Shown here: positions 1 to 64,000 of the stretch, piece after piece
How the letters are laid out: every line of letters starts with the position of its first letter
Numbering within the stretch: position 1 is the first letter of the stretch
Origin: Synergistales bacterium
GTDB taxonomy: Bacteria; Synergistota; Synergistia; Synergistales; JAFGMB01
Direction: 5' to 3'
DNA: 64,000 bases
NCBI GenBank assembly: GCA_963666205.1
Contig: OY762654.1
Coordinates: forward strand, 2,240,001 to 2,304,000
The notes under the pieces: model-generated
What the model was told of the DNA's origin: nothing
Databases searched by the model: none
The model's input: the letters and a program-made list of their open reading frames with translations, nothing else
Program-made: the position numbers and the translations under genes

Positions 1-68
1 ACCGGAATGGAGAACAAATTGTCAATAAAGAACATAAGATAGGGGTTGTTACTCTTCTCGCTCTAGCC

Positions 69-917
69 TTGCCTATCCTGTCCTGGGGATCTGCTTTTCC
101 GAGTATAAGGTATGCTCTCACCGGTTATTCTCCAATACAGATAGCTACTCTCAGGTTTATCATCGGATCTCTGCTTCTTCTGGTCTATGCTATGTTGAAG
201 GGATTCGGTCTCCCTGATAAAAGAGATATACCAATGATATGCTTTTTATCCCTTAGCGGAGTTGTGCTGTATCATGTCCCTCTAAACATGGGGGCTAGAA
301 CTGTAACGGCAGGAACGGTAAGTCTTCTTAATGCCACCGCGCCTGTTTTTACAGCCATCTTGTCCATGTTCCTGATCAGGGAGCGGATTCAGGCTAAAGG
401 ATGGTTAGGGATCTTTGTCAGTTTTCTGGGTGCAGGTCTGCTGGCTTTTAATGGGGTTGAGGGTTTCCTGTTTTCTTTCGGGGCAATGTGGATTCTTTTT
501 GCTGCTTTTTCGGAGAGTTTTTATTTTATTTACCAGAGAGGTCTGCTACTTAAATATGGCCCGGTAAGGCTCACAATGTACGTAATGTGGCTAGGGGCTA
601 TCATTATGGTCCCCTTCAGCGGTAACCTTCTCGCATCTTTTCGTAATGCTCCCACGGGTGCATCCATAGCGGTTCTGTATATGGGTATTTTCCCGACAGC
701 TATAGCATATGTTCTCTGGGCTTATGACCTTTCCATATTTCCAGCATCAAGAGTAGCGAGCCTTCTATATCTTTCACCTGTTATTTCGATTCTTCTAGGG
801 TGGTTGTGGCTTGGAGAAAAGCCAACCCTGATGATAATTGCAGGTGGTACACTTGCAATTGCAGGTGTGGCATGTGTGCAGAGATCCAGAATTTGTAACC
901 GCAAGAATATCGGGTAA
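69..917 (+). CDS. DMT/EamA family transporter (true start is probably upstream; the frame is open to the window edge)
   Basis: About 10 hydrophobic helices in two EamA-like repeats (ILSWGSAF, LRF, L.EKP). Frame has no stop from position 3. Confidence 0.85.
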   Translation: MPILSWGSAFPSIRYALTGYSPIQIATLRFIIGSLLLLVYAMLKGFGLPDKRDIPMICFLSLSGVVLYHVPLNMGARTVTAGTVSLLNATAPVFTAILSMFLIRERIQAKGWLGIFVSFLGAGLLAFNGVEGFLFSFGAMWILFAAFSESFYFIYQRGLLLKYGPVRLTMYVMWLGAIIMVPFSGNLLASFRNAPTGASIAVLYMGIFPTAIAYVLWAYDLSIFPASRVASLLYLSPVISILLGWLWLGEKPTLMIIAGGTLAIAGVACVQRSRICNRKNIG

Positions 918-951
918 AAGGATGGATCCTTCTGTTGATCCATTGATTGTA

Positions 952-1728
952 TTACATGTGCAGGAGGGTATCTTCCAGGTGAATTGCAGATCTGGAATAG
1001 GCCATGATATCGTCCATATCCTGCAGCAGATGTTTAACCATTGCTTCTTTTGCCTTTTTAACGTTCCGGGACCTTATATGTTTGAGAATAGTCCGATGCT
1101 CCTCCATCATCTTGTTCCATCGCTGTTCTGGAAGTTCCAGATAATGATGTCTGTGGGCCTCAAGTTCTGCACGTATTGTGCGTAGGAGTTTTACCATAAG
1201 ACCATTCCCTGCTATTTCGGCCAGTCTGTCATGAAATTTTGTCCTGGTCTGGAGCATGGTTTCCTTGAGAATATCTATATTCTCAATATCCTCCAGTATG
1301 ACTTCTTCCAGATTATCCAGTTCCTTGAGGGTTGCGTTGTGGGTAACCCATTCCACCATCTGGCTTTCAAGAAGTGCCCTGAGTTCCATTTTCTCCGCAA
1401 GAGAGACGTCTTCAGTCAGAGAATTGATAAGTTCGTTATTTGCTATTCTTCGAAGAGCATCCGGTGCAATAAAGGTCCCCTGGCCCGGGCGGGATTCAAC
1501 TATCTTGAAAAGGGAAAGAGCCTTCATAGCTTCCCTTATGCTGTTCCGGCTAACCTGGAACTGTCCGGCAAGAGAAAGCTCTCCATCCATTTTACTTCCA
1601 GGTTCCCACGATCCATTTTTTATGGAGGAGATTATCTGTGCCATAACATTTTCATAAAGGGTGGAGCGGTTTGCGGGTTTGAACAAGGGGGATTCCTCCA
1701 GAAAAGTATTATATGTGCTCTCTTTCAC
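952..1728 (-). CDS. GntR/FadR family transcriptional regulator
   Basis: wHTH ELSLAGQFQVSRNSIREAM...GQGTF; FCD domain FHDRLAEIAGN...EH. Confidence 0.9.
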   Translation of the reverse strand: MKESTYNTFLEESPLFKPANRSTLYENVMAQIISSIKNGSWEPGSKMDGELSLAGQFQVSRNSIREAMKALSLFKIVESRPGQGTFIAPDALRRIANNELINSLTEDVSLAEKMELRALLESQMVEWVTHNATLKELDNLEEVILEDIENIDILKETMLQTRTKFHDRLAEIAGNGLMVKLLRTIRAELEAHRHHYLELPEQRWNKMMEEHRTILKHIRSRNVKKAKEAMVKHLLQDMDDIMAYSRSAIHLEDTLLHM

Positions 1729-1950
1729 TTTTGGTCTATTTCCTGAAGCATTATACCAAAAGGTTAAGATGATTTGTCCTCTATGGTATTATTTTCTGGT
1801 AGTAAAGATCAGAATCAGGCTTTTGGTAAGGATCATGTGTTTAAATTTCAGGAAACATGATGATTCTCTTAACGTTCAACGGTGGTATTCTTAGCTCAGA
1901 GCCGGTGAAGAAAAGATGGTTTCACGATTAAAAGAGGAAGGGGTCATTTA

Positions 1951-2568
1951 TTGAAGGATTACTTCGGAATGCGCAAAGGACAGCCTCTTATCCTTTTATT
2001 TAATATTGCTGTTCTGACTGTTTTTGCGGTTGTTTTTGCTTCAAGGGCAAATTATGAATTTCTAACCTACATAGGTGTTACCCTTTTTTTTATGACCCTG
2101 ATAATATTGACCAACAGGAGAGTATATTATCCTGACTTTCTGTTATGGATTCTTTCCCTATGGTCACTGGCCCACATGTGTGGGGGTGGATTGATCATAG
2201 GTGGGGAAAAACTCTATGAATTTATGATCTTTGATATTGTGGGCGAACCCTATCTTATATTCAAGTATGATCAGTTTGTTCACATTACAGGATTTGCAGG
2301 GGCAACCCTTGCAATGTATTACCTTATAAAGCCTCTTTTAAGGAATCCACACAGATGGATAGCCCTTTCAGTTGTTGTTATAATGGCCGGTCTAGGTGTT
2401 GGAGCGTTAAACGAGATAGTCGAATTTTTCGTATCCGTACTGGTGGGTGAAACCGGGGTAGGTGGGTATGTTAACACTTCCCTTGACCTGGTTTCTGATC
2501 TTCTTGGAGCCTTGATAGCCATGGTCCTGATATTTACAAAAGAAAAAAAAGTCTCACCAGTTGTATAG
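1951..2568 (+). CDS. Integral membrane protein, DUF2238/YjdF-like
   Basis: Motifs HMCGG, YDQFVH, GALNEIVEF, NTSLDL..D; TTG start after a purine-rich SD. Confidence 0.7.
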   Translation: MKDYFGMRKGQPLILLFNIAVLTVFAVVFASRANYEFLTYIGVTLFFMTLIILTNRRVYYPDFLLWILSLWSLAHMCGGGLIIGGEKLYEFMIFDIVGEPYLIFKYDQFVHITGFAGATLAMYYLIKPLLRNPHRWIALSVVVIMAGLGVGALNEIVEFFVSVLVGETGVGGYVNTSLDLVSDLLGALIAMVLIFTKEKKVSPVV

Positions 2569-2603
2569 GTTTTACGCTTACTTCCTGCAGGGGTTGGTCC
2601 TGA

Positions 2604-3395
2604 TTGGGTTATATTGAGAATGTACTTGGATCTTTTAATCTTGACATGGTGGGAATGTTCCTGCTCGGCTTTTGTGCATTCTTTGTCGGATTCTCCAAGA
2701 GTGCTCTCCCTGGTGCAATTATCCTCATTATACCGGTAAGTGCTGCTGTTCTTCCGGCAAAAACTGCTGTTGGAGTTGTCCTTCCTTTACTTATGTTCGG
2801 TGACCTGTTAACTACGGGTTACTTTTTCAGAAAAATCAATATCAACCATATGAAATTTATTCTTCCCTCTGCTTTTTGCGGTGTAATTGCAGGATATATG
2901 CTTATGGAAAGAATGAGTAGTGAGGACTTAAAACCCATGATAGGTTTTGTTGTTCTCTGCATGTTGATACTCAAACAGGTGATCCAGATATCCGGCGGCA
3001 GGTTTTCCGGATACTCGAAGAAGTATGATCCGGAACATGTAGACAAACCCCTGGTCTCGATCTTTTTTGGATTGATAATGGGTACCATAGCCACGGTGGC
3101 ACATGCTGCAGGCCCTCTGACTGCCCTTTATCTGATCTTGAACCGTTTCCCCAAAACTCAGTTTGTAGCTACTGCTGCGGGATTTTTCCTTTTCATTAAC
3201 TGGATGAAAGTACCTTTTTACCTTAACCTTGGTATTCTCAGTTGGGATGTGCTTAAGCTTGATATTTTACTTTTCCCCTTTATAATTTCAGGATTTCTCA
3301 TTGGTATCAGGGTTCTTGGTTATATACCTCAGCGTAAATTTGATTTTGTTGTCCTGGTACTTGCATTTCTAGCTTCACTAAAACTGATCTTTTGA
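2604..3395 (+). CDS. TauE/SafE (TSUP) family exporter
   Basis: GFSKS..PG, LPLLMFGD, HAAGP motifs; about 8 TM helices. Confidence 0.85.
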   Translation: MGYIENVLGSFNLDMVGMFLLGFCAFFVGFSKSALPGAIILIIPVSAAVLPAKTAVGVVLPLLMFGDLLTTGYFFRKININHMKFILPSAFCGVIAGYMLMERMSSEDLKPMIGFVVLCMLILKQVIQISGGRFSGYSKKYDPEHVDKPLVSIFFGLIMGTIATVAHAAGPLTALYLILNRFPKTQFVATAAGFFLFINWMKVPFYLNLGILSWDVLKLDILLFPFIISGFLIGIRVLGYIPQRKFDFVVLVLAFLASLKLIF

Positions 3396-3437
3396 GACAC
3401 ACAAGGCAGTGATGTATGTTGCCTGCCTTGCGTGTCT
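3395..3437. terminator. Probable bidirectional terminator hairpin
   Basis: AGACACACAAGGCAG / CTGCCTTGCGTGTCT inverted repeat between convergent genes. Confidence 0.6.
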
Positions 3438-3452
3438 TTATACTGAGGATTG

Positions 3453-4397
3453 TTACTCTACGGAAACCAGGGAGTCCTTTTTGGATTCATTGACAATAAG
3501 CTGAAGTACATCCGGTCTTGCATAATGGCCCATTACATCAAAATCAAAGCGGCTCTGGGGAATAAGTGTCAGGTCAAGATCAGCTATCAGGATATTTTCC
3601 CTGTTATAAACAGGTTCTACAACATATTTCCCAAGAGGGTCGATTATAGCACTTCCACCCGGGCACATATGGTCCGGCTGGGATTCAAGATCTGAGTAGA
3701 ATTCCAGGTCCTTGGGATACATGTCTTTAGAAACATACTGGTTGCAGGAGAGGACAAAACACCTTCCTTCCAGCGCTATATGGCGTATGGTAGACTGCCA
3801 TTCTTCCCTTGAGTCTGCCGTTGGTGCCAGGTATATTACGGTACCTTTGCCGTATATTGCAGTTCTTGCCAGTGGCATGTAATTTTCCCAGCAGATAAGT
3901 CCCCCCATTTTCCCATAGGGGGTGTCTATAACAGTCAGAGTGCTCCCATCTCCTTCTCCCCAGACTATCCTTTCGCTTCCCGTTGGTTTGAGCTTCCGGT
4001 GTTTTCCCAGGAGCCTGCCATCAGGTCCAAAATAGAGTATAGTGCAGTAAAGAGTGCCTCCTTCTCTTTCTATTATCCCCATCACAAGGTGAACCCCATA
4101 TTGCCTTGCGGCCTTTCCAAGAATTTCAGTTGTGTCTCCCGGGACACTTACAGAATTATCGAAGTATCTGAAAAAATCCTTCCTCCCCCGAGGGTCCCGG
4201 CTTCCAATAACGGTACCAAAGGAAAGTCCTCTGGGATAAGCAGGAATGAAGGCTTCTGGAAACAGTATTATCTTTGCTCCTTTTCCCGCCGCTTTCTTCA
4301 TCAGATCAAGGGTTTTTGCGATGGTTGCTTTTTTGTCCATGATTACAGGAGCAGCCTGAATTACTGCAACCTTTACAGTATTGTTGTTATTGTCCAT
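3453..4397 (-). CDS. Nitrilase (carbon-nitrogen hydrolase family)
   Basis: Catalytic E (FPEAFI..YP), K (HRKLKPT), C (ICWENYMP); C-terminal DVMGHYARPD; SD GGGGAGG before ATG 4397. Confidence 0.92.
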   Translation of the reverse strand: MDNNNNTVKVAVIQAAPVIMDKKATIAKTLDLMKKAAGKGAKIILFPEAFIPAYPRGLSFGTVIGSRDPRGRKDFFRYFDNSVSVPGDTTEILGKAARQYGVHLVMGIIEREGGTLYCTILYFGPDGRLLGKHRKLKPTGSERIVWGEGDGSTLTVIDTPYGKMGGLICWENYMPLARTAIYGKGTVIYLAPTADSREEWQSTIRHIALEGRCFVLSCNQYVSKDMYPKDLEFYSDLESQPDHMCPGGSAIIDPLGKYVVEPVYNRENILIADLDLTLIPQSRFDFDVMGHYARPDVLQLIVNESKKDSLVSVE

Positions 4398-4509
4398 TAG
4401 AATTCCTCCCCTGGCTTGATCCATTGTTCTATTATTGAATTATAACCACAAATATATTATTTATGGTAAAATCAACACGAATTAATCCAAAATGTCAATT
4501 TCATACGGA

Positions 4510-4603
4510 CTAAAAGGGAGTAGTTAGTCAGGCAGCGTCAACATGCTGGTGAAGTTCACCTGGCTCTGCCGTTGGTATTTATGCCAATTAACGAGACTTT
4601 TAG
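4510..4603 (+). ncRNA. yybP-ykoY manganese riboswitch aptamer
   Basis: AAAGGGAGTAG ... CGTCAACAT ... ACGAGACTTT signature; P1 CTAAAAG/CTTTTAG; lies directly upstream of mntP. Confidence 0.9.
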
Positions 4604-4637
4604 CGTGGTAATTCCATGCTGAAGTCTCGTTTTTTTT
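4590..4637 (+). terminator. Riboswitch expression-platform terminator
   Basis: AACGAGACTT..AGCGTGG / CCATGCT..AAGTCTCGTT followed by a T-tract; the 5' arm overlaps the aptamer P1 3' strand (ON-switch logic). Confidence 0.85.
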
Positions 4638-4667
4638 ATCAGCTGAAATCATTAATGGAGGTTATAT

Positions 4668-5255
4668 ATGATAAATAGTCTTGCCTTTATCCTTGGTGTC
4701 AGCCTTTCTATGGATGCTCTTGCTGTTTCCTGTACCATACCGGTTTGTGTTCCCGGAGTTTCCATGATCAGATCATTAAGGGTGGCTCTCAGTTTCGGTT
4801 TTTTTCAGGCAGTGATGCCCCTCATCGGATGGTTTGCTGCAGAGCGGTTTCTCTTTCTTATTGAGCCTGTGGATCATTGGCTGGGTTTTATCCTTCTCTC
4901 AATCGTTGGAGGGAAGATGATCAGGGAAGGGCTTGCTGCAAAGGAAGGATGTTCTGTCCTGCCCGGGGATCCGACAAAGGGTAAATATTTACTGGCCCTT
5001 TCTATTGGTACAAGTATTGATGCACTGGCTGTAGGTGTCAGTTTTATAGGTATGAAGATAGATGTCTTTACTACTGTCACTGTCATAGGGCTGATAACCT
5101 TTTCTCTTTCATTTATCGGATTAAGGCTTTCCCGGAGATTATGCGGAGATAGCAGAAAAGGAAAGATGGAAGTCATTGGAGGTCTGGTCCTGATACTTAT
5201 AGGGATAAATATAGTATTGGAACACCTTGGTATTTTTCATATCTTGACACTTTAG
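4668..5255 (+). CDS. mntP: Manganese efflux pump MntP
   Basis: LSMDALAVS, FGFFQAVMP, DHW, TSIDALAVG motifs; Mn riboswitch upstream. Confidence 0.93.
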   Translation: MINSLAFILGVSLSMDALAVSCTIPVCVPGVSMIRSLRVALSFGFFQAVMPLIGWFAAERFLFLIEPVDHWLGFILLSIVGGKMIREGLAAKEGCSVLPGDPTKGKYLLALSIGTSIDALAVGVSFIGMKIDVFTTVTVIGLITFSLSFIGLRLSRRLCGDSRKGKMEVIGGLVLILIGINIVLEHLGIFHILTL

Positions 5256-5276
5256 ATCAAAGAGTGGAGGTTCATA

Positions 5277-5720
5277 ATGTCTGGAAGAGTTGTTGCTGTA
5301 TGTGTTTCTGAAAAAAAAGGAACTTCGAAAAAAGATGTGGGTAAGGCAAAACTGGTTCCTGAATTGGGGCTGGAAGGGGATGCCCATGCCGGTTTTGCCC
5401 ATCGTCAGGTCAGTCTTCTCAATGCAGAGGATATAAAAGAGGCTTCTGAAAAAATGCCCGGGTTGATACCCGGAAGCTTTGCTGAAAATATCACGGTTGA
5501 GGGTTTCGATGTATCCTCAGTTCCAGTAGGAGATCGTCTGAGAATAGGAGAATGTCTTCTTGAAGTTACACAGATCGGGAAAGAATGTCATTCCAGATGT
5601 GAAATATATAAAACGATAGGAGACTGTATCATGCCAAAGAAGGGGGTCTTCTGCAGGGTACTCGAGGGAGGGTGTATCTCCAGAGGAGACAAGGTCATCC
5701 AATTGGTCGAAGAGTCCTGA
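5277..5720 (+). CDS. MOSC domain protein
   Basis: GLEGDAHAG, RQVSLL, PGSFAENIT, QIGKECHSRC, CIMP..GVF. Confidence 0.9.
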   Translation: MSGRVVAVCVSEKKGTSKKDVGKAKLVPELGLEGDAHAGFAHRQVSLLNAEDIKEASEKMPGLIPGSFAENITVEGFDVSSVPVGDRLRIGECLLEVTQIGKECHSRCEIYKTIGDCIMPKKGVFCRVLEGGCISRGDKVIQLVEES

Positions 5721-5820
5721 CAACATCGTTATGACCAATCAGCCCTCTCTGCAGGATAAAAGGATTTAACCACTCTTCAATTTGCCTCATCAGTGTGGTA
5801 TATTATCACTATGGAGGTGT

Positions 5821-6951
5821 ATGGCCATGCTGTTCGAGTCGACTGAAATACGGGGTCTGGTCCTGAAAAACCGTTTTGTAAGATCTGCCACGTGGGAGGG
5901 TCTTGCTAATGAGGATGGTTCTTGTACATCAAGGCTTATCGATCTAATGACAGAACTTGCAATTGGGGGAGTCGGTCTTATCATTTCAGGACATGCTTAT
6001 GTGAGCAGGGAGGGGCAGGCAAGTCTCAGACAGCTTGGGATTTATGATGATATCCTTCTTCCCGATCTTATCGAAATGGCCGATGCTGTTCACCGTGAAG
6101 GAGGAAAGATAGCAATTCAGCTGGCTCATGGCGGATGTCATGGTGCTAACAAGATCACGGGTCTTGAAACAAGGGGGCCATCAGTGCCGGATGAAACCAG
6201 GGGGTTTTCCTGCAGAGAAATGTCAGAAGACGATATTGCTGAAACTGTCTTATCCTTTGGCAGGGCTGCACTTAGAGCGAAAAATGCCGGTTTTGATGCT
6301 GTCCAGATCCACGCTGCCCACGGTTATCTTTTAAGCCAGTTCCTGTCTCCTTTCTATAACAGGCGAACGGATACATATGGAGGATGTCTTGAGAACAGGG
6401 CAAGGATAGTTCTTGAAGTCATGAATGCCATCAGGCAGGCTGTGGGGAAAGATTATCCGGTAATGATAAAAATTAATTCCCAGGATTACCTTGAAGATGG
6501 ACTTACGGTGGATGAAATGGTAAAGGTCTGTATGCTTCTTGAAGATGCTGGTATAGATGCTGTTGAAATTAGTGGCGGTACCGTGAATGAGGGCAGCCGG
6601 TACAAGGCTAGCAGAACTCTTACCCTGGAACTTCAGGAAGATGAAGTCTATTATAGGGAAGCTGCGGCTCAGTATAAAAAGAAAGTACATGTGCCTCTGA
6701 TCCTTGTAGGGGGTATCAGATCTTTCTCAGTGGCTGATAATCTTGTAAGAAATGGTATAGCTGACTATATAGCCCTTTCCAGGCCATTTATACGGGAGCC
6801 CTTTCTGGTCAATCGATGGAGATCAGGAGACTTGAGAACAGCAACATGTATTTCATGTAATGCCTGTTTCAGGCCGGCTCGCCAGGGGGAAGGACTCCAT
6901 TGTGTTGTTGAGGAATGTATTAAGAACAAGTTGATGAAAAGAGATTATTGA
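5821..6951 (+). CDS. NADH:flavin oxidoreductase (old yellow enzyme family)
   Basis: KNRFVRSATWE, QLAHGG, HAAHGYLLSQFLSP..NRRTD.YGG, C-terminal CISCNAC; SD GGAGG upstream of ATG 5821/5827. Confidence 0.92.
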   Translation: MAMLFESTEIRGLVLKNRFVRSATWEGLANEDGSCTSRLIDLMTELAIGGVGLIISGHAYVSREGQASLRQLGIYDDILLPDLIEMADAVHREGGKIAIQLAHGGCHGANKITGLETRGPSVPDETRGFSCREMSEDDIAETVLSFGRAALRAKNAGFDAVQIHAAHGYLLSQFLSPFYNRRTDTYGGCLENRARIVLEVMNAIRQAVGKDYPVMIKINSQDYLEDGLTVDEMVKVCMLLEDAGIDAVEISGGTVNEGSRYKASRTLTLELQEDEVYYREAAAQYKKKVHVPLILVGGIRSFSVADNLVRNGIADYIALSRPFIREPFLVNRWRSGDLRTATCISCNACFRPARQGEGLHCVVEECIKNKLMKRDY

Positions 6952-7093
6952 TTGATAATCTCTTATTTTTATGACATATCACACCTTTATTATTAACCTT
7001 CCGTGAATTTTGCCACCCCTTCCTTGAGTTTGCGGCATCTGTTTCCAAATAATTAAATCCCCTGTTAAATATCAGATTTATCTTACAGTGAAT

Positions 7094-7122
7094 TTGACAT
7101 GTTTTTACGGCAGATGTAAGAT
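7094..7122 (+). promoter_or_regulatory. Sigma70-type promoter for the fasciclin gene
   Basis: TTGACA-17 nt-TAAGAT. Confidence 0.6.
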
Positions 7123-7167
7123 GAGCACTGTGATCAAGTATCTGTTTAAACAAGGAGGGGAGGTCGA

Positions 7168-7686
7168 ATGAAAAGATCTGGAAAATCGATTATATATATT
7201 CTTGTTATTGTCCTTCTTTTCTCCGTTATTTCAATTTCAGCGATGGCAGGGGAGAAAACCTGGGGTGCAGTATCCAGATATGATATCGTTACCACAGCCC
7301 AGAGAGCTGGAGATTTCACAATTCTTGTAACTGCCCTTAAAGCTGCAGGGCTTGAAAGGCTTATGAGGGAGCAGAATTCATATACCGTTTTTGCTCCCAC
7401 TGATGAAGCTTTTTCCAAGTTACCTGAGGGGACAGTAGAAAATTTGCTTCTTCCGGAGAATGTTGATCAACTTAAAGCGATCCTGACATATCATGTGATA
7501 ATAAACAGGAGAATTATCTCTCCGATGCTAAGAGGGGTGCATGGACTGAAAACAGTGAATGGCAAGATGCTCAATGTCAGTTATTCTCCCGCTAAGGTCC
7601 GCATAAACAATGCCTTTGTTATTCAACCTGATATTACGACCAGGAACGGAATAATCCATGTTATCGATACAGTTCTGATACCATAA
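7168..7686 (+). CDS. Secreted fasciclin (FAS1) domain protein
   Basis: Signal peptide; TVFAPTDEAF, ILTYHV, NGIIHVIDTVL. Confidence 0.92.
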   Translation: MKRSGKSIIYILVIVLLFSVISISAMAGEKTWGAVSRYDIVTTAQRAGDFTILVTALKAAGLERLMREQNSYTVFAPTDEAFSKLPEGTVENLLLPENVDQLKAILTYHVIINRRIISPMLRGVHGLKTVNGKMLNVSYSPAKVRINNAFVIQPDITTRNGIIHVIDTVLIP

Positions 7687-7707
7687 CGGGGAAACACCAG
7701 GATCCAG

Positions 7708-7746
7708 AACATATGGGGGATACCAGACATGTATCCCCCATATGTT
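7708..7746. terminator. Hairpin between convergent genes
   Basis: Perfect 16-bp inverted repeat AACATATGGGGGATAC / GTATCCCCCATATGTT. Confidence 0.6.
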
Positions 7747-9266
7747 TATCTGCGTGACCACAGCCAGACCTTGAGTATCTTTTTGATCCATGGTGTTAAT
7801 CTTTTCCCATTATAGATATCTCCAGCTCTTTTAAAGATCTCAGTCTGTGTAGGGTAGGGATGGATGATCTCTGAAAGTTTTCCAATAGTCAAGCCAGCCT
7901 TTATGGCTGTTCCGATTTCACTGATCATATCTCCAGCATGATTGGCTACTAGAGTTGCTCCAAGGATCTTCCCATTTTCCCCCCCAAAGATAATCTTTAA
8001 AAAGCCCCTTTCGTCTCCTTCAAGGAGGCCCCTGTCAATTTCAGTCAGAGACACTTTTATGGAATCAAAATCGAGACCTCTTTCAGTTGCGTCCCTTTCA
8101 TACATGCCAACATGGGCTATCTCAGGATCAACATATGTGCACCAGGGGATACAGAGAGCACTTAGCTTCTTTCTTCCTGCAAAAAGTGCATTCTGAAGAG
8201 CTATTCTGGCACTGGCATCTGCAGTATGGGTAAATTTATATTTCATACAGGAATCTCCTGCAGCATAGATCCTGGGGTTTGTTGTTTGAAGATAATCTGT
8301 TACCTTTACTCCATTTCTTTTGTCATATTCAACTCCTGCTGCCTCCAGGTCCAGATCTTCAATGTCCGGGATTCTTCCTGTAGCAATAAGAAACTCGCTT
8401 ACTCTACAGGTCCTTTCTCCTTCTCCATCTGTTTGTATAAGGGCCTCTTTGAAACCATCCCTCACCCTTATGGTCTTTAACTGGGAGTTAAACATTATGT
8501 CGATTCCTTCGTCGATGAATATCTCAGCTACTATAGATGCAGCATCAGGGTCTTCCTTTGGAAGAAACTGGTGTCCTCGCTGGACGATGGTAACCTTGCT
8601 TCCCAGTCTGGAGAAAGCAAGGGCGAGTTCACATCCCAGTGGACCTCCTCCCAGTATCATGAGTGTTTCGGGTATTTTAGAGATGTTGAAAATACTCTCG
8701 TTTGTGATATAGCCGCAGGTGTCAATTCCTTCTACAGGGGGAATGAAGGTTGTGGCTCCACTGGTGATAATCGCTCTCTTGAATTTAAGGACCCTGTTTT
8801 CAACGGAAAGACTATTTGCGGAAGTAAAGTGCCCCTTACCGAAAAAAAGGTGAATTCCTTCTTTTACAATTCTTTCAGCCGAATCATGTTCACTGATCTT
8901 TGATCTTACCTGGCGAAGCCTGGCCATGACATCCGGAAAATCAACCTGGAAATCAGAAACCCTGATCCCGAATCGATCCGAATCCCGTATCTCCCTTAAC
9001 AGTCTGGAACTCCGGATAAGCAGTTTTGAGGGCACACATCCATAATTCAGGCAGTCTCCTCCCAGAAATGTTTTTTCAATCAGAGCCGTTTTTGCTCCAA
9101 GTCTGGCTCCACCTATTGCAGCAACCAGTCCAGCTGATCCTGCTCCGAGAACAACAAGATCATATGTCCCGGCAGGTACAGGATTTTGCCAGTTCTCCGG
9201 ATGTACATTTTTTAAGAGTTCCTTATTGTAAGTATCCATGGGCATGGGATGACAAAAGTCTTCCAT
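7746..9266 (-). CDS. Pyridine nucleotide-disulfide oxidoreductase (MerA/Lpd-like, no C-terminal Cys pair)
   Basis: GAGSAG, GGDCLNYGCVPSK, GGGPLGCE, HPYPT. Confidence 0.88.
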   Translation of the reverse strand: MEDFCHPMPMDTYNKELLKNVHPENWQNPVPAGTYDLVVLGAGSAGLVAAIGGARLGAKTALIEKTFLGGDCLNYGCVPSKLLIRSSRLLREIRDSDRFGIRVSDFQVDFPDVMARLRQVRSKISEHDSAERIVKEGIHLFFGKGHFTSANSLSVENRVLKFKRAIITSGATTFIPPVEGIDTCGYITNESIFNISKIPETLMILGGGPLGCELALAFSRLGSKVTIVQRGHQFLPKEDPDAASIVAEIFIDEGIDIMFNSQLKTIRVRDGFKEALIQTDGEGERTCRVSEFLIATGRIPDIEDLDLEAAGVEYDKRNGVKVTDYLQTTNPRIYAAGDSCMKYKFTHTADASARIALQNALFAGRKKLSALCIPWCTYVDPEIAHVGMYERDATERGLDFDSIKVSLTEIDRGLLEGDERGFLKIIFGGENGKILGATLVANHAGDMISEIGTAIKAGLTIGKLSEIIHPYPTQTEIFKRAGDIYNGKRLTPWIKKILKVWLWSRR

Positions 9267-9485
9267 TTTATGCTCCTTTCCCTTTCAGTTACCTTTTGGG
9301 AGATACAGAAGAGTTCTTAGGATAACAATAATCCTGGATTAACATTATCAGATCTTCCAGTAAATGAAAAAACGATTGAATATGTCAGAGCGTTCTTTAT
9401 CTACTATCTAGAATTATATCTTTTTTGACAGATTTGACCAGAAAAGCAGAAGATAAGAAAAATCTTAAGGATCCCATGGTGGATA

Positions 9486-10073
9486 TCAGTCCTTCAAAAG
9501 ACGGTGAGCTTCGACCATTCTCTGTATGCCTGTGATAATGACCAGAAAAGCAAAAAACAGGGTTAATAATGAGAGATATCCTGAAAAAATTATCATGAGG
9601 GAGAATAAAATAAAGCCTTCTGTTCTTTCTGTCAGACCAGCCTGATAATAAAAGGATTTTTCTGATCTTTTTTGTGAAAGGGCCCCGACTGTCAGAAAAA
9701 CCGTCATAGAAAACAGTATCGTAGAAATAAGGATAAGGAGTGCCATTCTTGAATCAGGGAACCGTATGGCCAGGGCCAGGATAATGGCTATCTCGACCAG
9801 ACGGTCACCGGTTATATCCAGAACTGTTCCCCATTGAGATGAGGATCCCCGGGTTCTTGCTATTGTCCCATCCACAGCGTCAAGAAATCCTGAGACCCAG
9901 AGAAAAGTTACACCTGTAAAGGAGAAATCTAGCAAAACAAGAAGAGATGACAGAATACCCAGAAGAAAGGCTCCCAGTGTTACCTGATCTGCTTTCAGGT
10001 TAATTGCTATACAAAGATCTGCCACTCTTTCTACATAGGGCTGGATCACTTTTCTGGCATAAGTATCGAGCAT
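9486..10073 (-). CDS. CDP-alcohol phosphatidyltransferase family protein (YnjF-like)
   Basis: DAVDGTIAR...G..LDITGD motif; GLTERTE. Confidence 0.9.
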   Translation of the reverse strand: MLDTYARKVIQPYVERVADLCIAINLKADQVTLGAFLLGILSSLLVLLDFSFTGVTFLWVSGFLDAVDGTIARTRGSSSQWGTVLDITGDRLVEIAIILALAIRFPDSRMALLILISTILFSMTVFLTVGALSQKRSEKSFYYQAGLTERTEGFILFSLMIIFSGYLSLLTLFFAFLVIITGIQRMVEAHRLLKD

Positions 10074-11140
10074 TCTGTAACCTCATTTTCTCTTTCGAGG
10101 AAGAGCAGATCTGGAGGAGAATAACTTACGTAAACTTCTTTTCCTGCCAGATCCTCCAGGTCACCATTGTTTTTCTGCAGGGTTTCCATATTTAATCCTC
10201 TGGGTGTCGTTATTTTACAATGGACCATTCCCTGTCTGAATAGGGTTTGTTCAAGAACTGCTCTGAAAGCGAATCTGCCTTCAGGGTTGAATTGTGTTAT
10301 TTCGAGTGACTCGGGACGAATAATGAGTTCTCCTTCTCTTTCCCCTTCATTTTTTCCCAGGGAAAGTTCTAATCCTTCCAGTGTGAGAAAGAGTCCCTTT
10401 TCTGTTCTGCCGGATAGTATATTAGGGATTCCCAAAAACCGGGCAGTGTAAAGTCTGGATGGTTTTTCATAAAGGCTTCGAGGTGTTCCTGTTTCGACTA
10501 CATTACCATTTTTCATTATGGACATTCGGTCAAACATCATAAAAGCCTCTTCTCTGTCATGGGTTACAAAAATGATAGTCATACTGTATTTCCTGTGAAT
10601 GTTCAGTACGAGTTCACGCATTTCTTTGCGAAGATTTGGATCAAGTGAGCTGAAGGGTTCATCCATGAGCAGTACCGGGGGATTGGTTACCATTGCTCTT
10701 GCAATAGCAACTCGTTGACGTTGACCGCCGCTTAATTCCGAGGGGAAACGATCTCCAAGATCCTTAAGGCCTACTGATGAAAGCATATCGCGAGCCTGGG
10801 TGATCCTCTTCGATCTTGGGACTCCCTTCATTTTCAGACCGAAGGCTACATTCTTCTCTACATTCATGTAGGGGAAAAGCCTGTCCTGTTGAAAAACCAT
10901 ACCAAGAGATCTTTTTTCTGCCGGTATTCCGGTGATGTCACTTCCATTCTGGAAAAGAGAACCTTCATCCACCGGTAGAAGCCCGGCAAGGATCTTCAGC
11001 AGAGTAGTCTTGCCACACCCGGATTCTCCTATGAGTCCAAAAAATTCCCCGTGTTTTACCCGGAGATCCTGAATACAAAGGTGGAAGTCCATGAAAGGAG
11101 CGTATGATTTCTTTAAATTAAATATTCTTATATCAGCGAT
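10046..11140 (-). CDS. ABC transporter ATP-binding protein (YnjD/PotA-like); possible ATC start at 11140, first ATG at 11092
   Basis: Walker A GESGCGKTT, LSGGQRQR, LLMDEPF, VTHD; the upstream in-frame segment IADIRIFNLKKSY looks like the first ABC beta-strand. Confidence 0.88.
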   Translation of the reverse strand: MADIRIFNLKKSYAPFMDFHLCIQDLRVKHGEFFGLIGESGCGKTTLLKILAGLLPVDEGSLFQNGSDITGIPAEKRSLGMVFQQDRLFPYMNVEKNVAFGLKMKGVPRSKRITQARDMLSSVGLKDLGDRFPSELSGGQRQRVAIARAMVTNPPVLLMDEPFSSLDPNLRKEMRELVLNIHRKYSMTIIFVTHDREEAFMMFDRMSIMKNGNVVETGTPRSLYEKPSRLYTARFLGIPNILSGRTEKGLFLTLEGLELSLGKNEGEREGELIIRPESLEITQFNPEGRFAFRAVLEQTLFRQGMVHCKITTPRGLNMETLQKNNGDLEDLAGKEVYVSYSPPDLLFLERENEVTECSILMPEK

Positions 11141-11142
11141 GA

Positions 11143-11943
11143 TTACATCCTCTTTTCTATGTATAGTCGATTCAGAAATACATCAAGGAGAACCATTAAT
11201 CCTGTGGCTACCAGGGCAAAAAGTATTGAATAGGCTGCTCCTGTACCCTGATCTCCTCCGTTAAGATAAGGAAACATTTTCACAGTAAGGGTGATTACCT
11301 GACCTCCTCCTATCAAAAGGGTTATAACGTACTGGCTCATAGATATCAGAATGGTCAAAGCAGAACCAACAATAATACCGGGAAGCAGGAAAGGGAATAC
11401 GACATGGACAAACCTTCTGATCATTCCTGCCCCAAGTATTTTTGCCTGCTCTTCCCATTCAAAACCCAACCTGGAAAAACTTATTGTTGTTGCCCTGATC
11501 ATATAAGGTAGAGTCGGCAGCATGTGGGCCAGGATAACTCCAGACACTTTTTCTGTCAGTCCCAAACTGATAAATGTTCTGTGGAGCCCCACCAGAATAA
11601 CAATAGGGGGGACCAGTATGGGTAGCATTAATATAATTTCCAGAACACCTTTAAAGGGGAAATTGTATCTGCCAAGGGCGTCTCCAGCGGGGATAGCAAT
11701 TACAGCATTGATTATAGTAACTGCAACCGCTATATAAAGGCTGACTCCTATGGACTGCCAGGTTCCTGAAGCTGTACCCAGAACATATTTCCATGCTCTA
11801 AGTGAGAATTCTGCAGGCAGTATATCAGGCCAGGACCATCCCCCTGAAAAACTCAGTATGAAAAGATAGAGTATGGGGAAGATTCCTGCGATCAGGAAAA
11901 GACCGAATACAATAAAAAGCATGAGCATGAATATCCTTTTCAT
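11143..11943 (-). CDS. ABC transporter permease
   Basis: 6 TM helices; EEQAKILGA (EAA loop). Confidence 0.88.
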   Translation of the reverse strand: MKRIFMLMLFIVFGLFLIAGIFPILYLFILSFSGGWSWPDILPAEFSLRAWKYVLGTASGTWQSIGVSLYIAVAVTIINAVIAIPAGDALGRYNFPFKGVLEIILMLPILVPPIVILVGLHRTFISLGLTEKVSGVILAHMLPTLPYMIRATTISFSRLGFEWEEQAKILGAGMIRRFVHVVFPFLLPGIIVGSALTILISMSQYVITLLIGGGQVITLTVKMFPYLNGGDQGTGAAYSILFALVATGLMVLLDVFLNRLYIEKRM

Positions 11944-12827
11944 TACTTAACGATCCTCTTCAGGGGATGAGTTTTTCTGACGAAGGAGTATAAGAAGCCT
12001 GTCATAAGAATTGTAAGAAGAATAAGTATGTTTATTGCCATAGCTGTAGGCTGACCGGAAAGGTCTCCTCTGCTGTATATTTCATATGAGGATACGGAAA
12101 GGACTTTGGGATAGGTGACTCCAAGAATAGAAGGGACTTCATAGGCTCCAAAGGTATAGGCGAATATGATAAAACAGCCAGTTTCAAGGGGTGTTATCAT
12201 GATGGGAAAGACTATTTCCCTGAAGGTCCTCAAACTGTTAGCACCAAGAACTCTGGCTGTTTCTACCCAGCTATATTCTACTCTCAGTATTACCGGATAA
12301 AGGAGCAGGACCAGAAAAGGACTGGTTTTCCATACATAAGCAATAATGACCCCCCAACCGAAGGATTCGTTTGTCATGACAGGAAAACTGGACATTTCTG
12401 TTATTAATCCCGTTCTGAAGAGCATCCGTGCTATCCATCCGCTCTGTATGAACATGAGAAATATCATGTAGGCTGCAACGATATAGGGAAAAACCATGGG
12501 TATCTGAAACAATCTCTGAATATAGACACTTCTGTCTCTTTTGCAGTTTATTCGGACAAGGAAAAGACAGTATAGGACGAAAATCGCCAGTAAAGCCGAT
12601 AAAAAAGTTGAGATAGATGCTATTCGCAGGGTTATTGAAAAGGATCTCCAAAAATCGAAGGATCCAAGAAGATTCAGGTAATAGGCAAAAGTAAAATACG
12701 GATCTCCTGTCAGGGGGGCTAATCCCAGACTCTGGATAATACCGTAGATTATTCCCCCGAAAAACAGAAAGCCCAGAGATGCAAGGGCCGGTAACAGAAG
12801 AAAAAAAGGTTTATTTTTTCCCGACAT
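11943..12827 (-). CDS. ABC transporter permease
   Basis: ETARVLGA EAA loop, WKTSPF, FGAYEVP; start at MSGKNK overlaps the end of the binding-protein gene. Confidence 0.85.
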   Translation of the reverse strand: MSGKNKPFFLLLPALASLGFLFFGGIIYGIIQSLGLAPLTGDPYFTFAYYLNLLGSFDFWRSFSITLRIASISTFLSALLAIFVLYCLFLVRINCKRDRSVYIQRLFQIPMVFPYIVAAYMIFLMFIQSGWIARMLFRTGLITEMSSFPVMTNESFGWGVIIAYVWKTSPFLVLLLYPVILRVEYSWVETARVLGANSLRTFREIVFPIMITPLETGCFIIFAYTFGAYEVPSILGVTYPKVLSVSSYEIYSRGDLSGQPTAMAINILILLTILMTGFLYSFVRKTHPLKRIVK

Positions 12828-14046
12828 TTTCAAACCATTCTTTTTCCATAGAATCAATATAATCTGATGAAAATTCAGGGACGCCGTAATTTTGTAGTAT
12901 TTGAGGAGCAATTACAGACGGTCCCAGGTCTATGGTTTTCAGAAGTTCCTTCTGGTTTATCGAAATTCTTGAAGTGTCCAGGACCATACCGTCCCCCCAG
13001 ACATCCGGTTTGAATTTTTCTATCTGGGCTTCCGGGGAAAGAAAAAGATCGATCGCAACCATTGCTCCCTCTTTTTTTGTTGAATTGAAGGGTACGGCCA
13101 GGTAGTGGGTATTTGAAAAGGTGCCTCCTTCAAGAACAAAGGTTCTGGAAGAGTCCGGGAAGAGGCCATTATTTATCTGGTTGAGAGCGTGCAGAGGATT
13201 GTAATTCATGGTGATCCATACCTCTCCATTAGCGTATAACTGGTCCAGGACTCCTATCCCATCCGGGTAGGTCGTGCCCTTCCTCCACAAATATGGCTTT
13301 ATTTCATTAAGGAAGTGCCATGCATGTTTGTTGCTATTATCCAGGATACCCTGTTGTTTCTTTTCCTGGTATCCTTTATATCCTCCATACTCTTCCAGGA
13401 GAACATGTCTTACAAAAGAGCTACCGGTAAAGTCCGGAGGGGCAGGGTAGGTGAATCGTCCAGGGTGTTCCCTGACCCATTGTCCCAGTTCCCCTATCGA
13501 TTTAGGAGGGGTCTGGATCTTTTTACTGTCATAAACAAAAATAAACTGGGATTTTCCCCAGGGAGCTTCATACCCGTCAGTCGGATAATTGAAATCAAAG
13601 TTCAGATCCTCTGCCTCCATGTCGAAATATCTGGTGTAATTGGGAAGTTTCCCAGTGAAGGGTCCAAAAAGGAGATTATTTTCCCTTGCAAGTTTGAAAT
13701 TCTCACCATTGATCCAGAGTATGTCAGCGCTTCCATCGAGTTTTTTCATAGTTTTTTCAGTAAGAAGTTTGTTGATTATCTGCCTGATATCCGTTACTGG
13801 TATCCTGCGAATGGTTATGTCATATTTTTTCTTCAGACGGGGTGCTATCCATTTATCTATATAAAGATTGGTGCCGTTATTTCCGCCCCACATATACATG
13901 TTAACGGTCTGGCCATTGCTCTTTTGCAGGATGAAATTCCAACTCTCTTCCAGGAGATCCCCTTTTTCACCGGAAATGGCCCATTTGAGAGGGAATATGC
14001 AAATGGCGATCAAAAACATCAGCATTATAAGTGTTAATTTTCTCAT
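12811..14046 (-). CDS. ABC substrate-binding protein, YnjB-like
   Basis: Signal peptide; YMWGG, WINGENF, PWGKSQF, GRFTYPAPPDFTG motifs. Confidence 0.85.
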   Translation of the reverse strand: MRKLTLIMLMFLIAICIFPLKWAISGEKGDLLEESWNFILQKSNGQTVNMYMWGGNNGTNLYIDKWIAPRLKKKYDITIRRIPVTDIRQIINKLLTEKTMKKLDGSADILWINGENFKLARENNLLFGPFTGKLPNYTRYFDMEAEDLNFDFNYPTDGYEAPWGKSQFIFVYDSKKIQTPPKSIGELGQWVREHPGRFTYPAPPDFTGSSFVRHVLLEEYGGYKGYQEKKQQGILDNSNKHAWHFLNEIKPYLWRKGTTYPDGIGVLDQLYANGEVWITMNYNPLHALNQINNGLFPDSSRTFVLEGGTFSNTHYLAVPFNSTKKEGAMVAIDLFLSPEAQIEKFKPDVWGDGMVLDTSRISINQKELLKTIDLGPSVIAPQILQNYGVPEFSSDYIDSMEKEWFENVGKK

Positions 14047-14269
14047 TTACTATCACCTCCTTTTGTAATGCATGAACAATTTATTGCGATCAGGGTAACG
14101 TTGTATTTTATAAGGATCCTACGTTCTGTTATATAATAAACTAAGAAGTCTTTCAATTACCTGATTAAATAAAAGGGAGATATTTCCTTGCAGACAGGGA
14201 GATGATGTTATTACACAGGAAAAAGCACGGGTAAGTTATGTCCTTCCACTTCTCATAGGGGCGATTTTA

Positions 14270-14878
14270 GTGACAGTGATAATTCTTCTGCGAGTTACCG
14301 GAGGAATCGATAAATTCCAGGATATATGTGCAGATCTGGAATGTCTTGGAGGGTGGGCTCCCCTTGGATTTATCGGTCTTTATATACTTGCTGTAGTATT
14401 AGTTATTCCGGGAAGTGCTCTGACTGCCCTTGCGGGTGTTCTTTTCGGCTCCATCCGGGGGGTCGTATACGTTTCCATTGCATCTACTCTGGGAGCCACC
14501 CTTGCTTTTCTTATAGCCCGCTATCTGGCCAGGGATTTTATTTCAGCAAAATTGTCCAGGAGTGAAGCTTTCATGAAACTGGATGATATGTCCGATAAAT
14601 ATGGAATCTGGATCGTCGCCATAGTAAGACTGGTACCTGTCTTCCCCTTCAATCTGATCAATTACGGTCTTGGCCTTACCCGGGTGAGTCTTTTCAATTA
14701 TGTGTTCTTTTCCTGGCTTTTTATGCTGCCTGGGACTTTTCTTTATGTTGCCGGTGGAGACGCTCTGAAAAGGGCTGTTTCTGAAGGGACCATTCCCTGG
14801 AAACTCGTCCTGCTTGTAGTGCTTACAGGTCTTATCCTTTATTTCCTTGCAATAAACTTTAAAAAAAGGCTTAAATGA
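14270..14878 (+). CDS. TVP38/TMEM64 (SNARE-associated, YdjX/YdjZ-like) membrane protein; may start at ATT 14210
   Basis: IPGS.LT..AG.LFG, FLIARY, RLVPVFPFNLINY..GLT. Confidence 0.88.
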   Translation: MTVIILLRVTGGIDKFQDICADLECLGGWAPLGFIGLYILAVVLVIPGSALTALAGVLFGSIRGVVYVSIASTLGATLAFLIARYLARDFISAKLSRSEAFMKLDDMSDKYGIWIVAIVRLVPVFPFNLINYGLGLTRVSLFNYVFFSWLFMLPGTFLYVAGGDALKRAVSEGTIPWKLVLLVVLTGLILYFLAINFKKRLK

Positions 14879-15670
14879 TCATTTTCTGATGAAAGGCAGT
14901 TTTATAAGCATCAGAAGAGGAAGATTCCCTGTCTGTTTTGAATCGGGCAGCCCCAGAGTCATTTTAAGCTGTCCATTTGAAGAGACAGGAGTGTAATTAC
15001 CAAAAAGCCTGTCCCACCAGGAAAAAGAAAAACCGTAATTACTGTTCATCTCCCTGTTTATAACCGAATGGTGGATTCGGTGCATATCGGGTGTAACTAT
15101 GATCAGTCTTAAAAACCTGTCAATATCTGAAGGGATATATACATTGGAATGGTTGAAGAGAGAAGCTCCGTTCAATATCACCTCGAAAGTCAGAACAGCC
15201 ACAGGAGGACATCCCAGAAGAAGTATCACAATACCCTTCAGAAGGAGGGAAAAGAGTATTTCCATTGGGTGGAATCGGATACCTGACGTTATGTCGAGAT
15301 CCATATCGGTATGATGAACCCCGTGGATTTTTCTGAGAAAATGATGCTTGTGAAAAAGTACATGCTGAAAATATATAGTCAGATCCAGGACCAGAACCGA
15401 GACCAGAAAGGCTATTACAGGAGTATTCCTGATCATATTGAAAAGGCCGGTTTCCCATGTTACAGCTAAAAGAGCAAATCCGGTTGCCCCTAAAGGGGAT
15501 ATAAGCCTTTCCAAGAGAATATTGCTCCCCGCAAGGGTCAGGTTGATCTTCCAGCGGAGAGGCTTCGGGATCGAGAGCTTCCGCTTTGGAAACTTGACTT
15601 CCCAGATGGACATGGAGAGAAAAATTACCAGTGAAAATATTATTCTCGTGTTTCTTGCCAGATCTGACAA
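14879..15670 (-). CDS. Sterol desaturase / fatty-acid hydroxylase family membrane protein
   Basis: His boxes HVLFH, HGVHH, FNHSN, HRIHH; NYG...WWDRLFG; RFHP. Confidence 0.88.
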   Translation of the reverse strand: MSDLARNTRIIFSLVIFLSMSIWEVKFPKRKLSIPKPLRWKINLTLAGSNILLERLISPLGATGFALLAVTWETGLFNMIRNTPVIAFLVSVLVLDLTIYFQHVLFHKHHFLRKIHGVHHTDMDLDITSGIRFHPMEILFSLLLKGIVILLLGCPPVAVLTFEVILNGASLFNHSNVYIPSDIDRFLRLIIVTPDMHRIHHSVINREMNSNYGFSFSWWDRLFGNYTPVSSNGQLKMTLGLPDSKQTGNLPLLMLIKLPFIRK

Positions 15671-15720
15671 TAAGGTCACTCCTTTTCTGTGTTTATTATG
15701 AAAATATCGGACAGGTCTGG

Positions 15721-16515
15721 TCAGTTGGTGTTTATCAGGGTTTCTCTGATCATTTTTTCTGCAAGAGGAAGGGCGAATTCCCGCAAAAACCTTAGTATTG
15801 CATCTTCTGAATAGAGAACGATTCCATCTCTGTCGACATAATTTTTGCTAAGAACACATTCCAGCTGTTCAGAGCCCTCTTCCCAGCTGTTTCCCAGTAT
15901 TTCTATAACTTGATCTCCGGAATACACATTACGAAGGGGAAGAAACAGTTCTACATCAAACTTTGCAGCAAGTTCGATATATGCATCAAGGGCAATGCCG
16001 AGCTGATTGATCTTGATCCTTCCATCGTGGCTCTCTCTTTCTCCTGCTATTATGGTATTACAATTGAGAATTTTTGCCAGAGGTATCCTGATGCCATGGA
16101 AATAAAGGTGACATCCGATACAGGGTGTGTAGAAACCAAAGTCCCTGACAAGGGAGTAATTATGTCGTCCGCATAGCTGCCACCAGATACTGGGTGAACC
16201 CAGGAAGACCGGGTCAAAGATGTGAATATTCTTCATGGCTGGTGCTTCGCGAAGAAGTTCTACGGCTCTAAAGGGGGTATCCCAGTTGCCATACTCGGTT
16301 CCAGTGTAGGCTATGGTCGGAAGAATATCCTCAAGGTCAAGACTCCCTGAAGCTTCGATCACTGCTGCCACGCTGTCCCTGCCTGCTATTTCTGCAATAG
16401 CAATATGGCGACTTTTCAGGCATTTTTCAATTGTTTCTGAAGGTAACATCCATTCCGGAAAAGAGTGTATCATTTCAGGTTTACCAGCAAGAATACTCAG
16501 GAGTTCAGTCCTCAT
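15721..16515 (-). CDS. Uncharacterised protein with a degenerate PP-loop (adenine nucleotide alpha-hydrolase-like) and CxxC
   Basis: AIAEIAGRDSVAA, TGTEYG, PCIGCH, IAGERESHDG, QLECVL; strong SD; overlaps the upstream gene. Confidence 0.6.
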   Translation of the reverse strand: MRTELLSILAGKPEMIHSFPEWMLPSETIEKCLKSRHIAIAEIAGRDSVAAVIEASGSLDLEDILPTIAYTGTEYGNWDTPFRAVELLREAPAMKNIHIFDPVFLGSPSIWWQLCGRHNYSLVRDFGFYTPCIGCHLYFHGIRIPLAKILNCNTIIAGERESHDGRIKINQLGIALDAYIELAAKFDVELFLPLRNVYSGDQVIEILGNSWEEGSEQLECVLSKNYVDRDGIVLYSEDAILRFLREFALPLAEKMIRETLINTN

Positions 16516-17818
16516 ATAAATTCCTCCTCAGCGAAGTATATCTTCCTGGAGAGTAGGGCTGGTCCGATGGACTGTCCATGAGACCAGCGAGTTTACCCCT
16601 GTCCATGAGATTAAGGATCATATACATTATTTCCTTTCCTCTGAGTAGTCCGAGGCAGCCTCTGGAACAGGAGACTTCGTCAAAGGCTGATACACTGTCT
16701 TTTCGAGTGTACTTTCCTTTCATTACTATGGGAACTGTTTCACCTGAATGGATCATGGTCCCCACACTTGCTGTCGAATGGTCTGAAGTGACAATAAAAA
16801 GGATTTTCTCATCGGGTATTATTTCCTCTAAAACAAATTTGAATGCTTTATCAAGATCCGCTATTGTTCTCTGTTTCAATAAGGGGTCTCTTTTATGGGC
16901 GGCTTCATCCGGGGCCTTTGAATGCACATAGATAAAATCATGATCTTCAGATCCTTTAGCCAGCTTGAGCCTTTCAAGGAGATCTTCGCAAGCATTTCCG
17001 CTATCCTTTGCTTTTATTATGTTCATTCCAAGTATGGAACATAAGCCATGATAAATAGCGCCAGAAGCGATACAAAGAGATCTGAGACCCCATTTTTCTT
17101 CAAAGGGAATGATCTCTCCCAGCTTTCCAGGTCTTTGCAGACCTACTATGTTTACAGCAGGGAGACCTTTTTTCTGTCTTGAGATATTAACAGGGTGTCT
17201 GGAGAGGGTATGGAAACTCCACAAGGTATAGGAATTAACGGCATCAGCTGTTTTTTGTGCAAGTTCCCGGTTGTCAGCATCTTCCCTGGGAAGTACCTTC
17301 ATAATTGGTCTTCCCTCGAAGATGGGATTGGAATCAGTTATCTCATGGGAAGCTCTGCCCTTAAGAAGCAGTATCCCCCCGATACCTCCTGTGGGATGAA
17401 AGGAAAAGTCTATGCCATTGAAGGAGTAGCGAGAGATACTTTCCTGAAGGAGAAGACATTCTTCCCGGTCAAGTTCCATCTTCTCCTTATGAAGAATAAA
17501 GGATTCATCCTGTTCCCTTACCGAAAAGGTTCGTGCAAGTATAGCCACGTCGTCTTCATCCAGAGGAAGGCCTTCTCCTACAGCTTCAATTACCCCTCTA
17601 CCCGGGAACTGGTCCATATCATAACCGAAGATGCTGAAGTGTGCCATTTCACTCGGCATCGCTATTCCCTGCAGAGTACTGTGATACATGCCATTAGCAC
17701 CAAAGGCACTAATGGCATCAAGGTTGGGTGTATGGGCCGCCTGTAGAGGAGTAAGTCCATTCAGTTCTTTTATTCCTTTGTCGCCGAGTCCGTCCAGAAC
17801 AAGTAATATACATCTCAT
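16505..17818 (-). CDS. ApgM-like cofactor-independent phosphoglycerate mutase family metalloenzyme
   Basis: LDGLGD, TPLQAA.TPNLD, PSE.AH..IFGY, GRG..EA.G, H.KAPDEAAH, TSDHST, HS...VP. Confidence 0.85.
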   Translation of the reverse strand: MRCILLVLDGLGDKGIKELNGLTPLQAAHTPNLDAISAFGANGMYHSTLQGIAMPSEMAHFSIFGYDMDQFPGRGVIEAVGEGLPLDEDDVAILARTFSVREQDESFILHKEKMELDREECLLLQESISRYSFNGIDFSFHPTGGIGGILLLKGRASHEITDSNPIFEGRPIMKVLPREDADNRELAQKTADAVNSYTLWSFHTLSRHPVNISRQKKGLPAVNIVGLQRPGKLGEIIPFEEKWGLRSLCIASGAIYHGLCSILGMNIIKAKDSGNACEDLLERLKLAKGSEDHDFIYVHSKAPDEAAHKRDPLLKQRTIADLDKAFKFVLEEIIPDEKILFIVTSDHSTASVGTMIHSGETVPIVMKGKYTRKDSVSAFDEVSCSRGCLGLLRGKEIMYMILNLMDRGKLAGLMDSPSDQPYSPGRYTSLRRNLYED

Positions 17819-17910
17819 AACAGGATTGTATGATAATATTTCCCCTTTTTAAAGGGGTTAGCCTGATATGGGAAAAGGGGAGGGAAATTACAGTTATAGT
17901 TTCAGTCAGT

Positions 17911-18594
17911 TTAAACCTGTGGCTGCAGGTCCATTGTTCTGTATGGAGTTGCTGGTCGAAGATAAACAGGGTTGGCAGACACATGTGTAAATTCGGTTCC
18001 GTAACGGGCAACAGGAGATGTCCTGCCGGATTTTATGGATCGGATGAAATCATTAACGGAAGTTATTTCATCCATGAAGAAAGTGGCATATCGTCCCACT
18101 TCTTCAATAGTATGAGCGTCACTGCCGCCAAGAGAGGGAAGGCCCATTTCTGCAGCCAGAGAATAGGCCATACTGTTATGGATCGATCTGGTTCTGCCGT
18201 TCATTACCTCAATAGCAGATAATCCCGGAGTATTGATTATGTTGTTGCCCATTCCACGGCCGTTATCCCTGAAGGGATGAGCGCTTACTGTAATTCCTCC
18301 CTGTTCTGAAACTCTACGGATGAGTTCCCTGGCTTTCACATTACGGAAGGGGATATCACTGGTACCAAAAACAATAATGTCACCAAGGTCTGTTAAAATC
18401 TCCACGCCGGGAATTACCAGTAGTCCATATTGGCGGGTAAGATCATCAGCCAGATCGAGTATTCCCATAGATTCATGGTCTGTTATGCATATCCCGTCAA
18501 GACCTGTCTCTCTGGCCTTTAAAACTGCACTTTCGACAGGGAGGGAACTGTCCCTGGAAAATTCGGATGTATGAATATGAGTATCTATTATCAT
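17911..18594 (-). CDS. PHP domain metallophosphoesterase
   Basis: DTHIHT..S.DS, ITDH, GVE, AHPFR, GGSDAH. Confidence 0.9.
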   Translation of the reverse strand: MIIDTHIHTSEFSRDSSLPVESAVLKARETGLDGICITDHESMGILDLADDLTRQYGLLVIPGVEILTDLGDIIVFGTSDIPFRNVKARELIRRVSEQGGITVSAHPFRDNGRGMGNNIINTPGLSAIEVMNGRTRSIHNSMAYSLAAEMGLPSLGGSDAHTIEEVGRYATFFMDEITSVNDFIRSIKSGRTSPVARYGTEFTHVSANPVYLRPATPYRTMDLQPQV

Positions 18595-18638
18595 TAACTT
18601 ATTTCTCCGTATGGTTATATATATTATAACTATACGGA

Positions 18639-18667
18639 ATTATACTTTAGCTGAAGGGAAATTGCAA
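18639..18667 (-). promoter_or_regulatory. Sigma70 promoter for the PHP gene
   Basis: TTGCAA-17 nt-TATAAT on the minus strand. Confidence 0.7.
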
Positions 18668-18844
18668 ATAACCCCTAGGGGGGATATCAGTTCCATGAAA
18701 CCTTGTATTTTACAGATAATGTAATAAAAGGTACTTTCAGTAACTGTAAATCGTTGACTTGACTTGTTGAAAGTACTATTATCTATAGTAATACAATAGA
18801 AACGATACACTATTGTAGCATGATAAACAAGGGGGAGAGTGTGT

Positions 18845-19132
18845 ATGGCACTGAAATGGAAGGACGATCTCACTGAGCAGCTTGCGCAGGCAGTTCTAAA
18901 ACTTGAAAATGTGGATGAAGTTTATTCTTTCCTTGAAGATGTAGCTACAATAGGGGAAATCAGGGCGCTTGCCCAGAGACTGGAAGTCGCCCGTCTTCTT
19001 GATGAAGGATATACCTATCCTCAGATAGCTCAGCAGACTGGTGCCAGCACTGCCACCATAAGCAGAGTAAAAAAGTTCCTTGAATACGGGGCAGACGGTT
19101 ACAGGGTTGTTCTCGAAAGACTCAAGAAATAA
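18845..19132 (+). CDS. YerC/YecD (TrpR-like) regulator
   Basis: FLEDVAT..E..ALAQRLEVA, TGASTATISRV...L.YG..GY. Confidence 0.9.
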   Translation: MALKWKDDLTEQLAQAVLKLENVDEVYSFLEDVATIGEIRALAQRLEVARLLDEGYTYPQIAQQTGASTATISRVKKFLEYGADGYRVVLERLKK

Positions 19133-19166
19133 TTACTTTTGTTTAGAAAATCTGTGATATAGGAGC

Positions 19167-19204
19167 TAAAAAGCGCCATCACGTTCTTGGTGATGGCGCT
19201 TTTA
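19167..19204 (+). terminator. Intrinsic terminator
   Basis: TAAAAAGCGCCATCAC / GTGATGGCGCTTTTTA. Confidence 0.8.
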
Positions 19205-19337
19205 TCTTTGAATAATTCAGAAAAACTGCTGGAAATCCTTTTCCTGTCATCCAAAGAAGAGGAAATAAAAAATATTGTATATTTCCGTACTTGTTTCTAC
19301 AGGAAAGAGATGTTAATATCCAGCTGGACTATCATAA

Positions 19338-19433
19338 GGCATCCGAGCCCGAAGGCCTAAGGGGTAACCTATGGCTAAGGGACGTCGGGTACTGGCGGAA
19401 ACGACAGTGCCTCCCGTGATTGGAAAGGATTCC
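19338..19433 (+). ncRNA. Moco/Tuco (molybdenum/tungsten cofactor) riboswitch
   Basis: TCCGAGC, CCTAAG...TATGG, GAAA-loop P4, GCCTCCCGT..TTGGAAAGGA signature; upstream of a tungstate ABC operon. Confidence 0.88.
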
Positions 19434-19526
19434 ATTGTCCATCCTACCAGGATTGGAATATTTCCATGAACTAAAGGTTCGCATTATGACTTCCAAAACT
19501 ATTTATCCCTATTGGAGGTTTCACGT

Positions 19527-20360
19527 ATGCGTAAATCCTTTGTAAGGTTTTTGTTTCTTCTTGTTATTGTTTCCTTTCTGGCAGTTTCGTTTTCTGCCTT
19601 TGCCTCCCCTCCGGTCTTGAGAATGGCGACGACCACCAGTACTGATAATACCGGTCTTCTTGATTTTCTGGCACCTCGGTTCATGAAAGATACAGGGATC
19701 GAGCTTCAGTGGGTATCTGTGGGAACAGGAAAAGCTCTTGAACTGGGGAAAAATTGCGATGTCGATGTTCTCTTGGTCCATGCTCCGGATTCCGAGAAGA
19801 AATATGTTTCTGACGGTTACGGTGTTAACAGAAGAGAGATCATGTTCAATGATTTCGTAATAATAGGTCCTGCCTCAGACCCAGCAGCAGTAAAGGGACT
19901 GGATATCAAGTCGGGTTTCAGCAAAATGGCGAATAAAAAGGTTTTTTTTGCCAGCCGTGGGGATAACTCGGGAACCCATAAAAAAGAATTATCCCTCTGG
20001 GAAGCAGCGGATATGAACGTGCCAGACAGGGAAGAGTGGTATATTCAGACAGGACAGGGAATGCTTAACACCATAAACATAGCTGCAGAGAGGGAAGCCT
20101 ATACAATGACCGACAGGGGTACTTTCATCAAGTATGAGGCTAATCACAAAGGTAATCCTCCCCTGGTTATCCTCATGGAAGGCGATCCCAATCTTAGAAA
20201 TCAGTATAGTGTAATGGCTGTTAATCCAACGAGGAGTGATAGCCTGAAATATGACCTTGCCCTTAAATTTATTGATTGGATCTCTTCCCCCAGGGTTCAG
20301 CAGCAGATAGCTGATTTCAGACTCATGGACAAACAGCTTTTCGTACCAAATGCAAAATGA
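19527..20360 (+). CDS. tupA: Tungstate ABC transporter substrate-binding protein
   Basis: ATTTST..TGLL, VGTGKAL, SRGDNSGTH, GQGM, DRGT. Confidence 0.93.
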   Translation: MRKSFVRFLFLLVIVSFLAVSFSAFASPPVLRMATTTSTDNTGLLDFLAPRFMKDTGIELQWVSVGTGKALELGKNCDVDVLLVHAPDSEKKYVSDGYGVNRREIMFNDFVIIGPASDPAAVKGLDIKSGFSKMANKKVFFASRGDNSGTHKKELSLWEAADMNVPDREEWYIQTGQGMLNTINIAAEREAYTMTDRGTFIKYEANHKGNPPLVILMEGDPNLRNQYSVMAVNPTRSDSLKYDLALKFIDWISSPRVQQQIADFRLMDKQLFVPNAK

Positions 20361-20392
20361 TCCGGCGAATCCGATGACGTAAGGCATACTTG

Positions 20393-20440
20393 AAGGAGCA
20401 CAGTCTGGAAATGACGGGTGCTCCTTTCTTTCTTTTTTTT
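20393..20440 (+). terminator. Intra-operon hairpin with T-tract between tupA and tupB
   Basis: AAGGAGCAC / GTGCTCCTT followed by a long T-rich run. Confidence 0.6.
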
Positions 20441-20450
20441 GAGGTGAAAT

Positions 20451-21146
20451 ATGGATTATATGTCCCATGCTTTCTCTACTGCCTTCAAGCTTCTTTTAAT
20501 GGGCAATGAGGAAACCTATTCAGCCATTTTTGTTACATTGAAGGTTTCTTCCCTGTCCATGCTCTTTACACTTCTGGCGGGTGTTCCCCTTGGTTTTGTT
20601 CTTGGAAGCAAAGACTTTCCCGGAAAACGGATAACCAGAACAATTGTGGATACCTTTCTTGCAATTCCCACAGTAGTTGTAGGCCTTATGGTCTATACTT
20701 TCATTTCCAGAAAAGGGCCTTTGGGCAGTATGGGACTGCTTTTTTCCCTTAAGGGAATAGCAATAGGCCAGTTCATTCTTGCCATGCCTATTGTTATATC
20801 CCTTACCGCAACAGCTGTGGAGAGCCTGGAAGAAAAACTGACCCAGACCCTGATGACCCTTGGTGCACGTAGAAAAGATCTGGTGGCAGGGATCATATGG
20901 GAGGCGCGTTTTGCGGTAATCTCTGCTGCTATTACGGCATATGGGAGAGTGATATCCGAAGTGGGGGTATCAATGATGCTTGGTGGCAATATTAAATGGC
21001 ATACCCGTACGATCACGACCGCCATTGCCCTTGAAACAGGAAAAGGAGAGTTTGCACTTGGCCTGGCATTGGGAATTGTTCTTCTAGCTATTTCTTTTGC
21101 TGTAAATATTATTGCATCTATTATGAGAAGGAGATCCCTTTTATGA
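20451..21146 (+). CDS. tupB: Tungstate ABC transporter permease
   Basis: PTVVVGL, GPLG, GR.ISEVG..M.LGGNI...TRTITTAIALET.KG. Confidence 0.92.
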   Translation: MDYMSHAFSTAFKLLLMGNEETYSAIFVTLKVSSLSMLFTLLAGVPLGFVLGSKDFPGKRITRTIVDTFLAIPTVVVGLMVYTFISRKGPLGSMGLLFSLKGIAIGQFILAMPIVISLTATAVESLEEKLTQTLMTLGARRKDLVAGIIWEARFAVISAAITAYGRVISEVGVSMMLGGNIKWHTRTITTAIALETGKGEFALGLALGIVLLAISFAVNIIASIMRRRSLL

Positions 21147-21805
21147 AAAAGATCCTGTATTCCCTCAAGGGAATCCAGCACTATTATTCTGGTAGAGAGG
21201 TGCTTCGCATAGACCATGCTTCCCTTTATAAGGATGAGATAGTTGGTCTGACAGGACCTAACGGATGTGGCAAAAGCACTTTTCTGAGGATCCTGGCCTT
21301 TCTGGAAAATCCGACCTTCGGAGATCTTCAATTTCCTGGAGGCACTGTTGCTGATATGGAGAGCCAGAGGAGGAGGGTGACTTTACTCCTTCAGAATGGA
21401 TGTCTGCTGAAAAGATCAGTAATGGAAAATGTTACTTATGGTCTGAAGATCCGTGGTGTCTCTGTTGAAGAGAGAGAGGACAAAGGTCGAAAAGCTCTGG
21501 AAATGGTGGGCCTTCAACCTGAACAATTCCTCAGAAGAAGATGGTTTGAACTTTCCGGGGGAGAGGCTCAGCGGGTATCTCTTGCAAGCAGGTTAGCATT
21601 AAGTCCTGAAGTCCTTCTGCTGGATGAACCGACTTCAAGTGTAGATTCAGATAGTGCAGAGCTTATTAAACTGGCACTGGAAAGGGCAAGGCATAATTGG
21701 GGCACTTCAATGATAATAGTGAGCCATGATGACCGATGGCTTGATAAAGTCTCAGACAGGATATTCAGACTGGAAAAAGGGGGTCTTGCAGACCTGATCC
21801 GTTAA
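21143..21805 (+). CDS. tupC: Tungstate ABC transporter ATPase
   Basis: GPNGCGKST, LSGGEAQR, LLDEPT, SHD; ATGA overlap with tupB. Confidence 0.88.
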   Translation: MKKILYSLKGIQHYYSGREVLRIDHASLYKDEIVGLTGPNGCGKSTFLRILAFLENPTFGDLQFPGGTVADMESQRRRVTLLLQNGCLLKRSVMENVTYGLKIRGVSVEEREDKGRKALEMVGLQPEQFLRRRWFELSGGEAQRVSLASRLALSPEVLLLDEPTSSVDSDSAELIKLALERARHNWGTSMIIVSHDDRWLDKVSDRIFRLEKGGLADLIR

Positions 21806-21902
21806 AGTCAACAGTCCTCTCATAAACTTGTTAAAAAGAGAGGGGACAACAAAAGATTGTCCCCTGGTTCACTGATCCTGATCTTCTATGGGGTTGGATC
21901 AT

Positions 21903-22346
21903 CTATTCACAGATTCCGGGCTTGTGAACAAGGACATCACAGGGAGCATATCTTACAACCTTTGCTGCCACACTACCTATAAAAAACCTTTCAAGGTTGG
22001 TCATGCCTCGATGCCCTATGAGGATGATCTCGCATTGATCTTCCTCTGCTTTCTTCACTATCTCTTCAGGAGGACTTCCGGTCTTTATTGTCAGAAGATG
22101 GGGGAGATGTGAGTCTGGAAATTTCTGCGTCGTTTCCTTGATCATCTTTAAAAGTCCCTCCTTTATCTTTTCTATATCCGGGACTATCGAATATTCAACA
22201 GAACCTGGGATCGATTGATCCCTATACTCGATAACGTGTATAAAATCCAGTTTATCCAGGCCCATCCTTTGAGCATAACCGAAAGCAAAGGATATAAGGC
22301 AACGACTTATCTGACTGTTGTCAATTGCGACAAGAGCCTTTCGCAT
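21903..22346 (-). CDS. Universal stress protein
   Basis: LVAID.S, IGHRG...ERFFIGSVAAKVVRYAPCDVLV. Confidence 0.9.
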   Translation of the reverse strand: MRKALVAIDNSQISRCLISFAFGYAQRMGLDKLDFIHVIEYRDQSIPGSVEYSIVPDIEKIKEGLLKMIKETTQKFPDSHLPHLLTIKTGSPPEEIVKKAEEDQCEIILIGHRGMTNLERFFIGSVAAKVVRYAPCDVLVHKPGICE

Positions 22347-22413
22347 TAATATCTCTCCTCTCTCTTCCTGCAGGACCCGGAAAACAGGGTTTAGAGCATA
22401 AGTAAATCAATGA

Positions 22414-22860
22414 TCACTTTTCTATTTCTTTAGGTCTGTGCACAAGCACATCGCATGGCGCATGTCTTACGACCTTCGCAGCGACGCTTCCAATGAAAAA
22501 CCGTTCAATATTGCTCAATCCCCTGTGTCCGATCATGATGAGCTCATACTTGTTCTTCTCGGCCATTTCAACTATCTCAGCGTAAGGAGTACCTCCTGCC
22601 AAAACCAGTTCGTATGGAATTGAGGATATTCCCGAAGATGCCTGACCCTCTTTGATCATCTCCGATATTTCACTTTTCGTTTTATCCTCGTCAAGATGAG
22701 CCGAGTAATCAACATAGCCAGGTACGGTCATGTCTTTATAGGTCATAACGTGAATGAAATCAAGATGATCCAGCCCTGTGGATTTAGCGTATTGAAAAGC
22801 GAATGCAATCAGAGCCTGACTGATGTCGCTCTGATCTATGGCTACCAAAGCTTTCTTCAT
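22414..22860 (-). CDS. Universal stress protein (tandem paralogue)
   Basis: Same USP motifs; clearly homologous to its neighbour. Confidence 0.9.
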   Translation of the reverse strand: MKKALVAIDQSDISQALIAFAFQYAKSTGLDHLDFIHVMTYKDMTVPGYVDYSAHLDEDKTKSEISEMIKEGQASSGISSIPYELVLAGGTPYAEIVEMAEKNKYELIMIGHRGLSNIERFFIGSVAAKVVRHAPCDVLVHRPKEIEK

Positions 22861-22952
22861 ATTTCATCACTCCTTCTTCTGTGTGATGTGCTAATTATAC
22901 ACTGCAAAACAGAGGATGGGAAATATGGAATACAAAATATTCTCATCTTATC

Positions 22953-22990
22953 TTGACATATTTAGGTATTCAGGTATCATAATACCTAAA
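22953..22990 (+). promoter_or_regulatory. Promoter with a palindromic operator, probably Rrf2 autoregulation
   Basis: TTGACA at 22953; perfect TTTAGGTATT-N10-AATACCTAAA at 22961-22990 spanning the -10 region. Confidence 0.7.
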
Positions 22991-23002
22991 AGAGGTGAAG
23001 CT

Positions 23003-23416
23003 ATGAATGGAGTTATTCAGATATCTGATGCACTTTCCCTTGCATTGCATGGTATGGGACTTCTGGCTTCTTCGGGTAAAAGAATGAATGTCAGGGAAAT
23101 GGCGGAAAGAATCAACGTTTCCGAGGCGCATCTGGCCAAGGTATTCCAGAGAATAGTGAAGTCCGGACTGGTCTATTCTACCAGGGGGCCATCTGGAGGT
23201 TTTGAACTTACCAGGCCACCTTCTGAAATCAGTCTTTATGAGATATATGAAATTATTGAGGGAGTGCCGGATTCCGGATACTGTCTATTGAAGGTTACTG
23301 AATGTCCCTTCAATTCATGTGTATTCGGAGGAATGATAGAAAGTATGACCAGGGAGTTTACAGATTATCTCAAAAACAGAAATCTTGAAGAACTGATCAG
23401 GAGTGAAGCTGTATGA
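23003..23416 (+). CDS. Rrf2 family transcriptional regulator
   Basis: SEAHLAKV.Q, STRGP.GGF.L, ISL.EIYE.IEG, three Cys; SD GAGGTG before ATG 23003. Confidence 0.92.
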   Translation: MNGVIQISDALSLALHGMGLLASSGKRMNVREMAERINVSEAHLAKVFQRIVKSGLVYSTRGPSGGFELTRPPSEISLYEIYEIIEGVPDSGYCLLKVTECPFNSCVFGGMIESMTREFTDYLKNRNLEELIRSEAV

Positions 23417-24180
23417 GTGTAAAAGTGACAAGGCAGATCATCAGGATAGATGAATCAAAATGTAACGGATGCGGACAGTGTGTAGAAGCATGCCATGAAG
23501 GTGCCATCCGGATGGTTCATGGAAAGGCAAAACTTGTAAGTGATATTTACTGTGATGGACTTGGGGACTGTATAGGGGAGTGTCCTCAGGGAGCCATAAC
23601 TTTCGAGACCAGAGAGGCTGAACCCTACGATGAAAAGGCGGTTCAGCCTCACATGGAGGCAGTAACGGGAATTGACTGTCAATCTGGAGGATGTACAGGG
23701 TCTAAGACAAGGGTTTTGAACAAAGGTAATGAACCGGGAAATTCCTCACCTGTCGTTTCTGAAAATGGGCCAATGGTTTCAGAACTTGGGAACTGGCCGG
23801 TACAACTTAAACTGGTACCTGTAAATGCTCCGTATCTCCAGAGTTCAGATATAGTTTTAGCAGCTGACTGTACAGCCTTTTCTCACGGGAATTTCAATCA
23901 GACTTTCCTCAAAGGCGAAAACATAGTGTGTCTTATCGGTTGTCCCAAACTTGATGATAAAGAATATTACAGAGACAAGATCGCGGAGATCATGGAACTT
24001 AACGAAATCCATTCCATAACTGTTGTTTACATGGAAGTTCCATGTTGTGGAGGAATGGTGCGACTAGTGGAAGCAGCCATAGAAAAGGCAAGATTGGACA
24101 TGGATCTTAAACTTGTCAAAATTGGCATAAAAGGTGATAATTTGGGAGAAAAGATAATACGCTACCGTTATAAACAGTAA
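23413..24180 (+). CDS. 2x[4Fe-4S] ferredoxin-domain protein of the type found beside hcp
   Basis: CNGCGQCVEAC, CDGLGDCIGEC, WPVQLKL, AADC, GCPKLD, MEVPCC. Confidence 0.88.
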   Translation: MSVKVTRQIIRIDESKCNGCGQCVEACHEGAIRMVHGKAKLVSDIYCDGLGDCIGECPQGAITFETREAEPYDEKAVQPHMEAVTGIDCQSGGCTGSKTRVLNKGNEPGNSSPVVSENGPMVSELGNWPVQLKLVPVNAPYLQSSDIVLAADCTAFSHGNFNQTFLKGENIVCLIGCPKLDDKEYYRDKIAEIMELNEIHSITVVYMEVPCCGGMVRLVEAAIEKARLDMDLKLVKIGIKGDNLGEKIIRYRYKQ

Positions 24181-24235
24181 GCATTATACCCTGGTATTGT
24201 CTAATATCCAGTCAACTCAAGAGGGAATGAGATAA

Positions 24236-24524
24236 ATGTTCTGTTACCAGTGCGAGCAGACTGCAAAGGGCTCCAGGTGTACTTCCTGGGGTGTTTGTGG
24301 AAAAAGTGCGGAAGTTGCAGATCTTCAGGATCTTCTTATCTGTGTATGACCTGAAGGCCGGATGTATACTGCTTTCCCCGCTCTACCCGGGTATAAGAAA
24401 TATCCGTATAAATCCCACCCTCCCCGCTTTTCTCAGGCCTGAGCTGTTGAATATGTTTCAGGAAAAGCTTAACCTGATGACGGTAACGACACCAGGGGAG
24501 GGCCCTAAAACTATACTTGGATAG
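24236..24524 (+). pseudogene. hcp: Hybrid-cluster protein gene remnant with a large internal deletion
   Basis: Frame 1 gives [35 protein letters not shown] (Hcp N-terminus). The adjoining frame gives [10 protein letters not shown]...GIRNIRINPTLPAFL...ILG* (Hcp C-terminus). Confidence 0.9.
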
Positions 24525-24573
24525 CAAACCTTAACTGGCTTTAGTGCATTAGCCTTTGTATGGAGGTATAACC

Positions 24574-24912
24574 ATGGAAAAATATGTTTCTGATGATTCA
24601 ATTAGCGGGAAAGTACTCAGGCTTGGAGATCTAGTCCAGTACCAGCAGGATTCAGTGGTGAGCAGGGCCATCATCCAGGGAGAAAAGGGAACGGTTACGC
24701 TTTTTGCTTTCGACGAGGGGCAGTTTTTAAGTGAGCATAGCGCTCCCTTTGATGTGCTTGTCCAGGTTTTGGAGGGAGAAATGGAGATAAGAATTGGAGA
24801 AGATCCTAATAAAGTGTCTTCTGGAGAAGTCTTGATAATGCCTGCTAATATCCCTCATTCTCTTAAAGCTGTAAAAAAGGTTAAGATGAACCTCGTAATG
24901 ATAAGGTCTTGA
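24574..24912 (+). CDS. Cupin domain protein
   Basis: VTLFAFDEGQ.LSEHSAPFD, MPANIPHSL.A. Confidence 0.88.
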   Translation: MEKYVSDDSISGKVLRLGDLVQYQQDSVVSRAIIQGEKGTVTLFAFDEGQFLSEHSAPFDVLVQVLEGEMEIRIGEDPNKVSSGEVLIMPANIPHSLKAVKKVKMNLVMIRS

Positions 24913-24918
24913 GATAGA

Positions 24919-24948
24919 GAAAGGCCCGGGATTCTCCCCGGGCCTTTC
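24919..24948. terminator. Bidirectional terminator hairpin
   Basis: GAAAGGCCCGGG / CCCGGGCCTTTC between the cupin gene and the small minus-strand ORF. Confidence 0.75.
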
Positions 24949-24951
24949 AAT

Positions 24952-25089
24952 TTATTTCTCCCTACGGGAGAAAAGAGTGTCGATAATGAATCAGCCAGTA
25001 CAGGCTTTTTCTGTCTTTTCTTCTTTTACGGTGTTTTCAGATTTCTCATTCAGTTTTTCGGCCGTATTTTCTTTTCTCTTCCAGAACAT
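24952..25089 (-). CDS. Small protein, candidate selenoprotein with CxxU (32 aa if UGA is a stop, 45 aa if Sec)
   Basis: SD AGGAGGTG then ATG; MFWKRKENTAEKLNEKSENTVKEEKTEKACTG-UGA-FIIDTLFSRREK*; hairpin TTTCTCCC-GTA-GGGAGAAA whose loop starts 25 nt after the UGA. Confidence 0.6.
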
Positions 25090-25104
25090 GGAGCATACAC
25101 CTCC

Positions 25105-25123
25105 TATACCTATATAGGGTATA
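25105..25123. promoter_or_regulatory. CsoR-like palindrome abutting the SD of the small ORF
   Basis: TATACC-TATATAG-GGTATA. Confidence 0.5.
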
Positions 25124-25227
25124 ACAAAAATAGATAAAAATCAAGCTCTACAGATCTGCAGGATAAGGGGAGACAAGGGTAATCTTTTACGGGAGGTTAA
25201 AAATCTTTTTATAAGGGGCAGGTCAGG

Positions 25228-26010
25228 ATGGGGTCCTTTAAGCTTAATGTACTTGTAGAAATAGTGAGGAAGGCTTCTTTGATCATAACTGAACAGGGGG
25301 ACAGGTCCATAGCTAGAAGCAGGTCAAGTTCGGACTATACGACATTTACCGATTTAAAGGTAGAAAACTTTATTAAGGATAAACTTATCAAGCTTTCCCC
25401 GAAAAGCCTCATAATTGCGGAAGAATCATTTGACCCCGAAAGTGTTTGGGGTTGGGAAGATTCCGCTTTTGTCCTGGATCCGTTGGATGGGACGATAAAT
25501 TTTCATCATAACTGTAATTCATCGGCTATCTCCCTTGCCTTTTTTGAGGACGGACTTCCGCTGTATTCGGTTATTCTGGATCCATTCAGGAATGAACTGT
25601 TTGCGGCGGAGAGAGGCTGCGGTGCTACAATGAACGGAAGTAAGATCAAGGTATCAGCAGTTTCTTCCTTGAGAGACGCCCTGGTCGGTTTTGGTACAAC
25701 TCCCTATGACAAGGTCAGAGGTCTGCAAATGATCAAGGTTGCAGGGATGGTTTATTCCCGCTGCCAGGACATAAGAAGATTGGGTGCCGCAGCACTTGAT
25801 CTGGCCTATGTTGCATGTGGAAGGCTTGATTCCTTTTTCGAAATGGATCTTAAATCCTGGGATTTCTATGGAGGCCTGCTTCTTTTAACAGAAGCAGGGG
25901 GTAAGGTCTCTGACTGGAATGGGGAAAATATTGAGGGACTCGGTAAAAGAGATATTCTTGCAACCAACGGTTTGCTTCATGCGGAAATGCTGGATAGGAT
26001 ACAGATGTGA
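25228..26010 (+). CDS. Inositol monophosphatase family protein (SuhB-like)
   Basis: AEE, LDPLDGTINF, RRLGAAALDLAYVACG, WD. Confidence 0.9.
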   Translation: MGSFKLNVLVEIVRKASLIITEQGDRSIARSRSSSDYTTFTDLKVENFIKDKLIKLSPKSLIIAEESFDPESVWGWEDSAFVLDPLDGTINFHHNCNSSAISLAFFEDGLPLYSVILDPFRNELFAAERGCGATMNGSKIKVSAVSSLRDALVGFGTTPYDKVRGLQMIKVAGMVYSRCQDIRRLGAAALDLAYVACGRLDSFFEMDLKSWDFYGGLLLLTEAGGKVSDWNGENIEGLGKRDILATNGLLHAEMLDRIQM

Positions 26011-26086
26011 ATAGTTCCTCCCTACTGTACTTGAAAGGAGATTTCAAGCTATAATACCCTCTATCCAGATCAAGGAGGAAGATAAG

Positions 26087-26566
26087 ATGGCTGAAAATAA
26101 GACAAATCCGGTAGCAACCTTTAATACAAACATGGGTAGTTTTGAAATAGAGCTTTTTGGGGACAAGGCTCCGGCTACTGTCGAAAATTTTGTTGAGCTT
26201 GCAGAGAAAGGTTTTTACAACGGACTCATCTTTCATCGGGTGATCGATGGTTTCATGATCCAGGGTGGATGTCCCCTGGGCAAAGGAACTGGCGGTCCGG
26301 GATACAAGATCAAGGATGAATTCCATCCCGACTTGAAACATGATTCGGAGGGTATCCTTTCCATGGCTAATGCAGGTCCTGATACGGGAGGATCCCAGTT
26401 TTTCATTACACTGGCTGAAACAGCCTGGCTGGACAATCACCATGCTGTTTTCGGCAAGGTCAGTAGCGGGATCGAAGTTGTACGGTCCATCGGCAGTGTT
26501 AAGACCGGTTATGCTGATAAACCTGTTGAAGATGTTGTGATAAGGGAGATCGTAGTGTCAAAATAA
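26087..26566 (+). CDS. Cyclophilin-type peptidyl-prolyl isomerase
   Basis: [34 protein letters not shown]. Confidence 0.95.
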
Positions 26567-26602
26567 GCATTAAATGGTTGGTTTTGTGACCTCTATCTGA
26601 TT

Positions 26603-26653
26603 ATAAAGACCCGGCTTCCGGTAAAATAAATTTCCCGGAAGCCGGGTCTTTAT
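26603..26653 (+). terminator. Intrinsic terminator
   Basis: ATAAAGACCCGGCTTCCGG / CCGGAAGCCGGGTCTTTAT. Confidence 0.75.
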
Positions 26654-26765
26654 CTTTATGAACCAGGTTCGGCATTTCAATGCTATAATAAAATTACGAT
26701 TATTGTAGATTAAATTTAATTTAGTTCCTGAAAAATGTTTTGAGTAAAGCTTTTCCATCACAGGG

Positions 26766-28712
26766 GTGTTGGTTCTATTGGAGAGAGAGAAGATGGATAT
26801 TACGGGTATTCAGATCGAAAATCTGAAATTAACGGACCTGATAGATCTTGAAGAGCTTCAGAAGCTTCAGGATTGTTTTGCTTTGAGCAACAATATTGCA
26901 TCCATAATCCTTGATCCTGAGGGCAAACCAATAACCAGGAGCAGTAATTTTTCCGAATTCTGTCGAATTGTCAGATCCTCATCCAGAGGAAGCGGAAATT
27001 GTAAAAAAGTGGAACAAACCCTTTCCCGTACTCAGGAGAATAATATTCCCTCTGTGATTAACTGCGATACTTTTCCTGCCATTATGGAAGGTGTCGTTCC
27101 CGTAATTGTCAAGGGTCACCATCTGGCCAGCTGGAATATCGGTCAGGTTGTTGATTCTGATATGGATGCTGGTGAAATATCGGATAAGGCAGGTTTCCTG
27201 TGCCTTGATGAGGAAGAACTTGTTTCAGCTTTTGGCAAATTAAGGAGAATGTCCCGTTCCGAGTTTGAAAGAACACTCAAGTTTCTGGAACTTCTCACCC
27301 TCCAGGTTTCCCTTCTTGCCGTCCAGAACCTTGAACAGAAGCAGCTTATCCTTGAAAGAGATAGAGCAGAAGATGCTCTGAAAAAGATACGACAGAGACT
27401 GGAGCTTGCCCTTAATAGTGCAGATCTGGCCATGTGGGACTGGAATATCAAGTCTGGAGAATTGCTGTTTAATGATCGTTGGGCTGAAATGATCGAATAC
27501 AGGCCAGAGGAGATACTACCTCATTTTGATTCCTGGCAGAAACTGGTACATCCTGAAGATGTGACAAGGGTAATGAGTTACCTTCGTTCTCATCTGAATC
27601 GGGATATCCCTTTTTTCCGGAGTGAGTACAGAATGAAGACCCGCCTTGGAAAATGGAAGTGGATCCTTGATTCTGGAAAAGTCGTAGAATGGGATGAAAA
27701 AGGGGAACCTCTTCGTGCCGTTGGTACCCATATGGATATTAGCCAACAGAAAAAAGCAGAGGGGAAACTGAACCAGAACTCTGAAGAACAGAATATCCTC
27801 CTTGATAATATTGACATACAGATCTGGTATATGAAAGACGCAGAACATTATGGCAGGGTCAATCAGGCACATGCAGACTTCCTTGGCATGGATAAAATGG
27901 AGATACAGGGTCGAAGTCTTTCCGAGATAGAAGGGAGAGACCGTTCCATCAGTGAAATCGAATCCAATAACAGGGTTATCAGGAAAAAGAGAACTGCAAA
28001 ATTTGAAGAATGGAGAAAGAACAGTTCCGGAGAGGACAGGCTTCTTTCAATTACAAGAACCCCTAAGCTGGACGAAGATGGAAACGTAGAGTATATAATC
28101 TGTACTGCCACTGATATTACGGAAAGAAGAGAATATGAGCGCAAACTGGCCTACATGGCAGTTCACGATCCTTTGACCGGATGCTATAACAGGCATTCCC
28201 TCGATCAACTTCTCAAGAAAGAAGCAGGCAGATCCAAACGCTATAAACATCCCATAGAACTGCTGATGATAGATATAAACCGGTTTAAGGAAATAAATGA
28301 CCGTTTCGGGCATCAGACAGGGGATAAAGTGCTTCAGGAAGTGGCGACCATACTGCAGAAGCAGGTCAGGGAATGTGATCTTGTCGTAAGGTATGGAGGA
28401 GATGAATTCCTTATCCTCCTGCCGGAAACGAGCGGACAGACCCAGACACTGAAAGAACGGATTATAAAAGCGGTGCATGACTGGAACAATCAGAATAATA
28501 TATTGACATTCCCTCTCAGCCTGTCCATAGGGTGTGCACACTGGGATCCAGAAAGTCCCCAGTCTATTGAGGATGTTCTTGCAGAAGCAGACAGAATGAT
28601 GTACGAGGAAAAGCGAAGGGAAAAACAGGGAGAAAGTCCTTTCATCAGGCTTGTTGACGATTCTGAAAAGATGGGAACCTACCGAAGGATAATACCTCCA
28701 TCCTCAAACTGA
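26766..28712 (+). CDS. PocR-PAS-PAS-GGDEF diguanylate cyclase (start may be ATG 26793)
   Basis: PocR LQKLQD.F...FSEFC; PAS WDWN..VHPED; HDPLTG, FKEINDRFGH, RECD I-site, GGDEF. Confidence 0.92.
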   Translation: MLVLLEREKMDITGIQIENLKLTDLIDLEELQKLQDCFALSNNIASIILDPEGKPITRSSNFSEFCRIVRSSSRGSGNCKKVEQTLSRTQENNIPSVINCDTFPAIMEGVVPVIVKGHHLASWNIGQVVDSDMDAGEISDKAGFLCLDEEELVSAFGKLRRMSRSEFERTLKFLELLTLQVSLLAVQNLEQKQLILERDRAEDALKKIRQRLELALNSADLAMWDWNIKSGELLFNDRWAEMIEYRPEEILPHFDSWQKLVHPEDVTRVMSYLRSHLNRDIPFFRSEYRMKTRLGKWKWILDSGKVVEWDEKGEPLRAVGTHMDISQQKKAEGKLNQNSEEQNILLDNIDIQIWYMKDAEHYGRVNQAHADFLGMDKMEIQGRSLSEIEGRDRSISEIESNNRVIRKKRTAKFEEWRKNSSGEDRLLSITRTPKLDEDGNVEYIICTATDITERREYERKLAYMAVHDPLTGCYNRHSLDQLLKKEAGRSKRYKHPIELLMIDINRFKEINDRFGHQTGDKVLQEVATILQKQVRECDLVVRYGGDEFLILLPETSGQTQTLKERIIKAVHDWNNQNNILTFPLSLSIGCAHWDPESPQSIEDVLAEADRMMYEEKRREKQGESPFIRLVDDSEKMGTYRRIIPPSSN

Positions 28713-28758
28713 AGAAAAAGCCTGGTGGACTCTGGTCCACCTTTTCAATGATATATGT

Positions 28759-30339
28759 CTAAGTAGAAGTTTCTTCTATTTCACCTATCATTTCCTCGAA
28801 TCCGAAAATGGTTCCATCAATATTATCGATTGTCATATCAAGAGCCCTTAATCCCTTGAATTCATATCCATCAGGAAGCCTGTTCGCATACCTTTTAACC
28901 TTGAGCAGGGCCTGGAGATAATTTCTTTCCTGGTAAGAGATTATGTCTGTTGCGAAGAGGGCGTCGGGGTGTTCTTCCAGAAAGAAAAGATTGGCCATTT
29001 CAAGATTTTCTTCAACATCCATTTCCTCATACCATATATCTGCAAGGATGGTTCTGAAACGGGCCCTGTCCTCTGCTGACACGAGCTGTCTTACAGCCCT
29101 ATCGATGGTTTTCAGGTTTTCTCTCAATTCACCGCTTATTAAATGAGGATTGAGCATTGGTAGCGAAAAGAGGGAAATATAATGAGCCTCTTCTTCTATA
29201 GAAACTTCTCTTCGAAGAAGTTTTCCGTAGGCTGGTCTAAGGGTGACCGAGGCATCTTCAGGTTCTGATCGTACAAGCTCTCTGAACACCCATCCTGTAT
29301 TGAAGCGCCTGTGTTCGAAAGGTGAATCTATGAGCCAGGTTACGTAGCCTGTATCAAAAAGTCCCTTTCGTCCTGCTCTGCCGGCCATCTGGAGAAATTC
29401 GTTCTTTGATATCGGTTTTTCGTCATGATACATTACAAGCTGGGCAAAAACAGCATACTCAGCAGGCAGGTTTACCCCAAGGGCCAATGCATTTGTCCCT
29501 ACCACCACATCAAGTATCCTTTCCCTGAAGGCAGATTCAACAAGAAGCTTCTCCTTGGGAAGCATTCCGCCATGATATATTCCAATTCCTCTAAGAAGGG
29601 GGGGCATAACTTTGGGTACATCAAGTATTCTGGCAATTTCATAAAGGCGTTTCCTTTTTTCAATTCTGACCCTTTTCCTGTATTTCGAGAGTCTTGTTGC
29701 AAGCTTTGATGCCCCTTTCTGGGAAAACAAAAAAACAAGAGCATCATGTATCCTGTCCAGTTTGAACCCTTTTTTAGTCTGAAAGACAAGTTCAGTAGCT
29801 CTTTCCCGGTTTTCATATACAGTGAAGTCTTCTCCAGTTATTCTTGAAAGATAGTTTCCGACCGAATGAGTTCCACCAAAGGTAGCGGACATAACCAGGA
29901 TCCTGGTTGCAGAGTGGGTATCCTTTATACCGTCAATATATGCCCTTGCCCTGTGGGGGTCTGTAAATATATAGTGAAATTCATCAACAACAAGTTTCTG
30001 ACCAGGCACAGATGCATATTTCAGGGTATATATTTCCTGAGTGCAGCAGAGAAGCGATGCGCCGGTATTCCTCTTGAAATCACCTGTTTCTATTCCCACG
30101 TTAAATCCCATTCTCCTGAGGTCAAGATATCGTTCATTGCTCAGGGCCTTTATTGGGGCAGTGAAGATAATCCGTTCACCGGGTGGTTCAAGTATCTCCC
30201 CTCTGGTGTTAAGGATCCCTGCCCAAAGGTAGGCTACCAGAGTTTTACCTGAACCTGTGGGAGAGGAAAGAACGGCATTTTTCCCCTTTACGTATGAAAA
30301 TGCCTTAAGCTGCCAGTCATAAAAATCGAATACCTTCAT
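28759..30339 (-). CDS. Compact Ski2-like SF2 (DExH) helicase
   Basis: SPTGSGKT, TAPIKALSNER, TGD, DEFH, SAT, YHGGMLP, GVNLPA, QMAGRAGR; SD GAGG before ATG 30339. Confidence 0.9.
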   Translation of the reverse strand: MKVFDFYDWQLKAFSYVKGKNAVLSSPTGSGKTLVAYLWAGILNTRGEILEPPGERIIFTAPIKALSNERYLDLRRMGFNVGIETGDFKRNTGASLLCCTQEIYTLKYASVPGQKLVVDEFHYIFTDPHRARAYIDGIKDTHSATRILVMSATFGGTHSVGNYLSRITGEDFTVYENRERATELVFQTKKGFKLDRIHDALVFLFSQKGASKLATRLSKYRKRVRIEKRKRLYEIARILDVPKVMPPLLRGIGIYHGGMLPKEKLLVESAFRERILDVVVGTNALALGVNLPAEYAVFAQLVMYHDEKPISKNEFLQMAGRAGRKGLFDTGYVTWLIDSPFEHRRFNTGWVFRELVRSEPEDASVTLRPAYGKLLRREVSIEEEAHYISLFSLPMLNPHLISGELRENLKTIDRAVRQLVSAEDRARFRTILADIWYEEMDVEENLEMANLFFLEEHPDALFATDIISYQERNYLQALLKVKRYANRLPDGYEFKGLRALDMTIDNIDGTIFGFEEMIGEIEETST

Positions 30340-30485
30340 TTCCTCTATTTCCCCTCTGACCGGGGACATGTAAATCCCCCCGGCATGGACTGTTTTTATC
30401 AAGTGATGCCGAACTGAATTATTATTCTGATCCTGAAAGTGAGAAGGTAACTATATTCCATAAAAGCAAATTATTCCAGACCTTC

Positions 30486-31265
30486 TCAATTGATGGAGCA
30501 GGCCGTCATCTGAAGTGCCGGGTCCTCCATAGCTGAATAGAGGGGGCCTGCATATTCCATAGGGATTTCAGACCACAGCCGGCTAGATATCCGCGGGGGT
30601 TCCCTATCTTCAAAATGGGCAACAAGGGGGTTATCCCAAAGTCCCTTTTCGAGTATATTGTCAGCAAAAGAATCTCCATACACTATCCTGCCGATATTGA
30701 TGGCCGCATTTATGTCCCTGTCGATGATCTGGCCGGAGCTGCTAAGGTAGGATTTCCCCCTTAGATGTCCCGTGCGGGATTTTCTTCTCCATCTCTTGGT
30801 GCCGGAGTATTCTATCTCTTCCAGTGCAAGGGAGTCTATCTGACTGGTAAAAGCCTCGTCCACAAGATGAACTTCTATCCTTGCAAGGGAACATTCAAAG
30901 CGAAGGGTGTTTACAAGGTGGAGGGTAATGTTAAGGTATGGGTTATCTCTCAGGGATTTATACCTTATCTTGTAGGGGTTCTTTACAGAGCGATTCCCCA
31001 GGGCTATGGACCGGATCCCGAGGCGGAGACATTCACCTATGACATAGTGACATCTTTTTAGAAGATATGTATTTATTTCCAGGAGTTCTCCATGAATTAG
31101 ATAAGGATTTTTCTTAGCCATTGCCCGGATCTTTTTCATTTTGCCTTTTTCCAGGGTATTGGGTATCAGTATTGGTTGCTGTCCTGAAAGATTTGACACT
31201 ATTGCCAGAAGATATCTTTCACCCATATCAATGGCCATTGCATTACACTGGTTTGTTTTCTGCAT
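30486..31265 (-). CDS. RuvC-only TnpB-derived protein (IS200/IS605 OrfB-like), 259 aa
   Basis: AIDMG (RuvC-I) at residue ~11, IALGN, VDEAFTSQID, YLSSSG.IIDRDINAAINI (RuvC-III); SD AAGGGGAGGG 7 nt before ATG 31265; no frameshift or stop. Confidence 0.78.
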   Translation of the reverse strand: MQKTNQCNAMAIDMGERYLLAIVSNLSGQQPILIPNTLEKGKMKKIRAMAKKNPYLIHGELLEINTYLLKRCHYVIGECLRLGIRSIALGNRSVKNPYKIRYKSLRDNPYLNITLHLVNTLRFECSLARIEVHLVDEAFTSQIDSLALEEIEYSGTKRWRRKSRTGHLRGKSYLSSSGQIIDRDINAAINIGRIVYGDSFADNILEKGLWDNPLVAHFEDREPPRISSRLWSEIPMEYAGPLYSAMEDPALQMTACSIN

Positions 31266-31314
31266 TGATAATCCCTCCCCTTGATCCGTAATAAACAGTG
31301 CCTTGTGAAAGTCG

Positions 31315-31361
31315 CAAATCAAAAGAGGGCGACAATCTCTAAACAGACTGCCGCCCTCTTT
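31315..31361 (-). terminator. Strong minus-strand intrinsic terminator
   Basis: AAAGAGGGCGGCAGTCT-gtttag-AGATTGTCGCCCTCTTT then TGATTT; fully paired, with G-U pairs, only on the minus strand. Confidence 0.8.
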
Positions 31362-31485
31362 AAAAAACCTGGTTATTGTGTGTAAAGTGTTCCTTCCCGG
31401 ATATTATTTCATTTTTCATGATCATTTACACTATCCACTCCTTTCTGGTTGTGAAGTGGAATGATACAAGCTCATTGTTGAACTT
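31315..31485 (-). ncRNA. Candidate ~170-nt structured RNA or leader (contains a 21-codon ORF at 31360-31425)
   Basis: Bounded by a promoter and a terminator; stems TCCACTTC/GGAGTGGA and GTGTAAA/TTTACAC. Confidence 0.5.
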
Positions 31486-31491
31486 ACTCTA

Positions 31492-31520
31492 AATATAGTG
31501 TTAAAAAAGGAAAGAGTCAA
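31492..31520 (-). promoter_or_regulatory. Sigma70 promoter
   Basis: TTGACT-17 nt-TATATT on the minus strand. Confidence 0.7.
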
Positions 31521-31870
31521 GGATGAACACACTAACTGTAACCTATTTGTTACTGATGGATTCACTGATATTGATGATATATATGGAAATAATAGATACT
31601 TATAGGGATAGTATAAATATGCTGGATTAGAATGTAAGACAGGTATGTGGAGAATCAGAAATGGAGATGAGAGTGGTGGATGCTCTTGATTCAACCCCCT
31701 GGTATAGTCATGTCCATGGGTATGTTTCTCGCTGCAACATCCGGTGTTTTTGTTACCATATCTGTAAGCCGGATGTTCTGCGTGAGAAAATTTATATGAT
31801 TGGATTTATTATTCCAGTAAAATGACCATATGAAATCCGGATCGTAATTTTCTGAGAAGAAGGTGCTTGA

Positions 31871-33088
31871 ATGAAATTATTAGAAACGATCAGGCAGGAA
31901 GCTGAATCTCTTCAGGATCAACTTATATCCTGGAGAAGGGATCTGCATCAGATACCCGAAGTTGAAATGGGAACTGTCAATACAGAGGATTATATTTGCA
32001 GTAAACTTGATGAAATGGGTATACCGTACAGAAAAAACGTTGGAGAACATGGCGTGGTAGCCCTTCTTGAGGGTGCCCGACCGGGGAAGGTTTTTGCATT
32101 CCGTGCAGATTGTGATGGATTGCCCATCAGGGAAGAAACGGATCTTCCCTATGCTTCTAAAAACGGTTGTATGCATGCCTGCGGGCATGATGTCCATACG
32201 GCAATGGCTCTGGGCATGGCGAAAATCCTTTCTTCACACAAGGAAGATCTATGTGGGGCTGTCAAGTTCATTTTTCAGCCTGGAGAAGAAGGATGCAAGG
32301 AAGGCCCGGGAGGAGCCAAACGGATGCTGGATGATGGAGTCCTTGAGGATCCTTCTGTCGATGCCATACTTGCGTTACATACAGGTTCAATATGGAAAGA
32401 AAGTTTCCAGCCTGGTGATATAGGTTTTCATTATGGGGGTATCATGGCCTGTATGGACAGGTTCGAGATCCTTGTAAGGGGTAGGGGGAGCCATGGTGCT
32501 TACCCGCATGGTTCAGTCGATCCCATAAGTATAGCCACGCAGATAATTTCTGAACTTCAGACCATAGTCAGCAGGGAGATAAATCCTGTAGAACCTGCAG
32601 TCGTCAGTATTGGAGAGATACATGCAGGGACCGCTTTCAACATAATTCCTGAAGAGTGCAGGATCTCCGGAACTGTCAGGGCCCTTAATCAGGGAACAAG
32701 GGAGTTCATCGCCAGGAGGATTGAGGAGATCTCAAATTCAGTTGCAGAGGGTATGAGAGGAAAAATCCAGTTCAAGTATGGCTGGGAAGGGCCTCCGCCT
32801 GTGGTGAATGATGCGGATTTCACAGAGGAATTCAGACAGGTGGCTTCCCGAGTTCTGGGGGAGGATAGAGTGAAGGAAATAAAACATCCATCCATGGGCG
32901 GTGAAGATATAGCCTTTTTCCTTGAGAAAGTTCCTGGAACTTTTGCATTTCACCCCAGCTGCAATAAGGAAAAAGGACAGATATATCCGCATCACAATCC
33001 CAGGTTCATGATAGATGAGGATGTGCTCTGGGTGGGTACTGCCGTTTCTGCTGCAATGGCAGTCGAATGGCTCAAAAAACACTCATAA
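31871..33088 (+). CDS. M20D family amidohydrolase
   Basis: RRDLHQIPE, RADCD.LP, MHACGHD.H, FQPGEE, GEDIAF, HHNP.F. Confidence 0.93.
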   Translation: MKLLETIRQEAESLQDQLISWRRDLHQIPEVEMGTVNTEDYICSKLDEMGIPYRKNVGEHGVVALLEGARPGKVFAFRADCDGLPIREETDLPYASKNGCMHACGHDVHTAMALGMAKILSSHKEDLCGAVKFIFQPGEEGCKEGPGGAKRMLDDGVLEDPSVDAILALHTGSIWKESFQPGDIGFHYGGIMACMDRFEILVRGRGSHGAYPHGSVDPISIATQIISELQTIVSREINPVEPAVVSIGEIHAGTAFNIIPEECRISGTVRALNQGTREFIARRIEEISNSVAEGMRGKIQFKYGWEGPPPVVNDADFTEEFRQVASRVLGEDRVKEIKHPSMGGEDIAFFLEKVPGTFAFHPSCNKEKGQIYPHHNPRFMIDEDVLWVGTAVSAAMAVEWLKKHS

Positions 33089-33109
33089 TATCCCCTGGGA
33101 GGAGGTCCA

Positions 33110-34291
33110 GTGATAATGAAAAACGAAGCAAAGGAAATACTGGATCAGGTAATCGAATGGAGAAGACACTTCCATAAGAATCCTGAGATCGGCCTTGAAA
33201 CTGTAAAGACTGAAGCCTATATCGTGGATGAATTGAAAAAGATGAATATAGATGATATAAGGCAGGGAATAGGGGGACATGGGGTAAGAGCGGTTATTTC
33301 TGGGGGGCTCCCCGGAAAGAATCTTGCCCTCAGGGCTGACTGTGATGCACTTCCAATAAGAGAGGAGACCGGCCTGTCTTTTGCCTCTAATAACGGTAAT
33401 ATGCATGCATGCGGACATGATGCCCACTCTGCAATGTTACTGGGAACTGCCAGGCTTTTGAGCAGTCGAAAAGATCAATTAAAGGGAAAGGTTATCCTGA
33501 TCTTTCAGCCTGCAGAAGAACAGGTTATTGGAGCAAAGGCCATGATAGATGACGGCCTTCTTGAAGGCCTTGAAATAGATGAGATAATTGGTGTCCATAC
33601 GGGATTATTGTGGAAGGAATTTCAGCCAGGTGAGCTCGGGATAAAATACGGAAGCATGATGGCTTCCCTGGACAGATTCAAAATTACCCTGAAGGGCAAA
33701 GGTGGTCATGGTGCCATACCACACATGACAGTGGATCCCATAAGTATGGCAGGGCAACTTATTGTGAAGCTGCAAACCATAGTCAGCAGGGAAAAAGATC
33801 CTTTAAAAGGTGCTGTTATGTCCATAGGCAGTATCCAGGGAGGAACTGCATTCAACATCATTCCGGGAGAATGTATTCTTGAAGGTACCGTAAGAACCCT
33901 TGATCCCGAAACAAGGATTCTTATGGAAGAGCGAATAACTGAAATTTCGAAAGCCACTGCGTCCAGTATGAGGGGTGAGGTTGATATAGAATATATCCCT
34001 GGTCCGCCTCCTCTGATCAATGATACACAGGTACTGCAAAGAGTGCAGACCGTGGCAGAGAATATTCTCGGGAAAGAGAAAGTCAGGGAAATACAGGAAC
34101 CTTCATTAGGCAGTGAAGATTTTGCGTATTTCCTCGAAAAAGTGCCAGGGGCATTTATTTTCCATTCCGGATGCAATGCTGCAAAAGGACAGACCTATCC
34201 TCATCACAACTCAAGATTTGATATTGATGAGGAAACCCTATGGGTCGGACCAGCCCTTTTTGCGGGATATGCTCTTACCTGGCAAGAATAG
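33110..34291 (+). CDS. M20D family amidohydrolase (tandem paralogue)
   Basis: RRHFHKNPE, MHACGHDAH, FQPAEE, SEDFAY, HHNSRF. Confidence 0.93.
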   Translation: MIMKNEAKEILDQVIEWRRHFHKNPEIGLETVKTEAYIVDELKKMNIDDIRQGIGGHGVRAVISGGLPGKNLALRADCDALPIREETGLSFASNNGNMHACGHDAHSAMLLGTARLLSSRKDQLKGKVILIFQPAEEQVIGAKAMIDDGLLEGLEIDEIIGVHTGLLWKEFQPGELGIKYGSMMASLDRFKITLKGKGGHGAIPHMTVDPISMAGQLIVKLQTIVSREKDPLKGAVMSIGSIQGGTAFNIIPGECILEGTVRTLDPETRILMEERITEISKATASSMRGEVDIEYIPGPPPLINDTQVLQRVQTVAENILGKEKVREIQEPSLGSEDFAYFLEKVPGAFIFHSGCNAAKGQTYPHHNSRFDIDEETLWVGPALFAGYALTWQE

Positions 34292-34321
34292 TAATCTGAG
34301 ATCCATTTAGCTTTTCCCCTT

Positions 34322-34350
34322 TAGGCCTCCGTCCCTGGACGGGGGCTTTT
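34322..34350 (+). terminator. Intrinsic terminator
   Basis: AGGCCTCCGTCC / GGACGGGGGCTT followed by T residues. Confidence 0.7.
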
Positions 34351-34480
34351 CATTATATCTCTAATGTACACTTATTCTAATATATAATTATCCAGATGAT
34401 ACAATGAAGTTTCACATGAATAATATTGCGGTTAACAGAAAGAGCCTTCCGATCAATATTGGCGAAAGGGGAGTGTCATT

Positions 34481-36205
34481 ATGAGGAATAGTGAAATTGC
34501 CATTATCTTTGAAAAGATCGCGACCCTTCTTGAGATAAAAGGGGAGAACAGGTTCAAGATAATTGCCTATCGAAGGGCTGCGGAGAATATATCTTCACTG
34601 GGTAAGGATCTTACAATTATTACAGAAGAAGGAACTCTAAAGGATATCCCGGGGATCGGGAAAGCCATAGGAGAAAAGATCAAAGAATTGATCGTTACAG
34701 GAAAACTCGAATTTTATGAAGAACTGATATCCGAGGTTCCAGAGTCTCTTCTTGTCTTGACAGAGATTCCGGAACTAGGTCCCAGAAGAGTCAGGATTTT
34801 ATGGGAAAAGCTTGGCATATCGGATCTGGATGCTCTTGAAGGAGCGGCCAGAAATAAAAATCTCCAGACACTTGATGGGTTTGGCCCAAAGATCGAGTCA
34901 AATATTCTGTCAGGCATTCAGAAATTCAGGAAACATCCATTTCAGGGGAGAATTTCTCTTGGCAGGGCGTGGAGTACCGCTTCAGCCATAATAGACAAAA
35001 TGAAAGATAAATCATGGCTGGTTAAGATATCACCTGCAGGTTCCATTAGAAGGATGAAGGATACCGTAGGAGATATTGATATCCTTGCGGCATCCAGAGA
35101 GGCTGAAAGGGTGATGGATCTTTTTGTTGGTATGAAAGAAGTGAATGAGGTTATCCTGAGAGGAAAAACAAAAACGAGCATAAGGACAGGATCTGGTCTT
35201 CAGGTGGACCTGAGAGTAATAGTCCCCGAATCATGGGGAACGGCGTTACAGTATTTTACAGGAAACCAGGAACATAATGTCCAGATTAGAGAACTTGCCC
35301 TGGACAGAGGTTACAGCCTCAGCGAATATTGTCTCAGGTCCATTTCTGAGGATAAGGAAATATTTTTTGAAAATGAAAGAAGTCTGTATGAATTTCTTGG
35401 GTTGTCCTATATTCCTCCTGAACTCAGACAGGGCAAAGGTGAGATAAATCTAGCCCGAAATGGAGAGCTTCCTGAACTTATAGAGCTCAATGACATCAGG
35501 GGAGATCTTCAGTTCCATACTGACTGGAGTGACGGAAAGGCTTCTCTGGAAGAAATGACCAAAGCGGCGATTCAGAGAGGTCTTGAGTATATTCTAGTCA
35601 CAGATCATTCTCATGGATTGGGAATAACTGGAGGAGTTACCTCTGATGATCTTGTGAAACAGGGCAGGGAAATAGATCTTTTGAATAAGAAATATGAGGG
35701 TAAAATGAGAGTTCTCAAGGGAGTAGAGGTAGAAGTCAAGGCCGATGGAAGTCTTGATCTGAGCGATCAGGCCCTGAGATCCCTTGATCTGGTTGTGGCA
35801 GCGGTCCATTCCTCCCTTCGGCAGGAAAGAGATAGAATAACAGAAAGATATATAAGAGCAATCGAGAATCCTTATGTACACATCCTTGCCCATCCCACTG
35901 GAAGACTTATCGGAGAGCGGGATGGCACAGATGCTGATTGGGAGAGGATCTTTAAGGCGGCGGCTTCGACAGGTACCCTTCTTGAGATCAATGCCACCCC
36001 CCAAAGGCTTGATCTTCCTGATAATCTCGTAAGAAGAGCCAGAGAACTGGGATGCAGGTTTGTTATAAGTACTGATGCTCATATTATGGAACATTTCGAT
36101 TTTCTGTTTTTTGGAGTTGGTGTTGCCAGGAGAGCGGGGCTTACTGCTGCAGACATAATTAATACATGGCCTTGGGAAAGATTGGTTAACTGGAAGAAAG
36201 GCTAG
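34481..36205 (+). CDS. polX: DNA polymerase X with PHP domain
   Basis: GENRFKI.AYRRAA, HhH IPGIG, AGS.RR...GDID, YFTG..EHN, PHP QFHTDWSDG, TDHS, HPTGR, STDAH. Confidence 0.95.
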   Translation: MRNSEIAIIFEKIATLLEIKGENRFKIIAYRRAAENISSLGKDLTIITEEGTLKDIPGIGKAIGEKIKELIVTGKLEFYEELISEVPESLLVLTEIPELGPRRVRILWEKLGISDLDALEGAARNKNLQTLDGFGPKIESNILSGIQKFRKHPFQGRISLGRAWSTASAIIDKMKDKSWLVKISPAGSIRRMKDTVGDIDILAASREAERVMDLFVGMKEVNEVILRGKTKTSIRTGSGLQVDLRVIVPESWGTALQYFTGNQEHNVQIRELALDRGYSLSEYCLRSISEDKEIFFENERSLYEFLGLSYIPPELRQGKGEINLARNGELPELIELNDIRGDLQFHTDWSDGKASLEEMTKAAIQRGLEYILVTDHSHGLGITGGVTSDDLVKQGREIDLLNKKYEGKMRVLKGVEVEVKADGSLDLSDQALRSLDLVVAAVHSSLRQERDRITERYIRAIENPYVHILAHPTGRLIGERDGTDADWERIFKAAASTGTLLEINATPQRLDLPDNLVRRARELGCRFVISTDAHIMEHFDFLFFGVGVARRAGLTAADIINTWPWERLVNWKKG

Positions 36206-36336
36206 TCAATCTTGGGCATACCCCTAATAGGTATTTATACTTAGCCATAATATGGTGTTTTTTACGATGTCATTTCCTCCTTTTCTTCGTAAACTATCGT
36301 TGCAAGATAAAGATATATCCCAAGGAGGAATAAGAA

Positions 36337-36930
36337 ATGAACTTTAAAAAAATTACAGTGTTTGCTCTTACAGGTGTACTTATGACTTCAGTTCCGGTTT
36401 TTGCCCACCAGGGATCTGAAACAGGCAATTCCCGAAAATATGTGTCAGAACAGCAGAGAACTGTATGTTCATCCCTGAATAAAACAGAAACATCAGGTTA
36501 CAGGAATATGAACACAAGCAGGTTGGACCATGGAAATGATGGAAAAAGGAATGGGAAAGAACTTGTAAAAGGTGCAGATCTTCACAATTACGGCAAAGCT
36601 GAAAGGCTCAGAAACAATATGAAAATCAGTGGACAGAATAGTGACGGGAATAAAGGGTCCAATGGTTTAAGGAAAACCCTTAATGATCAGATTGACTCTG
36701 GAAGAGGAAAGAACAGGATGGAGAGAAGAAATGAGAATTCGGGTCATGATATAGCAGAGAAGGGCCATGTCGGACATTACGGGCAGAAGGGTGAAAATTC
36801 CAATAAGAGAATGAACTCTGGCAACGGAGAAGGTCGGAGAATGAAGGATGGTAATAGAGAAGGCCTGAGGGATGGTTCAGGTTCAGGAACAGGCAACAAA
36901 GATGGATTTCATCGCAACAGACTGCAGTAG
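36337..36930 (+). CDS. Secreted low-complexity (G/N/R/K-rich) hypothetical protein
   Basis: SD AAGGAGG; signal peptide ending VFA; hydrophilic, ends ...GLRDGSGSGTG... Confidence 0.7.
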   Translation: MNFKKITVFALTGVLMTSVPVFAHQGSETGNSRKYVSEQQRTVCSSLNKTETSGYRNMNTSRLDHGNDGKRNGKELVKGADLHNYGKAERLRNNMKISGQNSDGNKGSNGLRKTLNDQIDSGRGKNRMERRNENSGHDIAEKGHVGHYGQKGENSNKRMNSGNGEGRRMKDGNREGLRDGSGSGTGNKDGFHRNRLQ

Positions 36931-37085
36931 ATAAGCTGAAAAAATGATGAATGTCAAGAGATAGATCAAGGGTTCCAGTCAGGAGATTGGAACCCTTTTT
37001 TCTGATTCTGGATCGGGGTTGTTCTGCTGTTGCTTGTATGTTACTCTTCCGTGAAGATCTTTTTGATAAGGAAGGTGTCACTCTA

Positions 37086-37763
37086 ATGTCTTTAGGAGAT
37101 ATTATAGGCCCTGTTATGGTAGGACCTTCTTCAAGCCATACTGCAGGAGCAGCAAGACTTGGAAAACTGGCCAGGGCATGTTTTGATGGAACTCTGAATC
37201 GAGCGGAGATATATCTCAGGGGCAGTTTTTCGGATACAGGTAAGGGTCATGGAACTGATCGTGCGATAATTGCAGGTCTTCTCGGAATGGCCCCGGATGA
37301 TATCAGACTCAAAGATTCCTTTGAATTAGCTTTTGATAAAGGTTTTGATTTTCTTATTCTTTCAGAGACAGTAGATGGTGCTCATCCTAACTCTGTTCGA
37401 CTTGTCCTTTATGGAAACGAAGGGATCTCCATGGAAATAGTTGGTGCATCTGTTGGAGGAGGATCCGTGCTGATCCAGGAGATCGACGGGTTTAGAGTCA
37501 ATATTTCGGGTGAACTTCCTGTACTTGTCACTTTTCATGAAGATGTTCACGGTGTAGCAGCAAAGGTAACTGCTCTCCTTGCCGAGATGAAGATAAATAT
37601 CGCTGGATTGACATTGTCCCGAAAATCAAGATCCGGTCTGGCTTCCATGGTAATAGAAGTCGATGATGTCCTTCCTCCGGGGATTGTGAACAGAATTCTT
37701 GCTTCTACAAAGGCTATACAGAGGGCTTTTATATTGCCTCTTAAAGGAGATGAACTGATTTGA
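37086..37763 (+). CDS. sdaAB: L-serine dehydratase, Fe-S dependent, beta subunit
   Basis: DIIGPVMVGPSSSHTAGA, GHGTD.A, HPNS, SVGGG, C-terminal ACT domain. Confidence 0.95.
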   Translation: MSLGDIIGPVMVGPSSSHTAGAARLGKLARACFDGTLNRAEIYLRGSFSDTGKGHGTDRAIIAGLLGMAPDDIRLKDSFELAFDKGFDFLILSETVDGAHPNSVRLVLYGNEGISMEIVGASVGGGSVLIQEIDGFRVNISGELPVLVTFHEDVHGVAAKVTALLAEMKINIAGLTLSRKSRSGLASMVIEVDDVLPPGIVNRILASTKAIQRAFILPLKGDELI

Positions 37764-38629
37764 GATCTTTCAGAGATGTACTGGATTATTGTATTAGAGA
37801 AGATCTCTCTTTTGATAAGGCAGTACTGGAAATGGATTCGTCTGAAAGCGGTCTTTTGTCAGATGATATCGGGGAACTTATGAAACAGAGACTGTCAGAT
37901 ATGAAGAGATCTGTACGGGAAGCTCTATCAAGACCATGGAAGGCAACTATCACAGAAGCGGATGCTCCCATGTTAGGAATCTACAGAAACGGAGAGAACA
38001 CTTTTTCCGGTCCCCTGGTGACCCGGGCTTCAGAGATAGCACTTGCTGTATCTACATACAATGCATGTATGGGAAGGATCGTTGCTGCTCCTACTGCCGG
38101 CAGTTGCGGTATTATACCGGGTATTATCTTTGCCTTTCAGGAAATACATCCTGTCTCTGATGATATCCTTCTCAAGGGACTTATTACCGCGGCGGGAGTC
38201 GGTCAGATCATTGCTCGAAGGGCTACTCTTGCGGGAGCTGAGGGTGGTTGCCAGGCAGAGTGCGGTGCAGCTGCTGCTATGGCTTCTTCGGCCCTTGTCT
38301 CCATGAAGAGTGAGGATAATGAAAAAATCGCTCACGGTGCAGCCATTACCTTGAAGTCCATCCTGGGACTTGTGTGTGATCCGGTTGCCGGTCTGGTTGA
38401 AGTTCCCTGTATCAAAAGAAATGGAACACTTGTTGCTCTGTCGGCAATAGGTGCAGATATGGCAATGGCAGGTATCAGATCTGTTATTCCCCCCGATGAA
38501 GTTGTTGATGCCATGGGACACGTAGGAAGAGCCCTTCCTGAAAGCCTTCGGGAGACGGCGAAAGGAGGAGTAGCTGTAACGCCAAGGGGAAGGGAAATAA
38601 CCCTTTCTCTAAACAATGCCGACCACTGA
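37760..38629 (+). CDS. sdaAA: L-serine dehydratase, Fe-S dependent, alpha subunit
   Basis: IVAAPTAGSCG, GAEGGCQAECG, LGLVCDPVAGLVEVPCIKRN, LRETAKGG. Confidence 0.95.
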   Translation: MRSFRDVLDYCIREDLSFDKAVLEMDSSESGLLSDDIGELMKQRLSDMKRSVREALSRPWKATITEADAPMLGIYRNGENTFSGPLVTRASEIALAVSTYNACMGRIVAAPTAGSCGIIPGIIFAFQEIHPVSDDILLKGLITAAGVGQIIARRATLAGAEGGCQAECGAAAAMASSALVSMKSEDNEKIAHGAAITLKSILGLVCDPVAGLVEVPCIKRNGTLVALSAIGADMAMAGIRSVIPPDEVVDAMGHVGRALPESLRETAKGGVAVTPRGREITLSLNNADH

Positions 38630-38980
38630 TCAATAAACAGGGGGCAGGTATTTCGCGATCCTGTCCCCTGCTGTTTCTGAACCCCCTTAACATCACTGTT
38701 TGTAATATTTTCACATAATTTCAAGTCCGCCAGAAACATCCTTCCAGCATCCATTCCTAATGAAATCATTTTAGAATGCCGGGAACAAAGATGCTCCTTG
38801 ATCAGGAAATGAAATTGATGTAAACAAAGTATTGCAGAAAAGATGCAGCTGGAACCTTTTCGAGTCAAGGTTGTTTTCATTCGCCAATTTTGCTAATCAT
38901 CTCGTCAGAGTGTAAAATAGTTTTATTCATGATAAGTTTATTCGGATAGTTTAAAAAAATGAACCGGGAGTAGGCAGGAA

Positions 38981-40378
38981 ATGGAAAACATGGAATTGGT
39001 CGAGTCTCTATACAGGATATCCCTGTCAATAGGAAACAGTATGGAAATGGGAGAAATGCTTGAAGAGGCCCTGGAAGCATACTGTTCAAATCTTGGACTT
39101 GAGGAAGTTTGTGTTTTATGTCCTGATATTTCAGTAGATAATACCTTCCATCCAGTCAGCATTTTCCCACCAGGATCAGATAAATCTGCTGTCATATATG
39201 AAATTATCCGTTCCATAGATCTGTCTGTCATTGATTCTGGCCTTGAAATGTTCCAGGATGGTCTTCCTGAAAGAGGAAAGATCAGGGAGGATCTTTTTTA
39301 TGTTATCCAGGAATTGAAGGATTACGGGCTGATAATCATGACGAAATCCGGATCCGCCTTTATGCCCCCTCTGCTGAATCAGTTAGTTCCGTTGAATTCA
39401 AGACTGGCCTCTGCCTGTTTAGCCTGCCTTGGCAATGAAATTCTGCAGAGGGAGATAAAATTCAGAAAGGCTGCAGAGGAGGCCCTTCTCAGAAGTGAGA
39501 AAAGACTGGACCTTGCCCTTCAGGTCACAGATGATGGCTTGTGGGACTGGAACCTGGAAGAAGATGTTGTATATTTCAGTCCTACCTATTACACGATGTT
39601 GGGATACGAACCTTATGAATTCCTTCCAAGTTTTGAGAAGTGGAAAGAACTTGTTCATCCGGAAGATGTCGATTATGCCCTGAAAAAAGTAATGAATTGC
39701 ATGGAAAACAGAGGAGAAGGATTCGAGATGGAATTCCGCCTCGCTTCGCGGAGTGGGGAATGGATATGGATCCTTGGACGGGGAAAGGTCGTCGAAAGGG
39801 ATCGAGATGGAAATCCCAGAAGAATGGTGGGAACCCACGTAAATATTACAAGCAGAAAGGAAACGGAAGAGAAAATGGAAAGGCTGAACAGGGAGCTGTA
39901 CATATCGGCCTCTACAGACAGGATAACAGGACTTTTGAACAGACAGCGATTCGATGACATTCTGGTTCAGGAAATGGAAAGGGCTTCGAGGTATGAAAAT
40001 CCACTGTCTGTTCTCATGTTCGATCTGGATAATTTTAAACTTATCAATGATACATTCGGCCACCAGAAGGGTGATTCAATACTTCAGGATATTGCCGGTA
40101 TCATTCGGGAAAATATCCGCAGCACCGATTTTGCAGCAAGATGGGGTGGAGATGAGTTTGTTGTTCTGGCGCTTGCAGACCTGAATAATGCATTTCAATT
40201 GGGAGAAAAACTGAGAAAGGAAATATCCCAGGTGAACCTTCCTGGTCTGGGAGATATCACTATAAGCATGGGAATTACAGAATTTATCCAGACGGACACT
40301 CTCCATTCCCTTGTAAAAAGGGCTGATGATGCACTCTACAGGGCCAAACAGAACGGCAAAAACAGGGTAGAAATCTGA
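38981..40378 (+). CDS. PAS-GGDEF diguanylate cyclase
   Basis: WDWN..VHPED PAS; DLDNFK.IND.FGH..GD, RSTD I-site, GGDEF, ADDALY.AK..GKN. Confidence 0.92.
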   Translation: MENMELVESLYRISLSIGNSMEMGEMLEEALEAYCSNLGLEEVCVLCPDISVDNTFHPVSIFPPGSDKSAVIYEIIRSIDLSVIDSGLEMFQDGLPERGKIREDLFYVIQELKDYGLIIMTKSGSAFMPPLLNQLVPLNSRLASACLACLGNEILQREIKFRKAAEEALLRSEKRLDLALQVTDDGLWDWNLEEDVVYFSPTYYTMLGYEPYEFLPSFEKWKELVHPEDVDYALKKVMNCMENRGEGFEMEFRLASRSGEWIWILGRGKVVERDRDGNPRRMVGTHVNITSRKETEEKMERLNRELYISASTDRITGLLNRQRFDDILVQEMERASRYENPLSVLMFDLDNFKLINDTFGHQKGDSILQDIAGIIRENIRSTDFAARWGGDEFVVLALADLNNAFQLGEKLRKEISQVNLPGLGDITISMGITEFIQTDTLHSLVKRADDALYRAKQNGKNRVEI

Positions 40379-40416
40379 GAATATCCGTGCTGTTGCACAT
40401 GCTGTATATTTTATTA

Positions 40417-41169
40417 TCATTTAATTATGCTGTATTCTACAGTAACTACCGCTTTAATGCTTTTATCGATAGTGCTTGTGTCATACATTCCATAGTCCTG
40501 AACTTCTGTAGAGAATAGTGGTGTTATCTGAAATACTCCCTGACTTGCTGAAGCAAGTTCACCAACGCGACTCCCGCTGTTTTCAGCAAGTTGTTCTGCT
40601 CTCGCGAAAGCATCGCGGGTTGCATCACCCAGGAGTTCTATTTTCATTTCATCTATGCCTGTAAAATAATATTGTGGAGGAAATGATATAAATTCTATTC
40701 CATCCTGAATAAGGGTTGTGGATTCCCTGGATATTCTGGAAATAAGATCCACATCAGAGGATCTTATTTCTACTCTTTGTTCAAGATCGTATCTTTCTAT
40801 TATGTTGGTGAATACTCCCTGGTCATTTCTCCTGTACCGTACCATAGTATTTATTGAAGAAGTATCGATCCTGTTTTCCTCAACCCCGAATTTAGCCAGG
40901 TAGCTCCTTATTTTCTCCAGATCCGCCTGCAGTTTTATATATGCCGACTCAAGGTCAGTGCTCCTCGATACAAAACTTCCATTCCAGACAGCCATGTCAG
41001 ATCTGATTGTTTTTTCTGCATATCCCTTGACTCTTACTGTCTGATGGGACATTTTTACTCGTTCTACAGTCCTTGACATAATAAAAGTGGAAATTATGAT
41101 GGCACATGCAAGAAAGAGGCCCAGAAAAAATAATCCACCTGTCAGTTCTGAAGTATTTCTTTTTATCAT
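40417..41169 (-). CDS. SIMPL (DUF541) domain protein
   Basis: N-terminal TM; V.VKG.AE..I.SD.A.W, AT.DA..RA, ASQGVFQI. Confidence 0.85.
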   Translation of the reverse strand: MIKRNTSELTGGLFFLGLFLACAIIISTFIMSRTVERVKMSHQTVRVKGYAEKTIRSDMAVWNGSFVSRSTDLESAYIKLQADLEKIRSYLAKFGVEENRIDTSSINTMVRYRRNDQGVFTNIIERYDLEQRVEIRSSDVDLISRISRESTTLIQDGIEFISFPPQYYFTGIDEMKIELLGDATRDAFARAEQLAENSGSRVGELASASQGVFQITPLFSTEVQDYGMYDTSTIDKSIKAVVTVEYSIIK

Positions 41170-41308
41170 TTATCAGCCACTCTCCCGGGAAAAAGAAATA
41201 TTCTTTCAAATATTCTTATATTATTTTACTCCTTGTTTCCTGAAGAGAGAAACTTTCCAGAATTTTACATTATTTGAATAGTCAGGATATCCCTGTTATC
41301 ATAAAGAC

Positions 41309-41329
41309 TGATATATTAGTCTTATATCA
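41309..41329. promoter_or_regulatory. Palindromic operator upstream of the GntR gene
   Basis: TGATATA-N7-TATATCA. Confidence 0.5.
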
Positions 41330-41355
41330 AGAGTATATATAAGGGGATATGGCCA

Positions 41356-41991
41356 ATGGAACCGCATCTGGACGAAATCTACCTAGCCATAAGAAAGCGT
41401 ATAGTTGATCTGGTTTATAAACCAGGAGAGGTGTTGAGTGAAAAGTCCCTTATTGGAGAATTCAGTACGAGCAGGACCCCTGTCAGGGAAGCCCTTTTAA
41501 GACTGGAGCAGGACAGGCTTGTCAACATCATTCCCAGGGTAGGAACATACGTAAGCCAGGTCGATATCCGATCAGTCAAGTATGCCTATGAAATGAAGAA
41601 AAATCTGGAGGGACTGGCTGCGGAACTTGCAGCGGAAAGAGCTACTGAGGAACAGATATCAGAGCTTCTATCCGTTGCTTCACGATTCACTTCCTATGAT
41701 AACGTTCGGGATTACAGCAAATGTATTGATGATGACCGCTGTTTCCATTCTCTTACACGAAGGGCTTCAGGTAACCCCCTTCTAATACGCACTCTGGATG
41801 ATCTGAGCGTAATAACAGTCAGGTTTTTAAAACATATACAATATGTGGAAAAAGAATTCGACTGGTACAAGGGATCAATTAACGGAATAGCCCAGGCTAT
41901 CCGAGCTCGGGAAACCGAAAAGGCCCGGTCTGAAGCAGAGTTTCACACTGAGGCATTCCTGTCCAAACTTGCCAGTTATTTTTTTGGTTAA
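41356..41991 (+). CDS. GntR family regulator (FCD domain)
   Basis: SRTPVREAL..L, PRVGTYV, FH....ASGN. Confidence 0.9.
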   Translation: MEPHLDEIYLAIRKRIVDLVYKPGEVLSEKSLIGEFSTSRTPVREALLRLEQDRLVNIIPRVGTYVSQVDIRSVKYAYEMKKNLEGLAAELAAERATEEQISELLSVASRFTSYDNVRDYSKCIDDDRCFHSLTRRASGNPLLIRTLDDLSVITVRFLKHIQYVEKEFDWYKGSINGIAQAIRARETEKARSEAEFHTEAFLSKLASYFFG

Positions 41992-42031
41992 GGGAGTATG
42001 AGATTCGTATTCAACGCTCAAAGGAGGTTAT

Positions 42032-42586
42032 TTGATGTATGAAGTGAGATGGCATGGAAGAGGCGGTCAGGGAGGTTTTACTGCTGCCCGCCTTCTGGGA
42101 ATGGCTGCATCGGTTCATGAAGGGAAATATTCACTGGCTTTTCCGTCCTTCGGGCCGGAGAGAAGGGGAGCTCCAGTCCTTGGTTTTACAAGAATAAGCG
42201 ATAAGAAGATCACGGACAGAAGCCAGGTGGATGAATGTGACTATGTTGTTTTCCTTGACGAGACCCTGGTAGGAGAGACGACCCTCCTTGGATTGAAGGA
42301 TGAGGCATTTATCCTTATCAATACGGCTGATCCTGAAAAATACAGCACCATGACGGATAAGCGGATAGTGGCGCTGGATGCCACAAGCCTTTCCCTTGAA
42401 GTGCTGGGGAGGCCTATAACCAACACCGCCATGCTGGGAGCCCTTGTTGCCCTTTCGGGGGTGGTGTCCCTGGAAGCTCTCAAGAAGGCCATTCAGGACG
42501 GGATGAAACCATCCCTTGTTGAAAAGAACTGTGCCATAGTTGAAAAAGCTTTCAACATGGTTAAGGGAGCTGTGAACAATGGATAG
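42032..42586 (+). CDS. 2-oxoacid:ferredoxin oxidoreductase gamma subunit
   Basis: EVRWHGRGGQG, FGPERRGAP, NTAMLGA. Confidence 0.92.
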   Translation: MMYEVRWHGRGGQGGFTAARLLGMAASVHEGKYSLAFPSFGPERRGAPVLGFTRISDKKITDRSQVDECDYVVFLDETLVGETTLLGLKDEAFILINTADPEKYSTMTDKRIVALDATSLSLEVLGRPITNTAMLGALVALSGVVSLEALKKAIQDGMKPSLVEKNCAIVEKAFNMVKGAVNNG

Positions 42587-42893
42587 GCCAAAGATTGTGA
42601 AGTACAAGGAGCCTGAAAGGGCTGAAGATTATCCTGTAGGAGCTACCTTCAGGGCTGGCCATCTTGTGCAGGCGAACGCAGGCTGGAGAACGTTCAGACC
42701 CGTTATCGATGAGGACAAGTGCATTAAATGTCTCAGATGTTTCCTTGTCTGCCCTGATGGTGCCATCGATAAATCTGGAGAGACTCTTGAAATAGACTAC
42801 AATTTCTGCAAGGGCTGTGGCATCTGTGCCCATGAATGTAAAGTCGGTGCCATCAGAATGGTCAAGGAAGGGGCTGATGAGGATGGCAGGTAG
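42579..42893 (+). CDS. 2-oxoacid:ferredoxin oxidoreductase delta subunit
   Basis: WRTFRP, CIKCLRC...CP, CKGCGICA.EC. Confidence 0.92.
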   Translation: MDRPKIVKYKEPERAEDYPVGATFRAGHLVQANAGWRTFRPVIDEDKCIKCLRCFLVCPDGAIDKSGETLEIDYNFCKGCGICAHECKVGAIRMVKEGADEDGR

Positions 42894-44070
42894 AAAGATC
42901 TTTATTTCAGGCGACGAGGCGGTAGCAGAGGCAGTTCGCCTGGTGAGTCCCCATGTTATTTCTGCATATCCCATAACCCCTCAGACAGTAGCAGTGGAAA
43001 GGATTTCCGATTTTGTGGAGGATGGTTCTCTCAAGGCAGAGTATATCCATGTGGAGTCAGAGCATAGTGCCATGTCCGCTGCTCTGGGTGCTGCAGCAGT
43101 CGGAGCCAGGACCTTTACCGCAACATCCTCTCAGGGTCTGCTTTACATGGCCGAAGTTCTGCCGTATGTGAGCGGAGCGAGATTTCCTATTGTAATGATG
43201 AATGCCAACAGGGCCCTTGCCGTTCCATGGGCTCTCCTCTCGGACCACAGGGATTCCCTTTCACAGCTCGATTCAGGATGGATACAGGTCTATTGTGAAG
43301 ATGCCCAGGAGACCCTGGATATGATAATCCAGGCCTACAGGATAGCTGAGGATGAGAGGGTCATGACTCCCATGATGGTTAACCTGGACGGTTTTGTCCT
43401 GACCCATACCTATGAACTGGTAGAGCTTCCTGACCAGGCTGCATTGAAAAGTTTCCTTCCCGATTACAGCACGGATAACAAGATGGACCTCGATGCTCCT
43501 AAAAGCGTATGTCTTGCCGCCATGAACCATTATATGGAATACATGATGAAGCAGGAGCTGGACATGAGGAACGTTGAAAGCATAATCGAAGAAACTGACA
43601 GGGAGTACGGAGAAATGTTCGGCAGGTCGTACGGAGGAATGATAGAGCAGTACATGTGTGATGGCGCAGATGCCGTACTTGTCACTCTCGGAAGTGTTAC
43701 GGGAACGGCCAGGGTAGTGGTAGATTCCATGAGATCAGAGGGCTATAAGGTAGGGCTTGTCAAATTGAGGTTCATGAGGCCCTTCCCGAAAGAGGAGATA
43801 ATAGAGATCGGATCAAAGGTTAAAGCCATTGGGGTGGTGGATAAGGACATCTCGGTAGGATATGAGGGCATAGTCTTTACCAATGTCAATTCGGCCCTTT
43901 CAGACCTCGATAAAGTTCCGCAGCGGCTCAACTTTATTGCAGGTCTTGGAGGCAGGAATGTTTCCAAGGCCCATATCAGGGATATGTACATGCAGCTGCT
44001 TGAAGTGGCAGAAGGGAAAGAGAAAGAGAAGATCCAGTTCGTAAATGCGAGGTGTGAATATAATGGATAA
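42877..44070 (+). CDS. 2-oxoacid:ferredoxin oxidoreductase alpha subunit
   Basis: AYPITPQT, VESEHSA, TATSSQGL, DGFVLTH, GLGGR. Confidence 0.92.
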   Translation: MRMAGRKIFISGDEAVAEAVRLVSPHVISAYPITPQTVAVERISDFVEDGSLKAEYIHVESEHSAMSAALGAAAVGARTFTATSSQGLLYMAEVLPYVSGARFPIVMMNANRALAVPWALLSDHRDSLSQLDSGWIQVYCEDAQETLDMIIQAYRIAEDERVMTPMMVNLDGFVLTHTYELVELPDQAALKSFLPDYSTDNKMDLDAPKSVCLAAMNHYMEYMMKQELDMRNVESIIEETDREYGEMFGRSYGGMIEQYMCDGADAVLVTLGSVTGTARVVVDSMRSEGYKVGLVKLRFMRPFPKEEIIEIGSKVKAIGVVDKDISVGYEGIVFTNVNSALSDLDKVPQRLNFIAGLGGRNVSKAHIRDMYMQLLEVAEGKEKEKIQFVNARCEYNG

Positions 44071-44962
44071 GAACATGGTGACCAATGCCAGGGAATTAAC
44101 CAACAGTGAGTTTTTCTATGGCCATAAAGCCTGTGCCGGGTGTGGTGGAAGCCTTGCGGTAAGGCTTGCCCTTAAAGTGCTTGGTCAGAACTCTTTTGTT
44201 TCCCTCCCACCGAACTGCATGTCCGCTGTCGGGTTCCTTTTCCCTCAGATCTCCTTTGTTACCAATGCCATTATTGCTCCATTTGCCGCTAATGCTGCGG
44301 TCCTTTCTGGTATAGAAGCCGGAGCAAAGGCCCTGGGACTCAAGGATCACCATGTGGTGGGTTTTGCAGGTGATGGCGGTACAGCCGATATCGGGATACA
44401 GGCCCTGTCTGGAGCCATAGACAGGGGCGACAGGATAATCTACATCTGCTATGACAACGAGGCTTATATGAATACGGGTATCCAACAGAGTGGACTTACC
44501 CCCTATGGTTCAAGTACCACCACTTCTCCGGCTGGAAAGAACCTTCCAGGTTCTACAAAAATGAAAAAGAACATGTTCGAGATAGTTGCTGCCCACGGTA
44601 TATCCTATGCAGCAACTGCGAGTATCGGATATCCTGAAGATTACCTGAAAAAGGTAAGTAAGGCCGCCCAGTGTGAGAGCACTTCATACATACATGTAAT
44701 GGCTCCATGCTGTACCGGTTGGGGTTTCCCCGGTGAAAGAACCATTGAAATAGCCAAAGAGGCAGTTGACTGTGGATTATGGTTCCTGGCGGAATATGAG
44801 AATGAGAAATTTACACTTAATAGAAAACCCTCTTCCTTTAGTTCTGTCAGGGAATACCTGATGAAACAGGCCAGATTCAGACATCTCAAGGATAATGACA
44901 TCAGCATAATTGAGCAGTACAGGGATCATAAATGGCAGAAGATGCTTAAGAACTGGGATTGA
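44063..44962 (+). CDS. 2-oxoacid:ferredoxin oxidoreductase beta subunit
   Basis: ACAGCG, GDGGT.DIG, YDNEAYMNTG.Q, PC.TGW. Confidence 0.92.
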   Translation: MDKNMVTNARELTNSEFFYGHKACAGCGGSLAVRLALKVLGQNSFVSLPPNCMSAVGFLFPQISFVTNAIIAPFAANAAVLSGIEAGAKALGLKDHHVVGFAGDGGTADIGIQALSGAIDRGDRIIYICYDNEAYMNTGIQQSGLTPYGSSTTTSPAGKNLPGSTKMKKNMFEIVAAHGISYAATASIGYPEDYLKKVSKAAQCESTSYIHVMAPCCTGWGFPGERTIEIAKEAVDCGLWFLAEYENEKFTLNRKPSSFSSVREYLMKQARFRHLKDNDISIIEQYRDHKWQKMLKNWD

Positions 44963-45046
44963 TAAATTAAGAGATCCGGAGAAAACAGAAAAGAGGCCCC
45001 CTCAGTTTTTAATCAGCTGAGCCGGGCCTCTTTGACTTTGTCCGGG

Positions 45047-45703
45047 TCATAATGAACCTGCGGCATCTCTGTCTGCAAAAATATAAACCGGTCCTTCAGG
45101 GGAAAGCATATTAGCAGGGAACTCCTGTCCCTGTAGAAGATCCTTAAGGACTTCTTTTTTTGCAGTGCCTGTAACACAGAAAAAGATCTTCTTTGAACGG
45201 TTAAGGGTTGAGATCGAGAGTGATATCCTTTGCGATGGTGATTTGGGGGCATTGATTACATTTACTACGGGAGAGGTTTCCTTGAGAGCGGGGTTTCCTG
45301 GAAACAGGCTTGCAGTGTGTCCATCCGCCCCAAGACCCAGGATAGTAATCTCAAAGGGCAGTATTTTTTCAAAGGATTGACCTTCGGAGTCAGGTTTCTT
45401 AAAACAGCGTAATTGTTCATAAAGATCCAATATACGGCAGGGAAGACCCCAAAATATCTTTTTCAGGGAGGTATCATTTCTTTCAGGATGGCCCTTGGGA
45501 TAACAGCGTTCATCCGTTGGAATAAATATGACCCTCTCCCAGGGGATATTACACATTGCAGCAAGTCTTGCATACGTTCTGAGGGGGGAGCTGCCTCCTG
45601 CCAGCGCGGCTGTCCCGCCATAATAAAGAGAAGCAGTTAATTCATCTGCAAGTTCCAGAGACAGGGATTCCGGGTCGCTGAATACTCTCAGAGAGATCTC
45701 CAT
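45047..45703 (-). CDS. pgl: 6-phosphogluconolactonase
   Basis: [27 protein letters not shown]; in an operon with zwf and gnd. Confidence 0.9.
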
Positions 45704-47100
45704 CTGTGACCTTCCTCCAGGATCTTATCCTGACAGAATGGACCTGAAGACCCATCATTATAACTTTCGAGAGATTCACTTGAATTTTCCCATTTCAGAA
45801 GAATGGGTTGCAAGGCATGCCAGGACCAGTTTATCTCATCGAATCTCAGAGAATGACTCCTGTCTCCATCTATAATATCCTTTATCAATGAAGAATAGTC
45901 GGGAAGGGCCCTGTATCCGTCTCTCTGGTAGGGTGAGGTAAGGTTTATAGAGCTTGCCTCAAGCTCCAGGCCTGGTTTCTTTGCCTGCATTATCATGCTT
46001 ATTTTCTGTTCCGGTTTGATATCAAAGATCAGCCAGTTGGTCTCAAAGGGCTCGCTTCCGCAGAGACAGGAATAGAATAGTGCCAGGGGTGGGAGTTTAA
46101 ACTCAATGGCTACCTGGGTTGAAGATCTTTTCATTTTCTTTCCTGTCCTGAGGTAAAAGGGCACATCCTTCCATCTCCAGTTATCTATAAAAAGTTTCAT
46201 TGCAACAAATGTTTCAGTTCTGGAATCAGCGGGGATACCCTTTTCGGAAGCATATCCCCTGTAAGTTCCCCTCACCGCTGATTTATCTATCATTGAACCA
46301 TCGAGTTGACGTAAAGACCTCAGGACTTTAACTTTTTCGTCCCTCAGAAAAGTAGGGTCAAGGGTAGCCGGCGGTTCCATGGCTGTAAGGGCCAGTATCT
46401 GAAGAAGGTGATTCTGAACCATATCCCTCAAAGCCCCCACCTTGTCGTAATAGGATCCTCTGAGTTCTATTCCCTCTTCCTCAAAGGCCGTTATCTGGAC
46501 CTGCCTGATATAGTTTCTATTCCATAAAGGTTCCATAAGCATGTTGGCAAAACGGAATACAAGGATATTCTGTATGGTTTCCTTGCCAAGAAAATGGTCA
46601 AGCCTGTAGATCTGATCTTCGTTCCATAAAGCATGGATCCTTTCATCCAGTTCCAGAGAACTGATTTCATCCCATCCAAAGGGTTTTTCCAGCACTATTC
46701 GCCGAAAACCACTGTCTTCAATATTTAAACCGGAACTGGCAAGGTCTTCGGCAGTGGAAGCAAAAAGAGATGGAGGCAGGGAAAGATAAAAAATTATAGA
46801 TTCAGCGAAAATCTGCTTCATTTGGGACGAATTTCTTACCAGATCCTCCCACTCCATGTAGAAGAATCTGTTACAGAATTCGGCCAGTATTTTCCTTTCG
46901 CAGGAAGGTTTGGCCCGGTTTATAGAGTTTCTGATGCTTTCCCTGAAGGAATTATTGTCCATTTTCTGGCGGCTGATGCCCCATATCCTTATGTCGGCGG
47001 GTAGGTAACCCTTTTCTTCTAGGGTAAAAAGTGAAGGAAGGAGTTTTTTCCTGGCCAGGTTCCCGGTAATGCCAAAGATAACCATGTCAACCATTTTCAA
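45688..47100 (-). CDS. zwf: Glucose-6-phosphate 1-dehydrogenase
   Basis: [40 protein letters not shown]. Confidence 0.94.
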
Positions 47101-48011
47101 TCCGCCTTCTTGATCTCATGTCCTCCAAAAGCATTTCGCATAATGGCCAGGATCTTATCTCCGTATTTTTCTTCATTTCTGCTGCTGAAACGCTCAAAAA
47201 GAGCATTTGCAAGTATGGGTACGGGTACGTCCAGGTCTACTGCTTCTCTCAATGCCCATCTGGCTTCTCCCGAATCTCCAACCTCAGGGATTATTTCCGC
47301 AAGTTCCTGATCCTCTACAAGGTACATGGCCAGTAGATCCAGAAGCCAGCTTCGAATGACAGTACCATCCTTCCATGCATTCGAAACAGTTGCCAGGTCC
47401 AGACCAAATTCCTTTTTTTTCTTCAGGAGCTCGAATCCTTCAGCATAAGCCTGCATCATTCCGTACTCTATGGCATTGTGTACCATCTTGACATAATGTC
47501 CTGAACCGGGAAGTCCAGTATGAACCCATCCTTTGTTTTCACCTGGAGCCAGGGTATGGACAAGGGGCAGAATCATTTCTGCAACTTCTTTTTCTGCTCC
47601 AAACATAAGTCCATAGCCTTCTTTCTCTCCCCATATTCCTCCGGATACTCCCATATCTACAAAATGTATGCCCTTTTCTTCAAGATTACGATATCGGGTC
47701 ATGGAATCCCGATAGTCGGAATTTCCCCCATCAATTATGCAATCTCCCTTTTCCATGATCTCTGATAAAATCCTGATGGTAGTATCGGTAGGTATCCCTG
47801 CAGGAAGCATGATCCATATGACTCGGGGATGGTTGATAGCCCTGACCAGTTCCTCAGGAGTAGAGCACGGCGTAAGACCGCTCTTTGCCAGGTCTTTGAC
47901 GGCTTCATAGCTCCTGTTATATCCGTAGACATCAAAACCTTTGCGAAGGAGTCTTTTCGCTATACCTCTGCCCATTTTCCCCAAACCTATAATTCCAATC
48001 TGTCTGATCAT
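47097..48011 (-). CDS. gnd: 6-phosphogluconate dehydrogenase (short-chain, YqeC type)
   Basis: [36 protein letters not shown]. Confidence 0.93.
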
Positions 48012-48155
48012 AATACTAATATATTACCATATATTCATATGGCAATGAATTATAATTATGGTGCATTTTCTTGAGGATCATCCTTCTCTGATATACTTCT
48101 TGAGAAAGAGAGAATGCTTAAATCCGTCAAATATTTACATTGGAGAGGGTCAGAA

Positions 48156-48692
48156 ATGAAAAAATGGCTGGTTATACTTGTTGTCCTTTCAATGACGATC
48201 CTTATTGTCCTCTTTTTCAGAGACCTCCGCAGAAACGATATTTCCGGGGAGTACGATAGGGGTAACACGCCAGTTACGGAAGTAAAGAGAAGCCTGCCTG
48301 AAAAAAAGCCTGCAGGAGAAGAAATGGATCTGGAGAAGTACAGGATAAAAGCTGTTGATGGGAGAAAGGATATACAGGGAGATCTTTCTGTTATCCCTGA
48401 TGCTGATTCCCTTCAAAAACTTGCAGATGGTATAAATGGAAAGAAGAATTCTTCCGGGGAGGGAACTTGCGGTTCTATTGATCTGCCACCTAAAATTAAA
48501 GAGGCAGCGGATCAACTTAAGGATATGGTCGATTCTTTTGATGATGCAACTCTGAAGACAACCAGAAGGGCATTGAACAATATCCCCTTTTTCGAAGCGG
48601 AGCCCTCCAAAGCAAAGATCAGGATGTCTGGTGACAGGGTCACTCTGAAAGTTACTATTCCTGCTGATGATATAAGGATCGGCAAGAATTAG
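48156..48692 (+). CDS. Hypothetical membrane-anchored protein
   Basis: MKKWLVILVV.. N-terminal anchor after SD GGAGAGG; 178-aa ORF. Confidence 0.6.
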   Translation: MKKWLVILVVLSMTILIVLFFRDLRRNDISGEYDRGNTPVTEVKRSLPEKKPAGEEMDLEKYRIKAVDGRKDIQGDLSVIPDADSLQKLADGINGKKNSSGEGTCGSIDLPPKIKEAADQLKDMVDSFDDATLKTTRRALNNIPFFEAEPSKAKIRMSGDRVTLKVTIPADDIRIGKN

Positions 48693-48748
48693 GTTTCGTT
48701 CAGGTTCAAACCTGGGTTTCTGTTCCAGTCACAATGTTAGCTCTTATT

Positions 48749-49217
48749 ATGCTTGAGATCATAGATGCTCTCAAGAAAACGCAGTATCTGTCATTTCTGA
48801 GGTCACTTTTTTCTGAATATGCCGGGTCTCTTGAGTCTGATCTTGATTTTCAGGATTTTTCCATGGAGTAATCATCTTTACCTGGCAAATATTCCTCTCC
48901 TGAAGGAGTTCTCCTGCTTTCTCTTTTCAACGGAAGTCCCGCCGGGTGTAGCCATGCATCCGTGTTCTGGAGATGTTCTCGAAATGAAAAGACTCTATGT
49001 TAATCCATACTTTCAAGGCTTATCCATTGGAAGAAAACTGGCAGAGAAACTCATTGAGCTGGTCGGGTCCTAAGGATTCAGTTTTATGAGACTGGACACT
49101 GTCGCTACAATGACATTTGCCATAGCCCTTTACAATTCTTTTGGTTTCAGGGAAATTCCCCCTTACTGCTATAATCCAGTTCCGGGTGCTCTTTTCCTGG
49201 AATTTAAACTTGAATGA
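48749..49217 (+). pseudogene. GNAT acetyltransferase pseudogene
   Basis: LFSEYA..L..DL.FQ.F..E*..LPGKY, EMKRLYV.P...G..IGR.L, MRLDT, YNP; TAA at 48869 and 49071 and a frameshift near 48948. Confidence 0.85.
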
Positions 49218-49443
49218 ACTGCCTTTTCCCGTAAAGCATTTTCTTACCCCTTTCATTTTTATCTCTTGTGCTTCCTGTCAAGTTCTTGAGATTGAGAGTT
49301 TTGAGGGCAATAGCCTTTTAAGGCTATTGCCCTTTACATTTTATTGAATATAATCAATAACAGTTAGTTAAACTTATGATGGGATATCTTTCTATCTGGG
49401 AACAGTTTTTTGCCCTGAAATGTCAGGGCAGGAGGAGGAGGAA

Positions 49444-50640
49444 ATGAAAAAAGCCTATGTGGTAGGAACATGTGATACCAAGTACCATGAGCTGGCTTAC
49501 GTGAGGGATCTTATAAGAAAAACGGGTATAGAGACCGTACTTGTCGATGTGGGCATCAGATCTCATGATCATCCGGTGGATGTTTCAAATACAGAGGTAG
49601 CCAGTTATCATCCCGACCTGAGGGATCTTCTGGAAAAGGTCACTGACAGAGGAGAGGCAGTTATTGCCATGTCAAAGGCTCTCGAGAGGTTCATCGTAAC
49701 CAGGGATGATCTTTACGGTATTATCGGGCTCGGTGGTTCAGGTGGTACATCCCTTATTACATCGGGAATGAGACAACTTCCCATAGGTTTGCCGAAGATC
49801 ATGGTTTCAACTGTGGCCTCTTCAAATGTTGCTCCGTATGTGGGACCTAACGATATATGTATGATGTATTCGGTGACTGATGTGGCTGGGATCAACAGGA
49901 TATCCAGGGTGGTGCTTGGAAACGCCGCCCATGCCCTGGCAGGGATGGTCAAAGAGACTATTCCTGTGGAAAAAAATGGAAAAGAACCTTTGGGAATGAC
50001 CATGTTCGGTGTCACTACTCCATGTGTGAATCAGTTAATGGATCTTCTCCAGGAAGATTATGACTGCCTGGTCTTTCATGCTACGGGAACAGGTGGTCAG
50101 TCAATGGAAAAACTTGTTGATTCCCGGGTGATGAAGCGGGTAATAGATGTAACAACTACCGAGGTTTGTGACCTTATGATGGGTGGTGTCTTCAGTGCGG
50201 GGGAAGACCGGTTTGGAGCGATAATACGGAGCGGTATACCTTATGTCGGATCCTGTGGGGCTCTCGATATGGTGAATTTTGGTGCAATGGAGACAGTTCC
50301 CGAGAAATACAGAGGAAGAAATCTCTATGTCCATAATCCTCAGGTAACCCTTATGAGGACAACCCCCGAGGAGAATCGAAAAATGGGAGAATGGATAGGC
50401 CATAAACTCAATCAGTGTAATGGACCAGTGCGTTTCCTTTTGCCTGAAAAAGGGGTATCCATGATAGATGCTCCTGATATGCCTTTTTACGATCCGGATG
50501 CCGATGAAGCATTCTTTAGTTCTCTTGAAGAAACTCTGGAGCAAACCCATACCCGAAAGGTTATTCGGCTGCCGTACCATATCAATGATCCGGAGTTTGT
50601 TGCAGCTCTTGTGGACAATTTCAGGGAGATCAACTCCTAG
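49444..50640 (+). CDS. UPF0261 / Tm-1-like ATP-binding domain protein
   Basis: GTCDTK, GGSGGT, PKIMVST, DVAGIN, TMFGVTT, FHATG.GG, DMVNFG, HINDPEF. Confidence 0.9.
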   Translation: MKKAYVVGTCDTKYHELAYVRDLIRKTGIETVLVDVGIRSHDHPVDVSNTEVASYHPDLRDLLEKVTDRGEAVIAMSKALERFIVTRDDLYGIIGLGGSGGTSLITSGMRQLPIGLPKIMVSTVASSNVAPYVGPNDICMMYSVTDVAGINRISRVVLGNAAHALAGMVKETIPVEKNGKEPLGMTMFGVTTPCVNQLMDLLQEDYDCLVFHATGTGGQSMEKLVDSRVMKRVIDVTTTEVCDLMMGGVFSAGEDRFGAIIRSGIPYVGSCGALDMVNFGAMETVPEKYRGRNLYVHNPQVTLMRTTPEENRKMGEWIGHKLNQCNGPVRFLLPEKGVSMIDAPDMPFYDPDADEAFFSSLEETLEQTHTRKVIRLPYHINDPEFVAALVDNFREINS

Positions 50641-50747
50641 AAATTCCTATGGTTAATAGAACAGGTCTCAGGTATTTTATTTTGCGTGTTCAGCTTTTCA
50701 CCTGAAACCGGGATCAGGAACAAAAATCTTGTTGGGGGGGATTTTGT

Positions 50748-51578
50748 ATGAATAAACTTACCAGAACGGAACTGCTGGAAAAATTTCGAAATATGATCGA
50801 AAGAAACGAACCCATCATAGGTGGGGGAGCTGGTACTGGTATTTCTGCGAAATGGGAAGAAGCCGGTGGGATAGACCTCATAGTTATTTATAATTCCGGC
50901 CGTTACCGTATGGCGGGCCGGGGATCCCTGGCAGGTCTCATGGCTTACGGAAATGCCAACCAGATAGTTAAGGAAATGGCGATGGAAGTCATCCCGGTCG
51001 TCAAAAATGTTCCGGTACTTGCTGGTATCAATGGAACCGACCCATTCGTTCACTGGGATAATTTTCTTAAAGAACTCAGAGATCTGGGTTTTGCAGGAGT
51101 TCAGAACTTTCCTACAGTAGGACTTATCGATGGGATCTTCAGGGCAAATCTGGAGGAAACCGGAATGGGTTATGGCCTTGAAGTCGAAGCTATACGAATG
51201 GCCCACAAAATGGATATGCTTACTACACCTTATGTATTCAGCTCAGAAGATGCCATAGCCATGACAGAAGCAGGTGCTGATATTATCGTGTGCCATATGG
51301 GACTAACAACCAGGGGCAGCATTGGAGCCCATACATCAAAGACCCTGGATCAATGTGTGGCTCTTATTGATGAATGGGCATCGGCTGCTAGAAGTGTAAG
51401 GGAGGATGTGATCGTACTTTGTCATGGAGGGCCTTTAGCAATGCCTGAAGATGCACAGTATGTCCTTGAACGCTGCCGGGATATCAATGGTTTCTATGGC
51501 GCCAGCAGCATGGAAAGACTTCCCGTGGAAATTGCCATAAAGGAACAGATAGAAAAGTTCAAAAAAGTGACTTTCTGA
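50748..51578 (+). CDS. PEP-hydrolase-like TIM-barrel protein (Tm-1 C-terminal half homologue)
   Basis: [46 protein letters not shown]. Confidence 0.9.
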
Positions 51579-51595
51579 TGCTCCAGTTCAAATAA

Positions 51596-51626
51596 TTTAA
51601 AGCCGGGCTGAATACCCGGCTTTAAA
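51596..51626. terminator. Bidirectional terminator
   Basis: TTTAAAGCCGGG / CCCGGCTTTAAA between convergent genes. Confidence 0.7.
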
Positions 51627-51690
51627 TCTATCTTTATTATTTTAGCTTGATCACATGTCTTTTCTTTTTTTAATTTTCTCTCTGCTGTTG

Positions 51691-52572
51691 TTAAATAAGA
51701 TCTACAATGTTGATATCGTCATGAATATAATATTTCCCAAAATTGGCAAGAGTTTCGTATTTCTTTATTTCTTCTTTAGCCTGTTCAGGATTTTTCAGGT
51801 AAATTCCGATTATCAATGCATGGATCAGTGCCACTACAGCGGACATGGGTTCAACAAGAGTAATAAATTTCATGGGGACTGTAAAAATCAGATCGCATAA
51901 TGCCGCTATAGGGGATACATGGCTGTCTGTTATTCCTATAAGAGAAACTCCTTTGGATTTGAGTATCTTGGCTATGGTCTGTGTTCTTTCAGGATATCTT
52001 GGAAAACTGAGTATCAGGGCTGAACAACCTTTACCTATATCTTTAAGGTCGTTATATTCCTCTATATTAAAATTAACTATCTTTTTCACTTTTTGTCGGA
52101 TGATACTCAGGTATAGAGCGTATTCTACAGCGCATGAATCCGGTTGAGCTCCTACGATAAGAATATTACTTGAATTATAGAGCAGGTTAACTGCCTTCTC
52201 AAAAATTTCCGGTTTCAGTAAAGCAAGAGTTTCATCCATTATAGCTTTTTCAATCCCGAAAACCTTGGAAAAAAGGTTCTGCTCAAGATCCTCTCTTGCA
52301 AGAGAGGATCTTTCCAGGGAAGAAATATGATCCTTGATCAGATCTTTCATTGCTAACTGCAAATCAGATGAACCGGAATAACCCAGGGTATGGGCTAATC
52401 TCGTTACTGTAGATTCACTAACACCGGCAGCTTTAGCCAAAGTAGAAGCATTCTCGAATGCCATGTTCCTGTAGTTCAGCAGCATGAATTTTGCAAGCTG
52501 ATATTGTTTGGGGCTGAGGGAATCTGCATTGCTGTTGATCCTTTGAATTAAGGGTTTCTTTGTGATTGTCAT
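51691..52572 (-). CDS. MurR/RpiR family regulator
   Basis: LAKAAGVSESTVTR....LGYSG; SIS domain SFPRY, ITDS..SP. Confidence 0.9.
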   Translation of the reverse strand: MTITKKPLIQRINSNADSLSPKQYQLAKFMLLNYRNMAFENASTLAKAAGVSESTVTRLAHTLGYSGSSDLQLAMKDLIKDHISSLERSSLAREDLEQNLFSKVFGIEKAIMDETLALLKPEIFEKAVNLLYNSSNILIVGAQPDSCAVEYALYLSIIRQKVKKIVNFNIEEYNDLKDIGKGCSALILSFPRYPERTQTIAKILKSKGVSLIGITDSHVSPIAALCDLIFTVPMKFITLVEPMSAVVALIHALIIGIYLKNPEQAKEEIKKYETLANFGKYYIHDDINIVDLI

Positions 52573-52814
52573 TCAGGTGCCCCCATTCAGGAAAATCTTT
52601 ATTCAAAATCTGAGAAACCAGGTATTTACGAAACATTTCAGTCTGGGAAACTGTCATGTACTATCTTTAATTTCATCTAGAGAAAACTTCAATTCTGGAC
52701 CTTCTTGTCTAAAAATTCAGGGTATAGTATGATTCTATCATATGATAGAAAATTTTCATCAAGTTCTTATTTTGCAAGAATATTTCCAGCATATTCGAAA
52801 GAGGGGGAGTTGGA

Positions 52815-53771
52815 ATGAAGAAAATCCTTGTAACGGGGTCATTGGGGCAGATAGGCGTGGAGTTGATAAATTATCTGAGAGATCTATATGGAGGGAACAG
52901 TGTTTTTGCTACGGATGTAAGTGATAAAGAACTTTCCAAAGTCAAACGTGATGGCCCCTTTGAAATCCTTGATGTCAGGGATGGAGAGGCTTTTGAGCAT
53001 ATTGTTTCTTCTTTTAAACCCGATACAATATTTCATCTGGCCGGGATCCTTTCAGCTAATGCGGAAAAATTTCCCCAGAAAGCATGGGATATTAATATGA
53101 ATGGTCTATGTAATGCTCTTGAAATAGCCCGAAATTATGAAACTTCCCTTTTCTTTCCAAGCTCAATTGCCGCCTTCGGCCCTGGCAGCCCATCGGATAA
53201 CACCCCGCAGGACTGTATGCAGAGACCTTCCACCATCTATGGGATAAGTAAAGTGGCAGGGGAATTACTATGTGATTACTATCATTCAAAATACGGATTG
53301 GATACCAGAGGAGTCCGCTTTCCCGGCCTCATCTCCTATGAAGCGCTTCCTGGAGGGGGAACCACAGATTATGCAGTACATATATACTATGATGCTTTAA
53401 CAAAAAAGAAATATACTTCATTTATCGCTTCCGCAACCTATATGGATATGATGTATATGCCCGATGCACTGGATGCAATGGTCAAACTGATGGAAGCAGA
53501 TCCTTCCAGACTTGTACATCGCAATTGCTTCAACATAACAGCCATGAGCTTTTGCCCTGAAGATATGGCGAAGGAGATTAAAAAATACATTCCGGACTTT
53601 GTTCTTGACTATGATGTTGATCCTGTTCGCCAGTCGATTGCGGAATCATGGCCCAATTCTATTGATCCTTCTTGTGCTGTTGAGGAATGGGAATTTTCTC
53701 CAGTATATGATCTGGAGGCCATGACTGCAGATATGCTTGAAAAAGTAGCCCTTAAACTGAAGCTTCGATAA
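52815..53771 (+). CDS. L-threonine 3-dehydrogenase, SDR/epimerase type
   Basis: GSLGQIG, HLA.ILSA..E, PSSIAAFG, YGISK, PGGGTTDYAV, RQSIA.SWP. Confidence 0.88.
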   Translation: MKKILVTGSLGQIGVELINYLRDLYGGNSVFATDVSDKELSKVKRDGPFEILDVRDGEAFEHIVSSFKPDTIFHLAGILSANAEKFPQKAWDINMNGLCNALEIARNYETSLFFPSSIAAFGPGSPSDNTPQDCMQRPSTIYGISKVAGELLCDYYHSKYGLDTRGVRFPGLISYEALPGGGTTDYAVHIYYDALTKKKYTSFIASATYMDMMYMPDALDAMVKLMEADPSRLVHRNCFNITAMSFCPEDMAKEIKKYIPDFVLDYDVDPVRQSIAESWPNSIDPSCAVEEWEFSPVYDLEAMTADMLEKVALKLKLR

Positions 53772-53956
53772 AAAGAGTAGTATTACTCTTTTCCAGGTTC
53801 GGAGGATTTTTTGAGAAAAGGTTTACTCCATATGCCACCCCCCTATTCTCCATACAGGGGTGGCATATGTGTAAGAAGGATTGGTAAAAGCCTGTTAACG
53901 TGGGCGAAACTCACTAAAGTATCGACCCCTGTCAGCCTGCCGGACAGGTGTTATCT

Positions 53957-54628
53957 TTAAGTAAGGATTTCCATGGTTCCGACTTTGCAGTACGGCGATA
54001 GCCCGGTTACCATTTCCCTGATGTATACAAGGTGGTTTGTTGCGTATTGTGAAGAAATACCTTTTGGAACATAGACAGTGTAAAGGGCCTGGGTTGTGTT
54101 GAATGTTACCTGGGTCCGCTCGTCCGGTCCATAAATTATGCTGGAAATTATGCCTTCCTGGTCAGCCATGAAGATATCTCCCCTTTTGAGAGTCTGTTCT
54201 TTCCCTCCCATGGTTTTGTAAGTCTCCTCTCCCGAGGCTGCATGTACTGTTACTGGAAGAGAAATTTTTGTCATATCATGTACTGCTGTAAGGAGCAGAT
54301 TCTTAAGCTCGGCCATGAACATTATCTGGACAAAGGGAGGGGCCTCGGGAATACTTTTTCCCTTTAATGCCACAGATTCCAGTTGCAGAAGGACATGATA
54401 TGTCTTTTTGAATGTTTTATAGTAATCGGAATAGATCTTTATTTCGGAAATATTTTTGATGTTATTCCTTTGCATCCCTGAATAATTATTACGGAGTTCC
54501 CTTTCCAGTTCTTCTCGCAGAAAGGCCAGTTCAGGGAGACAGGAGGAAAGTTCTGCATTCCTTATCTCAAGAAAACCAGCCATAATGCCCGTCAAGTTAT
54601 TTCGGACCTCCCCGGATATGTAAAAGAT
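53957..54628 (-). CDS. B3/B4 (PheRS-editing-like) domain protein; probable ATC start
   Basis: Y..YYK.FKKTYHV.LQ, FMAEL...LLTA.HD, SSIIYGPD.RT; SD GGGAGGTG 6 nt before ATC. Confidence 0.75.
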   Translation of the reverse strand: MFYISGEVRNNLTGIMAGFLEIRNAELSSCLPELAFLREELERELRNNYSGMQRNNIKNISEIKIYSDYYKTFKKTYHVLLQLESVALKGKSIPEAPPFVQIMFMAELKNLLLTAVHDMTKISLPVTVHAASGEETYKTMGGKEQTLKRGDIFMADQEGIISSIIYGPDERTQVTFNTTQALYTVYVPKGISSQYATNHLVYIREMVTGLSPYCKVGTMEILT

Positions 54629-54727
54629 CGAAAACACCTCCCTGTTATAGATGCGCTATATATATATTTGTGTATTTATCGTAAACTATTGACATTACCT
54701 GATCGGCCAGGAGGAATATCACTCATA

Positions 54728-55672
54728 ATGCCAGGAAAATCCGACTATCGCGATATCAAAGCATCTATCTTTATGATAATGGCCTGCCTGTTCTGGTCGG
54801 GCACCTTTGTTACAGGTAAAACAGGTGTACTTCAATTTCCGCCCTTCACTTTCGCATTCCTGAGGTTTTTCTTTGCGGTTATTCTTGCTTTTCCTCTGGC
54901 CATGGTTCTTGAAAGGGGTAAATGGAAATTGTCTCTAAAGGAACTACCTCCTGTGTTCCTGATAGGAGCCTTTGGTTTTTTCGGAAACAACCTGCTGTTC
55001 CTGAATGCCTGCAGATATTCTTCTGCAGTGAACCTGGCCTCTATAGCAGCTTCATGTCCTATGATGACGGCTCTTCTGGCTACCTTATTGCTTAAGGAAG
55101 CAATGGATCTAAAAAGGTTTACAGGAATTATTTTTGCTTTTACCGGAGTGCTTCTCGTCCTTTCAGGTGGAGATATTTCAATATTAAGAGATATGTCCTT
55201 TAATTATGGCGATGTTATCCAGACAATAGGGATAGCCCTGCTTGCCATTTACAGCATACTGAGTCGAAAACTGGGTCAGAATTACTCACCCATTGTTATA
55301 GTAGCCTATGGTCTGCTTTTTTCCATGACTGCAACATTCCCGCTTATGATAATGGAGCATCCCTGGACATATTTATTAAAAGCAGATCTTTCAGGTTGGA
55401 TATCGGTCCTGTATCTTTCCTTTCTTGGATCGGTTGCGGCTTATTTCTTTCAGCAGAAAGCCATTAAGCACCTTGGTGCGAGCAGGACTATGGCCTTTAT
55501 GAACCTTATCCCGGTCTTTTCGGTTATTCTTGCTGTAATAATCCTGAAAGAGAATGTAAGCATAACCCAGATAGCAAGTACAGGTCTTATAATACTGGGT
55601 GTATTCCTGAATGCTGGAACAAAAACATCTACTATTGGACACGGACATATTCTCCCTCTGGAAAACAGATAA
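54728..55672 (+). CDS. DMT/EamA family transporter
   Basis: FWSGTF, LRF, LLKE, FMNLIPV...LKE; 10 TM helices. Confidence 0.88.
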   Translation: MPGKSDYRDIKASIFMIMACLFWSGTFVTGKTGVLQFPPFTFAFLRFFFAVILAFPLAMVLERGKWKLSLKELPPVFLIGAFGFFGNNLLFLNACRYSSAVNLASIAASCPMMTALLATLLLKEAMDLKRFTGIIFAFTGVLLVLSGGDISILRDMSFNYGDVIQTIGIALLAIYSILSRKLGQNYSPIVIVAYGLLFSMTATFPLMIMEHPWTYLLKADLSGWISVLYLSFLGSVAAYFFQQKAIKHLGASRTMAFMNLIPVFSVILAVIILKENVSITQIASTGLIILGVFLNAGTKTSTIGHGHILPLENR

Positions 55673-55701
55673 GGATACGAGATGTCTTTATAAGGTTTTT
55701 C

Positions 55702-56202
55702 CTAGCTTACTTTATCCCAGTCAATGAAATTGAGGAGTATACTGACAAATTTTTCCAGGCCGGCAGCATCTTCGTTATCAAAACGGCCTGTAATAGGGCT
55801 GTCGATATCAAGAACTCCACAAACTTTTCCACCAACTATAATGGGGATAACTATTTCCGAGAGAGAAGCCTCATCGCATGTAATATGTCCTGGAAACTTT
55901 CTGACATCAGGTACTACCAGGGTTTTCATTTTAACAACAGAAGTACCGCATACGCCCTTCCCTTTCTGGATGTGTGTACAAGCAGGTTTCCCCTGGAAGG
56001 GGCCAAGAACAAGTCCGTCTTCCCTGGTGATGTAAAAACCTGCCCAGTTGATGTCGTCCATAAGCAAGAACAGAAGAGCTGCTGAATTAGCAAGGTTTGC
56101 AAGCCAGTCAGGTTCTTTCGATACCAGTTTCTTCAGCTGAATGTTCATGTATTCATAAAATGAAGGTTTATCCTCTGCGAGGATCCCTGCAAATCTTTTC
56201 AT
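55702..56202 (-). CDS. msrC: GAF-domain free methionine-(R)-sulfoxide reductase
   Basis: NWAGFY, LGPFQGKPAC, GKGVCG, HITCD..S.SEIV.P, LDIDS. Confidence 0.88.
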   Translation of the reverse strand: MKRFAGILAEDKPSFYEYMNIQLKKLVSKEPDWLANLANSAALLFLLMDDINWAGFYITREDGLVLGPFQGKPACTHIQKGKGVCGTSVVKMKTLVVPDVRKFPGHITCDEASLSEIVIPIIVGGKVCGVLDIDSPITGRFDNEDAAGLEKFVSILLNFIDWDKVS

Positions 56203-56362
56203 ATTCGTATACCTCCCTGAAAAGCATTGAACTCAAGATTCGATTCTCAGGTTGTAAGGGATCTCAGCGTTTCTGTCGAAATATGTTGCCTGAAGGTTCT
56301 ATGCTTTTCCATTATGTATAAAATCTCGTTTGTTATCCTGAAATAAAAGTAATTTATTGTGG

Positions 56363-56980
56363 TCATGTCTTTTTCCTTTTCCCGTAAAGATCACTGACGT
56401 GATTAAAGGGATATTTGATCTTTGGCAGGGGGGATACTTTATTATGAGGGGTTTCTTGTATCTCTATCCGGCTCATAAGATCAGAAGCAAGATGCTGGCC
56501 AAAATCCATGCCTCTTTCCTGTGAAGGGAAAGACATAAGAAAGTATTTGTTACCTCCAGTTGTTACAAGAGCCAAATCCCATTCTTCCTGTTTAATGGAT
56601 ACAAATATGTTATGGATAAACTTTTTTTCCAACAGAATTGCATGGATCTCCATGAAGGTTCCCCTTTTCTTTTTCAATGGCAGAAAAGGACCCCACCAGA
56701 GAATAAAAATCTGGGAAGAATAAAATATATTTATATTCGGATACTTAAGGGCAATAAGAGCCCAGTATATGCCCAGAGCCATAATGGGCCATAGATGTTC
56801 CCTCCCGGCAAGAAGGCTCCCTGCGCCACTGAAAAACACTCCAATACCAATAATGCCTAGGAACATCTTTGGATAATTCCTGTATTTGATTATCCTGCAG
56901 CCAGCGTCAAAGTATCTCTTCATTATTGAAGTCACTGCCTTATTTTGCTTCAACATGGTACCACTTGGACATATGATCAC
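56363..56980 (-). CDS. Hypothetical membrane protein (start uncertain)
   Basis: 205-codon ORF with two hydrophobic segments followed by a soluble beta-rich-looking region. Confidence 0.5.
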   Translation of the reverse strand: MIICPSGTMLKQNKAVTSIMKRYFDAGCRIIKYRNYPKMFLGIIGIGVFFSGAGSLLAGREHLWPIMALGIYWALIALKYPNINIFYSSQIFILWWGPFLPLKKKRGTFMEIHAILLEKKFIHNIFVSIKQEEWDLALVTTGGNKYFLMSFPSQERGMDFGQHLASDLMSRIEIQETPHNKVSPLPKIKYPFNHVSDLYGKRKKT

Positions 56981-57550
56981 TCCAAATTATAAGAGTAATA
57001 TCATTCCTTTTCAAGTTCAGATATTTAACTGATTAAAAAGTTTTTGTCTCCAGGTTTTTTTGTTCTGTCAAGTCAGTGAAAAAACTGGTTATTTTCTCTC
57101 GTTAAAGTTTCATGCAGAGAAAAACGTATTCCATTTTTCCTGCTGTTATTCGTTGCTGTCATTCTGAGGACTATCAGGTACAAGCTGTTTAACTTGAGCA
57201 TCAGCTGGGAAAAGAGGTTTTTCTCCCTTTTCTTCAAGGATCCTTATTGAATGAAAGACAGGTAAATGTGAGCAGACCAGGAATACCCTTTGCTCTTAAT
57301 CTGTCTTATATAATCCTTATCTATCGTCCTTTTGAACAGGAGCATTGCAGGGAACACTATCCATATGAACCTTGTCCCGGAACCAGTAGTCCTTCAGACC
57401 TATATGGATTGAACAAAGAGTCCCTCCGGAGTTGTGTGTTTTGGATTATTTCAGATGACATCCTGGTCCCGTAGCCTCTTCCATAAAGATGTTACAGTTA
57501 TTACGTCAAAGACAAAGACCCTTGAGAAAAAAATATTTGAAAGCTTGAAA

Positions 57551-57635
57551 GCGAAAAGGCAAAACCGTCGAGAGGCGGTGACGCAAAGCCACGGGTCTCC
57601 AGTTTCTTCAGGAAGAGACAGCCGGGTTACCGAAA
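57551..57635 (+). ncRNA. c-di-GMP-I (GEMM) riboswitch
   Basis: GGCAAA-ACCGTC-GAGA-GGCGGT-GACGCAAAGCCACGGGTCT...GACAGCCGGGTTACCGAA. Confidence 0.92.
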
Positions 57636-57649
57636 TTAAGCAAAAATCG

Positions 57650-57689
57650 GAAAGCCTTCAGGTTACAGGACTGAAGGCTTTCATTTTTT
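57650..57689 (+). terminator. Riboswitch-associated terminator
   Basis: GAAAGCCTTCAG / CTGAAGGCTTTC followed by ATTTTTT. Confidence 0.85.
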
Positions 57690-57746
57690 CGATCAGGGGA
57701 TTGAATTTCAGGAAGGTTTCTTCCAGAGAGGTCGGGGGTGTTCTTG

Positions 57747-58283
57747 ATGGCTCTAAAAAATGTAGCCGAAGCCTGGTCCATTCTCCAGCAGGAAATTGAA
57801 AATCAATCCGATGCAGGTTTAGAGATGGGTACCATTGTAAAAGGCAATAAGACTATTGACGAGATACGAAATGTAAGGAGAGATCCCAAAGCAGAGGCCA
57901 TAAAAGCCCTTGCGAGCGGTTTCTCTGTGGAAGATCCTGTGACTGTACCTAAGCAGGAGATCGAGGGAAACATGGTGCCTTACGATATGCCCCCCATTGA
58001 TCCCAGGGATATGGTTGAAGAGGGGGCAGTCGATCTCCACGATTCTCACATAATTCCCCCGGTGTCTACAGAACAGGAAGACCAGTTGAATGAAAGAAGG
58101 GGAGATATAAAAATGAAAAAAAGTATAAGGATCCGTAAAAATGGTGAGCAGGTTAACGTAAGAGTTTTCGTTGGTGAAGAAGAATTCTGCGGTATGTGTC
58201 TTACCTGCGGGTCAGAAAATGCCATTTCTCTGGGTGGAGCAAGATTAATGATCCAGGGTGACGAAACGATACTGGAGATATAA
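57747..58283 (+). CDS. Hypothetical protein under c-di-GMP control, C-terminal CxxCxxC domain
   Basis: ORF directly after the riboswitch; acidic linker; FCGMCLTCG. Confidence 0.7.
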   Translation: MALKNVAEAWSILQQEIENQSDAGLEMGTIVKGNKTIDEIRNVRRDPKAEAIKALASGFSVEDPVTVPKQEIEGNMVPYDMPPIDPRDMVEEGAVDLHDSHIIPPVSTEQEDQLNERRGDIKMKKSIRIRKNGEQVNVRVFVGEEEFCGMCLTCGSENAISLGGARLMIQGDETILEI

Positions 58284-58503
58284 ATATCTTTATCTATCAG
58301 GTTTTGATATTTCCTGCGCAATATTATCTAGCCTTATAAATCTTTTCAATATGAATTTTAGTTGCTTTCATAGAGTCCTCCACTCATGAAAGATCATTCA
58401 CCCTGAGACCCGGTTTTGCCGGGTCTTTCTTTTTCTTCAAAGTCAATTCGGGTTATAATCCAATTTAATTCAATCTGATCATATAGACAGGAGGTTCCTT
58501 GCG

Positions 58504-58962
58504 ATGGAGGAATATACCGTAGATAGTATTTCTCAACGAGTTCATGATCTTTATTGGCTGGAAGATATGAATTGTGCAGTTACGACACTGATCATCCTTT
58601 CAGGGATCTTTGGTATCCCGGTTCATTCCCAGGTACTGAGTGGTGCCTGCGGAATGCATGGTGCAGGCAAATTCGGAGCCCAGTGTGGTCTGGTTGAGGG
58701 AACACTTATGTTTTTAGGTATATTGGGTAAAAATAATGGGTTAAATAAGGAGGAAATTGAAAAATGGTGTTATGAATATGCTTCCCGGTTTCAGAAGGTT
58801 TTTGGTTCTCTGTTATGCAGAGTTCTTCGTCCACAGGGCTTTAAAAGTTCTAATCCTCCACATATTTGTGAAGATATGACGGTTAAAAGCATTATATTCT
58901 CTGCAGACTTTATCTCTGGTTCTATTGCTGGAAATACAAAATCATTCGACAACTCCAAATGA
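58504..58962 (+). CDS. C-GCAxxG-C-C family putative redox protein
   Basis: NCA, GM.G.G...QCG..EG, FGSLLCR.L, HICE. Confidence 0.82.
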   Translation: MEEYTVDSISQRVHDLYWLEDMNCAVTTLIILSGIFGIPVHSQVLSGACGMHGAGKFGAQCGLVEGTLMFLGILGKNNGLNKEEIEKWCYEYASRFQKVFGSLLCRVLRPQGFKSSNPPHICEDMTVKSIIFSADFISGSIAGNTKSFDNSK

Positions 58963-59781
58963 TCGTGGAGCTCTGGGGAATGTGCCCTGATCCCATTTGT
59001 GTTCTGTCTTTTCCATATCTGAGTCGCTTTTCAGGAAATTAGCATAGTTCAGGTGATGTTTCTTCATGATGATGCCTTCCTGAAGATCATCATAGGTGGC
59101 ATCAAGATGATACCATTTGCCTTCAAGTTCGACCATGTTCCACATATGGTTCCCACCCGATACGATAATATTTTTGAATCCTAACCCTTCCAGCATCCTG
59201 TAGAGAAGAAGGGCATATCCCTGGCATACGGCTTTGCCTTTAAGAGCATGGTATCCTCCATGTCGGGCATAAAATTGATCATAGGTGATATTTCTGATAA
59301 CCCATTCATAGACGGTCCGGATCCTTTCTAGATCTGTCATGTCAGGTTCGATTATATTCCAGGCTATCTTTTCAGCCTTCTTTTTAACATAGTCCCTTTC
59401 CTTTCTTGTTTCCTGATAATATATCCGGATCTTAACCTTCCTGGAACCTCCAGGATTTTCGTGAATATAATATTCCCAGTAATTTGCTGAGTTTTTAAGA
59501 TAATAGTCGGAACTATTCTGAAAGGCGTAAGAAATAGCATTTCCAAGTTCAGAAAGAGATAGTCTGTATCCATTGACTTCGATCTGAAGTTTACTCTCAC
59601 CCTTGTCGATCATTTCCTGGAGAATTGCGGAAAAATCTTCCTTTCCTGAAGAAAAAGCGATAGCATGATCTGTCCAGGTTCTTCTGTATAGAATCGGCTG
59701 AGGCAGATCCTGCCTGATCAGGAAAAACCATACTGCAGAAATCAGAATTAAAATTATTCCAGGCAGAAAGATCTTTTTCAA
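58942..59781 (-). CDS. Membrane-anchored transglutaminase-like protein
   Basis: N-terminal TM; catalytic triad VCQGYA, HMWNMV, WYHLDAT. Confidence 0.88.
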   Translation of the reverse strand: MKKIFLPGIILILISAVWFFLIRQDLPQPILYRRTWTDHAIAFSSGKEDFSAILQEMIDKGESKLQIEVNGYRLSLSELGNAISYAFQNSSDYYLKNSANYWEYYIHENPGGSRKVKIRIYYQETRKERDYVKKKAEKIAWNIIEPDMTDLERIRTVYEWVIRNITYDQFYARHGGYHALKGKAVCQGYALLLYRMLEGLGFKNIIVSGGNHMWNMVELEGKWYHLDATYDDLQEGIIMKKHHLNYANFLKSDSDMEKTEHKWDQGTFPRAPRSFGVVE

Positions 59782-59931
59782 TTGCGACCTCCGTCTGAAA
59801 AAGGATAGTATTCTTGTTTTTAGATTAACTTAAGGTAATCTTTCTTAAATCTCTGTATTTTTAAAAAAGGCAAAATACTTTCAGCTTATGACAAAATGCT
59901 CCTAGATCCCGGCTGAGGTGCTAGCATAGCA

Positions 59932-61014
59932 TTAAAGATCTTCCTGGTGGTCTATCCTAAAGGGCTGAAAGTTACCTCCGCAGGGTGTTCCATCACTAAT
60001 CCAGATCGTCTTTTCTTCCAAATCCATGATAATGGAATAGACAGAACACAATCTTTTACCTTCAGGGTCAAAGGCATCTTCATGTCGGCATATTGAATCA
60101 GGTCTATTTAGATGATCGGCTAAAAATGTCTGACATTGATCGAAATTAATATTACCTGAGGTTGAAGACAGAAGCACATTGATTCTTCCTAGCCTGTGAA
60201 AAGTGTCTGGTAATATAACTTTCCCGAAATCATTTTCTCTACAAACCAGATTCATTGATAAAAAATGATTAGTATGAGCAATGTAGCCTTCTTCTGCATA
60301 TAAAACCCCGAAATCTGAGGGAGTAGATTCAATGTTGATGATTTCTCCATCTTCAGTTCCGATGAGAAAATTCCCGGAGCTCGCACGTCTAGCAGTGGCT
60401 ATAGATTGGACGGCATCTCCAAGAGTTTCAGAATCAAGCATCTTCCTCAGGAGTATATGAACCGGAACTCCAGACTGACCTTTTCCAGTAGAAAGTGCAT
60501 TAAAACACGTTCCAAGCCCTGAAGAGTTCAAACCTTTGCCACTGATTATTCCTGCTTCTGCAACCATAAGAATAGCAGGTAGTGGATCTTGATGGAGTTC
60601 TACTATCACTAATGTTTCTTCTTGACGTTTAATCCAATCCCAATTCTGGCATACGTATGTTCTATCGTTCAGGGAGTAACGCGGTGTGACGCCAAAAGCG
60701 GTACAGCCGTCTATGTCCGTATCTAATACTATTTCACTTCTGGAGTTAAGAGTAAGAATATCCTTGAATGAGAGATTGGCTCCTTCAGATATTCCTTCCA
60801 TTTCTTTTATCAGATCAGGGTAGTTATTCTGGATCCACGGAAGGAAATTCATTGCCAGAGACTGTGCCTTATTCCATTCCAGCCTGGAAAAAGCCTGAAA
60901 CATGTCAGCATAGTTACTTATGCTTTTTTCTATCATTGTTTTACACGTTGTTCCGTATTTGAGGCCTCTTTCAAAGGGAGTCCCCTCGAGTTTAATTTTA
61001 CGATATTTGCCCAA
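59932..61014 (-). CDS. C45 family autoproteolytic acyltransferase/hydrolase
   Basis: E..GISEG, LNSRSE, GCT cleavage site, QNWDW, G.NS.G, HTNHF, SICRH. Confidence 0.9.
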   Translation of the reverse strand: MGKYRKIKLEGTPFERGLKYGTTCKTMIEKSISNYADMFQAFSRLEWNKAQSLAMNFLPWIQNNYPDLIKEMEGISEGANLSFKDILTLNSRSEIVLDTDIDGCTAFGVTPRYSLNDRTYVCQNWDWIKRQEETLVIVELHQDPLPAILMVAEAGIISGKGLNSSGLGTCFNALSTGKGQSGVPVHILLRKMLDSETLGDAVQSIATARRASSGNFLIGTEDGEIINIESTPSDFGVLYAEEGYIAHTNHFLSMNLVCRENDFGKVILPDTFHRLGRINVLLSSTSGNINFDQCQTFLADHLNRPDSICRHEDAFDPEGKRLCSVYSIIMDLEEKTIWISDGTPCGGNFQPFRIDHQEDL

Positions 61015-61145
61015 TTTTATCCCATCCTTTCGGAATTTATTAATTTGCTGCTTCTGAATCTGGATGTAGTTGAAGTTCAGGATTTTAAAAGAAATATATC
61101 ACTAAGTTGACAAATTTGTGTATATTCTGTAATGATTTAATCCGG

Positions 61146-61163
61146 AGGTCAGAGGTCAGACCA
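61146..61163. promoter_or_regulatory. FadR-type operator candidate in a divergent promoter region
   Basis: AGGTCAG-AGGTCAGACCA, resembling TGGT-N3-ACCA sites. Confidence 0.5.
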
Positions 61164-61233
61164 ACGTATATAATAGCATTCCCCCTGTATTTAGTAAATT
61201 TAGGTTTTTGATATTTAGAGGAGATGGCTTTTT

Positions 61234-61986
61234 ATGGATATGAGTTTCAATAAAATCCCTAGAATGACTGTAACTGAAGTCATAGTGGATCAGATTAAAG
61301 AAAAAATACTAAGTGGAGATCTGGTACCTGGCCAGCAGCTGCCTCCTGAAAGAATACTTGCTGAGATGCTGTCCGTCGGTAGAACCTCAGTAAGAGAAGC
61401 AATCAAGGCACTTCAGCATATGGGAATACTTGAGGTCCGGAGTGGTGAAGGAACTTTTCTCTGTTCAAATCTTTCTCTTTTATCAGATCATTTCAAAGCA
61501 TCCTATCTTCTTAAACATTTTTCTGTCCTTGAGCTGGTTGAAGCTCGAACTGTGATTGAGGCGGCAACCGCCTTTTTCGCTGCCGAGAGATCAACTCAAC
61601 AAGAAAAAGAAGCCCTTAAAGAGATCTTTCAGGGAGCAGCCAATAGTTTGGAAAATGTATCAGATTTTCTAAATGCGGATTTTCTTTTTCATCAGAAAAT
61701 TGCAGAGATGAGTCAGAATTCAGTTTTATTGGAAATGTTCAAGGCGATGCGGGAGCTTACCCTGGAAGAGAATCTGGATGTGATTAAAAAACGTGGCCAG
61801 ATGCAATCTGCATTGGAATACCACAAAGAAATACTTGATGCAATTCTTTCAGATAATCCTTCAGAAGCCAGGAAAATAATGTTAATTCATCTTGCAAATC
61901 TTAAAGACAGGATAAAGGAGATATGCAAGGAACATCTTGAAGAGCGCCTGAAGGAAGGAGGGGATTACAAGGGAGTAATACATTAG
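61234..61986 (+). CDS. FadR/GntR family regulator
   Basis: LPPER.LA..L.VGR.SVREA, GEGTF, D..FH..IA..S.N. Confidence 0.92.
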   Translation: MDMSFNKIPRMTVTEVIVDQIKEKILSGDLVPGQQLPPERILAEMLSVGRTSVREAIKALQHMGILEVRSGEGTFLCSNLSLLSDHFKASYLLKHFSVLELVEARTVIEAATAFFAAERSTQQEKEALKEIFQGAANSLENVSDFLNADFLFHQKIAEMSQNSVLLEMFKAMRELTLEENLDVIKKRGQMQSALEYHKEILDAILSDNPSEARKIMLIHLANLKDRIKEICKEHLEERLKEGGDYKGVIH

Positions 61987-62025
61987 AAGTTCAGAAAAAT
62001 TTATTAAGATGGAGGTGGAGCACTT

Positions 62026-63000
62026 TTGTCGAAGTATAAGGTGTTTATGACAGATACTATTTTTCCAGACACCAGTATTGAAGAAAAAGAACTATCCAGT
62101 ATCGATGCGGAATTAGTAGTTTCTTCAGCAAATGATCCCCGGACATTTATTGAAGAAGGCAGGGACTGTGATGCCATGCTGATCGTCTATGCTCCTGTAG
62201 GAGCAGAGGTTATCAGCGCACTTGAGAAATGCAGGGTAATGGTAAGAACGGGAATCGGAGTTAATAATATCGATATTGAGGCTGCAAGTGCAAAGAAGAT
62301 TATGGTTGCAAACGTGCCTGATTATTGTGTAGATGAAGTGGCTGACCATACATTCTCTCTTTTCCTTTGTGGAGTCAGAAAGATATCCTACCTTAACCAG
62401 AAGGTCAAGTCAGGTGTCTGGAATGTTAATGAGGCAAAACCTATTCCCAGGCTGAGGGGTAAGAAATATGGCCTTTTAGGCTGTGGGGCTATAGGACAGC
62501 AGGTTGCGACAAGAGCAAAGGCCTTTGGTATGGAGGTCCATGGTTATGATCCTTTCCTTTCTGATGAAAAATTTGCTGAACTAGGCATAATAAAGGTTGA
62601 AACTCTTGAGGAATTTTTCCCCCGGGTCGATTTCTTTTCTTTGCACGTACCTCTTACTGAGACCACACACCATATGATTAACAGGAATACTCTCCAACAG
62701 ATGAAATCCAGCGCATTTTTCGTCAACACCTCAAGGGGACCTCTAGTCAACGAGGAGGATCTATATGAAGCATTGTCGAACAAGGTTATAGCAGGGGCAG
62801 CTCTTGATGTCCTGAATACTGAACCGCCTGAAATGCCATTTTTGCTGTCGGAACTGGAAAATGTGATTCTTACTCCTCATGCTGCTTTTGTTTCAGAAGA
62901 TGCAATTCCGGAGCTTCGCCGGAAGGCTGCACAGGAGATAGCACGGACTCTGACAGAGGGTAAACCCAAATTCTGGGTAAACAGGAAAAGTTTTTCGTAA
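62026..63000 (+). CDS. D-2-hydroxyacid dehydrogenase (CtBP/SerA-like)
   Basis: R.GIGVNNID, NVPDYC..EVADH, GCGAIG, NTSRG, LDV...EP, TPH. Confidence 0.9.
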   Translation: MSKYKVFMTDTIFPDTSIEEKELSSIDAELVVSSANDPRTFIEEGRDCDAMLIVYAPVGAEVISALEKCRVMVRTGIGVNNIDIEAASAKKIMVANVPDYCVDEVADHTFSLFLCGVRKISYLNQKVKSGVWNVNEAKPIPRLRGKKYGLLGCGAIGQQVATRAKAFGMEVHGYDPFLSDEKFAELGIIKVETLEEFFPRVDFFSLHVPLTETTHHMINRNTLQQMKSSAFFVNTSRGPLVNEEDLYEALSNKVIAGAALDVLNTEPPEMPFLLSELENVILTPHAAFVSEDAIPELRRKAAQEIARTLTEGKPKFWVNRKSFS

Positions 63001-63047
63001 ACTGAATTTAAAGATTTATTTTATTCGTAAGTGGAGGGATATATTTT

Positions 63048-64000
63048 ATGGTCACAAAATTCAACACTACAGCAGCTCCGTGGAAGTCTGAAAAATGGTA
63101 CACCAGCCCCTGGAATTTTGTAGGGGAAGTAAGGGATCAGATGAACTTTTCCAAGAATATCCAGTTTCATGATGTTTCTTTAAGGGATGGAGAGCAGCAG
63201 GCTGGTCTTATTTTTACCAAAGACCAGAAGGTAGCTCTTGCTGAAAAGCTTGCGGAGTTGGGCATCCACAGGATCGAGGCAGGAATGCCTGTTGTTTCGG
63301 AACAGGATGCGGAAGCAATAAAGGAGATACTCAAGAGGAATCTTGGCCCTCAGATCTTCTCTTTTGCCAGATGTATGAAAGAGGATGTACAGAGGTCAGT
63401 CGATCTAGGTGTCAAGAATATAGTAATGGAAGTACCGGCCAGTGATCATATTCTGAAATATGCCTATAAGTGGGAATATGAAAAGGCCATTGAAGTATCC
63501 ATTGAAGCTACTCTTTATGCCAGGGAAAACGGCATGTATGTGTCATTCTTCACCATTGATGGCACCAGGGCCGATATGAACGATTACCTTAACATTGTCG
63601 AGAGAGTAGCGACAGAAGGACATATGGATGAACTCACAGTTGTTGATACATTTGGTGGTTTGAATCCTCATTCTGTACCTTATCTGATAAAGAAGGTAAA
63701 AGAGAAGATTTCTGATAAGCCTATCGGTATACATTTCCATGATGATTTTGGTCTCGGCGGGGCTACTACGATCATGGGGCTAGCAGCAGGAGCAGACATT
63801 GCCCATACTTCTATTTCAGGAATAGGTGAGCGTTCTGGAAATGCTCCTTATGAGGATGTAGCCCTTTCTCTTCTTACCATGTATGGAGTTGATACAGGTC
63901 TTAATTATGAAAAGATCTATCCCCTCTCCAAATATCTCAGAGACATTTCAGGACTTCATGTACGGCAGAACAGAGGTATCGTTGGAGATAACGTAGCGGA
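63048..64000 (+). CDS. DRE-TIM metallolyase (LeuA/homocitrate synthase/pyruvate carboxyltransferase family), truncated by the window end
   Basis: Translated by hand: HDVSLRDGEQQAG, IEAGMP, VDTFG, HFHDDFGL, GIGERSGNA; open to 64000. Confidence 0.9.
   Translation, partial: MVTKFNTTAAPWKSEKWYTSPWNFVGEVRDQMNFSKNIQFHDVSLRDGEQQAGLIFTKDQKVALAEKLAELGIHRIEAGMPVVSEQDAEAIKEILKRNLGPQIFSFARCMKEDVQRSVDLGVKNIVMEVPASDHILKYAYKWEYEKAIEVSIEATLYARENGMYVSFFTIDGTRADMNDYLNIVERVATEGHMDELTVVDTFGGLNPHSVPYLIKKVKEKISDKPIGIHFHDDFGLGGATTIMGLAAGADIAHTSISGIGERSGNAPYEDVALSLLTMYGVDTGLNYEKIYPLSKYLRDISGLHVRQNRGIVGDNVA

Follow-up and report, generated by a model that had tools for sequence, protein, structure and literature searches.

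A TnpB-derived RuvC-lobe gene lacking the recognition lobe and preceded by a conserved attenuator-like leader in Synergistota

What can the bare RuvC lobe of a TnpB or Cas12 protein do alone? In the TnpB exaptations known so far, either the complete RNA-guided scaffold is retained, as in Cas12, TldR and the sigma-associated dCas12f, or the active site is destroyed. The question is raised by a gene encoding a 259-aa protein (30486..31265, minus strand) in the window, the 64,000-nucleotide stretch of a Synergistales genome analysed here. Its family appears to have taken the opposite course, the guide-holding lobe being discarded and the active site kept under strong selection. A full-text literature search returned no description of a TnpB family lacking the N lobe in this way, and the word 'Synergist' has no occurrence in the main text of the TnpB census of Altae-Tran et al. 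2023 (PMC10691335), whose supplementary tables could list the clade.

The RuvC lobe and its family

The initial annotation described an intact ORF of 259 aa whose RuvC-I motif begins about 10 residues after a Met that has a strong Shine-Dalgarno sequence ahead of it, and all of the motifs that it quoted are found in the DNA. The frame is intact from its ATG and the Shine-Dalgarno sequence, AAGGGGAGGG (31273..31282, minus strand), lies 7 nt ahead of it, with a GGAGG that is unchanged in all nine aligned loci. Use of an upstream TTG as an alternative start would extend the ORF to 31322, giving 278 aa. The ATG is judged to be the true start because 13 of 13 homologues start at the equivalent Met and because the TTG sits within the conserved terminator hairpin described below. 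The protein carries AIDMG at residues 11-15, IALGN at 87-91, VDEAFTSQID at 135-144 and IIDRDINAAINI at 180-191, which provide the catalytic set D13, E137 and D184, with Gly90 at the canonical RuvC-II position. A basic loop free of Cys (residues ∼150-175) stands in place of the zinc finger, zero Cys being present between E137 and D184, and is conserved in the short family as RWRRKSRxGHLRGK. The tail, residues 215-259, is poorly conserved, predicted with low confidence and ends S-I-N. The AF2 model as a whole is of middling confidence (pLDDT 75), with the basic loop at 154-165 and the tail from 224 falling below 50.

Homology of this small ORF to TnpB, as initially proposed, is upheld by two profile results. 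Pfam PF07282 (Cas12f1-like_TNB) matches the protein above its own cut-off (E 5e-7, 30.2 bits against 26.3), and a profile built from the short family retrieves full-length TnpBs of 390-450 aa, with profile positions ∼5-215 aligned to their residues ∼190-420. RuvC-I, which starts at residue 11 here, is thus reached by the full-length relatives only from residue ∼190 on. Models of the whole TnpB protein do not fit: NCBIfam guided_TnpB (NF040570) aligns over its last 60 profile positions only (E 5e-8, 32.6 bits against a cut-off of 100) and PF01385 (OrfB_IS605) has no match in the protein. A sequence search of the PDB gave one chance-level match with the protein alone and none at E ≤ 0.01 with the family profile, and Foldseek matches to RuvC structures are weak (E 1.6e-3 to 8e-3). 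On profile, fold and tree, the protein is the RuvC/TNB nuclease lobe of TnpB/Cas12f, with the WED/REC lobe absent.

A split TnpB, in which the N lobe is encoded elsewhere, was considered and rejected, as no gene for an N lobe was found in the genome: PF01385 has 0 matches genome-wide, PF12323 none above its cut-off, and the N-lobes of nine full-length relatives used as queries produced only matches with E > 0.1. The 600 nt upstream of the gene consist of promoter, leader and terminator and the nearest Y1_Tnp match is at least 150 kb away, in agreement with the original observation that neither tnpA nor an upstream remnant of the N lobe is present. The stretch from RuvC-I to RuvC-II, read from the alignment, is ∼20 residues shorter than in full-length relatives, so that the shortening proposed for the bridge-helix/REC2 region stands as to length, the assignment to those named subdomains being the initial annotation's own.

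That annotation also pointed to TnpB clades in which a Gly occupies the RuvC-II position and the Glu of the (D/E)ExxTS motif is used instead. This arrangement is present here and in the closest full-length TnpBs, and it is TnpBs with such a rearranged RuvC-II that score best among the full-length matches of the family profile. It fits the description of the RIIr-5 clade, with Gly at RuvC-II and an alternative Glu, in the main text of Altae-Tran et al. 2023 (PMC10691335), the label RIIr-5 denoting here a match to that description. Structure predictions presented there suggest that the alternative Glu compensates for the RuvC-II Gly. Judging from the alignments, the ancestor was a TnpB with the rearranged glutamate and without the zinc finger, which lost its whole N-terminal WED/REC lobe; what remains appears to be no more than the RuvC nuclease domain, carrying a TNB insert that has degenerated.

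Members of the short family are 241-278 aa long, or 369-465 aa in C-extended forms such as that of g8, which occur in another genus and whose extensions match no Pfam domain. All 13 word-index matches have 254-274 aa, bearing out the expectation that orthologues would conserve a length of ∼260 aa. Of 268 Synergistota genomes 12 carry the family, and of 76 genera 7 do, the carriers spanning several Synergistota families and at least five unrelated, transposase-free contexts. A profile search of a library of 1.84 billion representatives returned 817 proteins at E ≤ 1e-3 and 11 at E ≤ 1e-30. RuvC lies at or near the N terminus in matches down to E 6e-25, the top three being P0003 (labelled 'transposase' by one source), P0012 and P0014, and full-length TnpBs appear from E 1e-17 on. 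A 62-row tree places all 21 rows of the short family on one side of a branch with an SH-aLRT of 100, which shows that the family is monophyletic and of single origin. The ESM Atlas contains further clusters of TnpB-related proteins of 239-269 aa, and short TnpB derivatives may therefore be more widely spread.

D13, E137 and D184 are unchanged in 16 short-family sequences at 38-95% identity, confirming the retention of a D-E-D set, and the DRDINAAINIGR block is invariant across the same range. When full-length relatives are included, in an alignment of 22 sequences, G90, E137 and D184 remain invariant (22/22) and D13 nearly so, the sole exception being P0016, whose called start falls after RuvC-I. 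dN/dS, which the initial annotation expected to lie below 1, is 0.083 between the window and G001, 0.145-0.209 in five pairs within the genus g8 and 0.126 between G090 and G100, showing purifying selection on the RuvC-lobe gene. Conserved length, these ratios, the invariant D-E-D set and the synteny within family f1 described below agree with the view that the gene was domesticated and is not decaying.

The upstream unit and the search for an RNA partner

In 13 of 13 examined loci, covering all five contexts, the gene is preceded by a promoter, a leader with a small ORF led by a Shine-Dalgarno sequence and an intrinsic-terminator-like hairpin, the composition expected of an attenuator, with ∼110-170 nt from promoter to terminator. 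This conserved combination of leader, small ORF and terminator is new relative to the initial annotation. In the window, the sigma-70-type promoter (31492..31520, minus strand) consists of TTGACT at 31520-31515 and TATATT at 31497-31492 separated by 17 nt and is the top site in a promoter scan, with 10 of 12 matches. The -35 and -10 boxes and their flanking bases are unchanged in four genomes of family f1, and in each of the g8, G090, G100 and G185 loci an analogous promoter can be read at the same distance. The leader ORF, MIMKNEIISGKEHFTHNNQVF (31360..31443, minus strand), has AAGGAG at 31438-31443, an ATG at 31425 and 21 codons; its TAA stop, whose last base is 31360, falls within the extended stem, three bases short of the core stem of the terminator. 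A small ORF of this kind reaches the hairpin in all 13 leaders; when the leaders are individually shuffled by mononucleotide, the corresponding frequency is 0.07-0.51, a statistic from simple shuffles of related sequences. The sequences of the leader peptides are not conserved.

The hairpin (31321..31361, minus strand) sits just ahead of the Shine-Dalgarno sequence of the gene and is composed of a core stem, GGGCGGCAGUCU / AGAUUGUCGCCC, at 31327-31356, an A/U-rich foot and a U-tract at 31321-31326. The minimum free energy fold of the leader has a z of -4.16, with 0 of 200 shuffles as stable. Across the 13 loci 94.7% of alignment cells pair, compared with 41-63% in slid controls, and 7 of 12 pairs have changed on both sides, a result matched by 0 of 500 shuffles. 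The stem foot, GGCGGCA, is nearly constant though the proteins are only 41-46% identical, a constancy that could reflect sequence-specific recognition of the leader RNA and would then fit an RNA-binding role better. The hairpin was not listed by a simple terminator scan. When the genome was searched with a loose pattern, GG(C/T)GGCAG...CTGCCGCC, three unrelated hairpins came up, while the window's own stem, which contains G-U pairs, was missed.

In g8, G090 and G100 the small ORF traverses the hairpin and stops at or just before the gene start, overlapping it in four of six g8-type leaders and in both G090 and G100. The G185 locus has an in-frame fusion of the small ORF with the gene. RNAalifold detected no conserved structure in the leaders besides the hairpin and no conserved alternative antiterminator helix; between genera, no leader sequence other than the hairpin is conserved.

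No omega-RNA-like element was found at the gene. Rfam returned no credible match, only two at chance level (E 0.4-0.8), and the 3' end of the gene together with the spacer that follows it shows no excess folding (z = -0.96), the spacer, of 83 nt or somewhat more, being not conserved between genera. These three results speak against a 3' omega RNA. The leader was also set aside as a guide, its best other match in the genome being 15 nt long with E 0.49.

Chromosomal setting and predicted homodimer

The window genome (G000) contains one copy of the gene, no further PF07282 match above cut-off and no canonical TnpB, and its three Y1_Tnp matches all lie outside the window, each at least 150 kb from the gene. 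The gene occupies the same site in three genera of family f1, so that the synteny looked for holds within that family, and a common site also within g8. The flanks of the examined loci contain transporters and metabolic genes and no transposase. Single copy number, fixed sites and the lack of a nearby transposase indicate that the gene is apparently immobilised, outside any mobile element. It is absent from an empty site in G004, though the sister genome G002 carries it; the boundaries of this insertion are unreadable, the DNA being too diverged (65-70% identity). Because of this empty site and the patchy distribution, the gene is regarded as dispensable, and could still move rarely.

The chromosomal contexts of the family have no gene in common, so no pathway can be deduced from them. 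Downstream of the gene in the window and co-oriented with it is a Hel308/Ski2-like SF2 helicase (28759..30402, minus strand, longest ORF), matching Pfam DEAD and Helicase_C and, in part, NCBIfam Hel308; alignments of its orthologues start at residues 11-42 of that ORF, and PADLOC gives generic SF2 helicase matches for it. Another neighbour of the gene in family f1 is a PolX gene. The helicase was rejected as a general functional partner, since it adjoins the gene only in family f1 (G001, G002, G003) and so lies outside the conserved unit, is present in 48 of 61 relatives and is found on another contig in the gene-bearing g8 genomes. Replacement of the canonical RuvC resolvase by the small protein was also rejected, as 59 of 61 relatives, every searched carrier among them, still have RuvC (in the window genome at G000:C1:99559-99999).

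Logan contigs from four metatranscriptome runs of one study, 90-99% alike to the window, lie on parts of the helicase and of the RuvC-lobe gene, reaching as far as 31333, and one of them runs from the 3' end of that gene across the spacer into the helicase ORF, of which it takes in the first 27 nt. Their depth is 2-10 and DNA in the libraries is possible. None lies on 31375-31900, from which, at this depth, neither an absence of leader RNA nor a transcript end follows. A single contig end carrying adapter was observed once, at 31311.

The protein is predicted to form a symmetric homodimer. The ipSAE is 0.80 (0.80, 0.80 and 0.79 in separate runs) and that of the best of three controls is 0.01. 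Of 30 proteins solved as one-chain pairs 20 reach the mark used, as does 1 among 23 single-chain structures, counts that are rough here since our own alignment was used. At least 54% of contacts agree among runs, with a partner pLDDT of at least 75. The predicted interface, residues 43-81 and 91-134, is symmetric (96:96, 119:119, 65:65) and includes N96, P97, L105, N112, R122, F123 and L127, which are invariant and specific to the family. The Cas12f dimer, in contrast, is asymmetric and formed through the N-terminal lobe, whereas the pairing predicted here runs through helices of RuvC. The score is therefore unlikely to be a recall of the Cas12f complex, as the lobe by which Cas12f dimerises is missing from this protein.

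Proposed function, alternatives and comparison with known systems

The reading we favour, at about even confidence, is that the gene encodes a host-retained, domesticated, guide-independent and probably dimeric RuvC nuclease under attenuator control. The protein would need no guide RNA, would pair into a symmetric homodimer bearing two RuvC sites, and would be a Mg-dependent endonuclease on single-stranded or branched DNA, RNA being a less likely substrate. The conserved Arg/Lys-rich loop would grip the substrate, standing in for the zinc finger. Transcription from the strong promoter would mostly end at the hairpin, throttled there because an unregulated RuvC lobe would be harmful, and expression of the gene would require that the hairpin be covered or melted by a ribosome translating the small ORF of the leader. 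Candidate roles are repair-type processing or that of a stress or defence nuclease. In a bolder form, which we put forward only tentatively, TnpB would here have reversed the path from RuvC to guided nuclease, gaining a new symmetric dimer interface through the NP(Y/F)/SLRxNP/RF surface and becoming a guide-free, two-site, resolvase-like DNA endonuclease whose synthesis is licensed only by translation of the leader ORF through the hairpin. If a guide-free dimeric nuclease is indeed made, RNA guidance would be evolutionarily reversible, and structural and engineering studies would gain from the family a minimal RuvC module of ∼26 kDa. The leader, with its small ORF and terminator, would provide a compact and testable case, from a phylum that has received little study, of a potentially toxic gene licensed by translation.

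Three other functions can be weighed against the same data. To a toxin, or a defence or stress effector, an active nuclease freed only when leader translation changes, for example upon phage infection or stress, we assign a small but real chance: the gene is tightly gated by a terminator and by coupling, both predicted, is patchy and dispensable (12 of 268 genomes), and toxin roles are proposed for some catalytically intact exapted TnpBs in the main text of PMC10691335. However, no antitoxin-like partner, defence island or mobile-element genes are present in the contexts examined, PADLOC matches the protein only to weak Cas12f fragments (E 0.002-0.003), and the phage and plasmid collections contain no closer relatives than full-length TnpBs at 26-30% identity (5 and 3 records). 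Unlikely, too, is a nucleic-acid binder that does not cut, such as an autoregulator or antiterminator whose Arg-rich loop would read the leader hairpin and whose acidic residues would be kept for metal binding or structure. The conservation of the basic loop in the zinc finger's place and of the hairpin foot would suit it, and other exapted TnpBs are regulators, as described in the main text of PMC10691335 and in the abstract of 10.1101/2023.11.30.569447. All such regulatory exaptations described have lost their catalytic residues, whereas D13, E137, D184 and DRDINAAINIGR are invariant here at 38-95% identity, and slow evolution of strong GC pairs in the foot of a terminator would be expected even if no protein read them.

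We think it quite improbable that the protein is still RNA-guided, with the short transcript ending at the hairpin, or an RNA or protein from elsewhere, replacing WED/REC so that the complex cuts or binds a complementary target. Guide RNAs of TnpB and IscB systems are encoded beside the protein gene, and the promoter-to-terminator unit accompanies this gene in every locus with its nearly constant foot, both of which speak for such a guide; against it are a leader whose only feature conserved between genera is the hairpin, the SD-led ORF in every leader, and failure to find a complementary genomic site, an N-lobe gene elsewhere in the genome or a structured or conserved 3' element at the omega-RNA position. 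Finally, a decaying, 5'-truncated IS remnant left open by chance, which the label of P0003 and the many short TnpB fragments in databases might suggest, is hardly credible given dN/dS of 0.08-0.21, the conserved length, start, Shine-Dalgarno sequence and regulatory DNA, monophyly over several Synergistota families, coverage of the gene by RNA-library contigs and a spread of orthologue identity (38-95%) that excludes recent copies of one element.

Among known systems, the short family resembles RIIr-5-type TnpBs in its RuvC fold, the Gly at the canonical Glu position and the invariant Glu in (D/E)ExxTS, and shares with its nearest full-length TnpBs a TSxxDxLxLE motif and the lack of a CxxC zinc finger. 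It differs in lacking ∼190 N-terminal residues (WED/REC) and in being a single-copy gene for which no IS ends, transposase or omega RNA were found. RuvC-III reads DRDxN in the short family and NADxN in the full-length relatives, and the NP(Y/F) and SLR(D/E)NP motifs are present in the short family only. Cas12f proteins, of 400-530 aa, possess WED/REC, a zinc finger and a crRNA/tracrRNA, in contrast to a 259-aa protein without N lobe or zinc finger. As in TldR and other exapted TnpBs, a TnpB descendant has become fixed in the chromosome, without a transposase and under selection. According to the main text of PMC10691335, TldRs, which are either full-length or truncated at the C terminus, lack catalytic residues and retain a 3' guide RNA. 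The present protein has instead lost its N lobe and has an intact catalytic set, D13, E137 and D184, in line with the distinction from TldR drawn by the initial annotation, and no guide was found for it.

The leader differs from trp-type attenuators in that no regulatory codon run, conserved peptide or alternative antiterminator helix was identified, yet with these and with coupled upstream ORFs it shares a promoter, an SD-led short ORF and a GC-rich hairpin with a U-tract before the Shine-Dalgarno sequence of the gene. A terminator hairpin is also present in the left end of IS200. In contrast to the RuvC resolvase (PF02075), the protein has no PF02075 match in Pfam, gives weak Foldseek matches and descends from TnpB. 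The two have the RNase H-like RuvC fold in common, and the proposed likeness extends to a predicted symmetric dimer with two acidic sites that would act free of a guide.

Coding frame and domain content of the TnpB derivative

The gene occupies an open 259-codon frame at 30486-31265 on the minus strand and, as read from the sequence, a Shine-Dalgarno element, AAGGGGAGGG, lies 7 nt 5' of the ATG, in agreement with the initial annotation, which had described an intact ORF with a strong ribosome binding site. The motifs it listed are all present, AIDMG forming residues 11-15 and being followed by IALGN, VDEAFTSQID and IIDRDINAAINI. An alternative TTG start 57 nt upstream of the ATG would generate a 278-aa protein. 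The equivalent Met is the start in 13/13 homologues recovered by a word-index search and the TTG sits within a conserved RNA hairpin, and the 259-aa form is therefore considered to be the gene.

Pfam recognizes the TNB insert alone (PF07282, E 5e-7, 30.2 bits, above the cut-off of 26.3) and the match to NCBIfam guided_TnpB is confined to the last 60 model positions (32.6 bits, cut-off 100). A family profile searched against 1.84 billion representative proteins produced 817 matches at E <= 1e-3, those to ~E 1e-25 being short or C-extended proteins in which RuvC lies at the N terminus or close to it, while ordinary 390-450-aa TnpBs are found from E 1e-17 downward. TnpB residues ~190-420 align to profile positions ~5-215; the N-terminal recognition lobe is gone, as had been proposed, since full-length TnpBs align only from residue ~190 onward. 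An AlphaFold model (pLDDT 75.4, pTM 0.73, 16-row alignment) matched Cas12f, Fanzor2 and TnpB in Foldseek with a best E of 3.8e-7, extending the suspected TnpB/Cas12f relationship to the predicted fold. Thus, the 259-aa protein consists solely of the RuvC/TNB lobe.

In an alignment of 22 sequences including the nearest full-length relatives, three positions are invariant: G90 at the canonical RuvC-II Glu site, E137 within (D/E)ExxTS, and D184. D13 is absent from one sequence alone, whose called start is downstream of this residue. Retention of a D-E-D set, combined with Gly at RuvC-II and the alternative Glu, was therefore read correctly at the outset.

Selection, distribution and genomic context

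The Synergistota genome containing the window (G000) is one 2.95-Mb contig in which the gene is present as a single copy. This genome has neither a second PF07282 match nor any PF12323 match above the respective cut-off, PF01385 is not matched at all, and N lobes taken from nine full-length relatives gave nothing at E < 0.1. Length is kept at 254-274 aa in 13/13 homologues sharing 46-95% identity, consistent with the ~260 aa expected for orthologues. Nei-Gojobori dN/dS was well below 1, at 0.083 for the window against G001 (dS 0.26), 0.145-0.209 for five pairs within genus g8 and 0.126 for G090 against G100, three deeper pairs in family f1 being saturated at synonymous sites. The 21 short-family rows are separated from all others by a single branch, SH-aLRT 100, in an unrooted 62-row tree from a quick search, the full-length rows being proteins of 330-520 aa among library proteins P0024-P0079. 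Parts of both the gene and the helicase are represented among contigs of RNA libraries, which come from four runs of a single metatranscriptome study and in which DNA carry-over is possible. Single copy, conserved length, low dN/dS and position on one branch side uphold domestication over decay; a decaying remnant is ruled out for practical purposes and carries a negligible probability.

Among 61 relatives, matches were observed in 11 genomes, of which eight are short-family carriers, G000-G003 of f1 and four g8 genomes, the remainder providing weak matches to ordinary TnpBs. Across a phylum sample, carriers comprise 12/268 genomes and 7/76 genera. In the three f1 genera the gene is located between PolX and a Hel308-like helicase, so that synteny, a check proposed in the initial annotation, is kept within f1. 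In G004, sister of carrier G002, the gene is absent and the PolX-helicase gap is ~250 nt, compared with ~1450 nt in G002. Elsewhere the gene lies between a ClC channel and an EamA transporter (g8), after ATPase, SulP and CNNM genes (G090), after MalT-like, glyoxalase and PALP genes (G185), or between flanks without a Pfam match (G100). The claim that tnpA is missing from the locus also held, the flanks being free of transposase. Three Y1-transposase-like genes occur far outside the window (G000:C1 1557052-1557375, 1642814-1643095 and 2458242-2458547; open frames of 332, 308 and 184 aa), and may be IS200-like or REP-associated in a host genome lacking canonical TnpB.

The g8 proteins (L005/L020 in G042, L008/L021 in G027, L022, L025, L029 and L051) are 443-444 aa long, with a mostly charged C-terminal extension of ~200 aa devoid of Pfam domains; two other long relatives, P0021 (465 aa) and P0022 (369 aa), have extensions that look different. 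Full-length TnpB-like frames of 325-437 aa with 24-26% identity to the query are found in genus g5 (L009-L012; G024, G015, G032), and mobile TnpBs therefore circulate in the phylum.

The f1 context in the window includes a tandem pair of M20-family peptidase/amidohydrolase genes (405 and 393 aa; 31871-34291, plus strand) wedged between the leader promoter and PolX. In G001 and G002 this pair is missing from the corresponding position and PolX comes directly, which points to a local insertion in the window's lineage. The Hel308/Ski2-like SF2 helicase (547 aa; 28759-30402, minus strand) sits beside PolX in f1. It falls short of the Hel308 models in length and matches them partially (95 bits, cut-off 1200). 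Single-copy, and 48-95% identical across 48/61 Synergistales relatives, it defines a conserved and as yet unnamed helicase family within the order. This broad occurrence makes it a housekeeping neighbor, and a role as dedicated partner was rejected. A 648-aa protein with PocR sensory, PAS and GGDEF diguanylate cyclase domains (26766-28712, plus strand) is conserved beside the helicase in f1.

Conserved leader upstream of the gene

One common layout precedes the gene, on its own strand, in all 13 loci compared (window, G001-3, G042, G027, G009, G055, L029, G069, G090, G100 and G185). It opens with a good sigma-70 promoter, which in the window is TTGACT-17-TATATT at 31520-31492 (minus strand), the top site of a promoter scan and invariant in the four f1 genomes. 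The leader extends ~110-170 nt and closes with a GC-rich hairpin and a run of U's, 10-55 nt 5' of the gene's Shine-Dalgarno element; the window's core stem spans 31327-31356 (minus strand), and its leader folds with z = -4.16. Pairing is maintained in 94.7% of cells of the 13-row alignment with both-sided changes in 7/12 pairs, a count against which the G100 row works, being off by three columns in the 5' arm. None of five measures was reached by any of 500 shuffles, and slid partners pair at 41-63%. The stem foot is GGCGGCA in 11/13 loci, with protein identity as low as 41%, and the upper stem covaries freely. Other G000:C1 hairpins with a GG(C/T)GGCAG...CTGCCGCC stem are located at 513496-513525, 1969126-1969152 and 1875015-1875041, one a perfect 30-nt palindrome and two near-identical copies without a following T-tract.

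All 13 leaders contain a Shine-Dalgarno-led small ORF of 21-49 codons extending to the hairpin. Mononucleotide shuffling of each leader yields such an ORF in 7-51% of cases, and the joint odds are only indicative because the lineages are related. The f1 ORF ends at the foot of the stem; in g8, G090 and G100 the ORF continues through the hairpin to a stop at or just 5' of the gene's start codon, overlapping the gene start in 4/6 g8-type leaders and in G090 and G100. The G185 ORF forms one continuous reading frame with the gene (L049 6799-7671), no other start codon being on offer, so that the hairpin is translated within a ~45-aa N-terminal extension. The public call for P0016, a relative of L049, takes the Met of AIDMG as its start, past RuvC-I, and has probably been made too short. 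In g8, hairpin-flanking bases can also pair with the gene's Shine-Dalgarno element, and the small-ORF peptides are not conserved. From these sequence features, we read the unit as a putative translated-leader attenuator, with presumed termination at the hairpin and presumed translational coupling.

Proposed function and comparison with known systems

Two-copy co-folding with the family alignment predicted a homodimer with a score of 0.80 (runs of 0.80, 0.80 and 0.79; best of three controls 0.01), a mark reached by 20/30 proteins with structures solved as same-chain pairs and 1/23 with structures solved as single chains, counts that are rough with a custom alignment. Contacts agreed between runs by at least 54% and partner pLDDT was at least 75. 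The predicted interface is symmetric, involving helices 43-81 and segment 91-134, within which N96, P97, L105, N112, R122, F123 and L127 are invariant in the short family and not in full-length relatives. Canonical RuvC is kept in G000 and 59/61 relatives, so the 259-aa protein is an addition; replacement of RuvC was rejected.

We propose a domesticated RuvC nuclease that would function independently of a guide, probably as a symmetric dimer, cutting single-stranded or branched DNA via D13/E137/D184, with a basic loop taking the place of the zinc finger. The terminator would keep its level low and would be overcome only by leader-ORF translation. The complete chain, a guide-independent, probably dimeric nuclease under a leader-ORF-gated terminator, has roughly even chances of being correct; its descriptive part, an immobile TnpB derivative under selection that consists of RuvC alone and has a conserved leader, is highly probable. 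The strongest rival, a toxin or defence-type nuclease, is unlikely; transposase, integrase and defence genes were absent beside the gene in the f1, g8, G090, G185 and G100 contexts. Somewhat less probable again is a leader-hairpin binder or autoregulator without cutting activity, a reading favored by the hairpin conservation and disfavored by the retained D-E-D residues. Continued RNA guidance, whether by the leader transcript or by a partner acting in trans, is improbable: the gene's 3' end and spacer showed no excess folding (z = -0.96), the spacer no conservation between genera and Rfam chance-level matches only, RNAalifold found the terminator as sole conserved leader helix, and the leader had no second genomic match beyond 15 nt (E 0.49).

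TnpB exaptation in general is already known. The searchable full-text literature contained no description of a conserved, catalytically intact TnpB family without the N lobe. The TnpB census of PMC10691335 used two search profiles, one including the N-terminal domain, and may have under-sampled such proteins. ESM Atlas includes further clusters of TnpB-related proteins of 239-269 aa, one of them half viral, so short TnpB derivatives may extend well past the short family. The nearest full-length relatives likewise lack the CxxC zinc finger and have the TSxxDxLxLE motif in common with the short family. As judged from its residues, the G90/E137 pattern fits the rearrangement in clade RIIr-5 of Altae-Tran et al., for which PMC10691335 describes Gly at RuvC-II together with an alternative Glu deduced from AlphaFold models, a match to the clade description as distinct from a tree placement.
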